Source of the DNA: Escherichia coli | Lineage (GTDB): Bacteria; Pseudomonadota; Gammaproteobacteria; Enterobacterales; Enterobacteriaceae | Assembly: GCF_048403405.1 (NCBI RefSeq) | Contig: NZ_CP183129.1 | Direction: 5' to 3' (one strand) | Length of the DNA stretch: 64,000 nt | In this document: positions 1-64,000 of the stretch, piece by piece | Numbering within the stretch: position 1 is the stretch's first letter | Layout of the letters: every line of letters begins with the position of its first letter | Program-made: the position numbers and the translations under genes | The notes under the pieces: model-generated | Seen by the model: the letters and a program-made list of their open reading frames with translations, nothing else | The model's database searches: none | What the model was told of the DNA's origin: nothing

Positions 1-1149
1 GCCAATAATCTCGCCAAATTCACTATCAACATTGTTGAGCTGCTCGGTCAGGGCGAGGTTTTCATCAACCAGCCGTTCTTTCAGACGATGGATTTCCTGA
101 TAGGCGAGGGCGTTATCGACAGCGATTGCCACACGTTCGGCAATCTGGCGCAGTAAATTCAGATTGGTAGTGGTAAACACTTTCTCTTCGCATTGCGCCA
201 GTTTCAGCACGCCCAGCATGGTGTCGCCAGACATCAGCGGTAACAGGCACAAGGTTTGAATCTGGTTGCCCCAGGTGTCGAACAACATGCGTTCATAGGG
301 GGCTAAATCGTCCCGCTCGTGGAGATTAATCAGCAGCATCTCTTTGCTTTTGAACACGCGTTCGGTGAGGGTTCCGGCTTCATCGACTTCGCTCTGTTCG
401 TGGGCGGGATGCTGTTTATCAAGATAGTGAGTGGAGTAGATGTTGAGTTTGTTTTTACGGTGGCTGCGTAAGACGATGCTGATATCGTCAATGTCGAAGT
501 AGTAATGGATTTCTTTGGCGACTTCGCTGACCAGTTCGTCCATATCCAGGCGGGAAAGCACCGCGTTGGTAATGGCAACCAGGATGCGGAAGTTATCGCG
601 CTCCCGGCATAACAACTCATAGTCGACATTGTTAACGACGCGGCTCTGGATTTGTTCGGTGACGACAGAAACGATCTGCGTAAATGTTTGCAGACGATTG
701 AACTCTTTTTCGCTCCAGGGGCGATCGTCATAACGAATAAATTCACAGCCACCAAAAATATGCCCTTCCGCCGCCAGTGGCATCAGGCAATAGTGACCAA
801 ATTTGGGGTATAGCCCACCTGCGGCCAGCTGCGGCCAGGTTTCACAAAATTCTTCGTAACTGCAATGCAGCGTATCAGGGCGCGACAAAATGCTGCGTAC
901 CGGACCGTGTGCCAGAACAGTTTCGTCTTCATATTTAATGGGGGGGTCTTTTTCACGCGATGCGTAATAAGACGCACGTTGAGTCTGCGCTTGCCACAAC
1001 ACAATAGCCGCGTTGTCGGCGAGCGCAGAACGCTTTACCAGTTGCGAAAGAGCCTCACACAGCGAGGCCAGATCGGGCTGCTGCAATAGTGTCCGAGTGA
1101 TGTCGAACAACCCTTGTTGTCCGAGATCACTCATCGGTGTATATGACAT
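1..1149 (-). CDS. fhlA: Formate hydrogenlyase transcriptional activator FhlA, N-terminal 383 codons; 3' end lies beyond the window start
   Basis: Reverse complement from 1149 translates MSYTPMSDLGQQGLFDIT..., matching the FhlA N-terminus as I recall it; in-frame to position 1. Not in the ORF track because no stop lies in the window. Confidence 0.85.
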   Translation of the reverse strand, partial: MSYTPMSDLGQQGLFDITRTLLQQPDLASLCEALSQLVKRSALADNAAIVLWQAQTQRASYYASREKDPPIKYEDETVLAHGPVRSILSRPDTLHCSYEEFCETWPQLAAGGLYPKFGHYCLMPLAAEGHIFGGCEFIRYDDRPWSEKEFNRLQTFTQIVSVVTEQIQSRVVNNVDYELLCRERDNFRILVAITNAVLSRLDMDELVSEVAKEIHYYFDIDDISIVLRSHRKNKLNIYSTHYLDKQHPAHEQSEVDEAGTLTERVFKSKEMLLINLHERDDLAPYERMLFDTWGNQIQTLCLLPLMSGDTMLGVLKLAQCEEKVFTTTNLNLLRQIAERVAIAVDNALAYQEIHRLKERLVDENLALTEQLNNVDSEFGEIIG

Positions 1150-1222
1150 TTTGTTCTTCCAGGAAAGCACCGCAAAGCGGTGCAAAAGGTCATTGACTAA
1201 CTATAGGAGATTTAGAATTTTA

Positions 1223-2233
1223 TTAGCATATACGCGGAAGCGGTTCGGCGTGTGGTAAATCGAGGGTTCGTTTCACGCCATACAGACCGGCAAGACGAAC
1301 ACCTTTACGTTCCACCACTTCACCAATCAGCGCCGCGTCTTTCCCCAGTGGATGGGAATGTAACGCTGCCAAAACTTGCTCTGCCGCGTTGCGTTCAACG
1401 GCGATCACCAGTTTGCCTTCGTTGGCAAAGTTAAGGGCGTCCAGTCCCAGCAGTTCGCAAACGCCGCGCACAGCAGGTTTAACCGGCAGTGCCGCTTCTG
1501 AAATTTCAATACCGCAACCGCAGGCTGCCGCGAACTCATGAACTACCGCGTTTACACCACCACGGGTGGCATCACGCAGCGCTTTCACGCCGGGAATGTC
1601 ACGCAGCGTCTGAATAAGCGGCGTTAGTACCGCGCAGTCGCTGACCAGTTCGCCGTCCAGCCCCAGTTGCTCACGCAGGTTAAGGATAGTCGCCCCGTGG
1701 TCGCCGAGCGTGCCGCTAACCAGTAATACATCGCCTGCGGTTAGCGTCTGTGCGCCCCAGTGAATATTCGCCGGAATTGCGCCCATGCCAGCGGTGTTGA
1801 TAAACAGTTTATCTGCCGCGCCGCGCTGCACCACTTTAGTATCGCCAGTGACGATGGCAATGCCTGCCGCGCGGGCGGTTTCTGCCATGCTGGTCACTAC
1901 GGCTTTCAGTGTCTCCATCGGCAATCCTTCTTCGAGGATAAAGCCACAGGAGAGATAGCGCGGAATAGCGCCACTGACCGCAACGTCATTCGCGGTTCCG
2001 CAAATCGCCAGCTTGCCGATATTACCGCCAGGAAAGAACAGCGGGTCAATGACGTAACTGTCGGTGGAGAACGCCAGACGGTCGCCTTCCGCTACCAGCT
2101 GCGCCAGATCAAGACGTGCCTGATCTTCCTGCTCTGCCAGCCACGGGTTGGCAAAGGCTTCCATAAACAGGCTGTTGATTAATTGCTGCATCGCCTGGCC
2201 GCCGCTACCGTGGGCGAGTTGGATATTATTCAC
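1223..2233 (-). CDS. hypE: Hydrogenase maturation protein HypE (336 aa)
   Basis: ORF-track protein MNNIQLAHGSGGQAMQQLINSLF..., AIR-synthase-like fold; operon context hypABCDE. Confidence 0.95.
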   Translation of the reverse strand: MNNIQLAHGSGGQAMQQLINSLFMEAFANPWLAEQEDQARLDLAQLVAEGDRLAFSTDSYVIDPLFFPGGNIGKLAICGTANDVAVSGAIPRYLSCGFILEEGLPMETLKAVVTSMAETARAAGIAIVTGDTKVVQRGAADKLFINTAGMGAIPANIHWGAQTLTAGDVLLVSGTLGDHGATILNLREQLGLDGELVSDCAVLTPLIQTLRDIPGVKALRDATRGGVNAVVHEFAAACGCGIEISEAALPVKPAVRGVCELLGLDALNFANEGKLVIAVERNAAEQVLAALHSHPLGKDAALIGEVVERKGVRLAGLYGVKRTLDLPHAEPLPRIC

Positions 2234-3351
2234 GCTTCACTCTCCTGCTGACGATACTGATACCACGCGGCGCACGCTCCTTCGGAGGAAACCATCAGCG
2301 CACCAAACGCGGTTTGAGGATTACAGGTGTTACCAAACAGCGGGCATTGATGCGGCTTACATTTGCCCGTTAATACTTCGCCACAACGCGCGCGCGGGTC
2401 ATCGCAGACCTGCTGCGGTGCCGGGCGGAAATGTGCTTCGGCATCGAATCGCTGATAATCCGGCGTCAGGTGCACCCCGGAAGATTCAATCACGCCTAAG
2501 CCGCGCCATTCGCTGTCGCCGTTGACACAGAACACATCGGCAATTGCCTGTTGCGCCAGCAGGTTACCGGCATCCGGCACTACCCGGCGATACTGATTCT
2601 CTACCTTGCTGTGGGCCGCTATTTTCTGCTCCACTAGCATGACCACGCCTTGCAGTAGATCAAGCGGTTCGAAACCAGCCACCACCAGCGGACGATGAAA
2701 ATCGCTGGCGATAAAATTATAGGCATCAGTGCCGATCACCATACTGACGTGGCCCGGCGCGAGGAACGCGTCGATACCGTTATCCGGCTGTTCCAGCAAA
2801 CTGCGCAGTGTTGGGATGAGCGTAATGTGCTGGCAGAAGAAGTAAAAATTCTGCACATCGCGGGCTTTTGCCTGTTGCAGAGTGATGGCGGTGGTCGGCA
2901 TGGTGGTTTCAAAACCTAAGCCGAAGAACACCACTTTGCGGGTTGGATTCTCCTGCGCCAGTTTCAACGCATCCATCGGCGAGTAAACGATGCGCACATC
3001 GGCACCGCGTGCCTTTGCCTGTAACAGCGAACCCTGTTTCCCTGGTACGCGCATGGCGTCGCCAAAGGTACAGAAGATGACTTCCGGATGGCTGGCAATC
3101 TCCACGCAGGTGTCGATTCTACCCATCGGCAGTACACACACCGGGCAACCGGGACCGTGGATAAACTCAACGTTTTCCGGTAGCAACTGGTCGAGGCCGA
3201 ATTTAAAAATGGCGTGGGTATGACCGCCACACACTTCCATAATCCGCAGAGGGCGTTCGGCGGTGTAAGAGAGATGTGAAGCACGTTCGCGCAGATGCTC
3301 AATTAACTGCATCACCTGTTCCGGCGCGCGATATTCATCAACAAAACGCAT
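2230..3351 (-). CDS. hypD: Hydrogenase maturation protein HypD (373 aa)
   Basis: [20 protein letters not shown]..., with the conserved Cys motifs (CGGHTH, GPGCPVC); 4-bp overlap with hypE. Confidence 0.95.
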   Translation of the reverse strand: MRFVDEYRAPEQVMQLIEHLRERASHLSYTAERPLRIMEVCGGHTHAIFKFGLDQLLPENVEFIHGPGCPVCVLPMGRIDTCVEIASHPEVIFCTFGDAMRVPGKQGSLLQAKARGADVRIVYSPMDALKLAQENPTRKVVFFGLGFETTMPTTAITLQQAKARDVQNFYFFCQHITLIPTLRSLLEQPDNGIDAFLAPGHVSMVIGTDAYNFIASDFHRPLVVAGFEPLDLLQGVVMLVEQKIAAHSKVENQYRRVVPDAGNLLAQQAIADVFCVNGDSEWRGLGVIESSGVHLTPDYQRFDAEAHFRPAPQQVCDDPRARCGEVLTGKCKPHQCPLFGNTCNPQTAFGALMVSSEGACAAWYQYRQQESEA

Positions 3352-3623
3352 TATTTTTCCTCGCCATACAACAGCGCGCCGACATCTGGCTCAACGTCAA
3401 ACATGTTTTGTAAGGCGTCGAGAGTGTCGCGTGCTTCGGCTTCATTAATTACGCTCATGGCAAAGCCAACGTGAACCAGTACCCACTGGCCCACGCGTGG
3501 CTGACCGTTTTCATCGCAGCTGCCGACTAACGTTAAATCGACGTCGCGCTGAATGCCGCAGACGTCGACTTTCGCCTGGTTGCCGTCAATGGTGCGGATC
3601 TGGCCGGGAACGCCTATGCACAT
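3351..3623 (-). CDS. hypC: Hydrogenase maturation chaperone HypC (90 aa)
   Basis: Internal start giving [21 protein letters not shown]...; the track ORF extends 9 codons upstream (3650) but the MCIG start fits HypC. Confidence 0.9.
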
Positions 3624-4486
3624 CGCTGTGTCTCCAGCCAGTTCAGCCACTGGTCCATCCCTTCGCCGCTGGTGGCGGAAATAAGGATGATTTCAATTTC
3701 TGGATTGACTTCGCGGGCGCAGGCGATGCACTTCTCAACGTCAAAGTTGAGATACGGCAGCAGGTCAACTTTGTTGAGCAGCATCAGCGAGGCGGCGGCA
3801 AACATATGGGGATATTTCAGCGGTTTGTCTTCACCTTCGGTAACGGAAAGCACCGCCACTTTGTGTTTTTCACCGAGATCGAAGCTCGCCGGGCATACAA
3901 GGTTGCCAACGTTTTCGATAAACAGAATACCGTTATCGTCCAGTGGCAGGCGCGGCGCGGCGTCGGCAATCATCTGTGCGTCAAGATGGCAGCCTTTACC
4001 GGTGTTCACCTGAATCGCTGGTGTGCCGGTAGCGCGAATGCGTGCGGCATCGTTCACGGTTTGCTGGTCGCCTTCAATAACCGCGCACGGAACGCTGTCT
4101 TTCAGGCGCATTAAGGTTTCCGTCAGCAGGGTGGTTTTACCGGAACCAGGGCTGGAAACCAGGTTGAGCACCAGTTGCTTGCGGGCAGCAAAGCGCGCGC
4201 GGTTGCGTTCAGCCAGACGGTTGTTTTTGTCCAGCACGTCAATTTCAACTTCCAGCATCCGGCGCTGGCTCATGCCCGGCGCGTGAGTGCCCGCTTCGCC
4301 ATGACCGTAATGCAGGTCGCCTTCTTCAGTCTGGCTGGGGGTAAATTCAGGCGTTTTAATGCCGGTGATTTTCATCTTCGGGCGTGCCGCCGGGGCAAAT
4401 GGCGCGCTACGAAACGCGGAATGAGGGTTATGTTCATCACCCTCGATATACAGGTTGCCTTCACCGCAACCGCATGTTGTACACAT
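3614..4486 (-). CDS. hypB: Hydrogenase nickel-incorporation GTPase HypB (290 aa)
   Basis: [22 protein letters not shown]..., His-rich N-terminus and GTPase P-loop (GSGKTT). Confidence 0.95.
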
Positions 4487-4489
4487 CGC

Positions 4490-4840
4490 TCACTCCTGGT
4501 CTATTTCTATCCGCCGAATCTGTAAACCGTCGTCTGCCACAATCTGTAGCATGTCACCATGACACTGTGGACAGCGGCGGACGCGCTGGGTCAGTAGCGT
4601 CACATACTGTTGGCATGTTTCACACCAGCATTCGGCCTCTTGTTCTTCGAGGTGCAGTTTACAACCTTCCGCCACGCTGCCGCGGCAAACCAGATCAAAA
4701 CAAAAGGCAAGAGAGCTGGTTTCGACACAAGAAAATGCGCCAATTTTGAGCCAGACCCCAGTTACGCGTTTTGCGCCGTGTTTTGCGGCCTGCTGTTCGA
4801 TCAATTCCAGTGCCCGTTGGCAGAGGGTTATTTCGTGCAT
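4490..4840 (-). CDS. hypA: Hydrogenase nickel-insertion protein HypA (116 aa)
   Basis: MHEITLCQRALELIEQQAAKHG... with the C-terminal CxxC...CxxC zinc motif; the track ORF starts 4 codons earlier. Confidence 0.93.
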   Translation of the reverse strand: MHEITLCQRALELIEQQAAKHGAKRVTGVWLKIGAFSCVETSSLAFCFDLVCRGSVAEGCKLHLEEQEAECWCETCQQYVTLLTQRVRRCPQCHGDMLQIVADDGLQIRRIEIDQE

Positions 4841-4869
4841 ATCGCCTCCCATTAACTATTGCCAGCTAC

Positions 4870-4887
4870 AAGCAATAATTGTGCCAG
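4870..4887 (-). promoter_or_regulatory. Sigma-54 (-24/-12) promoter for the hyp operon
   Basis: Minus strand reads cTGGCACaattaTTGCt, i.e. GG-N10-GC spacing, about 30-45 nt upstream of the hypA start. Confidence 0.6.
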
Positions 4888-4910
4888 TGTTGATTATCCC
4901 TGCAGTGAAT

Positions 4911-4960
4911 AATGTCGATGATGTCGAAATGACACGTCGACACGGCGACGAAATTCATCT
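4911..4960. promoter_or_regulatory. Candidate FhlA upstream activating region between the divergent hyp and hyc promoters
   Basis: Repeated TGTCG/CGACA half-sites (atgtcgatgatgtcgaaatgacacgtcgacacggcgacgaaa) between two sigma-54 promoters; exact sites not verified. Confidence 0.35.
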
Positions 4961-4999
4961 TTAGCTTAAAAATCGCTTTAATAACAATGAATTAAAAGT

Positions 5000-5016
5000 T
5001 GGCACAGAAAATGCTT
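5000..5016 (+). promoter_or_regulatory. Sigma-54 (-24/-12) promoter for the hyc operon
   Basis: tTGGCACagaaaaTGCTt with GG-N10-GC spacing, about 35 nt upstream of the hycA ATG. Confidence 0.6.
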
Positions 5017-5051
5017 AAAGCTGGCATCTCTGTTAAACGGGTAACCTGACA

Positions 5052-5513
5052 ATGACTATTTGGGAAATAAGCGAGAAAGCCGATTACATCGCACAGCGGC
5101 ATCGTCGCCTACAGGACCAGTGGCACATCTACTGCAATTCGCTGGTTCAGGGGATCACGTTATCGAAAGCGCGCCTGCATCACGCCATGAGCTGCGCGCC
5201 GGACAAAGAACTCTGTTTCGTCCTTTTTGAACATTTTCGTATTTACGTCACCCTGGCGGATGGCTTTAACAGCCACACCATCGAGTATTACGTCGAAACA
5301 AAAGATGGTGAAGACAAACAGCGGATTGCGCAGGCGCAACTGAGCATTGACGGCATGATTGATGGCAAGGTCAACATCCGCGATCGCGAACAGGTTCTGG
5401 AACACTATCTCGAAAAAATCGCTGGCGTTTACGACAGCTTATACACCGCCATTGAAAACAATGTGCCGGTGAATTTAAGCCAACTGGTAAAGGGACAAAG
5501 CCCGGCAGCATGA
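5052..5513 (+). CDS. hycA: Formate hydrogenlyase regulatory protein HycA (153 aa)
   Basis: MTIWEISEKADYIAQRHRRLQDQW...; first gene of the hyc operon. Confidence 0.93.
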   Translation: MTIWEISEKADYIAQRHRRLQDQWHIYCNSLVQGITLSKARLHHAMSCAPDKELCFVLFEHFRIYVTLADGFNSHTIEYYVETKDGEDKQRIAQAQLSIDGMIDGKVNIRDREQVLEHYLEKIAGVYDSLYTAIENNVPVNLSQLVKGQSPAA

Positions 5514-5637
5514 GCTGAGGCTTTGCCCGTTTTGCAGGCGTTACGCCTGTTTGGGGATGGGCGTGTCGATGAGTGTCGAAAATGACATTTCATCGGCATG
5601 TTTTCGTCAAAAATGACAATCACCTGAGGAATGCCTG

Positions 5638-6249
5638 GTGAATCGTTTTGTAATTGCTGACTCCACGCTCTGTATCGGCTGCCACACCTGTGAGGCCGCC
5701 TGTTCAGAGACGCATCGCCAGCACGGCCTGCAATCAATGCCGCGCCTGCGAGTGATGCTCAATGAAAAAGAATCTGCGCCGCAGCTCTGTCACCACTGTG
5801 AAGATGCGCCCTGTGCGGTGGTTTGCCCGGTTAACGCCATCACCCGCGTTGATGGGGCCGTGCAGTTGAATGAAAGTCTGTGCGTAAGCTGCAAACTGTG
5901 CGGCATCGCCTGCCCATTTGGCGCAATTGAATTTTCCGGCAGCCGTCCGCTGGATATTCCGGCAAACGCCAATACCCCGAAAGCGCCACCGGCACCGCCT
6001 GCTCCGGCGCGTGTCAGCACATTGCTTGACTGGGTGCCAGGTATTCGCGCGATCGCCGTCAAATGTGACCTTTGCAGTTTTGATGAACAAGGTCCGGCCT
6101 GCGTGCGGATGTGCCCGACTAAAGCCCTGCATCTGGTGGATAACACCGATATCGCCCGCGTTAGCAAACGTAAGCGTGAGCTGACCTTTAACACGGACTT
6201 TGGCGATCTCACCTTGTTTCAGCAGGCTCAAAGTGGAGAGGCTAAATGA
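5638..6249 (+). CDS. hycB: Formate hydrogenlyase subunit 2, 4Fe-4S ferredoxin-type (HycB, 203 aa)
   Basis: Multiple CxxCxxCxxxCP ferredoxin motifs; MNRFVIADSTLCIGCHTCEAAC. Confidence 0.95.
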   Translation: MNRFVIADSTLCIGCHTCEAACSETHRQHGLQSMPRLRVMLNEKESAPQLCHHCEDAPCAVVCPVNAITRVDGAVQLNESLCVSCKLCGIACPFGAIEFSGSRPLDIPANANTPKAPPAPPAPARVSTLLDWVPGIRAIAVKCDLCSFDEQGPACVRMCPTKALHLVDNTDIARVSKRKRELTFNTDFGDLTLFQQAQSGEAK

Positions 6250-8072
6250 GCGCAATTTCCCTGATCAATAGCGGCGTGGCGTGGTTTGTCGCCGCCGCTG
6301 TTCTGGCATTTCTCTTTTCTTTTCAAAAGGCGCTAAGCGGCTGGATAGCCGGAATTGGCGGCGCGGTGGGTAGTCTGTATACGGCAGCCGCGGGCTTCAC
6401 TGTACTGACTGGCGCGGTTGGCGTGAGCGGTGCGCTGTCGCTGGTAAGCTACGATGTGCAAATCTCTCCGCTTAACGCGATTTGGCTGATTACGCTCGGT
6501 CTGTGCGGTCTGTTTGTCAGCCTCTATAACATTGACTGGCATCGCCACGCGCAGGTGAAGTGCAACGGCTTGCAGATCAATATGTTGATGGCTGCCGCCG
6601 TCTGCGCCGTCATTGCCAGCAACCTCGGCATGTTCGTGGTAATGGCCGAAATCATGGCCCTGTGCGCGGTGTTCCTTACCAGCAACAGCAAAGAGGGCAA
6701 AGTGTGGTTTGCGCTGGGGCGTCTTGGCACTCTGCTGCTGGCGATTGCCTGTTGGCTGCTGTGGCAGCGTTACGGCACGCTGGATCTGCGCCTGCTGGAT
6801 ATGCGTATGCAACAGCTGCCGCTCGGTTCCGATATCTGGCTGCTCGGTGTGATTGGTTTTGGCCTGCTGGCCGGGATTATTCCGCTGCACGGCTGGGTGC
6901 CGCAGGCACATGCTAACGCCTCTGCGCCAGCTGCCGCGTTGTTTTCTACGGTAGTCATGAAAATTGGCCTGCTGGGCATTTTAACCCTGTCGCTGCTGGG
7001 CGGTAATGCACCGCTGTGGTGGGGGATCGCGCTGCTGGTGCTCGGCATGATCACCGCGTTCGTCGGCGGTCTGTATGCGCTGATGGAGCACAACATCCAG
7101 CGCCTGCTGGCTTACCACACCCTGGAGAATATCGGCATCATTCTGCTGGGGCTGGGCGCTGGCGTAACGGGTATCGCGCTCGAACAACCGGCGCTGATTG
7201 CCCTTGGTCTGGTCGGTGGTCTGTACCATCTGCTTAACCATAGCCTGTTCAAAAGCGTACTGTTCCTCGGGGCGGGGAGCGTCTGGTTCCGTACCGGGCA
7301 TCGCGATATCGAAAAACTTGGCGGTATTGGCAAGAAAATGCCGGTTATCTCCATCGCCATGTTAGTCGGGCTGATGGCAATGGCTGCGCTGCCGCCGCTG
7401 AACGGGTTTGCCGGGGAATGGGTTATCTATCAATCCTTCTTCAAACTGAGCAATAGTGGCGCGTTTGTTGCCCGTCTGCTGGGGCCGCTGCTCGCTGTGG
7501 GGCTGGCAATTACCGGTGCGCTGGCGGTGATGTGTATGGCGAAAGTCTATGGCGTCACGTTCCTCGGCGCGCCGCGTACCAAAGAAGCCGAAAACGCCAC
7601 CTGTGCGCCGCTCCTGATGAGCGTAAGCGTGGTGGCACTGGCGATTTGCTGCGTCATTGGCGGTGTTGCTGCGCCGTGGCTGCTGCCGATGCTCTCTGCT
7701 GCTGTACCTCTGCCGCTGGAGCCTGCTAACACCACCGTTTCTCAACCCATGATCACGTTGCTGCTGATTGCCTGCCCGCTGCTGCCATTCATCATTATGG
7801 CGATTTGCAAAGGCGATCGTTTGCCGTCGCGTTCCCGCGGCGCGGCCTGGGTGTGCGGCTACGACCATGAAAAATCAATGGTGATTACTGCTCACGGTTT
7901 TGCCATGCCGGTGAAACAGGCGTTTGCGCCGGTGCTGAAACTGCGCAAATGGCTGAATCCGGTGTCGCTGGTACCGGGCTGGCAGTGTGAGGGGAGTGCG
8001 TTGCTGTTCCGCCGGATGGCGCTGGTTGAACTGGCGGTACTGGTGGTGATTATTGTTTCACGAGGAGCCTGA
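6246..8072 (+). CDS. hycC: Formate hydrogenlyase membrane subunit 3 (HycC, NuoL-like, 608 aa)
   Basis: Long polytopic hydrophobic protein; 4-bp overlap with hycB; operon position. Confidence 0.93.
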   Translation: MSAISLINSGVAWFVAAAVLAFLFSFQKALSGWIAGIGGAVGSLYTAAAGFTVLTGAVGVSGALSLVSYDVQISPLNAIWLITLGLCGLFVSLYNIDWHRHAQVKCNGLQINMLMAAAVCAVIASNLGMFVVMAEIMALCAVFLTSNSKEGKVWFALGRLGTLLLAIACWLLWQRYGTLDLRLLDMRMQQLPLGSDIWLLGVIGFGLLAGIIPLHGWVPQAHANASAPAAALFSTVVMKIGLLGILTLSLLGGNAPLWWGIALLVLGMITAFVGGLYALMEHNIQRLLAYHTLENIGIILLGLGAGVTGIALEQPALIALGLVGGLYHLLNHSLFKSVLFLGAGSVWFRTGHRDIEKLGGIGKKMPVISIAMLVGLMAMAALPPLNGFAGEWVIYQSFFKLSNSGAFVARLLGPLLAVGLAITGALAVMCMAKVYGVTFLGAPRTKEAENATCAPLLMSVSVVALAICCVIGGVAAPWLLPMLSAAVPLPLEPANTTVSQPMITLLLIACPLLPFIIMAICKGDRLPSRSRGAAWVCGYDHEKSMVITAHGFAMPVKQAFAPVLKLRKWLNPVSLVPGWQCEGSALLFRRMALVELAVLVVIIVSRGA

Positions 8073-8074
8073 GA

Positions 8075-8998
8075 ATGAGTGTTTTATATCCGTTAATTCA
8101 GGCGCTGGTGTTATTTGCCGTTGCGCCGCTGCTCTCCGGTATAACCCGCGTGGCGCGCGCCCGCTTGCATAACCGTCGCGGGCCGGGCGTGTTGCAGGAG
8201 TATCGCGACATTATCAAACTGCTGGGCCGCCAGAGTGTTGGCCCGGATGCCTCCGGCTGGGTGTTCCGCCTGACGCCGTATGTGATGGTGGGCGTCATGC
8301 TGACTATCGCTACTGCGCTGCCGGTGGTGACCGTTGGTTCTCCGCTGCCGCAGCTGGGCGATTTGATCACCTTGCTGTATCTCTTTGCCATCGCGCGTTT
8401 CTTCTTTGCCATTTCTGGTCTGGATACCGGTAACCCGTTTACCGCTATCGGCGCGAGCCGTGAAGCGATGCTTGGCGTGCTGGTCGAACCGATGCTGCTG
8501 CTTGGTCTGTGGGTTGCGGCGCAGGTTGCCAGTTCCACCAACATCAGCAACATCACCGACACCGTTTATCACTGGCCGCTGAGCCAGAGCATCCCGCTGG
8601 TGCTGGCGCTTTGTGCCTGTGCGTTCGCCACTTTTATCGAAATGGGCAAACTGCCGTTCGACCTGGCGGAAGCCGAGCAGGAGTTGCAGGAAGGGCCGCT
8701 CTCTGAATACAGCGGTAGCGGCTTTGGCGTCATGAAATGGGGTATCAGCCTGAAACAGCTGGTGGTGTTGCAGATGTTCGTCGGGGTGTTTATTCCGTGG
8801 GGACAAATGGAAACCTTCACCGTCGGTGGGCTGCTGCTGGCGCTGGTGATTGCCATCGTCAAACTGGTGGTTGGCGTCCTGGTTATCGCGCTGTTCGAAA
8901 ACAGCATGGCCCGTCTGCGTCTTGATATTACTCCGCGCATTACCTGGGCTGGGTTTGGCTTTGCATTTTTAGCGTTCGTCTCCTTGCTGGCGGCGTGA
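8075..8998 (+). CDS. hycD: Formate hydrogenlyase membrane subunit 4 (HycD, NuoH-like, 307 aa)
   Basis: Hydrophobic membrane protein MSVLYPLIQALVLFAVAPLL...; operon position. Confidence 0.93.
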   Translation: MSVLYPLIQALVLFAVAPLLSGITRVARARLHNRRGPGVLQEYRDIIKLLGRQSVGPDASGWVFRLTPYVMVGVMLTIATALPVVTVGSPLPQLGDLITLLYLFAIARFFFAISGLDTGNPFTAIGASREAMLGVLVEPMLLLGLWVAAQVASSTNISNITDTVYHWPLSQSIPLVLALCACAFATFIEMGKLPFDLAEAEQELQEGPLSEYSGSGFGVMKWGISLKQLVVLQMFVGVFIPWGQMETFTVGGLLLALVIAIVKLVVGVLVIALFENSMARLRLDITPRITWAGFGFAFLAFVSLLAA

Positions 8999-9015
8999 TT
9001 AAAGAGAGTTTGAGC

Positions 9016-22327: not shown

Positions 22328-23763
22328 TTTGCCTCCGATGCCAGTTCGTCAAAGACGTCTTTGCCAAGGGAGCATTCCGGGCACAGGAAGTTATCCGGGA
22401 CTTCACTCCACGGCGTTCCTGGCGCAACGTCCTGCATTGGCTCGCCTTTTGCCGGATCGTAAATCCACTGGCAGACGCTGCACTGCATCCGTGGGCCGAG
22501 GTCAGCCGTCGTGTTGGCAGAGGTTTCTTCTTTAACCACCGTATTCACCGTGCTCTGCGGCAGCGGCGCGAGCGCCCACTGACGGGCGATTTCGCGACCG
22601 TGTTCACGACATAACTCCAGAGCGTCCTGGTCCGGTCGCCATTTGGCTTTCAGGCTAAGCGACATTTCGAAACCCGCATCCTGCAGGCGCGTGGAAAGAC
22701 GATCCACCGCACCGCCGCTCCAGCCGTGAGAGCCGAAAGCACTGGCGCGTTTGTTACGAAAGCGTAAACCAGTCATCTCCTCCACCAGCCCGGCGATTTT
22801 TGGCATCATCACGTTATTCATCGTCGAAGTGCCGACCAGCACGCCTTTTGAGCGGAAGACATTGGTCAGGATTTCGTTTTTATCGCTTCGGGCGACGTTG
22901 AAAATTTTTACCGCCACGCGTGGGTCGGTTTCCGCAATACCCTGGGCGATAGCGTCAGCCATCATGCGGGTGTTATTCGACATGGTGTCGTAGAAAATGG
23001 TGATTCTGTCTTCCTGATAATCCGCCGCCCATTTCAGGTACAGCTCGACAATTTGCGTCGGGTTATCGCGCCATACCACGCCGTGAGAGGTCGCTATCAT
23101 ATCGACTGGCAAGTTAAAGCCCAGGATCTCGGTAATTTTCGGCGTTACCAGGCGGCTGAACGGCGTCAGGATATTGGCGTAGTAACGCTGGCACTGCTCG
23201 AAAAGCTCAGTCTGATCCACTTCATCGTTGAAAAGATGCTCGTCGCAGTAGTGCTGACCGAAAGCATCGTTACTGAACAGCACCGCGTCGCCTGTCAGGT
23301 AAGTCATCATGCTGTCCGGCCAGTGCAGCATTGGTGTTTCGACAAAAATGAGCTGTTTGCCGTTGCCGATATCCAGCATGTCGCCAGTTTTCACCACATT
23401 AAAATTCCACTCCGGATGATGGTGATGACCATTTATCGAGTCGATAGCGTTGGCAGTACAGTAGATCGGCGTATCGGGAATTTGTGCCATCAGTTCGGTC
23501 AGCGCCCCGGCGTGGTCCTCTTCTGCATGGTTAATCACGATGTAATCGATATCCGCCAGATCGATTTCATTACGCAGGTTCTGCACAAATTCGCGGCTGA
23601 ATTTATGGTCAACGGTGTCGATCAGCACGTTTTTTTCTTCGCGGATGAGGTAGCTGTTGTAGCTGCTGCCGCGCAGCGTTTTATATTCTGTGCCGTGAAA
23701 ATCACGCACTTCCCAGTCACGTTGACCAACCCAATGAATGTTATTTTTCACCACAATAGACAT
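22324..23763 (-). CDS. norV: Anaerobic nitric oxide reductase flavorubredoxin NorV (479 aa, full length)
   Basis: [24 protein letters not shown]..., metallo-beta-lactamase and flavodoxin domains plus a C-terminal rubredoxin CxxC...CxxC. Confidence 0.93.
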
Positions 23764-23807
23764 AGCAACCTCAATTTATTCAGCGTGTTCTAAAAAGATG
23801 TCTTGCT

Positions 23808-23828
23808 AATTGCAGATTGCGTGCCAGT
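23808..23828 (-). promoter_or_regulatory. Sigma-54 (-24/-12) promoter of norVW
   Basis: Minus strand reads cTGGCACgcaatcTGCAat, about 45-60 nt upstream of the norV ATG. Confidence 0.65.
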
Positions 23829-23881
23829 TTTTTATCTGATTGTTTTTACTCTATAAATAAAATTGTGCTCATTAATGAGTA

Positions 23882-23937
23882 GTCAAAATGACTATTAATC
23901 AAATGGTCGATATGACAATATCTATAGTCAAATTGAC
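23882..23937. promoter_or_regulatory. Three NorR enhancer sites (GT-N7-AC) in the norR-norV intergenic region
   Basis: GTCAAAATGAC (23882-23892), GTCGATATGAC (23906-23916) and GTCAAATTGAC (23927-23937) read directly from the sequence. Confidence 0.7.
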
Positions 23938-23949
23938 AGTGAGGCAAAG

Positions 23950-25464
23950 ATGAGTTTTTCCGTTGATGTGCTGGCGAATATCGCCATCGAATTGCAGCGT
24001 GGGATTGGTCATCAGGATCGTTTTCAGCGCCTGATCACCACGCTGCGTCAGGTGCTGGAGTGCGATGCGTCTGCATTGCTGCGTTACGACTCGCGGCAGT
24101 TTATTCCGCTTGCCATCGACGGGCTGGCAAAGGATGTACTCGGTAGACGCTTTGCGCTGGAAGGGCATCCACGGCTGGAAGCGATTGCCCGCGCCGGGGA
24201 CGTGGTGCGCTTTCCCGCAGACAGCGAATTGCCCGATCCCTATGACGGTTTGATTCTCGGGCAGGAGAGTCTGAAGGTTCACGCCTGCGTTGGTCTGCCA
24301 TTGTTTGCCGGGCAAAACCTGATCGGCGCATTGACGCTCGACGGGATGCAGCCCGATCAGTTCGATGTTTTCAGCGACGAAGAGTTACGGCTGATTGCCG
24401 CGCTGGCGGCGGGAGCGTTAAGCAATGCGTTGCTGATTGAGCAACTGGAAAGCCAGAATATGCTGCCGGGCGATGCCGCGCCGTTTGAAGCGGTGAAACA
24501 GACGCAGATGATTGGCTTGTCGCCAGGCATGACGCAATTGAAAAAAGAGATTGAGATTGTGGCGGCGTCCGATCTCAACGTCTTAATCAGCGGTGAGACG
24601 GGAACCGGTAAGGAGCTGGTGGCGAAAGCGATTCATGAAGCCTCGCCACGGGCGGTGAATCCGCTGGTCTATCTCAACTGTGCCGCACTGCCGGAAAGTG
24701 TGGCGGAAAGTGAACTGTTCGGGCATGTGAAAGGGGCGTTTACTGGTGCTATCAGTAACCGCAGCGGGAAGTTTGAAATGGCGGATAACGGCACACTGTT
24801 TCTCGATGAGATCGGCGAGTTGTCGTTGGCATTGCAGGCCAAGTTGCTGCGAGTGTTGCAGTATGGCGATATTCAGCGTGTTGGCGATGACCGCAGTTTG
24901 CGGGTCGATGTGCGCGTGCTGGCGGCGACTAACCGCGACTTACGCGAAGAGGTACTGGCAGGGCGATTCCGCGCTGACTTGTTCCACCGCCTGAGCGTGT
25001 TTCCACTTTCGGTGCCGCCGCTGCGTGAGCGGGGCGATGATGTCATTCTGCTGGCGGGGTATTTCTGCGAGCAGTGTCGTTTGCGGCTGGGGCTCTCCCG
25101 CGTGGTATTAAGTGCCGGGGCGCGAAATTTACTGCAACACTACAGTTTTCCGGGAAACGTGCGCGAACTGGAACATGCTATTCATCGGGCGGTAGTACTG
25201 TCGAGAGCCACTCGCAGCGGCGATGAAGTGATTCTTGAGGCGCAACATTTTGCTTTTCCTGAGGTGACGTTGCCGCCGCCAGAAGCGGCGGCGGTGCCCG
25301 TTGTTAAGCAAAACCTGCGTGAAGCGACAGAAGCGTTCCAGCGTGAAACTATTCGTCAGGCACTGGCACAAAATCATCACAACTGGGCTGCCTGTGCGCG
25401 GATGCTGGAAACCGACGTCGCCAACCTGCATCGGCTGGCGAAACGTCTGGGATTGAAGGATTAA
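23950..25464 (+). CDS. norR: Sigma-54-dependent nitric oxide response regulator NorR (504 aa)
   Basis: N-terminal GAF domain, AAA+ sigma-54 activator core ([14 protein letters not shown]) and C-terminal HTH; divergent from norVW. Confidence 0.93.
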
Positions 25465-26426
25465 ATAATCCCGGCCTGATAGAAATCCTGCAGGTTAATT
25501 GCGCCGGTGAGTTTGCCGTTTTCATCTACCACCGGTGCGGCAGTGATTTTGCGCTTCATCAGGATCTCTTTGGCGTCGATGGCACGGCTTTGCGCCTGTA
25601 ATGTGGTGCCGCCTGTCGTCATCGCTTCATTAACTGGCGTGGTGAGTGCGCCGCCGCCAACCAGCCAGCGACGTAAATCGCCGTCGGTAAAGACGCCTTG
25701 TACCTGTTGTTGAGCGTCACATACCGCCACCAGCCCCAGACCAGTGCGGCTGAGTTCCAGCATCGCATCCATCACGCTGGCGGTTAACGCTACCTGCGGG
25801 ATAGCGTCATCACGGCGCATCAGATGATGCACTTTATTCAGCAAGCGAGCACCCAATGCTCCAGCAGGGTGGGAGCGGGCAAAATCTTCTTCATTAAATC
25901 CGCGCGCCTGCATGACCGCCATCGCCAGCGCGTCACCCATCATCAGGGTATTGACGGTGCTGGAGGTCGGCGCAAGGTGCATCGGACAGGCTTCGCGTTC
26001 TACGGAGATATCCAGCACCGCTTTCGCCGCCAGGCCCAGCGGTGACGTCGGTTTGCCGGTCATCGCCAGCAGTGCGATAGATTTATCTTCCAGACGCGGA
26101 ATAATCAGATCCAGTTCCTTCGCGCCACCGGAGTAAGAGATAAACAGCATCACATCGCGGCTTTCGATCATCCCCAGATCGCCGTGCAGTGCCTCTGCCG
26201 GATGGACAAAAAAAGCCGGTGTGCCGGTACTGGCAAGCGTTGCGGCGATTTTCTTACCAATGTGGCCCGATTTGCCAATTCCCGAAACCACCACTTTGCC
26301 TTCGCAGTGCAGGATGATATTGGCGGCGCGAACAAAATCATCGCCCAGACGTTCCGGTAAACGGCTTGCTTCCTGCAACTCCAGCATTAACGTCTGACGT
26401 CCCGCGTTCAGTAGTGCTTCACTCAT
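25461..26426 (-). CDS. gutQ: D-arabinose 5-phosphate isomerase GutQ (SIS + CBS domains, 321 aa)
   Basis: [27 protein letters not shown]...; last gene of the srl operon. Confidence 0.92.
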
Positions 26427-27192
26427 TGCTCTCTCCGGTTATGATCACATCGATCCCTTTCTTTTCCAGCGCCTGACGAAACGCTGGATCGATACCTGCG
26501 TCGGTAATTAGCTTATCGACGCTTTCAAGACTGCAAACTACGTTGGGGCTTTTACGGCCAAACTTTGATGAGTCTGCCATCAAAATCACTTCGCGCGCGG
26601 CATTGCACATTGCCTTACTGACGGTATAAACCTCGTTGAACGTGGTTACGCCCGCATTGAGATCGATGCCGTCGGTGCCCATAAACAATTTATCGAAGGT
26701 GAAATGCTCGAAGGCATTCTCTGCCAGTTGCCCGTGAAATGAGGCCGATTTTTTACGAAATGTTCCGCCTGGCATCAGGATAGTTTGTTCGTTATCCAGT
26801 TCGGATAGCGCATTGACGATATGCAGGCTGTTGGTCATCACTGTGATGTTATTAAAGCGCGAGAGCAGGGGAACCATCTGCAAAACGGTACTGCCAGCAT
26901 CAAGAATGATCGAATCGCCATCATGGATAAAACTAACGGCAGCTTCTGCAATCAGCTCTTTCTTGTGGGTGTTGATGAGTGTTTTATGATCGATAGGCGG
27001 ATCGGATTCCTCTTTATTCAACACCACTCCGCCATAAGTACGAATGACGGTTCCGGCATGTTCCAGAATGACCAGATCTTTGCGAATGGTTGTGCCTGTG
27101 GTGTCAAAGTATTGCGCCAATTCTTCAACCGAGCATTTACCCTGCTTTTGCAGATACTCCAGAATGGCGGCCTGACGCTGACGAGGTTTCAT
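26419..27192 (-). CDS. srlR: DeoR-family glucitol operon repressor (257 aa)
   Basis: [40 protein letters not shown]..., DeoR HTH. Confidence 0.92.
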
Positions 27193-27258
27193 GGGCGTGA
27201 TTACCTGATTTAGGTTTCAAAATGATAACTTCGCAAGCAAGTAACATTCACAACGAAA

Positions 27259-27618
27259 TTATCCACGTTTCAGTTTAAGCGCCAATGATAGAGCATTCTG
27301 TGATAGTGGATCATGGGGAAAGATCACATCGGGCTGTAAATCACCCGCATACATACCGGTAATTGCGGGAATTTTTTGCGGTCGGGCGAAGACGGTCAGT
27401 CCTTTCATAAACAAGGTGTCGACGATGCGTTGCTGATCGTCCAGGGCGATGGCGACCACGACCCGCGGTTTAAAGCGCCCGCTGGAACGGCCCACGCCAA
27501 CCCGCCCTTGCTGGCATAGTGTGTCGAAGGCACGGTTAAAACGAGAAATTTGCCAACCGCCTAAGGCCAGTTGCGCACACCAGGCGATAACGGCGACGGT
27601 GATGAGTGCGGATACCAT
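27259..27618 (-). CDS. gutM: Glucitol operon activator GutM (119 aa)
   Basis: MVSALITVAVIAWCAQLALGGWQISRFNRAFD...; operon position. Confidence 0.9.
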   Translation of the reverse strand: MVSALITVAVIAWCAQLALGGWQISRFNRAFDTLCQQGRVGVGRSSGRFKPRVVVAIALDDQQRIVDTLFMKGLTVFARPQKIPAITGMYAGDLQPDVIFPHDPLSQNALSLALKLKRG

Positions 27619-27723
27619 AACTTCTCCGTAATGTAGTGGCGGAAGTCCTGTATGCCTGATGAGCGTAGCGCATCAGGCATTCTATTAGTCGCGCGGAGAT
27701 CCTTAAAAGATCTCCGCTGTTGA

Positions 27724-28878
<1,155 letters not shown>

Positions 28879-28888
28879 GTTTCAGCCT

Positions 28889-30426
<1,538 letters not shown>

Positions 30427-30663
30427 TTATTGTTTTATTACCAAACGGCAACCTAATCTAATCAGATTGAAAGATTTAAAAGTGTTATTTTGATCGCAAA
30501 ATGAAAGATAAATATTTTAACTTGAAAGTTTAAATAAAAGGATAGCGAGGAGAATGAGTTGAGTTATGTAAAGTCCGTATCGGGCAGTGACTACCGCTTC
30601 CTTGTGCGGGGCGTGATGCTTTACCATACTTGCCCCTGGTTGAATCTGTTAAATGGACCCCTC

Positions 30664-31749
30664 ATGTTCAAGCGTCGTTATGTAACATTGCTTCCCCTTT
30701 TTGTGTTGCTTGCCGCCTGTAGCAGCAAGCCAAAACCTACTGAGACTGAAACGACCACCGGAACGCCGTCTGGCGGCTTCCTGCTTGAGCCGCAGCACAA
30801 TGTGATGCAGATGGGCGGCGATTTCGCTAATAACCCGAATGCCCAGCAGTTCATCGACAAAATGGTGAACAAACACGGTTTCGATCGTCAGCAGTTGCAG
30901 GAAATTCTCTCCCAGGCGAAACGTCTGGATTCGGTACTGCGGCTGATGGATAACCAGGCACCAACCACATCGGTGAAACCGCCATCAGGTCCGAACGGCG
31001 CATGGCTGCGTTATCGCAAAAAATTTATTACGCCGGACAACGTGCAGAACGGTGTGGTTTTCTGGAATCAGTATGAAGATGCGCTGAATCGCGCGTGGCA
31101 GGTGTATGGCGTACCGCCGGAAATTATCGTCGGGATTATCGGCGTTGAAACGCGCTGGGGGCGCGTGATGGGGAAAACTCGCATCCTCGATGCGCTGGCA
31201 ACGCTGTCATTTAACTACCCACGCCGCGCGGAGTATTTCTCTGGCGAGCTGGAAACTTTCCTGCTGATGGCGCGCGACGAGCAGGACGATCCGCTCAATC
31301 TGAAAGGTTCCTTTGCCGGGGCGATGGGCTACGGACAGTTTATGCCGTCGTCTTACAAACAATACGCGGTAGATTTCAGCGGCGACGGGCATATCAACCT
31401 GTGGGATCCGGTTGATGCCATTGGTAGTGTGGCGAACTATTTCAAAGCGCACGGCTGGGTGAAAGGTGATCAGGTTGCGGTGATGGCAAACGGTCAGGCT
31501 CCAGGCTTGCCAAATGGCTTCAAAACCAAGTACAGCATTTCGCAGCTTGCCGCGGCAGGTTTAACGCCACAGCAGCCGCTGGGCAACCATCAACAAGCCA
31601 GCCTGCTGCGTCTGGATGTCGGTACCGGTTACCAGTACTGGTACGGTCTGCCGAACTTCTACACCATCACCCGTTACAACCACAGTACCCATTACGCAAT
31701 GGCGGTCTGGCAGTTAGGACAAGCCGTGGCGCTGGCGCGCGTGCAGTAA
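30664..31749 (+). CDS. mltB: Membrane-bound lytic murein transglycosylase B (lipoprotein, 361 aa)
   Basis: MFKRRYVTLLPLFVLLAACSSKP... (lipobox LAAC); the track ORF extends upstream to 30559 (TTG), but the lipoprotein signal fits a start at 30664. Confidence 0.9.
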   Translation: MFKRRYVTLLPLFVLLAACSSKPKPTETETTTGTPSGGFLLEPQHNVMQMGGDFANNPNAQQFIDKMVNKHGFDRQQLQEILSQAKRLDSVLRLMDNQAPTTSVKPPSGPNGAWLRYRKKFITPDNVQNGVVFWNQYEDALNRAWQVYGVPPEIIVGIIGVETRWGRVMGKTRILDALATLSFNYPRRAEYFSGELETFLLMARDEQDDPLNLKGSFAGAMGYGQFMPSSYKQYAVDFSGDGHINLWDPVDAIGSVANYFKAHGWVKGDQVAVMANGQAPGLPNGFKTKYSISQLAAAGLTPQQPLGNHQQASLLRLDVGTGYQYWYGLPNFYTITRYNHSTHYAMAVWQLGQAVALARVQ

Positions 31750-31893
31750 CTACTTGCAAGAGGGGAGCGTGAGCTTCCCTCTGGCTAATCAGCTTTTTTC
31801 TGAATCCTCCTCGTAAAATTGCAACGCCAACACCATCTTCCTGACGAAAGTGCTATCTTGTCCGGCATAAATTTTTGACTGACAGAGGTTGTG

Positions 31894-32391
31894 ATGACTG
31901 ACAGTGAACTGATGCAGTTAAGCGAACAGGTTGGGCAGGCGCTGAAAGCCCGTGGCGCAACCGTAACAACTGCTGAGTCTTGTACCGGTGGTTGGGTAGC
32001 GAAAGTGATTACCGATATTGCCGGCAGTTCCGCCTGGTTTGAACGCGGATTTGTCACCTACAGTAACGAAGCGAAAGCGCAAATGATCGGTGTACGCGAA
32101 GAGACGCTGGCGCAGCATGGCGCGGTGAGCGAACCTGTCGTGGTGGAAATGGCGATAGGCGCACTGAAAGCGGCTCGTGCTGATTATGCTGTGTCTATTA
32201 GTGGTATCGCCGGGCCGGATGGCGGCAGTGAAGAGAAGCCTGTCGGCACCGTCTGGTTTGCTTTTGCCACCGCCCGCGGCGAAGGTATTACCCGGCGGGA
32301 ATGCTTCAGCGGTGACCGTGATGCGGTGCGTCGTCAGGCTACTGCGTATGCATTGCAGACCTTGTGGCAACAATTTCTACAAAACACTTGA
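31894..32391 (+). CDS. pncC: NMN amidohydrolase, CinA C-terminal-domain family (165 aa)
   Basis: MTDSELMQLSEQVGQALKARGATVTTAESCTGGWVAKVITDIAGSS... Confidence 0.9.
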   Translation: MTDSELMQLSEQVGQALKARGATVTTAESCTGGWVAKVITDIAGSSAWFERGFVTYSNEAKAQMIGVREETLAQHGAVSEPVVVEMAIGALKAARADYAVSISGIAGPDGGSEEKPVGTVWFAFATARGEGITRRECFSGDRDAVRRQATAYALQTLWQQFLQNT

Positions 32392-33532
<1,141 letters not shown>

Positions 33533-33552
33533 TCGTCTTGTTTGATACACAA

Positions 33553-33582
33553 GGGTCGCATCTGCGGCCCTTTTGCTTTTTT
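33553..33582 (+). terminator. Rho-independent terminator downstream of recA
   Basis: GGGTCGCATCTGCGGCCC hairpin followed by TTTTGCTTTTTT. Confidence 0.6.
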
Positions 33583-33600
33583 AAGTTGTAAGGATATGCC

Positions 33601-34101
33601 ATGACAGAATCAACGTCCCGTCGCCCGGCATATGCTCGCCTGTTGGATCGTGCGGTACGCATTCTGGCGGTGCGCGATCACAGTGAGCAAGAACTGCGAC
33701 GTAAACTCGCGGCACCGATTATGGGCAAAAATGGCCCGGAAGAGATTGATGCCACGGCAGAAGATTACGAGCGCGTTATCGCCTGGTGCCATGAACATGG
33801 CTATCTCGATGACAGCCGATTTGTTGCGCGCTTTATCGCCAGCCGTAGCCGCAAAGGTTATGGACCTGCGCGTATTCGTCAGGAACTGAATCAGAAAGGT
33901 ATTTCCCGCGAAGCGACAGAAAAAGCGATGCGTGAATGTGACATCGACTGGTGCGCACTGGCGCGCGATCAGGCGACGCGAAAATATGGCGAACCTTTGC
34001 CAACTGTCTTTTCAGAAAAAGTTAAGATCCAGCGTTTTCTGCTCTATCGTGGCTATCTGATGGAAGATATCCAGGATATTTGGCGAAATTTTGCCGACTG
34101 A
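33601..34101 (+). CDS. recX: RecA regulator RecX (166 aa)
   Basis: [36 protein letters not shown]... Confidence 0.93.
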
Positions 34102-34228
34102 ACGCATACGGTATTTTACTTCCCAGTCAAGAAAACTTATCTTATTCCCACTTTTCAGTTACCAGCCCGGCGGTTAAGACACGCTGGAGCTGGTGGCGAT
34201 ATTTCGTTAGCTTGATTTCAGGATAATT

Positions 34229-36859
34229 ATGAGCAAGAGCACCGCTGAGATCCGTCAGGCGTTTCTCGACTTTTTCCATAGTAAGGGACATCAGGTAGTT
34301 GCCAGCAGCTCCCTGGTACCCCATAACGACCCAACTTTGTTGTTTACCAACGCCGGGATGAACCAGTTCAAGGATGTGTTCCTTGGGCTCGACAAGCGTA
34401 ATTATTCCCGCGCTACCACTTCCCAACGCTGCGTGCGTGCGGGTGGTAAACACAACGACCTGGAAAACGTCGGTTACACCGCGCGTCATCATACCTTCTT
34501 CGAAATGCTGGGCAACTTCAGCTTCGGCGACTATTTCAAACACGATGCCATTCAGTTTGCATGGGAACTGCTGACCAGTGAAAAATGGTTTGCCCTGCCG
34601 AAAGAGCGTCTGTGGGTTACCGTCTATGAAAGCGACGACGAAGCCTACGAAATCTGGGAAAAAGAAGTAGGGATCCCGCGCGAACGTATTATTCGCATCG
34701 GCGATAACAAAGGTGCGCCATACGCATCTGACAACTTCTGGCAGATGGGTGACACTGGTCCGTGCGGCCCGTGCACCGAAATCTTCTACGATCACGGCGA
34801 CCACATTTGGGGTGGCCCTCCGGGAAGTCCGGAAGAAGACGGCGATCGCTACATTGAGATCTGGAACATCGTCTTCATGCAGTTCAACCGCCAGGCAGAT
34901 GGCACGATGGAACCGCTGCCGAAGCCGTCTGTAGATACCGGTATGGGTCTGGAGCGTATTGCTGCGGTGCTGCAACACGTTAACTCTAACTATGACATCG
35001 ACCTGTTCCGCACGCTGATCCAGGCGGTAGCGAAAGTCACTGGCGCGACCGATCTGAGCAATAAATCGCTGCGCGTAATCGCTGACCACATTCGTTCTTG
35101 TGCGTTCCTGATCGCGGATGGCGTAATGCCGTCCAATGAAAACCGTGGTTATGTACTGCGTCGTATCATTCGTCGCGCAGTGCGTCACGGCAATATGCTG
35201 GGCGCGAAAGAAACCTTCTTCTACAAACTGGTTGGTCCGCTGATCGACGTAATGGGCTCTGCGGGTGAAGACCTGAAACGCCAGCAGGCGCAGGTTGAGC
35301 AGGTGCTGAAGACTGAAGAAGAGCAGTTTGCCCGTACTCTGGAGCGCGGTCTGGCGCTGCTGGATGAAGAGCTGGCAAAACTTTCTGGTGATACGCTGGA
35401 TGGTGAAACGGCTTTCCGTCTGTACGACACCTATGGCTTCCCGGTTGACCTGACGGCTGATGTTTGTCGTGAGCGCAACATCAAAGTTGACGAAGCTGGT
35501 TTCGAAGCAGCAATGGAAGAGCAGCGTCGTCGCGCGCGCGAAGCCAGCGGCTTTGGTGCCGATTACAACGCAATGATCCGTGTTGACAGTGCATCTGAAT
35601 TTAAAGGCTATGACCATCTGGAACTGAACGGCAAAGTGACCGCGCTGTTTGTTGATGGTAAAGCGGTTGATGCCATCAATGCAGGCCAGGAAGCTGTGGT
35701 CGTGCTGGATCAAACGCCATTCTATGCGGAATCCGGCGGTCAGGTTGGCGATAAAGGCGAACTGAAAGGCGCTAACTTCTCCTTTGCGGTGGAAGATACG
35801 CAGAAATACGGCCAGGCGATTGGTCACATCGGTAAACTTGCTGCGGGTTCTCTGAAAGTGGGCGACGCGGTGCAGGCGGATGTTGATGAGGCTCGTCGCG
35901 CCCGTATTCGTCTGAATCACTCCGCAACGCACCTGATGCACGCTGCGCTGCGCCAGGTTCTGGGTACTCATGTATCGCAGAAAGGTTCACTGGTTAACGA
36001 CAAAGTGCTGCGCTTCGACTTCTCACACAACGAAGCGATGAAACCGGAAGAGATTCGTGCGGTCGAAGACCTGGTGAACGCACAGATTCGTCGCAATTTG
36101 CCTATCGAAACCAACATCATGGATCTCGAAGCGGCGAAAGCGAAAGGCGCTATGGCGCTGTTCGGCGAGAAGTATGATGAGCGCGTACGCGTGCTGAGCA
36201 TGGGCGATTTCTCCACCGAGCTGTGTGGCGGTACTCACGCCAGCCGCACTGGTGATATTGGTCTGTTCCGCATCATCTCTGAATCGGGTACTGCTGCAGG
36301 CGTTCGTCGTATCGAAGCGGTAACCGGAGAAGGCGCTATCGCCACCGTTCATGCAGACAGCGATCGCTTAAGCGAAGTCGCACATCTGCTGAAAGGCGAT
36401 AGCAATAATCTGGCTGATAAAGTGCGTTCAGTACTGGAACGTACGCGTCAGCTGGAAAAAGAACTACAACAGCTTAAAGAACAAGCTGCCGCACAGGAGA
36501 GCGCAAATCTTTCCAGTAAGGCAATTGATGTTAATGGTGTTAAGCTGTTGGTTAGCGAGCTTAGCGGTGTTGAGCCGAAAATGTTGCGTACCATGGTTGA
36601 CGATTTAAAAAATCAGCTGGGGTCGACAATTATCGTGCTGGCAACGGTAGCCGAAGGTAAGGTTTCTCTGATTGCAGGCGTATCTAAGGACGTCACAGAT
36701 CGTGTGAAAGCAGGGGAACTGATTGGTATGGTCGCTCAGCAGGTGGGCGGCAAGGGTGGTGGACGTCCTGACATGGCGCAAGCCGGTGGTACGGATGCTG
36801 CGGCCTTACCTGCAGCGTTAGCCAGTGTGAAAGGCTGGGTCAGCGCGAAATTGCAATAA
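34229..36859 (+). CDS. alaS: Alanine--tRNA ligase (876 aa)
   Basis: [31 protein letters not shown]..., class II aaRS motifs. Confidence 0.97.
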
Positions 36860-37093
36860 TATAAGCGTCAGGCAATGCCGTGGACTCGCTTCACGGCATT
36901 CGCATTAACGCTATCGACAACGATAAAGTCAGGTTGAAGTTGTGTATATCGGCTAAACTTAGGTTTAACAGAATGTAATGCCATGACTGCTTACATGTAA
37001 TGTGTTTGTCATTGCTTACTTTTTGGCGTTATATGATGGATAATGCCGGGATACAGAGAGACCCGACTCTTTTAATCTTTCAAGGAGCAAAGA

Positions 37094-37279
37094 ATGCTGA
37101 TTCTGACTCGTCGAGTTGGTGAGACCCTCATGATTGGGGATGAGGTCACCGTGACAGTTTTAGGGGTAAAGGGCAACCAGGTACGTATTGGCGTAAATGC
37201 CCCGAAGGAAGTTTCTGTTCACCGTGAAGAGATCTACCAGCGTATCCAGGCTGAAAAATCCCAGCAGTCCAGTTACTAA
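37094..37279 (+). CDS. csrA: Carbon storage regulator CsrA (61 aa)
   Basis: [61 protein letters not shown]. Confidence 0.97.
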
Positions 37280-37594
37280 TCTTTCCGCGTCTCATCTTTA
37301 TCGGTGAGACGCACCCTCAAAATTTCTCCTTCACTCTATAGTCTTTTCGCTTTACTCCCGTTCATTCAACTTAAGTCTCCATTTTTTTGCATTACTGCTA
37401 TCTGACAGACCTCCGTTTTTCTGTTGATAAAACACTCTTTTTGACGTTTTTACAGACTAATTGAGCGTGAAGTGTGCAAACGATAAAAGTGTGGGAAAAA
37501 TTGTTTGACTTATAAGTCTCAGAAAGTAATATGTGCGCCACGCAGCGACGATGAGCGATAAACAAGTTCTTCGAAGCACTCGTAAGAGGCGTGT

Positions 37595-37687
37595 GGTGAG
37601 GTGGCCGAGAGGCTGAAGGCGCTCCCCTGCTAAGGGAGTATGCGGTCAAAAGCTGCATCCGGGGTTCGAATCCCCGCCTCACCGCCA
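37595..37687 (+). tRNA. serV: tRNA-Ser (anticodon GCU)
   Basis: GGTGAGGTGGCCGAGAGGCTGAAGGCGCTCCCCTGCTAAGGGAG...CCCCGCCTCACCGCCA; long variable arm, CCA encoded. Confidence 0.93.
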
Positions 37688-37690
37688 TTT

Positions 37691-37767
37691 GCATCCGTAG
37701 CTCAGCTGGATAGAGTACTCGGCTACGAACCGAGCGGTCGGAGGTTCGAATCCTCCCGGATGCACCA
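37691..37767 (+). tRNA. argV: tRNA-Arg (anticodon ACG), copy 1
   Basis: GCATCCGTAGCTCAGCTGGATAGAGTACTCGGCTACGAACCGAGCGGTCGGAGGTTCGAATCCTCCCGGATGCACCA; 3 nt after serV. Confidence 0.93.
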
Positions 37768-37901
37768 TATTCTACGTACTTTCAGCGATGAAGGTATGGA
37801 AGAGGTGGCGGTAATAACCGCAGGCACCAGGGAGGATAACGTTGCTTTAGCAACGGCCCGAAGGGCGAGCCGCAAGGCGAGTAATCCTCCCGGATGCACC
37901 A
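37768..37901 (+). repeat. ~134-nt tRNA-associated repeat ending in a copy of the tRNA-Arg 3' end, copy A
   Basis: atattctacgtactttcagcgatgaaggtatggaagagg...aatcctcccggatgcacca; the last ~19 nt equal the T-arm/acceptor 3' end plus CCA of tRNA-Arg; a near-identical copy lies at 38323-38455. Confidence 0.7.
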
Positions 37902-37965
37902 TCTCTTACTTGATACGGCTTTAGTAGCGGTATCAAAAAATCTGCAGTAAAGTAAGTTTCCCGAT

Positions 37966-38042
37966 GCATCCGTAGCTCAGCTGGATAGAGTACTCGGCTA
38001 CGAACCGAGCGGTCGGAGGTTCGAATCCTCCCGGATGCACCA
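37966..38042 (+). tRNA. tRNA-Arg (ACG), copy 2
   Basis: Identical 77-nt tRNA-Arg sequence. Confidence 0.93.
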
Positions 38043-38105
38043 TCTCTTACTTGATATGGCTTTAGTAGCGGTATCAATATCAGCAGTAAAATAAATTTTC
38101 CCGAT

Positions 38106-38182
38106 GCATCCGTAGCTCAGCTGGATAGAGTACTCGGCTACGAACCGAGCGGTCGGAGGTTCGAATCCTCCCGGATGCACCA
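38106..38182 (+). tRNA. tRNA-Arg (ACG), copy 3
   Basis: Identical 77-nt tRNA-Arg sequence; 63-nt spacer from copy 2. Confidence 0.93.
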
Positions 38183-38245
38183 TCTCTTACTTGATATGGC
38201 TTTAGTAGCGATATCAATATCAGCAGTAAAATAAGTTTTCCCGAT

Positions 38246-38322
38246 GCATCCGTAGCTCAGCTGGATAGAGTACTCGGCTACGAACCGAGCGGTCGGAGGT
38301 TCGAATCCTCCCGGATGCACCA
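38246..38322 (+). tRNA. tRNA-Arg (ACG), copy 4
   Basis: Identical 77-nt tRNA-Arg sequence; 63-nt spacer from copy 3. Confidence 0.93.
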
Positions 38323-50364: not shown

Positions 50365-51559
50365 TATTTACCCCCTCACGATCTAAAGCGCGCAGCAGCA
50401 TTCCTTTCGAAATGATGCCGACATACTGTTGGTCCTCGTCGACCACGGGCACCGCACAGGGTGCCTGTCCGACATGAGAGAGCAACTCGCTAAGAGGCGT
50501 TTGTGCATCGACCGCTAACGGCGCATCAATCAGCGCCGCATCAAGACCTTGCTGCTGCGTTAACGCGGCTTTAAGCGAATCGATAGACACAGCGCCGACA
50601 AACTTATTACCGCGTTCGATGACGTAGCCATATTCGCGATCTTCATCCTGCAATAATTTCAGTGCCGAACGCGGGCCGAAGCCGGGGGTTTTACGAATTA
50701 AGCCGTTCGGTGTACGACGGGCAATATCTTTCGCACTGAACACCTGGCTAATATCGACGCCACGGAAGAAGGTACGGACATAATCATTCGCCGGATTATT
50801 GAGAATTTCATCCGGTGTGCCGACCTGTACCACTTCACCATTTTGCATAATGGCAATTCGGTCGCCAATACGCATAGCTTCATCGAGATCGTGGGAAATA
50901 AAGACAATTGTGCGCTGATGTTTCGCCTGTAATTTTACCAGCTCATCCTGCATCTCGGTGCGAATTAATGGATCGAGTGCTGAGAAGGCTTCGTCCATTA
51001 ATAATATATCCGGATTAATCGCTAACGCGCGGGCTAATCCCACACGTTGACGCATCCCGCCAGAGAGTTCATCCGGGTAGCTGTGGGCATAATTTTCCAG
51101 CCCGACCTGACGCAGTGCATCAAGGGCTTTTTCCCGGCGTTCTTCGGCATTAATTCCGGCCAATTCCATACCGAATGCAGTATTGTCCAGCACGGTCATA
51201 TGCGGCATTAAGGCAAAGGACTGGAAGACCATCGCAATCTTTTTTCTGCGCACCTCACGGAGTTCGGCGTCGGATATTTTGGCAATATCCACACCATCAA
51301 TCAGCACTTGCCCGCGGGTGGGTTCAATCAGGCGATTGAGAAGGCGTACCATTGTGGATTTACCCGAACCGGATAATCCCATGATGACAAATATCTCGCC
51401 TTCTTCAATGGCCAGACTGGCGTCTTTTACGCCAAGCGATAGCCCAGTTTTTTCCAGAATTTGTTCTTTTGAAAGTCCTTGTTCGATATATTTGAAAGCT
51501 CGCTGTGGATGCTCACCAAATATTTTATAAAGATTTTTAATTTCTAATTTAATTGCCAT
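50357..51559 (-). CDS. proV: Glycine betaine/proline ABC transporter ATPase ProV (400 aa)
   Basis: [28 protein letters not shown]..., Walker [10 protein letters not shown] and C-terminal CBS domains. Confidence 0.95.
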
Positions 51560-51915
51560 GCAATAGAAAGATTCCTGTTATTTGTTTATGTCGATACATT
51601 ACCCAATGGAAATAGTCACTTTTTTCTACCCTAACATACTGAGAATCTGAGGCAACCCCTGATGGCAAATGTGGCATGAATATTGATGTGAGCAAATCGC
51701 CGGAATTTCCCATGATATAAGGGCTGAGAGCAAATCGAGAAAAGTTGATATTTTTTGTCAAAGATAGCGAAAAAACGCCTGAATATTGTGGTTTCAGGCG
51801 AATAATGCAACAGAGTGTCAGTGTAGATCACCACAAAATATTTGCGTGATAAAAAGCTATTTGGTGGGAATTATTTCCCTGCTGCGGGTAGTGATATTTT
51901 TGAAAAATAACACCC

Positions 51916-52884
<969 letters not shown>

Positions 52885-55029
52885 TTAAAGTGCACAGGAG
52901 ACGCAGCCTTCAATTTCAGTGCCTTCCAGCGCCATCTGACGCAGGCGGATGTAGTAGAGCGTTTTGATACCCTTGCGCCAGGCGTAAATCTGCGCTTTGT
53001 TGATATCGCGAGTGGTGGCGGTATCGGGGAAAAACAGCGTCAGCGACAGCCCCTGATCGACATGGCGAGTCGCTTCCGCGTAGGTGTCGATGATCTTTTC
53101 TGCGCCAATTTCGTAAGCGTCCTGATACAGCGCCAGATTTTCGTTAGTCATAAATGGGGCAGGGTAGTAAACGCGTCCTGTTTTGCCCTCTTTGCGTATC
53201 TCTACTTTCGCCACAATCGGATGAATACTCGACGTGGCATGGTTGATATAAGAGATAGAACCGGTTGGCGGCACCGCCTGAAGATTCTGGTTGTAAATGC
53301 CGTAGCGCATCACGTCGTCGCGCAGCTGCGCCCACATCTCACGGGTAGGTAACGTAATACCGCTACGGGTAAACAGTTCGCCAACTTTCGCCGTTTTCGG
53401 CTGCCAGTTCCCTTGCAGATATTGGCTAAAATATTCACCACTGGCATAGCGTGACTGTTTGAACCCGGCGAAGGTTTCACCGCGTTCGCGCGCCAGCAAC
53501 ATCGAGGTACGCAGTGCGTGCCAGGTGATGGTATAGAAATAGAGATTGGTGAAATCCAGTGCTTCCGGCGAACCATAAGCGATGCCTTCTCGCGCCAGAT
53601 AGCCGTGTAAATTCATCTGCCCCAGTCCGATGGCGTGTGAGGCGGCATTTCCGGCTTCGATGGACGGCACGCTGCGGATATGACTCATATCTGACACCGC
53701 CGTTAAACCGCGCACGGCAGTCTCTACCGTGCGGGCAAAGTCGGGGGAATCCATGGTGTGGGCAATATTCAACGAACCTAAATTGCAGGAAATATCATGG
53801 CCTGTGCGGGCATAGTCGAGATTCTCGTCATACTCTGAGGCGCTGTTAACCTGCAAAATTTCTGAGCAGAGATTGCTCATATTTATGCGCCCGGCGATAG
53901 GGTTAGCACGGTTAACCGTGTCTTCATACATGATGTAGGGATAGCCGGACTCAAACTGGATTTCTGCCAGTCGCTGGAAGAAATCACGGGCGTTGATGTA
54001 TTTTTTGCGGATGCGTTCATTGGCAACCAGTTCGGCATAGTGTTCACTGATGGCGATATCAGCAAACGGCTTGCCATAAACCCGCTCAACGTCATAAGGC
54101 GAAAACAGTGCCATCTGCGCATTCTCTTTTGCCAGATGGAAAGTGATATCCGGGATCACCACGCCCAGCGACAGTGTTTTAATGCGGATTTTCTCGTCGG
54201 CATTTTCCCGTTTCGTATCGAGAAAACGCAGAATATCGGGATGATGGGCATGTAAATAGACTGCCCCAGCCCCCTGACGCGCGCCGAGCTGGTTGGCATA
54301 GGAAAATGCGTCCTCCAGCATTTTCATCACCGGAATCACGCCAGATGATTGATTTTCAATACGTTTAATTGGCGCGCCCGCTTCTCGCAGATTCGACAGC
54401 AAAAATGCCACGCCGCCGCCGCGTTTCGACAGTTGCAGTGCGGAATTTACCGCCCGGCCAATCGACTCCATGTTGTCTTCAATACGCAGCAAAAAACAGG
54501 AAACCAGTTCGCCGCGCTGCTGCTTACCACAGTTGAGGAATGTCGGTGTTGCAGGCTGAAAGCGTCCTGACAGCATCTCATCGGTCAGTTGCGTCGCCAG
54601 TGTTTCATCGCCTTGTGCCAGCATCAGCGCCACCATCGTGACTCGATCGGCAAAATCTTCCAGATAACGCTTACCGTCGAATGTCTTCAACGTATAGCTG
54701 GTGTAAAACTTCCATGCTCCGAGGAATGTCTGAAAACGAAAACCGCTGGCGTGTGCGTGGGCAAACAGCGTAATGACAAAATCGCGAGAGTAGCGGTTGA
54801 GGACGTTTTCATCATAGTAACCTTCGTTGACTAGCCAGTTCAGGCGCTGCTGCTGGCTACTGAAGGTCACACTGTTCGGACGCACATGTGTCGCCATAAA
54901 GGCGTCAACGGCCTGGCGATCTTTATCGAACTGAATGCGACCTGCGCTATCGTAAAGGTTAAGCATCGCATTCAGCGCGTGGTAATCCATCGTTTCCTGC
55001 GTCAGGCGTTCTGCGGTTGTCGTTGCCAA
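52885..55029 (-). CDS. nrdE: Class Ib ribonucleotide reductase alpha subunit NrdE (714 aa)
   Basis: [44 protein letters not shown]... Confidence 0.95.
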
Positions 55030-55412
55030 AATTCGGTTACTCCTTTACGAACGTTTTCGATATCGCTTTGCGTACCCATGAGTTCAAAGCGGTACAGCCA
55101 CGGCACGCCGCATTTCCGGGCTATCACATCTCCGGCGCGGCCATACGCCTCACCAAAGTTGCGATTACCCGAAGCAATAACGCCGCGCAGCAACACCCGG
55201 TTGTGCTCGTTGTTTAAAAAGCGAATGACCTGTCGTGGCACTGCGCCAGCCGTACCGCCGCCGCCGTAAGAGGGCACGATCAGGATGTAAGGCTCGTCTA
55301 CCTGAATCCGTTCCCGCTCATTGAGCGGGATGCGCACCGCGGGCAGACCTAAACGTTCGATAAAACGCTGCGTGTTTTCGGAGCTACTGGAAAAGTAGAC
55401 GAGCTGGCTCAT
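55002..55412 (-). CDS. nrdI: Flavodoxin-like NrdI (136 aa)
   Basis: [34 protein letters not shown]... Confidence 0.95.
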
Positions 55413-55654
55413 GCACTGGCCGCGTGTGGCGCTGGATGCAGACGATTGATCATGTCCGGGCGGAAACCAGACCAGCTAAGATCGCCAGCAATCACTACCG
55501 GCAACTGACGAAAGCCCTGAGCACGCAGCGCTTCCGCCGCTTCAGGAACGCGATCGACATTAATCATTTCAAAGTCAAAGCCCCGGTTTTCCATCGCCCG
55601 TTTGGTGGCGTGGCACTGAACGCAATCGTTACGAGTGTAAATAGTAATGCGCAT
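55409..55654 (-). CDS. nrdH: Glutaredoxin-like NrdH (81 aa)
   Basis: [34 protein letters not shown]..., CVQC redox motif. Confidence 0.95.
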
Positions 55655-55862
55655 GATTCGTATTTCCGTTTAAAATGAAGATACGGCGCGATGATACGCG
55701 TCGGGTTGTCTCTCTGTTGATACAGAGATACTAGATGTAGTTGAAAAAATATTCAACCATACAAGATATGGGAATTTTAGATTGATTACGCCACCGATGA
55801 ATGGCTCAACGGGGTAGGGGATTTTGTGTTTTTTTGCCGGGCGAATACCCGGCATCAAGAAG

Positions 55863-56294
55863 TTACATCCGCATGGAAACGGCCAGACGGTTAAAACAAT
55901 TCATCAGCCCGATGGCAAACGTTAAGTCGCTGATCTCTGCTGCGCTGAAATGCTCAAGCAAAGGCTGATAAACCTCGTCTTCCGCATGGGTTCTGGCAAT
56001 TTCGGTTACCGATTCCGCCCATGCCAGCGCCGCCCGCTCGCGTTCATCAAAATGATGGCTTACGCGCCAACCTGCCAGGGCGTCCAGTTTGTGCTGTGGC
56101 ACGCCGGATTTGCGCAATGCTTTGCTGTGCATCTCCAGACAAAATGCGCAGCCGTTGATTTGCGAGACGCGCAAATAAACTAACTCCATCAACGTGGTAT
56201 CCAGCGTGCTATTTTCCAGTGCCGTTTTGGCCTGCACTAGTGCGTTATACACTGCCGGGCTAAGTTCGTAGTAAGGCTGACGTAATGTAGTCAT
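55863..56294 (-). CDS. AhpD-like / carboxymuconolactone decarboxylase family protein (143 aa)
   Basis: MTTLRQPYYELSPAVYNALVQAKTALENS...VSQINGCAFCLEMHSK...; CxxC-containing AhpD core motif. To my recollection there is no K-12 counterpart at this position. Confidence 0.75.
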   Translation of the reverse strand: MTTLRQPYYELSPAVYNALVQAKTALENSTLDTTLMELVYLRVSQINGCAFCLEMHSKALRKSGVPQHKLDALAGWRVSHHFDERERAALAWAESVTEIARTHAEDEVYQPLLEHFSAAEISDLTFAIGLMNCFNRLAVSMRM

Positions 56295-56381
56295 ACAGTT
56301 TCTCCTCTTATTAACGCCCGCAATGTAGCACTATAATGGACTGCTAAAGAGAGCCATAAATTACCTAAAAAAGCAGACCAT

Positions 56382-57716
56382 ATGCCGCGCTATCAGGATA
56401 TCGCCCGTCAGTTAAAAACGGCTATTGAGCAAGGGGAACTGAAACCCGGCGCAAGGCTGCCTTCAAGTCGTACCTGGTCGCAGGAGCTGGGGGTGTCTCG
56501 ATCCACTGTCGAAAATGCGTATGCTGAGCTGGTGGCGCAAGGATGGCTGATCAGGCGGGGACAGGCTGGCACATTTGTCAGTGAGCGGATATATCCGCAA
56601 CAATCTACTGTACAAGTTGTAGCTTTTGCCGGTGAAAGTCAGCAACCGTTGCCATTTCAAATGGGATTACCCGCACTCGATCTCTTTCCGCGAGAGCTGT
56701 GGGCGCGGGTGATGGGGCGTCGCCTTCGTACCCAGACGCGCTTTGATTTGGCGTTAGGCGATGTCTGCGGTGAGGTGGCGTTGCGCGAGGCAATAGTTGA
56801 TTACTTACGCGTTTCACGTGGGATTGATTGTCAGCCAGAGCAGGTCTTTATCACTCACGGTTATGCGGCCTCAATAGCTTTAATTCTGCACGCGCTGGCG
56901 AAACCGGGAAACGGGATGTGGATAGAAGATCCCGGCTTTCCACTGATTCGCCCGATTGTCACTCGCCATGATGTGGAAATTTTGCCTGTGCCGGTTGATG
57001 ACAATGGACTGGATATCACAAGCGGAATACAAAATTATCCTGATGCGCGTTTTGCCCTGATAACACCAGCACACCAAAGTCCGCTGGGTGTGGCGCTCTC
57101 TTTAGCGCGCAGGCATCAGATACTGGAATGGGCAGATCGTAGTCAGGCATGGATTATTGAAGATGATTATGACAGTGAGTTTCGCTATCACGGTAAGCCG
57201 TTACCGGCGTTAAAAAGTCTCGACGCACCGCAGCGGGTAATTTATGCCGGAACATTCAGCAAAGCGCTATTTCCTGCATTGCGCTGTGCGTGGCTGGTGT
57301 TGCCGGTGAAGCAAATTGCACAATTCCGCCACCAGGCGTCACTGGCTCCATGTGCGGTACCTGTTCTATGGCAGAACACACTGGCAGACTTTCTTCGCGA
57401 GGGGCATTTCTGGCGGCATCTGAAGAAAATGCGTCAGCATTATGCTCAACGTCGGCAATGGATTGAGCAAGCGTTGACGCAGCAAGGATTTCAGGTTGTG
57501 CCGCAGAAAGGTGGTATCCAGATGGTGATCAGAATGATAGGCGATGATATTGCCCATGCGCGTAAAGCCAATGCTGCAGGCCTTGCGGTGCAGGCACTTA
57601 GCGACTGGCGTATCCGTTCAAGTGGGGAAGGTGGATTACTGCTCTCGTTTACTAATATCGTTAACGAAGGTATGGCGCGACAGGTAGCACAACAATTACG
57701 TAAAGCCTTAAGCTAA
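56382..57716 (+). CDS. MocR/GabR-type transcriptional regulator (GntR HTH + PLP aminotransferase-like domain, 444 aa)
   Basis: MPRYQDIARQLKTAIEQGELKPGARLPSSRTWSQELGVSRSTVENAYAELVAQGWL... (GntR HTH) followed by an aminotransferase class I-like domain (...GTFSKALFPALRCAWLV..., K of SK being the predicted PLP lysine); divergent from the AhpD-like gene. Confidence 0.75.
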   Translation: MPRYQDIARQLKTAIEQGELKPGARLPSSRTWSQELGVSRSTVENAYAELVAQGWLIRRGQAGTFVSERIYPQQSTVQVVAFAGESQQPLPFQMGLPALDLFPRELWARVMGRRLRTQTRFDLALGDVCGEVALREAIVDYLRVSRGIDCQPEQVFITHGYAASIALILHALAKPGNGMWIEDPGFPLIRPIVTRHDVEILPVPVDDNGLDITSGIQNYPDARFALITPAHQSPLGVALSLARRHQILEWADRSQAWIIEDDYDSEFRYHGKPLPALKSLDAPQRVIYAGTFSKALFPALRCAWLVLPVKQIAQFRHQASLAPCAVPVLWQNTLADFLREGHFWRHLKKMRQHYAQRRQWIEQALTQQGFQVVPQKGGIQMVIRMIGDDIAHARKANAAGLAVQALSDWRIRSSGEGGLLLSFTNIVNEGMARQVAQQLRKALS

Positions 57717-57741
57717 AAAACCCCGAAGCCAGGCTTCGGGG
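57715..57741. terminator. Hairpin terminator between convergent MocR-like gene and ygaM
   Basis: aaaaaaCCCCGAAGCcagGCTTCGGGGtt; read on the minus strand the hairpin is followed by a U6 run (ygaM terminator). Confidence 0.65.
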
Positions 57742-57772
57742 TTAAAGACGCGTATTTATTATCATTTTTGCA

Positions 57773-58102
57773 CTACGATTTGCGCATGCTTAACAGTGCG
57801 CCGATAAAAATACCTACCGCAGCTGCTGTACCCACGCTACACCAGGGTCTTTCACGAACAAAAGAATCCGCGCAGCCAACGGCATCGCGCGCGGCTTGCT
57901 GGACGCGAGTACGACCATGCATTCGCGCCCTGGTTTCTTTCAGTAGAGCCTGCGCTTTACTGCGTGCGGCTTCAGCTTCCCCTTTAGCGTCGCTGCCCCA
58001 GGACTTCAATACAGATTCGAGGCTATCAGCTAATTGATTGACATCATTCTGGATATCCTGCACGCCATCATCAACGTCGTTGCGGTTCGGTCGGTTAAAC
58101 AT
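57773..58102 (-). CDS. ygaM: ElaB/YqjD/YgaM-family ribosome- and membrane-associated protein (DUF883, 109 aa)
   Basis: MFNRPNRNDVDDGVQDIQNDVNQLADSLESVLKSWGSDAKGEAEAARSKAQ..., C-terminal TM anchor; the track ORF starts 4 codons earlier. Confidence 0.88.
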   Translation of the reverse strand: MFNRPNRNDVDDGVQDIQNDVNQLADSLESVLKSWGSDAKGEAEAARSKAQALLKETRARMHGRTRVQQAARDAVGCADSFVRERPWCSVGTAAAVGIFIGALLSMRKS

Positions 58103-58253
58103 ATGATCCCCCATTAGAATTCGATGTAATTTTCAGTGTAGACCATAATTTTCTTAACTGAGGTTCATCGCGGCTTTATGGACTTTTCTGAAAGCGTTGT
58201 GAATGCGCAATCAGGTAAGGTAGGCCCGCGGTTGATAATAACGAGGATCAAAT

Positions 58254-58598
58254 ATGTATTTACGACCAGACGAGGTGGCGCGCGTACTTGAAAAAGTCGG
58301 TTTTACTGTCGATGTGGTAACCCAGAAGGCTTATGGTTACCGCCGTGGGGAAAACTATGTCTATGTTAATCGCGAAGCGCGAATGGGACGTACCGCCCTG
58401 GTGATTCATCCAACATTAAAAGAACGTAGTTCAACACTGGCTGAACCCGCTTCCGATATTAAAACTTGCGATCATTATCAACAATTTCCGCTCTATTTAG
58501 CAGGCGAGCGACACGAGCATTACGGTATCCCCCATGGCTTTAGTTCGCGTGTTGCGCTTGAACGTTATTTGAATGGTTTATTTGGCGAAGCCAGTTAA
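58254..58598 (+). CDS. ygaC: Uncharacterized protein YgaC (114 aa)
   Basis: [53 protein letters not shown]... Confidence 0.85.
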
Positions 58599-58634
58599 AG
58601 ACGCGACTGGCGATGCCAGTCGCGAAAAGAAGGG

Positions 58635-59084
58635 TCAGGCTTTTACCTGCTGGTAACGGCTGACTTTAAACAGTCGGCGGCAATAATCGAGGAAGTAGCC
58701 ATAAACCGCCCCCATCAACATCGAAACAACGATGTTTGAACTGACCGCCGCCATAATCTGATGCCAGTCTGCGCCCACCACTAACAAGATCGCCACATAC
58801 ACCGGTGACTGGAACGTCACATAAGCCATGATATCCGCCAGATTTTTTATCCAGCCCGACGGGCTAACTTTGCGTGCTGCGCGCATAAACAGATCGCGGT
58901 ACATACCGTATGGCCATGCAATTAAGATGTTCACCGGAATCGCTACCAATCTGGAATAAAAAGACTGTTCGAAGCTCATTCCGGAGAGGAAAACTTCAAT
59001 ACACATGTTCACGACAGAACAGTAAACAACCATCGCGAACGTATCTGCAACTGCATGACGCAAGCGTGACTGCGGTGAGAACAT
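58635..59084 (-). CDS. alaE: L-alanine exporter AlaE (149 aa)
   Basis: [46 protein letters not shown]...; the track ORF extends 37 codons upstream to 59195. Confidence 0.88.
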
Positions 59085-59751
59085 GCTAATGCTCCTTAAT
59101 AAAAGCGTAATGGGATGTGAATGGAGATGAAAGCAGTGGATCTCATTGCCATCTGCATTTTCGCATAGCGTATATCGCTGGCTATGACTAATCAATTAGT
59201 GAAAAATTTTTATTTAAACTGTTTTTGTAGATAAAATATTCCGTAACGGCGCGTTTTTTGTACATTGTGGATTTTTACATGCCGATATGGTTTATTTTAA
59301 ATTGAATCAATTAGATATGATCCTGCCTTTAATTACACTAATGAAAGTTTGGGGGTGAGATAACGCTATAAGCGTAGAGAATTCGGTGTATGTCGTGACC
59401 GGGTCATTTTCAGCATTTTTTATGCCAGAAAATGTACATTGACAGCAGAAAGCACCAGTGAGGGGTGTTTTCATTTATTCGGTTAAATTGCATTTTTATT
59501 CACTTTGGTTTTGTCAGGCTTGCGGAATTAGCGAGCAGAGAGCGCCGCTCTGTTCACCAATAACCGAAATTACTCATCAAAATGGCTAATATATAATCTT
59601 GAAATTATTCTGAGAGTTTCAGAAAATAACAGCTGAAATAATCTCGTGCAGGACTGTAAATAGATTAAATTTTGTGGAAATATAATAAGTGATCGCTTAC
59701 ACTACGCGACGAAATACTTTTTTGTTTTGGCGTTAAAAGGTTTTCTTTATT

Positions 59752-60156
59752 ATGTCCGTAATGTTACAAAGTTTAAATAACATTCGCACTCTCCGTGCGA
59801 TGGCTCGCGAATTCTCCATTGACGTTCTTGAAGAAATGCTCGAAAAATTCAGGGTTGTCACTAAAGAAAGACGTGAAGAAGAAGAACAGCAGCAGCGTGA
59901 ACTGGCAGAGCGCCAGGAAAAAATTAGCACCTGGCTGGAGTTGATGAAAGCTGACGGAATTAACCCGGAAGAGTTATTGGGTAATAGCTCTGCTGCTGCA
60001 CCACGCGCTGGTAAAAAACGCCAGCCGCGTCCGGCGAAATATAAATTCACCGATGTTAACGGTGAAACTAAAACCTGGACCGGTCAGGGTCGTACACCGA
60101 AGCCAATCGCTCAGGCGCTGGCAGAAGGTAAATCTCTCGACGATTTCCTGATCTAA
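59752..60156 (+). CDS. stpA: H-NS paralog StpA (134 aa)
   Basis: [48 protein letters not shown]...[10 protein letters not shown]. Confidence 0.95.
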
Positions 60157-60202
60157 TTACTGAGGCCGGATGCCGCCGCTATGGCGCGTCCGGCGTCGCT
60201 TC

Positions 60203-60727
60203 TCAAGCTCGTTGGTTCCACGGCATCTTACCTAACAACCTTGCCATACCACAAAAACCGCTAATTCCTGCAAACAGTAACCCGGCACCAACAAAGCCGC
60301 TTAATAAGAAGAAACCGCTATTTACGGTATAACCTAGTATAACTCCGATTAATATTAAACCACCCGCAGCGATCTGCACCTGGCGCATTAACGGCAAGGG
60401 TTGAGATTTATTTACCGCTACTGGTAATCCTGCTTTTTTCCAGCCATCAATCCCATCTTCGAGTAAAAAGATTTCTGCGGGGGCGGCAATCGCTGCTAAT
60501 TTATCGGCGTTATTACTGGTGCGTTTACCTGCCTGGCAGTGGAATATAATTTGCTCGTGACGTAATTTAGCCGGAAGACCTGACTGTTCCAGCTCGGATA
60601 ATGGAGCCAGATCTGCTTCAGGAATATGCTCACGAAGATATTCATCAGCGTCACGAATATCGATTAACTTTGCGCCGCGTGCGATTAATTCTTGTGCATC
60701 ATGCGGCGAAATGGTTGTCAAAGCCAT
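60203..60727 (-). CDS. ygaP: Rhodanese-domain inner membrane sulfurtransferase YgaP (174 aa)
   Basis: [44 protein letters not shown]..., rhodanese CQAGKR motif and C-terminal TM helices. Confidence 0.9.
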
Positions 60728-60736
60728 AGTGACTCC

Positions 60737-61036
60737 TTACGGACAATAGACATTTTTCAGGGTGGCGATAATGGCATTTACCGCCTCATTTTTAATGGAA
60801 TATAGAATGCGTTGGGCATCCCGTTGGCTGTCGATAAGCCCTTCGTCCCGCATACGAGCGAGATGCTGTGATGTCGCAGAGGCACTCAGTCCGGTAATGC
60901 GCGTCAGCTCTCCCGCACTGGTGCCGGGGGAACCGCTAAGCATGCACAGAATCAGCAACCGTTTAGGGTGGCTCATTGCTTTCAATAAGGCCGCTGCCTG
61001 TTCGGCACTGGCCTGTAATTGCGCGAGTTCAGTCAT
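60737..61036 (-). CDS. ygaV: ArsR/SmtB-family transcriptional regulator YgaV (99 aa)
   Basis: MTELAQLQASAEQAAALLKAMSHPKRLLILCMLSGSPGTSAGELTRITGLSASATSQHLARMRDEGLI... Confidence 0.9.
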   Translation of the reverse strand: MTELAQLQASAEQAAALLKAMSHPKRLLILCMLSGSPGTSAGELTRITGLSASATSQHLARMRDEGLIDSQRDAQRILYSIKNEAVNAIIATLKNVYCP

Positions 61037-61218
61037 ATTTATTTAAGTATTTTCTAAATTAAGCAAACTCTAAACTAAAAATGCAACATATACCAGCCTC
61101 AGCAGCGTAAATGAGAGTAAAAGCGTAAGCTGAAACTGGCAGGCTCCGCTAAAATTACTACGCTTAAGAGATAAAATCTCTTTTTAAACAATGAGTAATT
61201 TTCTTATAGGGAGTACAT

Positions 61219-61377
61219 ATGGGTTTCTGGAGAATCGTCATCACCATCATTCTGCCGCCGCTCGGCGTGCTGCTCGGTAAAGGGTTCGGTTGGGCGTTCA
61301 TTATTAATATTCTGCTGACACTGCTTGGGTATATCCCCGGTTTGATTCACGCTTTCTGGGTGCAAACCCGCGATTAA
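61219..61377 (+). CDS. yqaE: Small membrane protein YqaE (Pmp3/UPF0057 family, 52 aa)
   Basis: Hand translation: MGFWRIVITIILPPLGVLLGKGFGWAFIINILLTLLGYIPGLIHAFWVQTRD; below the 60-aa ORF-track cutoff; RBS-like ggga upstream. Confidence 0.85.
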   Translation: MGFWRIVITIILPPLGVLLGKGFGWAFIINILLTLLGYIPGLIHAFWVQTRD

Positions 61378-61460
61378 ACCTGTCCTCACCCCCGCGGCGT
61401 TAACGCGCCGCGTTCCTCTGCTACACTTTCTGAGTGTTTCCGTTAACGAATGAGGTAGCT

Positions 61461-61910
61461 ATGGGTCTGTTCAATTTTGTGAAAGATGCCGGAGAAAAAC
61501 TCTGGGACGCGGTTACAGGTCAGCACGATAAAGACGATCAGGCGAAGAAGGTGCAGGAGCATCTGAACAAAACCGGTATACCTGATGCCGATAAAGTGAA
61601 TATTCAAATTGCCGACGGCAAAGCGACGGTCACGGGTGATGGCCTGAGTCAGGAGGCGAAGGAGAAAATCCTTGTTGCGGTGGGGAATATTTCCGGTATT
61701 GCCAGTGTCGATGATCAGGTGAAAACGGCGACACCAGCCACTGCCAGCCAGTTTTATACCGTTAAGTCTGGCGACACTCTGAGTGCCATTTCCAAACAGG
61801 TCTACGGTAACGCTAATCTGTACAATAAAATCTTCGAAGCGAATAAACCGATGCTAAAAAGCCCGGATAAAATTTACCCGGGGCAAGTGTTGCGTATTCC
61901 TGAAGAGTAG
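61461..61910 (+). CDS. kbp: Potassium-binding protein Kbp (YgaU; BON + LysM domains, 149 aa)
   Basis: [40 protein letters not shown]...[32 protein letters not shown] (LysM). Confidence 0.9.
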
Positions 61911-62573
61911 TTAATTGCCAGCCATCGCCTGCTGAATAATGGGAATTGGCGTCAGTAAATGCTGGCGCATTAACTCACTGGCGCGCGCGGTATCTCGCGC
62001 CAGTACCGCCGCAGTCAGGGTCTGGTGCTGATCGTGTTTATCTTCCAGCATTTCCACGGAAAGCACCGTTCGCCGCAACCAGATGAAGCGATAGCGCGCC
62101 GCCAGATCAAACAACCGTTCACGCATTTGCAGCAAATAGTGAGAACCACAGCCTGCCACAATTGCAGTATGAAATGCCTGATGACGCAGATCCCACTCAT
62201 CAAGCATTTTCTCACTGGCGTCACAGGCCTCCAGCTTACTGAGCAGATGCGCTTTTGCGAGAACGTCTGCCTCCCATTCATCGCCACCGCGGGCAATCGC
62301 CAGACTGACCAGCATCGCTTCCATATTGGCGCGGGCGTCGAAAATATCGAGCAGCTCCTGCTCTGACATAGACGCCACCCGATACCCTTTTTGATTCACC
62401 ACCGTGACCAGTCGTTCTGCTACCAGTTGCGAAAGCGCTTCCCGCAACGGCCCAACGCCAAGTGCATAACGCGATGTCAGCAAACTCATCCGTAATTTTT
62501 CATCCGGTTGAAAGTTTCCGCGAATAATATCGTTCTTCAGCCAGCGATAGCCATCCAGAGACGTAATGGTCAT
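61911..62573 (-). CDS. csiR: GntR/FadR-family regulator CsiR (220 aa)
   Basis: MTITSLDGYRWLKNDIIRGNFQPDEKLRMSLLTSRYALGVGPLREAL...; the track ORF starts 6 codons earlier. Confidence 0.9.
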   Translation of the reverse strand: MTITSLDGYRWLKNDIIRGNFQPDEKLRMSLLTSRYALGVGPLREALSQLVAERLVTVVNQKGYRVASMSEQELLDIFDARANMEAMLVSLAIARGGDEWEADVLAKAHLLSKLEACDASEKMLDEWDLRHQAFHTAIVAGCGSHYLLQMRERLFDLAARYRFIWLRRTVLSVEMLEDKHDQHQTLTAAVLARDTARASELMRQHLLTPIPIIQQAMAGN

Positions 62574-62593
62574 GGTGTGACTCCTGATCATTA

Positions 62594-63994
62594 TTAGCGC
62601 GTATTATGAACGGGTGTTTTTTGCCACAATACCAGCTTTTTCCAGCGAGCCATAATTGGCACGGTACAGATAATCCCTATCGCTAATAAGCCGGTGGAGA
62701 TCACTTCTAACTGTTGCGCCGGGCGGAATAGCATCACTACCAACACAAAGGTAATAAAGCCGATGACCAGCCAGGTGAGCCACGGATAAAGCCACATCCG
62801 CAGGCGAATTTCGCTTCCTTCTGCTCGCAGAATTTTGCGCATCCGCAATTGTGAAACGGCGATGACTAAATAAACCAGCAGGGCGATAGCGCCGGAGCTG
62901 TCGATCAGAAATTTAAACACTTTCGCAGGCGCGTAATAATTCACCACCACCGTTAAAAATGCCGCACCGGTCGAGAGTAATACCGCCACATACGGGGTTT
63001 TACTGCGGTTGATTTTACCCATTACCGCGGGAGCATCACCGCGACGGCTTAAGGAGTAGAGCATTCTGGAAGCGGTATACAGCGCCGAGTTCAGGCAACT
63101 GGTTACGGAAAGTAATATCACGCAGTCCATGATTAATTTCGCATGGGGAATATTGAGCAACTCCAGAACCGAGCGATAAGATCCAACGGCTTTCAGCCCC
63201 GGCATATTCCACGGTATTAATGCCACAACGACAAAAATAGAACACAAATAGAAAATAGAGATACGCCAGATAACCGAGTTGGTGGCGCGGACAATATGTT
63301 TTTCCGGCGTGTCGGATTCCGCGGCGGCAATGGTGACAATTTCTGCGCCCATAAACGAGAACATAGTGATCAACATCGCGCTTAATACCGCGCCGAAGCC
63401 GTTGGGCATAAAGCCGCCGCTATCCCACAATCTTGAGATCCCGCTCACTTCGGCATAAGGGTAAAAACCGCTAATTGCGACTGCACCAAGGAAAATAAAG
63501 GCCAGGATAGCGATGACTTTGCACAGCGCCAGCCAGAACTCAAATTCGCCGTAGTTTTTAACGCTTAATAAATTACTGCCAGTTAAGGCGAGGGTAATGA
63601 CGAGGGAAAATAACCAGATGGGAATGCCTGGAACCCACGAGTGCAGGATCATGGCGGCGATGTTGGCTTCCAGCGGGATAACCAGTACCCAAAACCACCA
63701 GTACAACCAGCCGATGGTATAGCCCGCCCAACGACCAATAGCTTTATCTGCATAGGTGGAAAACGAACCCGTGTCGGGCGTGGCAACCGCCATTTCCGCC
63801 AACATCCGCATAATCATAACCACCAGTAATCCGGCGAACAGATAGGCCAGTAATACCGCCGGGCCCGCTTCGGCGATGGCGACGCTGGAACCGACAAACA
63901 GACTTGCGCCGATAACACCGGCAATAGACAACATGGTGACGTGGCGTGACTTCAGCCCGCCGCCTAACTCATGTGGTTGCGATGATTGCCCCAT
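62594..63994 (-). CDS. gabP: Gamma-aminobutyrate permease GabP (APC family, 466 aa)
   Basis: MGQSSQPHELGGGLKSRHVTMLSIAGVIGASLFVGSSVAIAEAGPAVLLAYLF...; start codon 6 nt from the window end. Confidence 0.93.
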   Translation of the reverse strand: MGQSSQPHELGGGLKSRHVTMLSIAGVIGASLFVGSSVAIAEAGPAVLLAYLFAGLLVVMIMRMLAEMAVATPDTGSFSTYADKAIGRWAGYTIGWLYWWFWVLVIPLEANIAAMILHSWVPGIPIWLFSLVITLALTGSNLLSVKNYGEFEFWLALCKVIAILAFIFLGAVAISGFYPYAEVSGISRLWDSGGFMPNGFGAVLSAMLITMFSFMGAEIVTIAAAESDTPEKHIVRATNSVIWRISIFYLCSIFVVVALIPWNMPGLKAVGSYRSVLELLNIPHAKLIMDCVILLSVTSCLNSALYTASRMLYSLSRRGDAPAVMGKINRSKTPYVAVLLSTGAAFLTVVVNYYAPAKVFKFLIDSSGAIALLVYLVIAVSQLRMRKILRAEGSEIRLRMWLYPWLTWLVIGFITFVLVVMLFRPAQQLEVISTGLLAIGIICTVPIMARWKKLVLWQKTPVHNTR

Positions 63995-64000
63995 CCTGAA

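Follow-up and report, generated by a model that had tools for sequence, protein, structure and literature searches.

We find that the interval between hypA and hycA in this Escherichia coli window (the whole 64,000-nucleotide stretch of DNA analyzed here) almost certainly carries two divergent sigma-54 promoters activated by FhlA. One drives hypABCDE-fhlA leftwards and the other drives hycABCDEFGHI rightwards, and the proposed mechanism of activation involves two enhancer clusters, UAS1 and UAS2, and DNA looping that IHF would assist. The region is already known in detail, and it is a real, functional, and strongly conserved enhancer-dependent promoter pair. To the first-pass annotation of positions 4841–5051 we add UAS2, which lies beyond that interval, and a stepwise pattern of spacing across genera; the known picture is unchanged by either. 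Fermentative hydrogen production in enterobacteria is controlled by this switch, which ties the synthesis of hydrogenase 3, and of the proteins that mature every [NiFe] hydrogenase, to intracellular formate. Strain engineering for biohydrogen commonly targets the region, and both UAS2 and the ~10–11 bp spacing steps should be useful to those who redesign it.

Divergent sigma-54 promoters between hypA and hycA

The interval 4841–5051 is exactly the 211-bp intergenic spacer of hypA and hycA. It separates two divergent genes, with the hypA ATG at 4840 on the minus strand and the hycA ATG at 5052 on the plus strand. Its G+C content is 40%, versus 52% for the whole window. The first gene of the hyp operon, hypA (4490–4840, minus strand), encodes a 116-aa protein beginning MHEITLCQ (Pfam HypA, E = 7.6e-31; RefSeq), and the first gene of the hyc operon is hycA (5052–5513, plus strand; Pfam HycA_repressor, E = 1.3e-90; RefSeq). 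The genes hypB-E and the start of fhlA follow on the left of hypA, and hycB-I on the right of hycA.

After hypE, the hypABCDE-fhlA transcription unit closes with fhlA, which encodes the activator of both promoters. The window contains its 5' part (1–1149, minus strand), that is, the first 383 codons with the GAF domain (Pfam GAF, E = 5.5e-19; RefSeq annotation). Its product name, formate hydrogenlyase transcriptional activator, comes from the RefSeq annotation of a 98.5%-identical strain. HycA is the FhlA antagonist. Both regulator genes are linked to their target operons, fhlA downstream of hypE and hycA at the head of hyc, as is expected of members of the FhlA regulon. The RefSeq annotation of NZ_CP027437.1 labels the FhlA gene (window 1–1149) as “flhA”/“FlhA”, which can be confused with the flagellar export gene flhA.

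Each strand of the spacer carries a -24/-12 element with the canonical 12-nt offset between GG and GC. The hypA promoter TGGCACAATTATTGCT (4871–4886, minus strand; GG at -24, GC at -12) fits the consensus with no mismatches. Its -24/-12 element, TGGCACaattaTTGC, reads TGGCAC-AATTA-TTGC from 4886 to 4872, where the plus-strand bases are GCAATAATTGTGCCA. The hycA promoter TGGCACAGAAAATGCT (5000–5015, plus strand) contains the element TGGCACagaaaATGC at 5000–5014 (TGGCAC-AGAAA-ATGC), which has one mismatch (A for T before GC) to the consensus TGGCACN5TTGC and fits the relaxed form TGGCACN5WTGC. These are the two elements that the first-pass annotation had proposed, one on each strand, and we recovered both at these positions with the sequences it gave. 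Under the rule of Bonocora et al., which places the start 19 nt downstream of the motif center, hyp transcription is predicted to start at ~4860, 20 nt before the hypA ATG, and hyc transcription at ~5026, 26 nt before the hycA ATG.

The relaxed motif TGGCACN5WTGC has three exact matches in 128 kb (both strands of the window), versus 0.64 expected. Two of the three fall in the 211-bp spacer, and both aim at a gene start 40–50 bp away. We also scored the window with a sigma-54 weight matrix built from 29 published sites quoted in two papers, from which the hyc and hyp sites were excluded. Of 128,000 positions, the hypA element scores highest (20.9 bits); the hycA element comes seventh in the window (14.3 bits).

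Published data place sigma-54 at the same motifs. ChIP-seq of sigma-54 in MG1655 yielded peak OS27 at hycA (TTGGCACAAAAAATGCT, enrichment 91) and peak OS28 at hypA (CTGGCACAATTATTGCT, enrichment 201), and Table 1 of that study flags both promoters as experimentally confirmed in EcoCyc (Bonocora et al. 2015, PMC4591121). The starts predicted there for K-12, 26 nt before hycA and 20 nt before hypA, equal the start-to-gene distances in the window. The 17-mer at hypA is identical to the OS28 17-mer, and the hycA motif differs from OS27 by a single spacer base, at 5007. In vitro genomic SELEX also detected a peak of sigma-54 holoenzyme in the hycA/hypA spacer (Shimada et al. 2021, PMC8743547). In Salmonella, ChIP-chip and microarray experiments found sigma-54 bound at both homologous promoters and showed that hyc (26-fold) and hyp (5.6-fold) depend on RpoN for expression (Samuels et al. 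2013, PMC3844500).

Both the SELEX and the Salmonella studies identify FhlA as the activator. The GAF-AAA+-HTH layout of FhlA, its binding of formate, and what it does at fdhF, hyc, and hyp are described in a 2024 preprint and a 2026 paper. According to secondary sources, fdhF, hyc, and hyp are all activated by FhlA, which binds DNA upstream of the first two. A further source (PMC2636881) includes IHF among the activators of hyc and hyp. The first-pass annotation had judged the region consistent with the FhlA- and formate-dependent formate hydrogenlyase regulon and had called this known biology. Gene identities, K-12 occupancy at the same motifs, SELEX, and the Salmonella data support that reading, as does the resemblance of the spacer repeats to those upstream of the FhlA-dependent hydN and fdhF promoters; “known biology” was a correct description.

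A 501-bp query around the spacer has matches at ≥95% identity in 5,425 of 5,426 complete E. coli genomes, where the annotated features are hypA and hycA. Compared with K-12 MG1655, the window has the same locus, an equal spacer length, and an identical hypA 17-mer, identical -24/-12 cores, and identical repeats throughout. Four single-base differences in the spacer (window 4904, 4975, 4989, and 5007) leave GG, GC, and the repeat cores untouched; the change at 4989 falls in the N4 of an IHF-like core and that at 5007 in the spacer of the hyc promoter.

Conservation extends well beyond the species. A scan with HycA, taking one genome per species, gave 80 loci from 15 named genera: Escherichia, Salmonella, Citrobacter, Enterobacter, Klebsiella, Raoultella, Kluyvera, Kosakonia, Lelliottia, Pseudocitrobacter, Pseudescherichia, Superficieibacter, Intestinirhabdus, Huaxiibacter, and Pseudenterobacter. 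In all 80, hypA and hycA stand back to back, with a spacer of 188–223 bp, and both -24/-12 elements are present. The predicted start-to-ATG distance across these loci is 18–24 nt for hyp (32 in one Citrobacter locus) and 24–27 nt for hyc. Among 81 sequences, columns conserved at ≥95% comprise GCAATAA (4872–4878), TGCCA (4882–4886), TGGCA (5000–5004), and TGCT (5012–5015), while the promoter spacers between the conserved -24 and -12 columns are variable.

Scans for other signals around the spacer returned little. The sole terminator call within 4400–5600 (4935–4950) is the GTCGAC palindrome of UAS1. Matches to an FNR box (TTGAT-N4-ATCAA, up to two mismatches) occur at chance level, and none in hypA is convincing; an FNR-dependent internal hyp promoter has been described in the literature. 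An Rfam scan of the whole window found no RNA family overlapping the hypA-hycA region.

Enhancer repeats within and beyond the spacer

The TGTCG/CGACA repeats noted in the first-pass annotation do lie between the two promoters, at 4913–4942. We designate this predicted FhlA binding region UAS1; its units are TGTCGA at 4913 and 4922, TGACA at 4930, and GTCGACA at 4936. At the level of pentamers, there are TGTCG copies at 4913 and 4922 and a CGACA at 4938, and CGAAAT is found at 4925 and 4949. The repeat core (4913–4938) is well conserved across genera; a weaker GACGAAAT unit at 4947–4954, on the 3' side of UAS1, is not conserved. UAS1 is centered upstream of both predicted starts, at ~100 bp for hyc and ~67 bp for hyp.

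A second cluster, UAS2 (5563–5620; GTGTCGATGAGTGTCGAAAATGACA...TTTTCGTCAAAAATGACA), occupies the hycA-hycB spacer, outside 4841–5051. It consists of TGTCGA at 5564 and 5574, TGACA at 5583, TTTTCGTCA at 5601, and TGACA at 5614. UAS2 is situated ~565 bp downstream of the hyc start, inside the hyc transcript, and ~730 bp upstream of the hyp start. Its repeats are kept although the hycA-hycB spacer ranges from 67 to 146 bp among genera, and 16 nt at 5602–5617 (TTTCGTCAAAAATGAC) show ≥95% identity across 78 distinct sequences from orthologous loci. In conservation, UAS2 at least equals UAS1 and if anything surpasses it. An FhlA site between hycA and hycB was reportedly footprinted by Schlensog et al. 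(1994) and assigned to hyp activation, UAS1 being said to serve hyc and UAS2 to serve hyp. UAS2 is probably that hycA-hycB site. Text searches of the accessible literature found no statement on a hycA-hycB FhlA site.

The near-invariant UAS2 bases lie only ~20 nt before the ribosome-binding site of hycB. A further function for these bases is conceivable, either in the hyc mRNA, for translation or stability of hycB, or as a protein roadblock within the operon. Directly after the hycA stop codon, at 5535–5549, there is also a perfect hairpin (CAGGCG-TTA-CGCCTG) followed by TTTGGGG. It is present only in the longer Escherichia-type hycA-hycB spacers, and the terminator scan did not call it.

Judged by sequence, UAS1 and UAS2 belong to one class of site. 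They share the same order and orientation of units, and a profile built from orthologous copies of the first half of UAS2, with the window excluded, has 4913–4935 as its only other significant match in 64 kb (E = 2.5e-4), in the same orientation. The two clusters also share TGTCGA/TGACA and TTTCGTCA units with the regions upstream of hydN and fdhF: TTTCGTCA and GTCAAAACTGAC units recur upstream of fdhF, and TGTCGATGACA recurs upstream of hydN. The three densest clusters of TGTCG/TGACA-type pentamers in the 64 kb are the three regions adjoining FhlA-regulated genes, although 60-bp windows with four to five such pentamers arise in most shuffles, making density weak evidence.

The FhlA consensus published as a 16-mer, CATTTCGTACGAAATG (Leonhartsberger 2000, as given in PMC4987338), fits these clusters poorly. 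A literal scan found no site with six or fewer mismatches inside the hypA-hycA spacer; the closest, with six mismatches, begins outside it at 4829 and overlaps the start codon of hypA. Within UAS2, no match is better than five mismatches (at 5600). Only half-site-like pieces are present, such as CGAAATG at 4925–4931. We dropped the literal consensus as a detector, the two best matches in the window (three mismatches, at 26747 and 50399) being in unrelated places. Natural FhlA sites appear instead to be degenerate arrays of TGTCGA/TGACA-type units. Thus, the mismatch lowers confidence in CATTTCGTACGAAATG as a search tool, not in the membership of these operons in the regulon.

A putative IHF site lies between UAS1 and the hyc promoter. 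Its core, TAACAATGAATTA (4982–4994, plus strand), has one mismatch to WATCARNNNNTTR and an A/T-rich tract on its 5' side, and 5 bp separate it from the -24 element of hycA downstream. Of 81 orthologous sequences, 32 have the exact core at a fixed 18–19 bp from TGGCA, and most of the others are one base off. Perfect cores are found in many genera (e.g., AATCAATGAATTA).

These elements suggest the following mechanism. At each -24/-12 element, sigma-54 RNA polymerase would be held in a closed complex, unable to open the DNA alone. Formate-bound FhlA, an enhancer-binding protein with GAF, AAA+, and HTH domains, would occupy UAS1 and UAS2. An IHF-induced bend at ~4965–4999 would help to loop enhancer-bound FhlA onto the hyc polymerase, and ATP hydrolysis by FhlA would then open the promoter. 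The sequence elements, with their positions and conservation, are our own results, whereas sigma-54 occupancy in K-12 and Salmonella and the dependence on RpoN and FhlA come from the cited papers; we infer the exact FhlA and IHF contacts, as well as the assignment of enhancers to promoters. Since fhlA is carried by the hyp unit, the circuit would include positive feedback, and the position of hycA as the first gene of the hyc operon would provide negative feedback.

Spacing across genera and alternative readings

The distance from UAS1 to each -24 element takes only a few values across genera. In Escherichia, Enterobacter, Salmonella, and others, UAS1 lies 44 bp from the hyp -24 element (42 in Salmonella) and 70–71 bp from that of hyc. 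In Kluyvera, Pseudocitrobacter, and Superficieibacter, these distances are 54–55 and 61–62 bp; in the Citrobacter freundii group and Kosakonia, 42–43 and 59–61 bp; and in the Pseudescherichia group, 44 and 48 bp. From one TGGCA motif to the other, the gap measures 113–115, 101–102, or 91 bp, with 111 bp in one locus. UAS1-promoter distances differ only by steps of ~10–11 bp, near one or two helical turns. Such steps are expected if the enhancer must face the promoter on the same side of the helix across an IHF bend. Only four or five independent indel events lie behind the pattern, and the stepwise spacing is therefore suggestive.

In six Klebsiella/Raoultella spacers, the enhancer takes another form, a long inverted repeat (ATGTCGATGAC-N12-GTCATCGACAT). 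This replaces the Escherichia-type TGTCGA-TGTCGA-TGACA array and is closer to the repeats upstream of E. coli hydN.

The spacing bears on how the two enhancers divide their work. A single FhlA oligomer on UAS1 might activate both promoters, with UAS2 acting as a distal auxiliary and not as the sole hyp enhancer. This arrangement is possible, but we consider it a good deal less probable than its opposite. Both ~67 bp (hyp) and ~100 bp (hyc) are workable enhancer distances, and the restricted spacing (42–44 or 54–55 bp to hyp; 48, 59–62, or 70–71 bp to hyc) would suit an enhancer that serves both sides. In Kluyvera, Pseudocitrobacter, and Superficieibacter, moreover, UAS1 has moved roughly one helical turn, yet the two promoters are still 113–116 bp apart. 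Against this, the classical footprint and deletion studies reportedly give hyp activation to the hycA-hycB site, and the conservation of UAS2 is at least equal to that of UAS1. The indel events are few, and the steps could equally reflect phasing of the two promoters with each other or with the IHF bend. The more specific proposal that UAS1 is phase-locked to both promoters, so that one FhlA assembly and the IHF bend jointly serve hyp and hyc, is more doubtful still, and we place the separate proposal of a second role for UAS2 at the same low level.

Two further readings would set aside FhlA or the promoters themselves. Another regulator, such as ModE or a GlrR-type protein that binds TGTC-N10-GACA, might recognize the TGTCG/TGACA repeats while FhlA acts elsewhere. 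The literature does name ModE as a secondary hyc activator, and the literal FhlA 16-mer fits poorly, but TGTC...GACA spacings here are 5–6 or 14 nt versus 10 nt for GlrR, and the three densest pentamer clusters in the 64 kb all adjoin FhlA-regulated genes. The same repeat type recurs upstream of the FhlA-dependent hydN and fdhF promoters and in the hycA-hycB spacer, which makes a different regulator very improbable. The -24/-12 matches might, on the other hand, be non-productive sigma-54 sites or chance look-alikes, with the operons transcribed from other promoters. Many E. coli sigma-54 sites are indeed intragenic and of unknown function (PMC4591121), and look-alikes also occur inside hycA (5121–5136) and hycE (TGGCACAGCAGATGCG, 10058–10073, plus strand). 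Yet both spacer elements face a start codon 40–50 bp away and are kept in all 80 orthologous loci, both promoters are listed as experimentally confirmed, and expression in Salmonella is RpoN-dependent. A sigma-70 promoter scan of 4400–5600, furthermore, gave one site versus 1.6 expected, which is nothing above chance, and the look-alike in hycA is explained by its codons. Conservation, orientation, and published data effectively exclude this reading, to which we assign almost no probability. The divergent pair of FhlA-activated sigma-54 promoters is the interpretation that we retain.

The look-alike within hycA (TGGCACATCTACTGCA, plus strand) scores 16.0 bits, above the hyc promoter. It encodes Trp-His-Ile-Tyr-Cys, and we rejected it as a conserved site on finding TGGCG or TGT there in many orthologues.

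Comparison systems and other features of the window

The closest comparison within the window is the hydN-hypF promoter CTGGCATGATTTGTGAA (18142–18158, plus strand), which corresponds to ChIP-seq peak OS26. Upstream of hydN, FhlA-type repeats at ~18050–18095 and an IHF-like TAACAGTAAATTA just upstream of the promoter give a layout like that of hyc. hydN in the window, fdhF in K-12, and hyc all combine a repeat cluster, an A/T-rich IHF-like segment, TAAAA-NN-TGGCA, and a -12 element. In contrast to the divergent hyp/hyc pair, hydN and fdhF have single promoters. At hydN, the repeat-to-promoter distance also differs by ~14 bp, and the -12 element is TGTGAA, not TTGC.

A divergent arrangement is seen elsewhere in E. 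coli at zraP/zraSR. As at hyp/hyc, two sigma-54 promoters face outwards; those of zraP and zraSR are separated by ~160 bp, and ChIP-seq shows sigma-54 on each (OS38 and OS39). Their activator is ZraR, a phosphorylated response regulator, unlike the ligand-sensing FhlA. The activator sites reportedly lie between the zraP and zraSR promoters (Leonhartsberger et al. 2001), and no second, distal enhancer is known there. The order of enhancer, bend site, and -24/-12 element, together with a dependence on helical phasing, is the textbook arrangement for IHF-assisted enhancer looping at sigma-54 promoters (e.g., nifH, glnHp2, and Pu), and hyc resembles it. Compared with those systems, here the intergenic enhancer has a promoter on either side, and transcription of the hyc operon runs through a second one.

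Several other sigma-54 motifs occur in the window. The norV promoter TGGCACGCAATCTGCA (23811–23826, minus strand) corresponds to ChIP-seq peak OS25 and faces norVW, with norR divergent; it ranks second in the window by weight matrix, but it is a member of the training set. Upstream of proV and pointing away from it is TGGCATGAATATTGAT (51672–51687, plus strand). This motif is the K-12 “intergenic antisense” ChIP-seq site OA04, and its counterpart is bound at Salmonella proV. In the stpA-alaE interval, the sigma-54-like motif TGGCATAAAAAATGCT (59412–59427, minus strand) points towards alaE and scores 14.6 bits, slightly more than the hycA promoter; it is absent from the main-text tables of the ChIP-seq paper (PMC4591121).

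The window also differs from other strains in gene content. Between hycI and ascB, at 13081–13808, lie genes for a HigB-family toxin and a helix-turn-helix antitoxin, annotated by way of the 98.5%-identical colinear strain. In K-12, ascB presumably follows hycI directly. A 1.9-kb two-gene segment (55770–57714) between nrdH and ygaM is absent from strain 2012C-4221. From their translations alone, its 143-aa ORF, which has a CxxC motif, looks like an AhpD/carboxymuconolactone decarboxylase type of protein, and the divergent 444-aa ORF looks like a GntR/MocR-type PLP-dependent regulator. Conversely, 2012C-4221 has a 2.1-kb insert encoding an ATP-binding protein and an RNA ligase between luxS and emrB (near 41894–41950), which the window lacks. 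Ordinary E. coli features of the window include a tRNA cluster at 37595–38319, with one tRNA-Ser and four identical tandem tRNA-Arg genes, and the small RNA MicA at 41233–41304.

Follow-up and report, generated by a model that had tools for sequence, protein, structure and literature searches.

An intact NorR/sigma-54 control region upstream of norVW in an Escherichia coli chromosome, nearly identical to that studied in K-12

The closest known system to the region described here is the norR-norVW region of E. coli K-12 (Tucker et al., 2004, 2010; Gardner et al., 2003; Hutchings et al., 2002), from which the binding of NorR, the need for all of its three sites, the role of IHF and the sensing of nitric oxide (NO) are known. 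In K-12, the G residues protected by NorR span positions -137 to -84 relative to the norV start (PMC2831303), and disruption of any single site abolishes norV-lacZ induction, stimulation of the NorR ATPase and open-complex formation (PMC2831303). IHF has been placed between the norV start site and the enhancers (PMC2831303, PMC4601167), and RpoN holoenzyme binds the K-12 norR/norV spacer in genomic SELEX (PMC8743547).

The norR-norVW promoters of Salmonella, Citrobacter and Kluyvera have the same architecture, with sites in the register -111/-90/-66 and a CTGCA -12 element, but differ from that of E. coli in having GTCATATTGAC rather than GTCATATCGAC as site 2, an IHF-like box nearer to consensus and an unrelated spacer sequence. 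ChIP-chip showed binding of sigma-54 to the Salmonella counterpart of the promoter (TGGCACACTAGCTGCA), and norV was 16-fold up with a promiscuous activator (PMC3844500). NorR-type regulators are also found at hmp/fhp of Vibrio, Pseudomonas and Comamonas and at norAB of Ralstonia eutropha. These loci likewise have a divergent NorR homolog and, 50-70 bp upstream of a sigma-54 promoter, tandem GT-N7-AC sites whose cores are AT-rich. However, their target is a flavohaemoglobin or a haem-type NO reductase instead of a flavorubredoxin, the strict GTC-N5-GAC sites are often two in number, other spacing classes occur and their NorR proteins are 45-55% identical.

In the 64 kb of E. coli chromosome analysed here (the window), a spacer of 186 bp (23764-23949, 32% GC) separates norVW on the minus strand from the divergent norR on the plus strand. 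Of 5426 complete E. coli genomes, 5425 have a match to the spacer, which is flanked by annotated norV, norW and norR genes. It is 100% identical to that of strain C4; the wider window, however, is 98-99% identical to C4 with an indel, and so belongs to another strain. The gene norV (22324..23763, minus strand), coding for the flavorubredoxin NO reductase, is an uninterrupted ORF of 479 codons, as the earlier note had claimed in calling it full length; its product is identical to K-12 NorV in 475 of 479 residues and has all of its domains, these being metallo-beta-lactamase-type, flavodoxin and rubredoxin. The end of norV overlaps by 4 bp with norW (21194..22327, minus strand), coding for a 377 aa NADH:flavorubredoxin reductase with full-length Pyr_redox_2 and rubredoxin-binding domains, and the coordinates and length of the gene agree with those of the annotated norW of C4. 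The NO-sensing sigma-54 activator is encoded by norR (23950..25464, plus strand), whose 504 aa product has a GAF domain, an AAA+ domain and a C-terminal DNA-binding region. With three full-length genes and their domains in place, the suggestion of an intact NO-detoxification module is well founded at the level of sequence.

The region has the locus, gene order, 186 bp length, site sequences, site spacing, promoter and 5' leader of K-12 in common. The spacer is identical to that of K-12 MG1655 at 183 of 186 positions, and the three differences (23896, 23869 and 23865) are all outside the NorR sites and the -24/-12 elements. Three 11-bp GTC-N5-GAC sites had been claimed at 23882-23937, and three are found there, all on the minus strand in norV sense. 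Site 1, nearest to the promoter, lies at 23882..23892 (GTCATTTTGAC, plus strand GTCAAAATGAC), site 2 at 23906..23916 (GTCATATCGAC, plus strand GTCGATATGAC) and site 3, the furthest, at 23927..23937 (GTCAATTTGAC, plus strand GTCAAATTGAC), with centres at about -87, -111 and -132 from the inferred start. Each has the form GT-N7-AC as well as GTC-N5-GAC, with AT-rich cores, and their centres are 24 and 21 bp apart. Site 1 has its near edge 56 bp upstream of TGGCAC, and 126 bp separate the far edge of site 3 from the promoter's downstream end, in line with the distance of about 55-125 bp that had been given. Read in norV sense, the order is site 3, site 2, site 1, an AT-rich spacer, TGGCACGCAATCTGCA, a short leader with GAGG and the norV ATG.

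All three sites are identical to the footprinted and mutated K-12 sites. In the mutagenic primers of Tucker et al. (2010), GT-N7-AC is replaced by GG-N7-CC at each site (PMC2831303), and reverting these changes gives exactly the sites 1, 2 and 3 found here; site 1 is also identical to that in the 21-bp NorR1 oligonucleotide (PMC2831303). The 66-bp NorR123 fragment, which served in binding and ATPase assays (PMC2831303), matches the window at 65 of 66 positions, with the sole mismatch lying between sites 2 and 1. This difference near site 1, at 23896, is a G in the tested DNA and an A here, and there are other E. coli lineages with the A variant. Aligning the region exactly with functional references, the check to which the earlier note had exposed its own reading, reveals no mutation in the NorR sites or in the -24/-12 elements.

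The sigma-54 promoter TGGCACGCAATCTGCA (23811..23826, minus strand) lies 48-63 bp upstream of the norV ATG, in the canonical GG-N10-GC register with GG at -25/-24 and GC at -13/-12, and has the K-12 sequence. The earlier note had located the element correctly on the minus strand, but its shorthand, TGGCAC-N5-TGCA, is off by one base; the literal pattern has no match in the window, the actual element being TGGCAC-N5-CTGCA or, equivalently, TGGCAC-N6-TGCA. The pattern TGGCAC-N5-YTGCW has three matches in the window, with 0.16 expected. In norV sense, the outermost G residue of site 3 is 23937 and the innermost of site 1 is 23884. Placing the -137 to -84 footprint on these two residues gives a norV start (+1) at 23800 on the minus strand, with GG at -25/-24 and GC at -13/-12, and the published footprint numbering (PMC2831303) and the promoter register here thus agree exactly; it is from this numbering that we infer the start site.

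The 5' leader of norV would then extend over 23764..23799 (minus strand) and has a Shine-Dalgarno GAGG at 23772..23769 as read from the sequence. In 32 Enterobacteriaceae sequences, this leader is far more conserved across genera than the spacer upstream. Folding of the leader RNA gave no structure beyond that of shuffled controls (z = 0.32), and an Rfam scan of the spacer found no RNA family.

Between site 1 and the promoter, the best match to the IHF consensus WATCAANNNNTTR is AAACAATCAGATA (23833..23845, minus strand), with two mismatches, and this candidate is likely to be the IHF box. When the 32 Enterobacteriaceae sequences are aligned, these columns read as a perfect WATCAANNNNTTR in Citrobacter and Kluyvera, an example being AATCAAACAATTA, and the IHF-like block shows a conservation that the adjacent spacer lacks. 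The stretch from site 1 to the IHF-like box (23846..23869) is under little constraint, is not conserved between genera and holds two of the three differences to K-12. Closer matches to the IHF consensus occur at 23897-23912, overlapping site 2 and its spacer, and were not adopted. It is worth mentioning that, with a T at 23843, the alleles of strains MINF_1A, CB7286 and AF3 have an IHF-like box that is a single mismatch away from consensus.

The region is almost certainly the canonical NorR/sigma-54 control region of norVW in E. coli, in intact form, and nothing in the sequence speaks against this. By analogy with K-12, NO responsiveness of norV and the binding of NorR and IHF would be expected to carry over to the present allele; the gene for sigma-54, rpoN, is outside the window. 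Three NorR dimers would bind the GT-N7-AC repeats at -87, -111 and -132, the DNA serving as a scaffold for a hexameric AAA+ ring, while sigma-54 RNA polymerase would wait at the -24 GG / -12 GC promoter (23826..23811) as a closed complex and IHF would bend the AT-rich DNA between the enhancers and the promoter. As long as NO is absent, the AAA+ domain would be kept inactive by the N-terminal GAF domain. Binding of NO to the mononuclear non-haem iron of this domain would release the ATPase, the GAFTGA loop would remodel sigma-54 and the promoter would open, with norVW being transcribed from about 23800 and NO reduced to N2O.

The NorR protein is identical to K-12 NorR in 497 of 504 residues, and the Walker A motif, GAFTGA and the C-terminal region are unchanged. 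Pfam detects the domains GAF, Sigma54_activat (sigma-54 interaction) and AAA_lid_14. The C-terminal helix-turn-helix gave no Pfam match at E <= 0.001, and residues 447-504 are identical to K-12. The protein retains the residues of the NO-sensing iron centre (R75, D96, D99, C113 and D131, and also Y98 and H111) as well as R81 and GAFTGA, the residue lists being those of PMC2941729 and PMC4601167. Among the seven differences to K-12, six are common polymorphisms or positions at which K-12 is the odd one, and only P103L is rare. This change (codon 103, 24256-24258, plus strand) lies within the GAF domain, four residues C-terminal to the iron ligand D99. Six of 5426 complete E. coli genomes have the exact 61-mer that includes the Leu codon (TUM14771, GN02461, 4621, MS 69-1, TUM1226 and OX030728), and carriers of P103L number at most six of the 5426.

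P103L raises the alternative that the cis elements are intact but that iron binding, NO sensitivity or interdomain repression is altered, giving a NorR that is blind to NO or partly constitutive. Along with the rarity of the change, P103 is kept in 9 of 9 other E. coli/E. albertii NorRs whose locus covers this residue and in 25 of 25 NorRs of 80-95% identity (34 Enterobacteriaceae proteins); residue 103 sits between D99 and H111/C113, and point changes in the GAF domain, for example at R81, are known to unlock NorR (PMC2941729). However, all known critical residues are unchanged, position 103 receives no mention in PMC2941729 and is not a reported ligand or mutagenised residue. Among distant NorRs, the position is Leu in 6 of 25 at 55-80% identity and Ile or Leu in 23 of 40 below 55%. 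Since so many distant NorRs have Leu or Ile here, P103L is probably tolerated, and an altered sensor is considered unlikely. Should sensitivity or repression be shifted after all, which is improbable, a small human-associated lineage would possess a naturally retuned NO switch on a canonical promoter, a prospect of only moderate interest.

The other alternative concerns the role of the sites, with the three repeats acting mainly as operators for the repression of norR and not as enhancers of norV. The norR ATG is just 12 bp beyond the end of site 3, with the result that any norR promoter has to overlap the sites or lie upstream of them. K-12 NorR is annotated as a 'dual regulator', and autoregulatory NorR sites were proposed in Vibrio by Rodionov et al. 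However, a scan for a sigma-70 promoter of norR returned a single weak match on the wrong strand and no convincing plus-strand promoter, and in K-12 the enhancer function is direct, with each site being needed for norV-lacZ activation, ATPase activity and the open complex (PMC2831303). Autorepression would be an additional role rather than an alternative one, and the operator explanation is very doubtful as a replacement for norV enhancement. Alongside activation of norVW, bound NorR probably also limits norR expression, as suggested by the position of site 3.

An origin of the motifs by chance in an AT-rich spacer can be set aside as negligible, even though single GTC-N5-GAC matches are not enriched in the 64 kb window (15 against 10.8 expected), because the sites coincide exactly with those defined by experiment in K-12, are conserved across genera and form a cluster that is not random: among 2000 dinucleotide-preserving shuffles of the window, one gave three copies within 45 bp, and among 20000 shuffles of the spacer itself, none gave two or more. 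With such counts a single match is uninformative and it is the cluster that matters. A fourth copy of the motif, GTCACGTTGAC (23716-23726), about 40 nt into norV, was considered as a downstream NorR site and rejected. Its core is not AT-rich and it spans norV codons G13-Q14-R15-D16. As the amino acids GQRD are kept in 57 of 58 orthologues and the DNA motif in only 9 of 58, this copy is a by-product of coding.

The layout was also searched for in one genome per species of 100,044 species, using the pattern TGCA-N6-GTGCCA followed after 45-75 nt by two GTC-N5-GAC sites 8-20 nt apart. The scan returned at least 120 loci, with about 14 expected in uniform random sequence by a rough hand estimate. 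Among the matches listed, 96 of 120 have a divergent NorR homolog starting within 450 bp; norV is immediately downstream in 55 of these 96, while three more loci have norV only. The promoter and two sites are built into the pattern, leaving as independent signals the linkage to NorR, the third site and the AT-rich cores. A third strict site, which the pattern did not demand, is present in 51 of the 55 NorR-norV loci listed, and the N5 cores are 93% A+T in the linked loci against 58% in the 21 unlinked matches among those listed. As a quick independent confirmation, the three-site and sigma-54 layout tracks NorR homologs across gamma- and beta-proteobacteria. Sites starting at -111, -90 and -66 from TGGCAC are common to E. 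coli, Citrobacter, Kluyvera, Pseudocitrobacter, Silvania and E. albertii. For NorR loci with no adjacent norV, both downstream genes checked encode flavohaemoglobins (globin, FAD and NAD domains), which fits the accounts of Rodionov et al. (2005) and of the introduction of Tucker et al. (PMC2831303).

Variation within E. coli was assessed by aligning K-12 and six other alleles, from 98.9% down to 94.6% identity, with the most divergent allele being added for the segment of sites 2 and 3. In the eight full-length alleles, the GTC/GAC half-sites and the -24/-12 elements are invariant, as are the entire sites 1 and 3. The N5 core of site 2 has a C-to-T change in one strain, giving GTCATATTGAC, the form found in Citrobacter and Kluyvera, and the promoter spacer is changed in one aligned allele. 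About 12 of the 16 variable columns in the eight sequences are within 23843-23869, about 27 bp between site 1 and the promoter/IHF-like box. The 46-bp segment with sites 2 and 3 has an exact match in 4109 of 5425 E. coli records, and the 45-bp segment with the promoter in 3367 of 5426 genomes; nearly all of the non-exact segments are one or two bases off, and the variants inspected are changes in spacers or N5 cores.

An exception to this is E. coli AF3, a blood isolate (NZ_OZ547117.1), in which a deletion of 45 bp has produced a fusion of the left half of site 3 with the right half of site 1. Its spacer is 141 bp (4001-4141 of the AF3 segment) and is left with one hybrid NorR site, GTCATTTTGAC, while the annotation gives its norV, norW and norR genes at full length. 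From the requirement for all three sites in K-12, norVW of AF3 is predicted to be uninducible.

The window also holds the FhlA-dependent sigma-54 promoters of the hyc and hyp genes. Like the norVW promoter, these have a GAF-domain activator, upstream sites, a divergent spacer and TGGCAC-type elements; however, the activator is FhlA, the signal is formate, the binding-site sequence is another one and they are outside the NorR regulon. The promoter facing hypA is TGGCACAATTATTGCT (4871-4886, minus strand) and that facing hycA is TGGCACAGAAAATGCT (5000-5015, plus strand), both of which match Salmonella sites (PMC3844500). There is also a third, perfect element, TGGCACATCTACTGCA (5121-5136, plus strand), about 70 bp into the hycA coding sequence on the sense strand. 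A GTC-N5-GAC match, GTCGAAATGAC (4923-4933), lies between the hyp and hyc promoters amid repeated TGTCGA motifs and presumably belongs to the upstream activating sequence of FhlA rather than being a NorR site.

Between hycI and ascB (12917-13881), the window is longer than strain C4 by about 0.8 kb. The additional DNA contains the overlapping small ORFs 13081..13392 and 13389..13808 (plus strand, 103 and 139 aa), a putative HigB/HigA-type toxin-antitoxin pair by the appearance of their sequences. Downstream of csrA there are five tRNA genes (37595-38319) as against three annotated in C4, indicating that their copy number varies between strains. The sRNA MicA is found at 41233-41304 on the minus strand.

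The norR-norVW region is among the best-characterised of sigma-54 systems, and the feature described here is an already known and ordinary one, present as a near-exact replica of the studied K-12 copy, and thus of little value as a discovery. Its value is in annotation, with the genome being scored as possessing a complete and presumably NO-inducible flavorubredoxin module, in contrast to natural O157 isolates with a truncated norV (PMC4601167) and to AF3 with its enhancer cut to one site.

Follow-up and report, generated by a model that had tools for sequence, protein, structure and literature searches.

The closest described system to the locus reported here is the regulog 'Spro_3719 - Enterobacteriales', predicted by comparative genomics (Suvorova and Rodionov, 2016, Microb Genom; PMC5320631), whose members STM2803 (Salmonella LT2), CKO_04020, Ent638_0497, ECA2654, Spro_3719 and a gene of Klebsiella MGH 78578 each have a COG2128 target. 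In the same work COG2128 appeared in 53 MocR regulons, and PA0268, of a related group, has PA0269 as its predicted target (PMC5320631). The pairing of a MocR regulator with an AhpD-like gene is already known, then, as a published predicted regulon. Literature searches on MocR with carboxymuconolactone decarboxylase (CMD) or AhpD, on STM2803, STM2804, PA0268 and 7XW1, and on ECs3534, ECs3535, Z3973 and Z3974 found no experimental study of the pair, and functional information was not found in papers citing PA0269 or in one listing PA0268. The matches consisted only of the 2016 comparative-genomics paper, one mention of z3974, and the use of Salmonella STM2804, described as having 'no known function', as a neutral marker-insertion site in mouse-passage work (PMC3723669). 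That use argues against a large role in the mouse-passage setting.

Here, we describe such a pair in a 64,000-nucleotide stretch of Escherichia coli DNA (hereafter, the window). We consider it very probable that the pair is a two-gene regulatory unit which Enterobacteriaceae have inherited vertically; this judgement concerns what the unit is and how its regulation is arranged.

The two genes and their products

A sequence-only reading of the window had proposed a divergent pair of genes, encoding 143 and 444 amino acids and separated by an 87-bp spacer at 56295-56381. The open reading frame list agreed with it exactly:

55863-56294, minus strand: CMD-family, AhpD-like gene of the PA0269 type, 143 aa (ORF, Pfam, NCBIfam and PDB matches)
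56382-57716, plus strand: gene for a MocR-subfamily regulator, 444 aa (ORF, Pfam and PDB matches)

Domain searches supported the family proposed for each protein. Pfam CMD (PF02627) matched the 143-aa protein with an E-value of 5e-21, the NCBIfam model for the AhpD core domain (ahpD_dom, TIGR00778) scored 54.9 bits against a cut-off of 27.8, and the PDB matches were 2IJC/2O4D/7XW1 (PA0269; E 3e-31) and 2GMY (E 7e-30). The protein carries the motif SQINGCAFCLEMH, in which the CxxC is C49-A-F-C52 (encoded at 56139-56150), and H56 is encoded at 56127-56129. C49, C52, and H56 were invariant in 62 homologues and E37 was kept in 44 of them, while Phe51, which replaces Tyr50 of the PA0269 proton relay, was Phe in 50 of the 62. 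The CMD gene product is predicted to be a CxxC thiol oxidoreductase, small and all-helical, of the PA0269/AhpD-like kind, and it would likely serve to reduce peroxide or some other reactive oxidant or electrophile. PA0269 itself shows weak, thiol-dependent reduction of H2O2 (PMC3141380). In relatives, the divergent operon also includes a GNAT acetyltransferase and an FMN azoreductase-like gene, partners that fit a theme of detoxification. PcaC (4-carboxymuconolactone decarboxylase) was considered as an identity and rejected, there being no PcaC family among the NCBIfam matches, and the neighbours being nrdH and the regulator.

The regulator consists of a winged HTH at residues 4-66 (Pfam GntR, PF00392; E 1e-17) and a fold-type-I aminotransferase-like domain at about 100-444 (Pfam Aminotran_1_2, PF00155, residues 126-386; E 2e-25). 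Its full-length matches among solved structures were Bacillus clausii PdxR (7PQ9; E 1e-62, 215 bits) and Bacillus subtilis GabR (4N0B; E 6e-55, 190 bits). The putative PLP lysine, K294 (codon 57261-57263), aligns with K312 of GabR; K294, D261, Y263, and D264 were invariant in all 78 regulator homologues, and R301 was present in 74 of the 78. By its domains and residues, the protein belongs to the MocR subfamily of GntR transcription factors, with predicted PLP binding.

In some genomes, recent RefSeq annotation names this gene pdxR, which would make its product a PLP sensor that controls the synthesis or salvage of vitamin B6, with the CMD gene as a bystander. We consider this quite unlikely. 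The NCBIfam equivalog model NF052282 'PdxR' does score 408 bits against a cut-off of 320, the top solved-structure match is 7PQ9, and PLP itself is possible as the effector. However, the cut-off of NF052282 is not specific, since homologues facing GNAT-azoreductase-CMD or GNAT-CMD operons score 423-427, one of them scoring higher still on the rhizopine MocR model, and the match to GabR is nearly as good as that to PdxR (190 vs. 215 bits). In every enterobacterial locus the gene that shares the operator is the CMD/AhpD-like gene rather than pdxS/pdxT or a salvage gene, and the interval from nrdI to ygaC is without a B6 gene. E. coli itself lacks pdxST and makes PLP by the DXP-dependent PdxA/PdxJ route. 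Moreover, these regulators fall in the Spro_3719 group, apart from the PdxR groups of Suvorova and Rodionov (PMC5320631). The name 'PdxR', which gene context does not support, is probably an over-annotation that is now spreading in RefSeq, and flagging it is one outcome of this work.

Distribution and history of the pair

The distance from nrdH to ygaM is 2118 bp in the present strain, as against 247 bp in K-12 MG1655, which has neither the CMD gene nor the MocR gene. Both the interval of about 2.1 kb and the absence of the two genes from K-12 had been anticipated in the sequence-only reading. Junction alignment placed clear edges on the segment missing from K-12 at ~55830 (left) and ~57716 (right), and a hairpin lies at or near each edge:

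55835-55854, minus strand: 8-bp GC hairpin just 3' of the CMD stop codon (fold, cross-genus comparison and junction alignment)
57719-57743, minus strand: ygaM terminator, a GC-rich hairpin followed by a T-run (terminator scan; common to K-12)

The terminator stands just past the regulator stop codon and forms the right edge of the missing segment, and the hairpin, whose stem is followed on the sense strand by A7 without a T-run, stands near the left edge. In K-12, 18 nt remain (ATTCACCAGGCAAAAAGA) that resemble the post-CMD hairpin in inverted orientation, and no simple one-step deletion that would give the K-12 junction could be derived from the junction alignment. Rfam, searched at a permissive threshold over 55400-58300, gave no match.

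To place the locus in E. coli as a whole, we surveyed 5426 complete genomes. Of these, 5421 contained the flanks, 1387 at least a portion of the pair, and 1276 both genes in full with intact reading frames; in about 111 further genomes, a 589-bp deletion has taken away the start and the DNA-binding domain of the regulator. All copies are chromosomal and single. Carriers include B2-type strains such as UTI89, CFT073, and Nissle 1917, as well as O157:H7. The order nrdI-nrdH-CMD-MocR-ygaM-ygaC also occurs in E. albertii, Citrobacter, Pseudocitrobacter, Cedecea, Pseudescherichia, Shimwellia, Pluralibacter, Enterobacter spp., and Rahnella. Since this gene order is common to other enterobacterial genera, the K-12 state is a deletion, and the pair is ancestral to Enterobacteriaceae at the nrdH-ygaM position rather than inserted there; on this comparison, the unit has been deleted by K-12 and about 75% of E. 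coli. Ratios of dN/dS were 0.03-0.09 for the CMD gene (about 0.07 between E. coli alleles) and 0.06-0.12 for the regulator gene (about 0.1 between E. coli alleles), values that indicate purifying selection on both.

We give very little credence to the view that the 1.9 kb arrived by horizontal transfer, as an islet that was inserted beside nrdH in some E. coli lineages. Its presence is indeed patchy (1276-1387 of the 5426 genomes), and B2-type strains and O157 have regulator alleles that are ~8-10% apart at the DNA level, with a dS of 0.41 compared to 0.087 for neighbour genes, which shows some recombination or old polymorphism. However, E. albertii and more than 10 other enterobacterial genera carry both genes, identically placed and oriented, in the nrdH-ygaM interval, and divergence of the pair roughly tracks that of the flanking genes. 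Mobility genes, a tRNA, and flanking direct repeats are all absent at the locus, and no copy is other than chromosomal and single.

A functional tie to the class Ib ribonucleotide reductase operon nrdHIEF, either through the CMD protein, which under oxidative or iron stress might protect the reductase or act as its redox partner, or through transcription feeding into the operon, likewise seems hardly tenable. It is true that in many Enterobacteriaceae nrdHIEF is preceded on its own strand by the CMD gene, that the post-CMD hairpin of E. coli, followed by A7 and not by a T-run, is not a canonical terminator, and that thiol redox chemistry is common to both, NrdH being a glutaredoxin-like protein. 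However, a canonical terminator (hairpin plus T7) separates the CMD gene from nrdH in some genera (three loci), the promoter-proximal 110 bp of nrdH are identical with or without the pair, and nrdHIEF runs without it in K-12 and about 75% of E. coli. Outside Enterobacterales (Rahnella excepted), regulator and CMD gene occur together without nrd genes. The proximity is most simply explained as inherited gene order.

That the pair is a decaying remnant without current function, as its loss from most E. coli and the about 111 genomes with the 589-bp deletion of the regulator start and DNA-binding domain might suggest, is scarcely plausible in view of the intact frames in 1276 genomes, the dN/dS between alleles within E. 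coli (regulator, about 0.1; CMD, 0.07), and the intact catalytic residues, PLP residues, and operator.

Control region and proposed working of the unit

The 87-bp spacer had been singled out, from the divergent arrangement, as the place for a MocR operator, and comparison across genomes did locate a conserved, multi-box predicted operator there. Alignment of the spacer from 26 enterobacterial loci showed conserved blocks within otherwise variable sequence, and these define a predicted 46-bp, three-box site at 56336-56381, ATGGACTGC-N4-GAGAGCCAT-N15-GCAGACCAT. The elements of the region are:

56295-56381, no strand assigned: divergent control region, 87 bp (alignment of 26 enterobacterial loci)
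56330-56337, no strand assigned: candidate face-to-face, overlapping -10-like hexamers (read from the sequence)
56336-56344, plus strand: operator box 1, ATGGACTGC, family consensus ATGGnCT (ATGG invariant in the 26 aligned loci)
56349-56357, minus strand: operator box 2, GAGAGCCAT (plus-strand letters), family consensus AGrGCCAw (GCCAT invariant in the 26 loci)
56373-56381, minus strand: operator box 3, GCAGACCAT (plus-strand letters), family consensus AGnCCAT (conserved CCAT block, 46-bp pattern and consensus)

Box 3, which abuts the regulator ATG, is the inverted partner of box 1, and box 2 has the orientation of box 3, from which it lies 24 bp away (CCAT to CCAT), and is inverted relative to box 1. 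Two like-oriented boxes with one inverted is the commonest structure of MocR motifs, being found in 32% of regulons (PMC5320631). Of 80 homologous regulators, 50, with identities as low as 41%, had the three-box, 46-bp spacing upstream, compared to 4 of 1905 control pieces, and across 51 sites A15 and G16, neither of which is fixed by the search pattern, carried 2.0 and 1.6 bits, respectively. Within the window the whole 46-bp pattern occurred once, and it occurred in none of 100 shuffles. Measured between their centres, the boxes stand 15, 24, and 39 bp apart, distances that do not correspond to whole turns of the helix. A generic repeat search of 56280-56400 reported only a 10-nt pair, CGTAATGTAG / CGCAATGTAG, and none of the three boxes, because these are too short and imperfect for detection in one sequence. 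In the present sequence alone the three predicted boxes are without significance, and their support comes from the comparison across genomes.

Two candidate -10 elements overlap face to face in the spacer: TATAAT at 56332-56337 on the plus strand for the regulator gene, and TATAGT at 56335-56330 on the minus strand for the CMD gene. The block GCACTATAATGG is conserved in most Enterobacteriaceae. Since a scan with the sigma-70 consensus returned no full -35/-10 promoter in the spacer, we infer these promoter positions. The regulator, as a dimer, would most likely bind the 46-bp site through its GntR winged helix, so that box 1 would lie on both overlapping -10 elements, box 2 at the would-be -35 of the CMD promoter, and box 3 against the regulator start codon. 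From this layout of boxes and promoters, the regulator is expected to repress its own gene.

An effector that reacts with the bound PLP is the established switch for GabR, PdxR, and TauR; in B. clausii PdxR, PLP on its own shifts binding from box to box. By the same logic, an amino compound, or PLP itself, may react with PLP held in the aminotransferase-like sensor domain, upon which the regulator would switch the divergent CMD gene, most likely by activating it, although activation is only slightly favoured over repression. Once made, the CMD protein would reduce peroxide or another reactive oxidant or electrophile. It is conceivable, though rather unlikely, that regulators of this clade sense a reactive small molecule through their bound PLP, such as a hydroxylamine, an aromatic amine, or a toxin that reacts with carbonyls or PLP, and induce a thiol detoxification enzyme in response. 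If true, this would be a signal class so far undescribed for MocR regulators, and the natural variants of E. coli (pair present, 589-bp deletion in the regulator, pair absent) would provide a ready-made test set for it.

Significance and comparison with known systems

These results leave our understanding of MocR regulators and AhpD-like proteins unchanged, and their importance is modest. They do, however, show that many pathogenic E. coli (B2-type, O157:H7) possess a third MocR regulator that is missing from the K-12 model, and that the K-12 arrangement is the derived state. They also define a predicted 46-bp operator that can be tested and identify natural regulator-null strains, i.e., those with the 589-bp deletion, of which SCU-485 is an example.

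In the Spro_3719 regulog, as here, a MocR regulator and a COG2128/PF02627 AhpD-like gene are divergently arranged. Citrobacter and other genera carry the pair at the chromosomal position of the E. coli pair, and STM2804 of Salmonella, ~5 kb from stpA, fits the same locus. Most likely, the pair of the regulog and that of E. coli are orthologous. E. coli is missing from the regulog because the 2016 study used K-12, which is without the pair. The boxes described above were derived independently of the published Spro_3719 motif.

Like the present regulator, GabR (B. subtilis) and PdxR (B. clausii) are built of two domains and have the PLP lysine (K294 here, K312 in GabR). They also share with it a divergent target gene and, between the genes, an operator (predicted here) that has multiple boxes, spans about 46-48 bp and overlaps the regulator's own promoter (PMC5320631, and as established for GabR and PdxR). 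However, the matches are distant (190 and 215 bits), the target here is a thiol oxidoreductase gene rather than gabTD or pdxST, and the box, ATGGnCT, differs. Mycobacterium tuberculosis AhpD, the alkylhydroperoxidase that reduces AhpC, has the CMD fold family and the CxxC-plus-His active-site motif in common with the CMD protein. In contrast, the present chain is shorter (143 aa). A true AhpD acting with AhpC was rejected, since the AhpD model TIGR00777 gives only 30.9 bits against a cut-off of 192 and there is no ahpC in the neighbourhood. The CxxC motif, moreover, lies in N-terminal helices here and not C-terminally as in AhpD, an arrangement described for PA0269 (PMC3141380).

The P. aeruginosa protein PA0269 is 41% identical to the CMD protein over its full length, with the Glu, the Cys-x-x-Cys, and the His kept and Tyr50 corresponding to Phe51, and it is likewise paired with a predicted MocR regulator, PA0268. 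Several homologous Pseudomonas loci, PA0268 not among them, share the three-box spacing. However, the regulators of those loci are only about 45-49% identical to the present one, PA0268 forms a separate orthologous group (Suvorova and Rodionov; PMC5320631), and in Pseudomonas the operon often contains cupin, GNAT, or azoreductase genes as well.

The CMD-MocR gene pair and its distribution in E. coli

Between nrdH and ygaM, separated in the window by 2118 bp, lie a gene of the carboxymuconolactone decarboxylase (CMD) family and, divergently, a gene for a MocR-type regulator. Their ORFs match exactly the positions assigned in the earlier, sequence-only reading:

55835-55854: GC hairpin beyond the end of the CMD gene, with A7 following on the sense strand
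55863-56294, minus strand: CMD gene, ORF of 143 aa, including SQINGCAFCLEMH
56295-56381: spacer between the CMD and regulator genes, 87 bp
56382-57716, plus strand: regulator gene, ORF of 444 aa

That reading had also called the proteins AhpD-like and MocR-type, and a Pfam domain search upheld both assignments: the 143-aa protein belongs to the CMD family (PF02627, E 5e-21), and the 444-aa protein combines a GntR winged helix (residues 4-66, E 1e-17) with an Aminotran_1_2 domain (E 2e-25). Regulator residue K294 aligns with the PLP lysine of GabR, K312, and is invariant, with D261, Y263, and D264, in regulator homologues (n = 78). C49, C52, and H56 are invariant in CMD homologues (n = 62), and E37 is found in 44 of them. 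In comparisons between E. coli alleles, E. albertii, and Citrobacter, the regulator had a dN/dS of 0.06-0.12 and the CMD gene one of 0.03-0.09, values resembling that of nrdI. Judged from their sequences, both genes of the pair are maintained.

In K-12 MG1655, nrdH and ygaM are direct neighbours with a gap of 247 bp, as stated in the sequence-only reading, and both pair genes are missing. That reading had proposed a presence/absence survey, which placed the pair in a minority of genomes. The flanking DNA was found in 5421 of 5426 complete E. coli genomes, any part of the pair in 1387, and the full pair in 1276; all copies were single and chromosomal. Two allele classes were present, one at least 99% identical to the window (1007 genomes, including UTI89, CFT073, and Nissle 1917) and one ~92% identical (365 genomes; O157:H7 and relatives). 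The O157:H7 genes are ECs_3534 and ECs_3535, annotated 'transcriptional regulator' and 'alkylhydroperoxidase'. Between the window and the O157:H7 locus (L002), dS reached 0.41 in the regulator (56382-57716; L002 2483-3817), compared with 0.087 in the CMD gene and 0.086 in nrdI; the regulator gene is far more diverged between B2-type strains and O157 than the adjoining genes. This excess suggests a long-standing polymorphism or the import of an allele, in either case limited to the regulator gene. O157:H7 also carries ~94 additional bases between the regulator stop codon and ygaM (L002 ~3850-3960) that are absent from the window and K-12, and the 3' end of its ygaM differs in DNA.

Ancestry of the locus and its nrdHIEF neighbourhood

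Relatives of the regulator were scanned in one genome per species and neighbouring proteins then located by tblastn. The order nrdI-nrdH-CMD-MocR-ygaM-ygaC was found in E. albertii, Pseudocitrobacter, Cedecea, Pseudescherichia, Shimwellia, Pluralibacter, Rahnella, and several Enterobacter-labelled genomes; three Citrobacter species had the same gene order without a ygaM match. Across these relatives the identity of the regulator protein declines gradually, from 90% to 47%. The simplest reading of these comparisons is that the common ancestor already had the pair at the nrdH-ygaM site and that K-12 and most E. coli descend from a lineage that lost it by deletion; an insertion was rejected on the gene order shared across enterobacterial genera. 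In Salmonella, STM2803 is given as a MocR regulator with a COG2128 target (Suvorova and Rodionov, 2016; PMC5320631) and STM2804 lies, according to the literature, ~5 kb from stpA; these published listings fit STM2803/STM2804 being the same locus.

The segment missing from K-12 has its edges at ~55830 and ~57716, the right edge directly before a ygaM terminator common to K-12. No simple one-step deletion could be derived from a comparison of the window with the K-12 locus (L001). The 18 nt remaining at the K-12 junction (L001 ~1925-1945), ATTCACCAGGCAAAAAGA, resemble the opposite-strand reading of the CMD hairpin (window 55830-55855), ATTCGCCCGGCAAAAA, so the loss may not have been a simple one-step deletion. 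Nearby, the stretch 55766-55810, just upstream of the conserved promoter-proximal 110 bp of nrdH, is strongly diverged between the window and K-12, and the motif ACGGGGTAGGGG that follows it is common to both.

Functional coupling of the pair to nrdHIEF is unlikely. Its sole hint is the hairpin at 55835-55854, which, with A7 after it and, on the other strand, T7 before it, is not a canonical terminator in either direction. However, most E. coli lack the pair and still have a working nrdHIEF, the adjacency is kept in Enterobacteriaceae and Rahnella but not beyond, and some other genera (including Pseudocitrobacter and Rahnella) have a proper hairpin and T-run at the equivalent place.

The regulator's name and the CMD enzyme

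Systems of this kind are known. COG2128 (AhpD family/CMD) genes occur in 53 MocR regulons in the supplement of Suvorova and Rodionov (2016; PMC5320631), who defined the groups 'Spro_3719', with an Enterobacteriales regulog, and 'PA0268'. E. coli is not part of the Spro_3719 regulog because that study represented the species by K-12, whose MocR regulators number only two. A literature search found no experimental paper on any member of the group. The pair is therefore real, was correctly read from sequence, with an interpretation that is supported overall, and had already been described as a prediction.

Newer RefSeq/PGAP annotation names the regulator 'pdxR: MocR-like pyridoxine biosynthesis transcription factor PdxR', because its score with NCBIfam model NF052282, 408 bits, exceeds the cut-off of 320. 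This name finds no support in the gene context: the gene under its predicted control is no B6 gene, the same model gives 423-427 on homologues facing GNAT-azoreductase-CMD or GNAT-CMD operons, and one such homologue scores still higher on the rhizopine MocR model. Moreover, E. coli is not known to have pdxST. These results indicate that the name 'PdxR' is an over-annotation.

Among solved structures, the CMD protein is nearest to P. aeruginosa PA0269 (41% identity, E 3e-31) and to Atu0492. The all-helical, AhpD-like PA0269 has a Glu/Cys/Tyr/Cys/His relay and reduces H2O2 weakly, in a thiol-dependent manner (PMC3141380). In the E. coli protein, as in most homologues, the relay Tyr is replaced by Phe51. 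A true AhpD was ruled out (30.9 bits against a cut-off of 192; no adjoining ahpC). The divergent operon of relatives from Pseudomonas and Pectobacterium includes a GNAT acetyltransferase gene as well, joined in Pseudomonas by an FMN azoreductase-like gene, in agreement with the partner families COG1182, PF00583, and COG1917 of the 2016 study (PMC5320631). The predicted theme of these operons is detoxification or redox chemistry. Among 16 O157 lysate proteins captured by a salicylidene acylhydrazide affinity reagent was z3974, whose Far Western signal was absent or very weak (PMC3191033); going by the order of the locus tags, this could be the CMD protein.

A predicted three-box operator and models of control

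The sequence-only reading had pointed to the spacer as the obvious site for a MocR operator. Aligning the spacers of 26 enterobacterial loci revealed three conserved blocks at fixed spacing, the remaining sequence being variable:

56336-56344: box 1, ATGGACTGC
56349-56357: box 2, GAGAGCCAT
56373-56381: box 3, GCAGACCAT

Box 1 is the inverted counterpart of box 3 (ATGGnCT ... AGnCCAT), and box 2 (AGrGCCAw) is oriented as box 3, 24 bp away from it. The commonest MocR motif structure is two boxes of the same orientation plus one inverted, typically with a TGG core (PMC5320631). The 46-bp pattern occurred once in the 64-kb window and in 0 of 100 shuffles. With exactly the same spacing, a relaxed pattern preceded 50 of 80 homologous regulators, some with a protein identity as low as 41%, including Pseudomonas, Cupriavidus, Paraburkholderia, and Bradyrhizobium loci; among control pieces of the same loci it occurred in 4 of 1905. 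Positions left free by the search were strongly conserved as well (e.g. A15, 2.0 bits, and G41, 1.9 bits; 51 sites). The proposed site is supported by the comparison between loci; in the single spacer sequence the boxes are too weak for a generic repeat search, which did not pick them up. A 10-nt direct repeat, CGTAATGTAG (56281-56290) and CGCAATGTAG (56319-56328), 38 bp apart, has one copy within the first CMD codons; since other genera conserve the second only in part, the repeat is probably due to chance.

Coverage of the pair was partial in ~111 complete E. coli genomes, and in all five of those sampled it was an identical 69%. Strain SCU-485, the sole genome aligned, has a 589-bp deletion (window 56381-56969) flanked by two CCAT tetramers, which removes the start codon and DNA-binding domain of the regulator and keeps the CMD gene and all three boxes. 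Such strains are, consequently, natural regulator-null strains.

Box 1 overlaps a perfect TATAAT (56332-56337, plus strand), whose minus-strand mirror, TATAGT, is a plausible -10 element for the CMD gene; a consensus scan found no complete promoter in the spacer. With respect to the putative CMD promoter, the expected positions are between -10 and -35 for box 1, on the -35 for box 2, and near -55 for box 3. At the putative regulator promoter, box 1 would cover the -10 and the transcription start, with boxes 2 and 3 in a short leader. Box 3 touches the regulator ATG, and most relatives use the ATG within CCATG as start codon. It seems rather improbable that regulators of this clade sense a reactive amine or electrophile through PLP. 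GabR and PdxR are repressors of their own genes and, once an effector reacts with the bound PLP, activators of the divergent gene. The arrangement of boxes and putative promoters here resembles theirs and, on this likeness, we lean slightly towards autorepression with effector-dependent activation of the CMD gene, rather than simple repression.

Follow-up and report, generated by a model that had tools for sequence, protein, structure and literature searches.

The AT-rich stretch between alaE and stpA in Escherichia coli is very probably a control region shared by these two divergent genes, with alaE read leftward from it and stpA rightward. As such, the feature is already known and ordinary: it is a textbook-style long, AT-rich divergent control region under Lrp and H-NS/StpA, the key experiments on it already exist for strain K-12, and its importance beyond a tidy annotation is small. 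The original prediction, made within a 64-kb window (the whole stretch of DNA that was analyzed), had described about 550 bp of this DNA as a long leader of stpA without ORFs, typical of DNA bound by H-NS, StpA, and Lrp and long enough to hide a small ORF or an sRNA. That interpretation was half right: the DNA is regulatory and of the H-NS/Lrp type, yet it holds no long stpA leader. What we add is a corrected boundary, a limit of ~60 nt on the stpA leader, a comparative map (deeply conserved elements on the alaE side, a stpA core promoter that is also conserved, and a centre that evolves fast), and a reasoned negative on hidden ORFs and sRNAs.

Extent and composition of the alaE–stpA spacer

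The intergenic region comprises 667 bp (59085–59751), because RefSeq alaE starts at the minus-strand ATG at 59084; the plus-strand ATG of stpA lies at 59752. On the left it is flanked by the alaE coding sequence (58635–59084, minus strand), which encodes an L-alanine exporter of 149 aa according to its translation and the RefSeq annotations of strain TUM14771 and K-12. On the right is stpA (59752–60156, plus strand), which by annotation and translation encodes an H-NS paralogue of 134 aa. The ~550-bp gap before stpA is real, but with the RefSeq alaE start its left edge moves from 59196 to 59085; the earlier edge came from a TTG-extended alaE ORF (58635–59195). Neither the K-12 nor the TUM14771 annotation has any feature between the two genes.

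The segment 59000–59800 is 100% identical to E. coli strain TUM14771, and of 5426 complete E. coli genomes, 5419 contain a match to it at a single chromosomal place, in every case under alaE/stpA annotations. The spacer allele of the window is a minority one: 157 of the 5419 genomes carry it at an identity of at least 99%, and 5260 at 95–99%. Differences from K-12 range from 0 to 6% by segment; in the spacer centre the K-12 divergence is 0.063, similar to that at four-fold sites (0.049). A repeat search of the spacer returned short repeats only, with no structure like that of a mobile element, and the spacer itself is present in one copy per genome. Elsewhere in the window, two genes that are extra relative to K-12 occupy ~55900–57716, between ygaM and nrdH: a MocR-type regulator of the PLP-dependent aminotransferase family (56382–57716, plus strand) and, divergent from it, a gene of the carboxymuconolactone decarboxylase family.

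The description of this DNA as strongly AT-rich, with A/T tracts, held up. The GC content of 59196–59751 is 0.340, vs. 0.525 for the whole window, and it is the minimum among the 556-bp stretches of the 64 kb; only eight overlapping stretches, with starts at 59183–59200, are equal or lower. The two tracts singled out by the original prediction have GC contents of 0.270 (59200–59340) and 0.284 (59560–59700), and the middle is less extreme (0.429). Runs of at least four A or four T occur at 33 per kb in the spacer vs. 9.3 per kb window-wide, a 3.5-fold enrichment. Among 36 intergenic regions spread over 50 kb of the annotated genome that matches the window, the spacer ranks first in length, and its GC content over all 667 bp is 0.352, compared to 0.422 for the other intergenic regions pooled. 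The GC minimum, the tract enrichment, and the length of the spacer together show that the observation is real and far exceeds chance expectation.

We also examined predicted bending and protein-binding motifs. A wedge model of curvature yielded predicted bends at the 93rd–99th percentile of the window at 59205–59285, 59405–59445, 59565–59605, and 59645–59685; the strongest predicted bend is 57.6 degrees, at ~59408. The 10-bp periodicity of AA/TT is not significant over the entire spacer and is modest in sub-regions (3–8 of 300 shuffles reach the observed value). The 15-bp Lrp consensus, YAGHAWATTWTDCTR, has two matches with three mismatches in the spacer (59166 and 59598), and it is not enriched in the window (78 matches vs. 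67 ± 9 in shuffles). For the high-affinity H-NS motif, TCGATAAATT, the spacer has one match with two mismatches (59228), indistinguishable from background. These consensus scans neither support nor contradict a role for Lrp and H-NS in the spacer.

Conserved elements at the two ends

With one genome taken per species, an AlaE-based scan located 80 loci; stpA lay divergently upstream in 58 of them and was undetected in 22. The 58 species loci and the window (59 sequences) share the divergent alaE/stpA layout, with spacers of 475–789 bp and GC contents of 31–43%. Sequence conservation is bipartite: strong blocks at 59085–59320 and between 59672 and the stpA ATG flank a centre that evolves fast. 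In 19 of the 22 loci without detected stpA, tblastn with neighbouring proteins identified yqaE as the nearest recognized gene upstream of alaE, at a distance of ~600–1080 bp. These 19 species (within L042–L082; e.g., Kosakonia, Silvania, and Superficieibacter) lack the ygaV–ygaP–stpA block, a difference due either to insertion of the stpA block in one of the lineages or to its loss from the other.

At the alaE end, conservation between genera points to a putative sigma-70 core promoter on the minus strand (59165–59195). It would consist of a −35 element, TTGATT (59195–59190), and a −10 element, TACGCT (59172–59167), with a spacer of 17; the latter overlaps the sequence TATACG, which reads TATAAT in several genera. 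In the promoter-like core, TTG...CAG.GATATA..CTAT, the elements TTG, CAG, and ATA..CTAT are kept between genera (32–80 species). A conserved near-palindrome, TAGCGTATATCGCTG, occupies 59166–59180 and agrees with 12 of the 15 positions in the Lrp consensus.

The alaE 5' UTR predicted from this promoter, with a TSS placed purely by promoter conservation, would be ~76 nt long (59085–59160, minus strand). It contains an invariant Shine-Dalgarno (SD) sequence, AAGGAG (59097–59092). A motif, AAA(A/G)C(A/G)CT, is kept across ~30 genera, and the rest of this C/A-rich UTR is variable. The motif is located at ~59143–59135 (minus strand), ~20–28 nt downstream of the predicted TSS; we found no explanation for it. 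In a literature search, no report emerged of GcvB action on this C/A-rich UTR. Apart from a trivial SD/ATG helix, which lacks covariation, the UTR showed no conserved RNA structure, and its folding z-score was −0.26.

Upstream of the putative alaE promoter, conservation, repeats, and predicted bending delineate an array of deeply conserved AT-rich blocks (59197–59316). The individual blocks lie at 59205–59216, 59223–59242, 59253–59262, 59271–59280, and 59305–59316. Direct repeats of AATCAATTAG occur at 59190 and 59305, 115 bp apart, and a second pair, TTTTTGTAGAT and TTTTTGTACAT, is separated by 33 bp; the predicted bend of the array in the wedge model falls at the 94th–98th percentile. Conservation of the blocks is 80–100% outside Escherichia, and we assign them to alaE because it is equally high in the 22 loci with no stpA detected upstream. 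The array would most likely be the Lrp-binding upstream region of alaE. From the sequence comparison, we infer that the blocks and the near-palindrome over the −10 element may together form an Lrp array for this gene. Ihara et al. (2017) reportedly placed the Lrp-dependent region of alaE at roughly −160 to −80, which would coincide with the conserved blocks. One locus departs from this pattern: in Citrobacter amalonaticus S646 (L011:2376–2500), a GC-rich insertion directly upstream of alaE replaces the conserved promoter block. The spacer of that strain measures 778 bp, and the insertion may be a repeat element.

The notion of a long stpA leader did not survive the mapping of the start site. 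In K-12, the stpA TSS is located at 2,798,556 and has a “perfect” −10 element, TATAAT; it is active in vitro and in delta-hns cells but silent in the wild type (PMC10301672). By alignment, this TSS falls at 59692 in the window, with TATAAT at 59681–59686. Because the published TSS maps to 59692, only ~60 nt are leader: the 5' UTR at 59692–59751 (plus strand; 60 nt in the window, 61 nt in K-12) is the sole true leader of stpA. About 230 bp at the other end of the spacer would instead constitute the divergent alaE promoter region, which the original prediction had not recognized. The stpA 5' UTR differs by 0–7% within the genus. It gave no sign of RNA structure, as RNAalifold found 0 pairs in 16 sequences and single-sequence folding had a z-score of −0.54.

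The stpA core promoter (59675–59703, plus strand) is defined by the published TSS and −10 element (PMC10301672) and by an alignment of 32 species. It includes an overlapping promoter pair, TGGAAA (59675–59680) and TACACT (59698–59703), spaced by 17. The combination of TGGAaA and TAnnnT was present in 32 of 32 aligned species; outside Escherichia and Salmonella, TATAAT occurs only in a few Citrobacter. This distribution suggests that the stpA start site may differ by ~18 nt between genera. Free and Dorman (1997) reportedly located the promoter of stpA directly in front of the gene. Within stpA itself, Term-seq detected an ORF-internal RNA 3' end at ~60004 (K-12 2,798,243), and the primary terminator is at K-12 2,798,048 (PMC7815308).

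The variable centre and the search for hidden genes

The AT-rich centre of the spacer (59321–59655, 335 bp) is poorly conserved and indel-rich between genera, with gaps reaching 60–90% in genera other than Escherichia. Among seven Escherichia, 37% of its columns are invariant, and the single invariant run spans 9 bp. Its divergence from other Escherichia (L003 and L005–L007) is 0.43–0.46, vs. 0.29–0.31 at four-fold sites of the flanking genes. This faster pace could stem from codon-bias constraint, from alignment noise in AT-rich DNA, or from accelerated regulatory turnover. The length and AT-richness of the centre persist across genera and its sequence does not, a pattern that fits a platform for binding and bridging and an insulator between promoters. 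The centre thus appears to be kept for its length and composition, not for its sequence, and it is best read as a putative platform for the binding or bridging of DNA by H-NS, StpA, and Lrp that would also separate the two promoters. In a more novel reading, which we rate as improbable, the conservation of length and AT-richness without that of sequence would reflect selection on the physical properties of the DNA for Lrp or H-NS bridging and not on the sequence.

Could the spacer conceal a small ORF or an sRNA, as had been proposed? We saw no sign of either in conservation, Rfam, RNA folding, SD scoring, Term-seq, or one small-ORF list, and none was found within the conditions and datasets that these cover. 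The accompanying statement that the region is without ORFs is correct for annotated and conserved ORFs, but not for mechanical ones, of which the spacer carries 21 of at least 10 aa, the longest having 55 aa. These give some room for a small protein or a regulatory uORF, for example the 20-aa ORF at 59158–59096 (minus strand), which ends on the alaE SD, its stop codon overlapping that sequence. This ORF is intact in four of seven Escherichia, a figure that no other ORF of the spacer surpasses. However, each of the 21 is disrupted in at least one of the seven; of two ORFs checked for their start codons (59158–59096 and 59265–59188), neither keeps the start between genera; and the ATG of the 20-aa ORF is only 2–3 nt from the predicted alaE TSS. 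Scoring of SD sequences yielded no compelling candidate. SD-like sequences at starts in the spacer are weak, and the best are antisense to the alaE UTR: a few starts reach −5 to −7.9 kcal/mol (alaE, −8.4; stpA, −3.8), and the ORFs behind them, of 9–15 aa, are non-conserved in the genus or too short for a conservation test. Among the supplementary entries listed for a Ribo-seq small-ORF study, none lies at the spacer coordinates. We therefore regard a small protein or uORF as extremely improbable. An unannotated sRNA gene in the central spacer is hardly more credible. The length of the spacer would accommodate one, a terminator-like hairpin (59448–59472, plus strand) and a promoter-like TTTACA-18-TAAATT (59274–59303, plus strand) are present, and absence from the annotation means little because RefSeq omits even MicA in the strain that matches the window. 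Yet the T tract of the hairpin is poor, K-12 has a mutated stem, and in E. albertii the stem is unrecognizable; the faster-than-four-fold divergence of the centre also speaks against a gene there. In Term-seq, under the conditions of that study, no 3' end was recorded on either strand at K-12 2,798,243–2,800,533 (PMC7815308 supplement). An Rfam search of 58000–61000 in E-value mode gave a best E-value of 3.3 in the spacer, and all matches scored far below the gathering scores. The families in question were CRISPR-DR63, MIR862, cow-rumen-1, and rli43, none of them above chance. As a positive control, Rfam identified the MicA sRNA (RF00078, 83.9 bits) at 41233–41304 on the minus strand, in the luxS–gshA spacer.

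Slightly better placed, though still unlikely, is a second stpA promoter farther upstream, such as TTACTC-16-TATAAT (59570–59597), which would start transcription at ~59604 and give stpA a conditional leader of ~150 nt. The sequence TAATATATAAT (59587–59597) is near-invariant in the seven Escherichia, with a single T>C change that keeps TAnnnT, and a consensus scan also lists TTGAAA-17-GAAAAT at 59599–59627. Nevertheless, E. albertii and the cryptic clades do not keep the −35 element of the candidate, the element as a whole is weakly conserved outside the genus, and promoter-like matches are not enriched in the region (5 vs. 3.2 ± 2.0 in shuffles). The only TSS cited for stpA in PMC10301672 is 2,798,556, on the grounds of in vitro and delta-hns experiments, earlier dRNA-seq, and RegulonDB. 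We also consider improbable any genus-specific, condition-dependent element that escaped the datasets examined here, whether the ~150-nt-leader stpA promoter at 59570–59597, a transcript that appears only once H-NS/StpA silencing is lifted, or a regulatory use of the AAA(A/G)C(A/G)CT motif in the alaE 5' UTR. A shared divergent control region for alaE and stpA is the reading that we retain.

Control by Lrp and H-NS, and likeness to other systems

Published experiments in K-12 cover the stpA TSS, the occupancy and bridging of the locus by Lrp, and H-NS binding and repression; to these we add what we infer here, namely the alaE promoter and its TSS, the identity of the blocks as Lrp sites, and the role of the centre as a platform. 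The evidence on Lrp comes from ChIP-seq, qRT-PCR, and AFM (PMC10127797). Of two Lrp ChIP-seq peaks at the stpA–alaE locus, one lies in the spacer and the other within ygaP; the study describes Lrp peaks at the alaE promoter. Deletion of the ygaP-internal peak lowered the activation of stpA by Lrp more than fivefold, and AFM revealed leucine-sensitive Lrp bridging of a stpA–alaE fragment. In minimal medium Lrp represses alaE slightly, whereas with leucine, isoleucine, and valine it activates the gene strongly (all PMC10127797). The addition of valine raised alaE expression more than 300-fold, and alaE has been linked to Lrp and ppGpp (PMC7066862). In Genomic SELEX, both the RpoD holoenzyme and H-NS bound the spacer (PMC3946193). 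The resemblance to H-NS/StpA/Lrp-bound DNA that had been proposed is thus borne out by Lrp ChIP and bridging (PMC10127797), H-NS SELEX (PMC3946193), and derepression in delta-hns (PMC10301672).

These observations can be assembled into a working model. For alaE, ~120 bp of deeply conserved AT-rich blocks would lie upstream of a sigma-70 promoter at ~59165–59195. An Lrp oligomer most likely assembles on these blocks; in response to alanine and leucine, it would change over between repressing alaE weakly and activating it strongly. For stpA, the TATAAT promoter would fire at 59692 to yield the 60-nt leader. Filaments of H-NS/StpA, spreading over the AT-rich and locally bent DNA, would keep this promoter silent, and Lrp would activate it by bridging the spacer to the other Lrp site, inside ygaP. 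Between the two ends, the 335-bp centre would harbor no gene and would act as the binding and bridging platform and as the promoter insulator.

The closest comparison is the stpA–alaE (ygaW) control region of K-12 itself, which has the same locus, flanking genes, TATAAT −10 element, and TSS context as the window; the published Lrp double peaks and bridging and the H-NS repression apply directly to the window locus. The differences between the two spacers lie mostly in the unconserved centre. In addition, the alaE −35 element that was predicted by Shimada et al. reads GTGATA in K-12 and GTGTAA in the window.

Among other Lrp-controlled promoters, those with multi-site upstream arrays (ilvIH, dadAX, and oppA) resemble the spacer in that it, too, has several conserved AT-rich blocks over ~120 bp, and they have amino-acid-modulated activation and repression in common with the alaE–stpA locus. 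For dadAX, Lrp double peaks and bridging were described alongside those of stpA–alaE (PMC10127797). In contrast to these promoters, the spacer poorly matches the classical 15-bp Lrp consensus, and its individual Lrp sites are putative. The micA locus, in the luxS–gshA spacer, shares with the alaE–stpA spacer the character of an unannotated gap between protein genes in the window. It differs in its 83.9-bit Rfam match; the alaE–stpA spacer has no above-chance Rfam match, conserved terminator, or Term-seq 3' end (PMC7815308).

The nrdF–proV spacer (~51270–52080) is the only other locus in the window with 556-bp stretches below 40% GC. We take it to be the proU upstream region, a classical H-NS target, and it is AT-rich intergenic DNA like the alaE–stpA spacer. 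The latter, however, has twice the length and controls a divergent pair of promoters. Because one of these drives an H-NS paralogue, stpA, the silencing would be partly autoregulatory.
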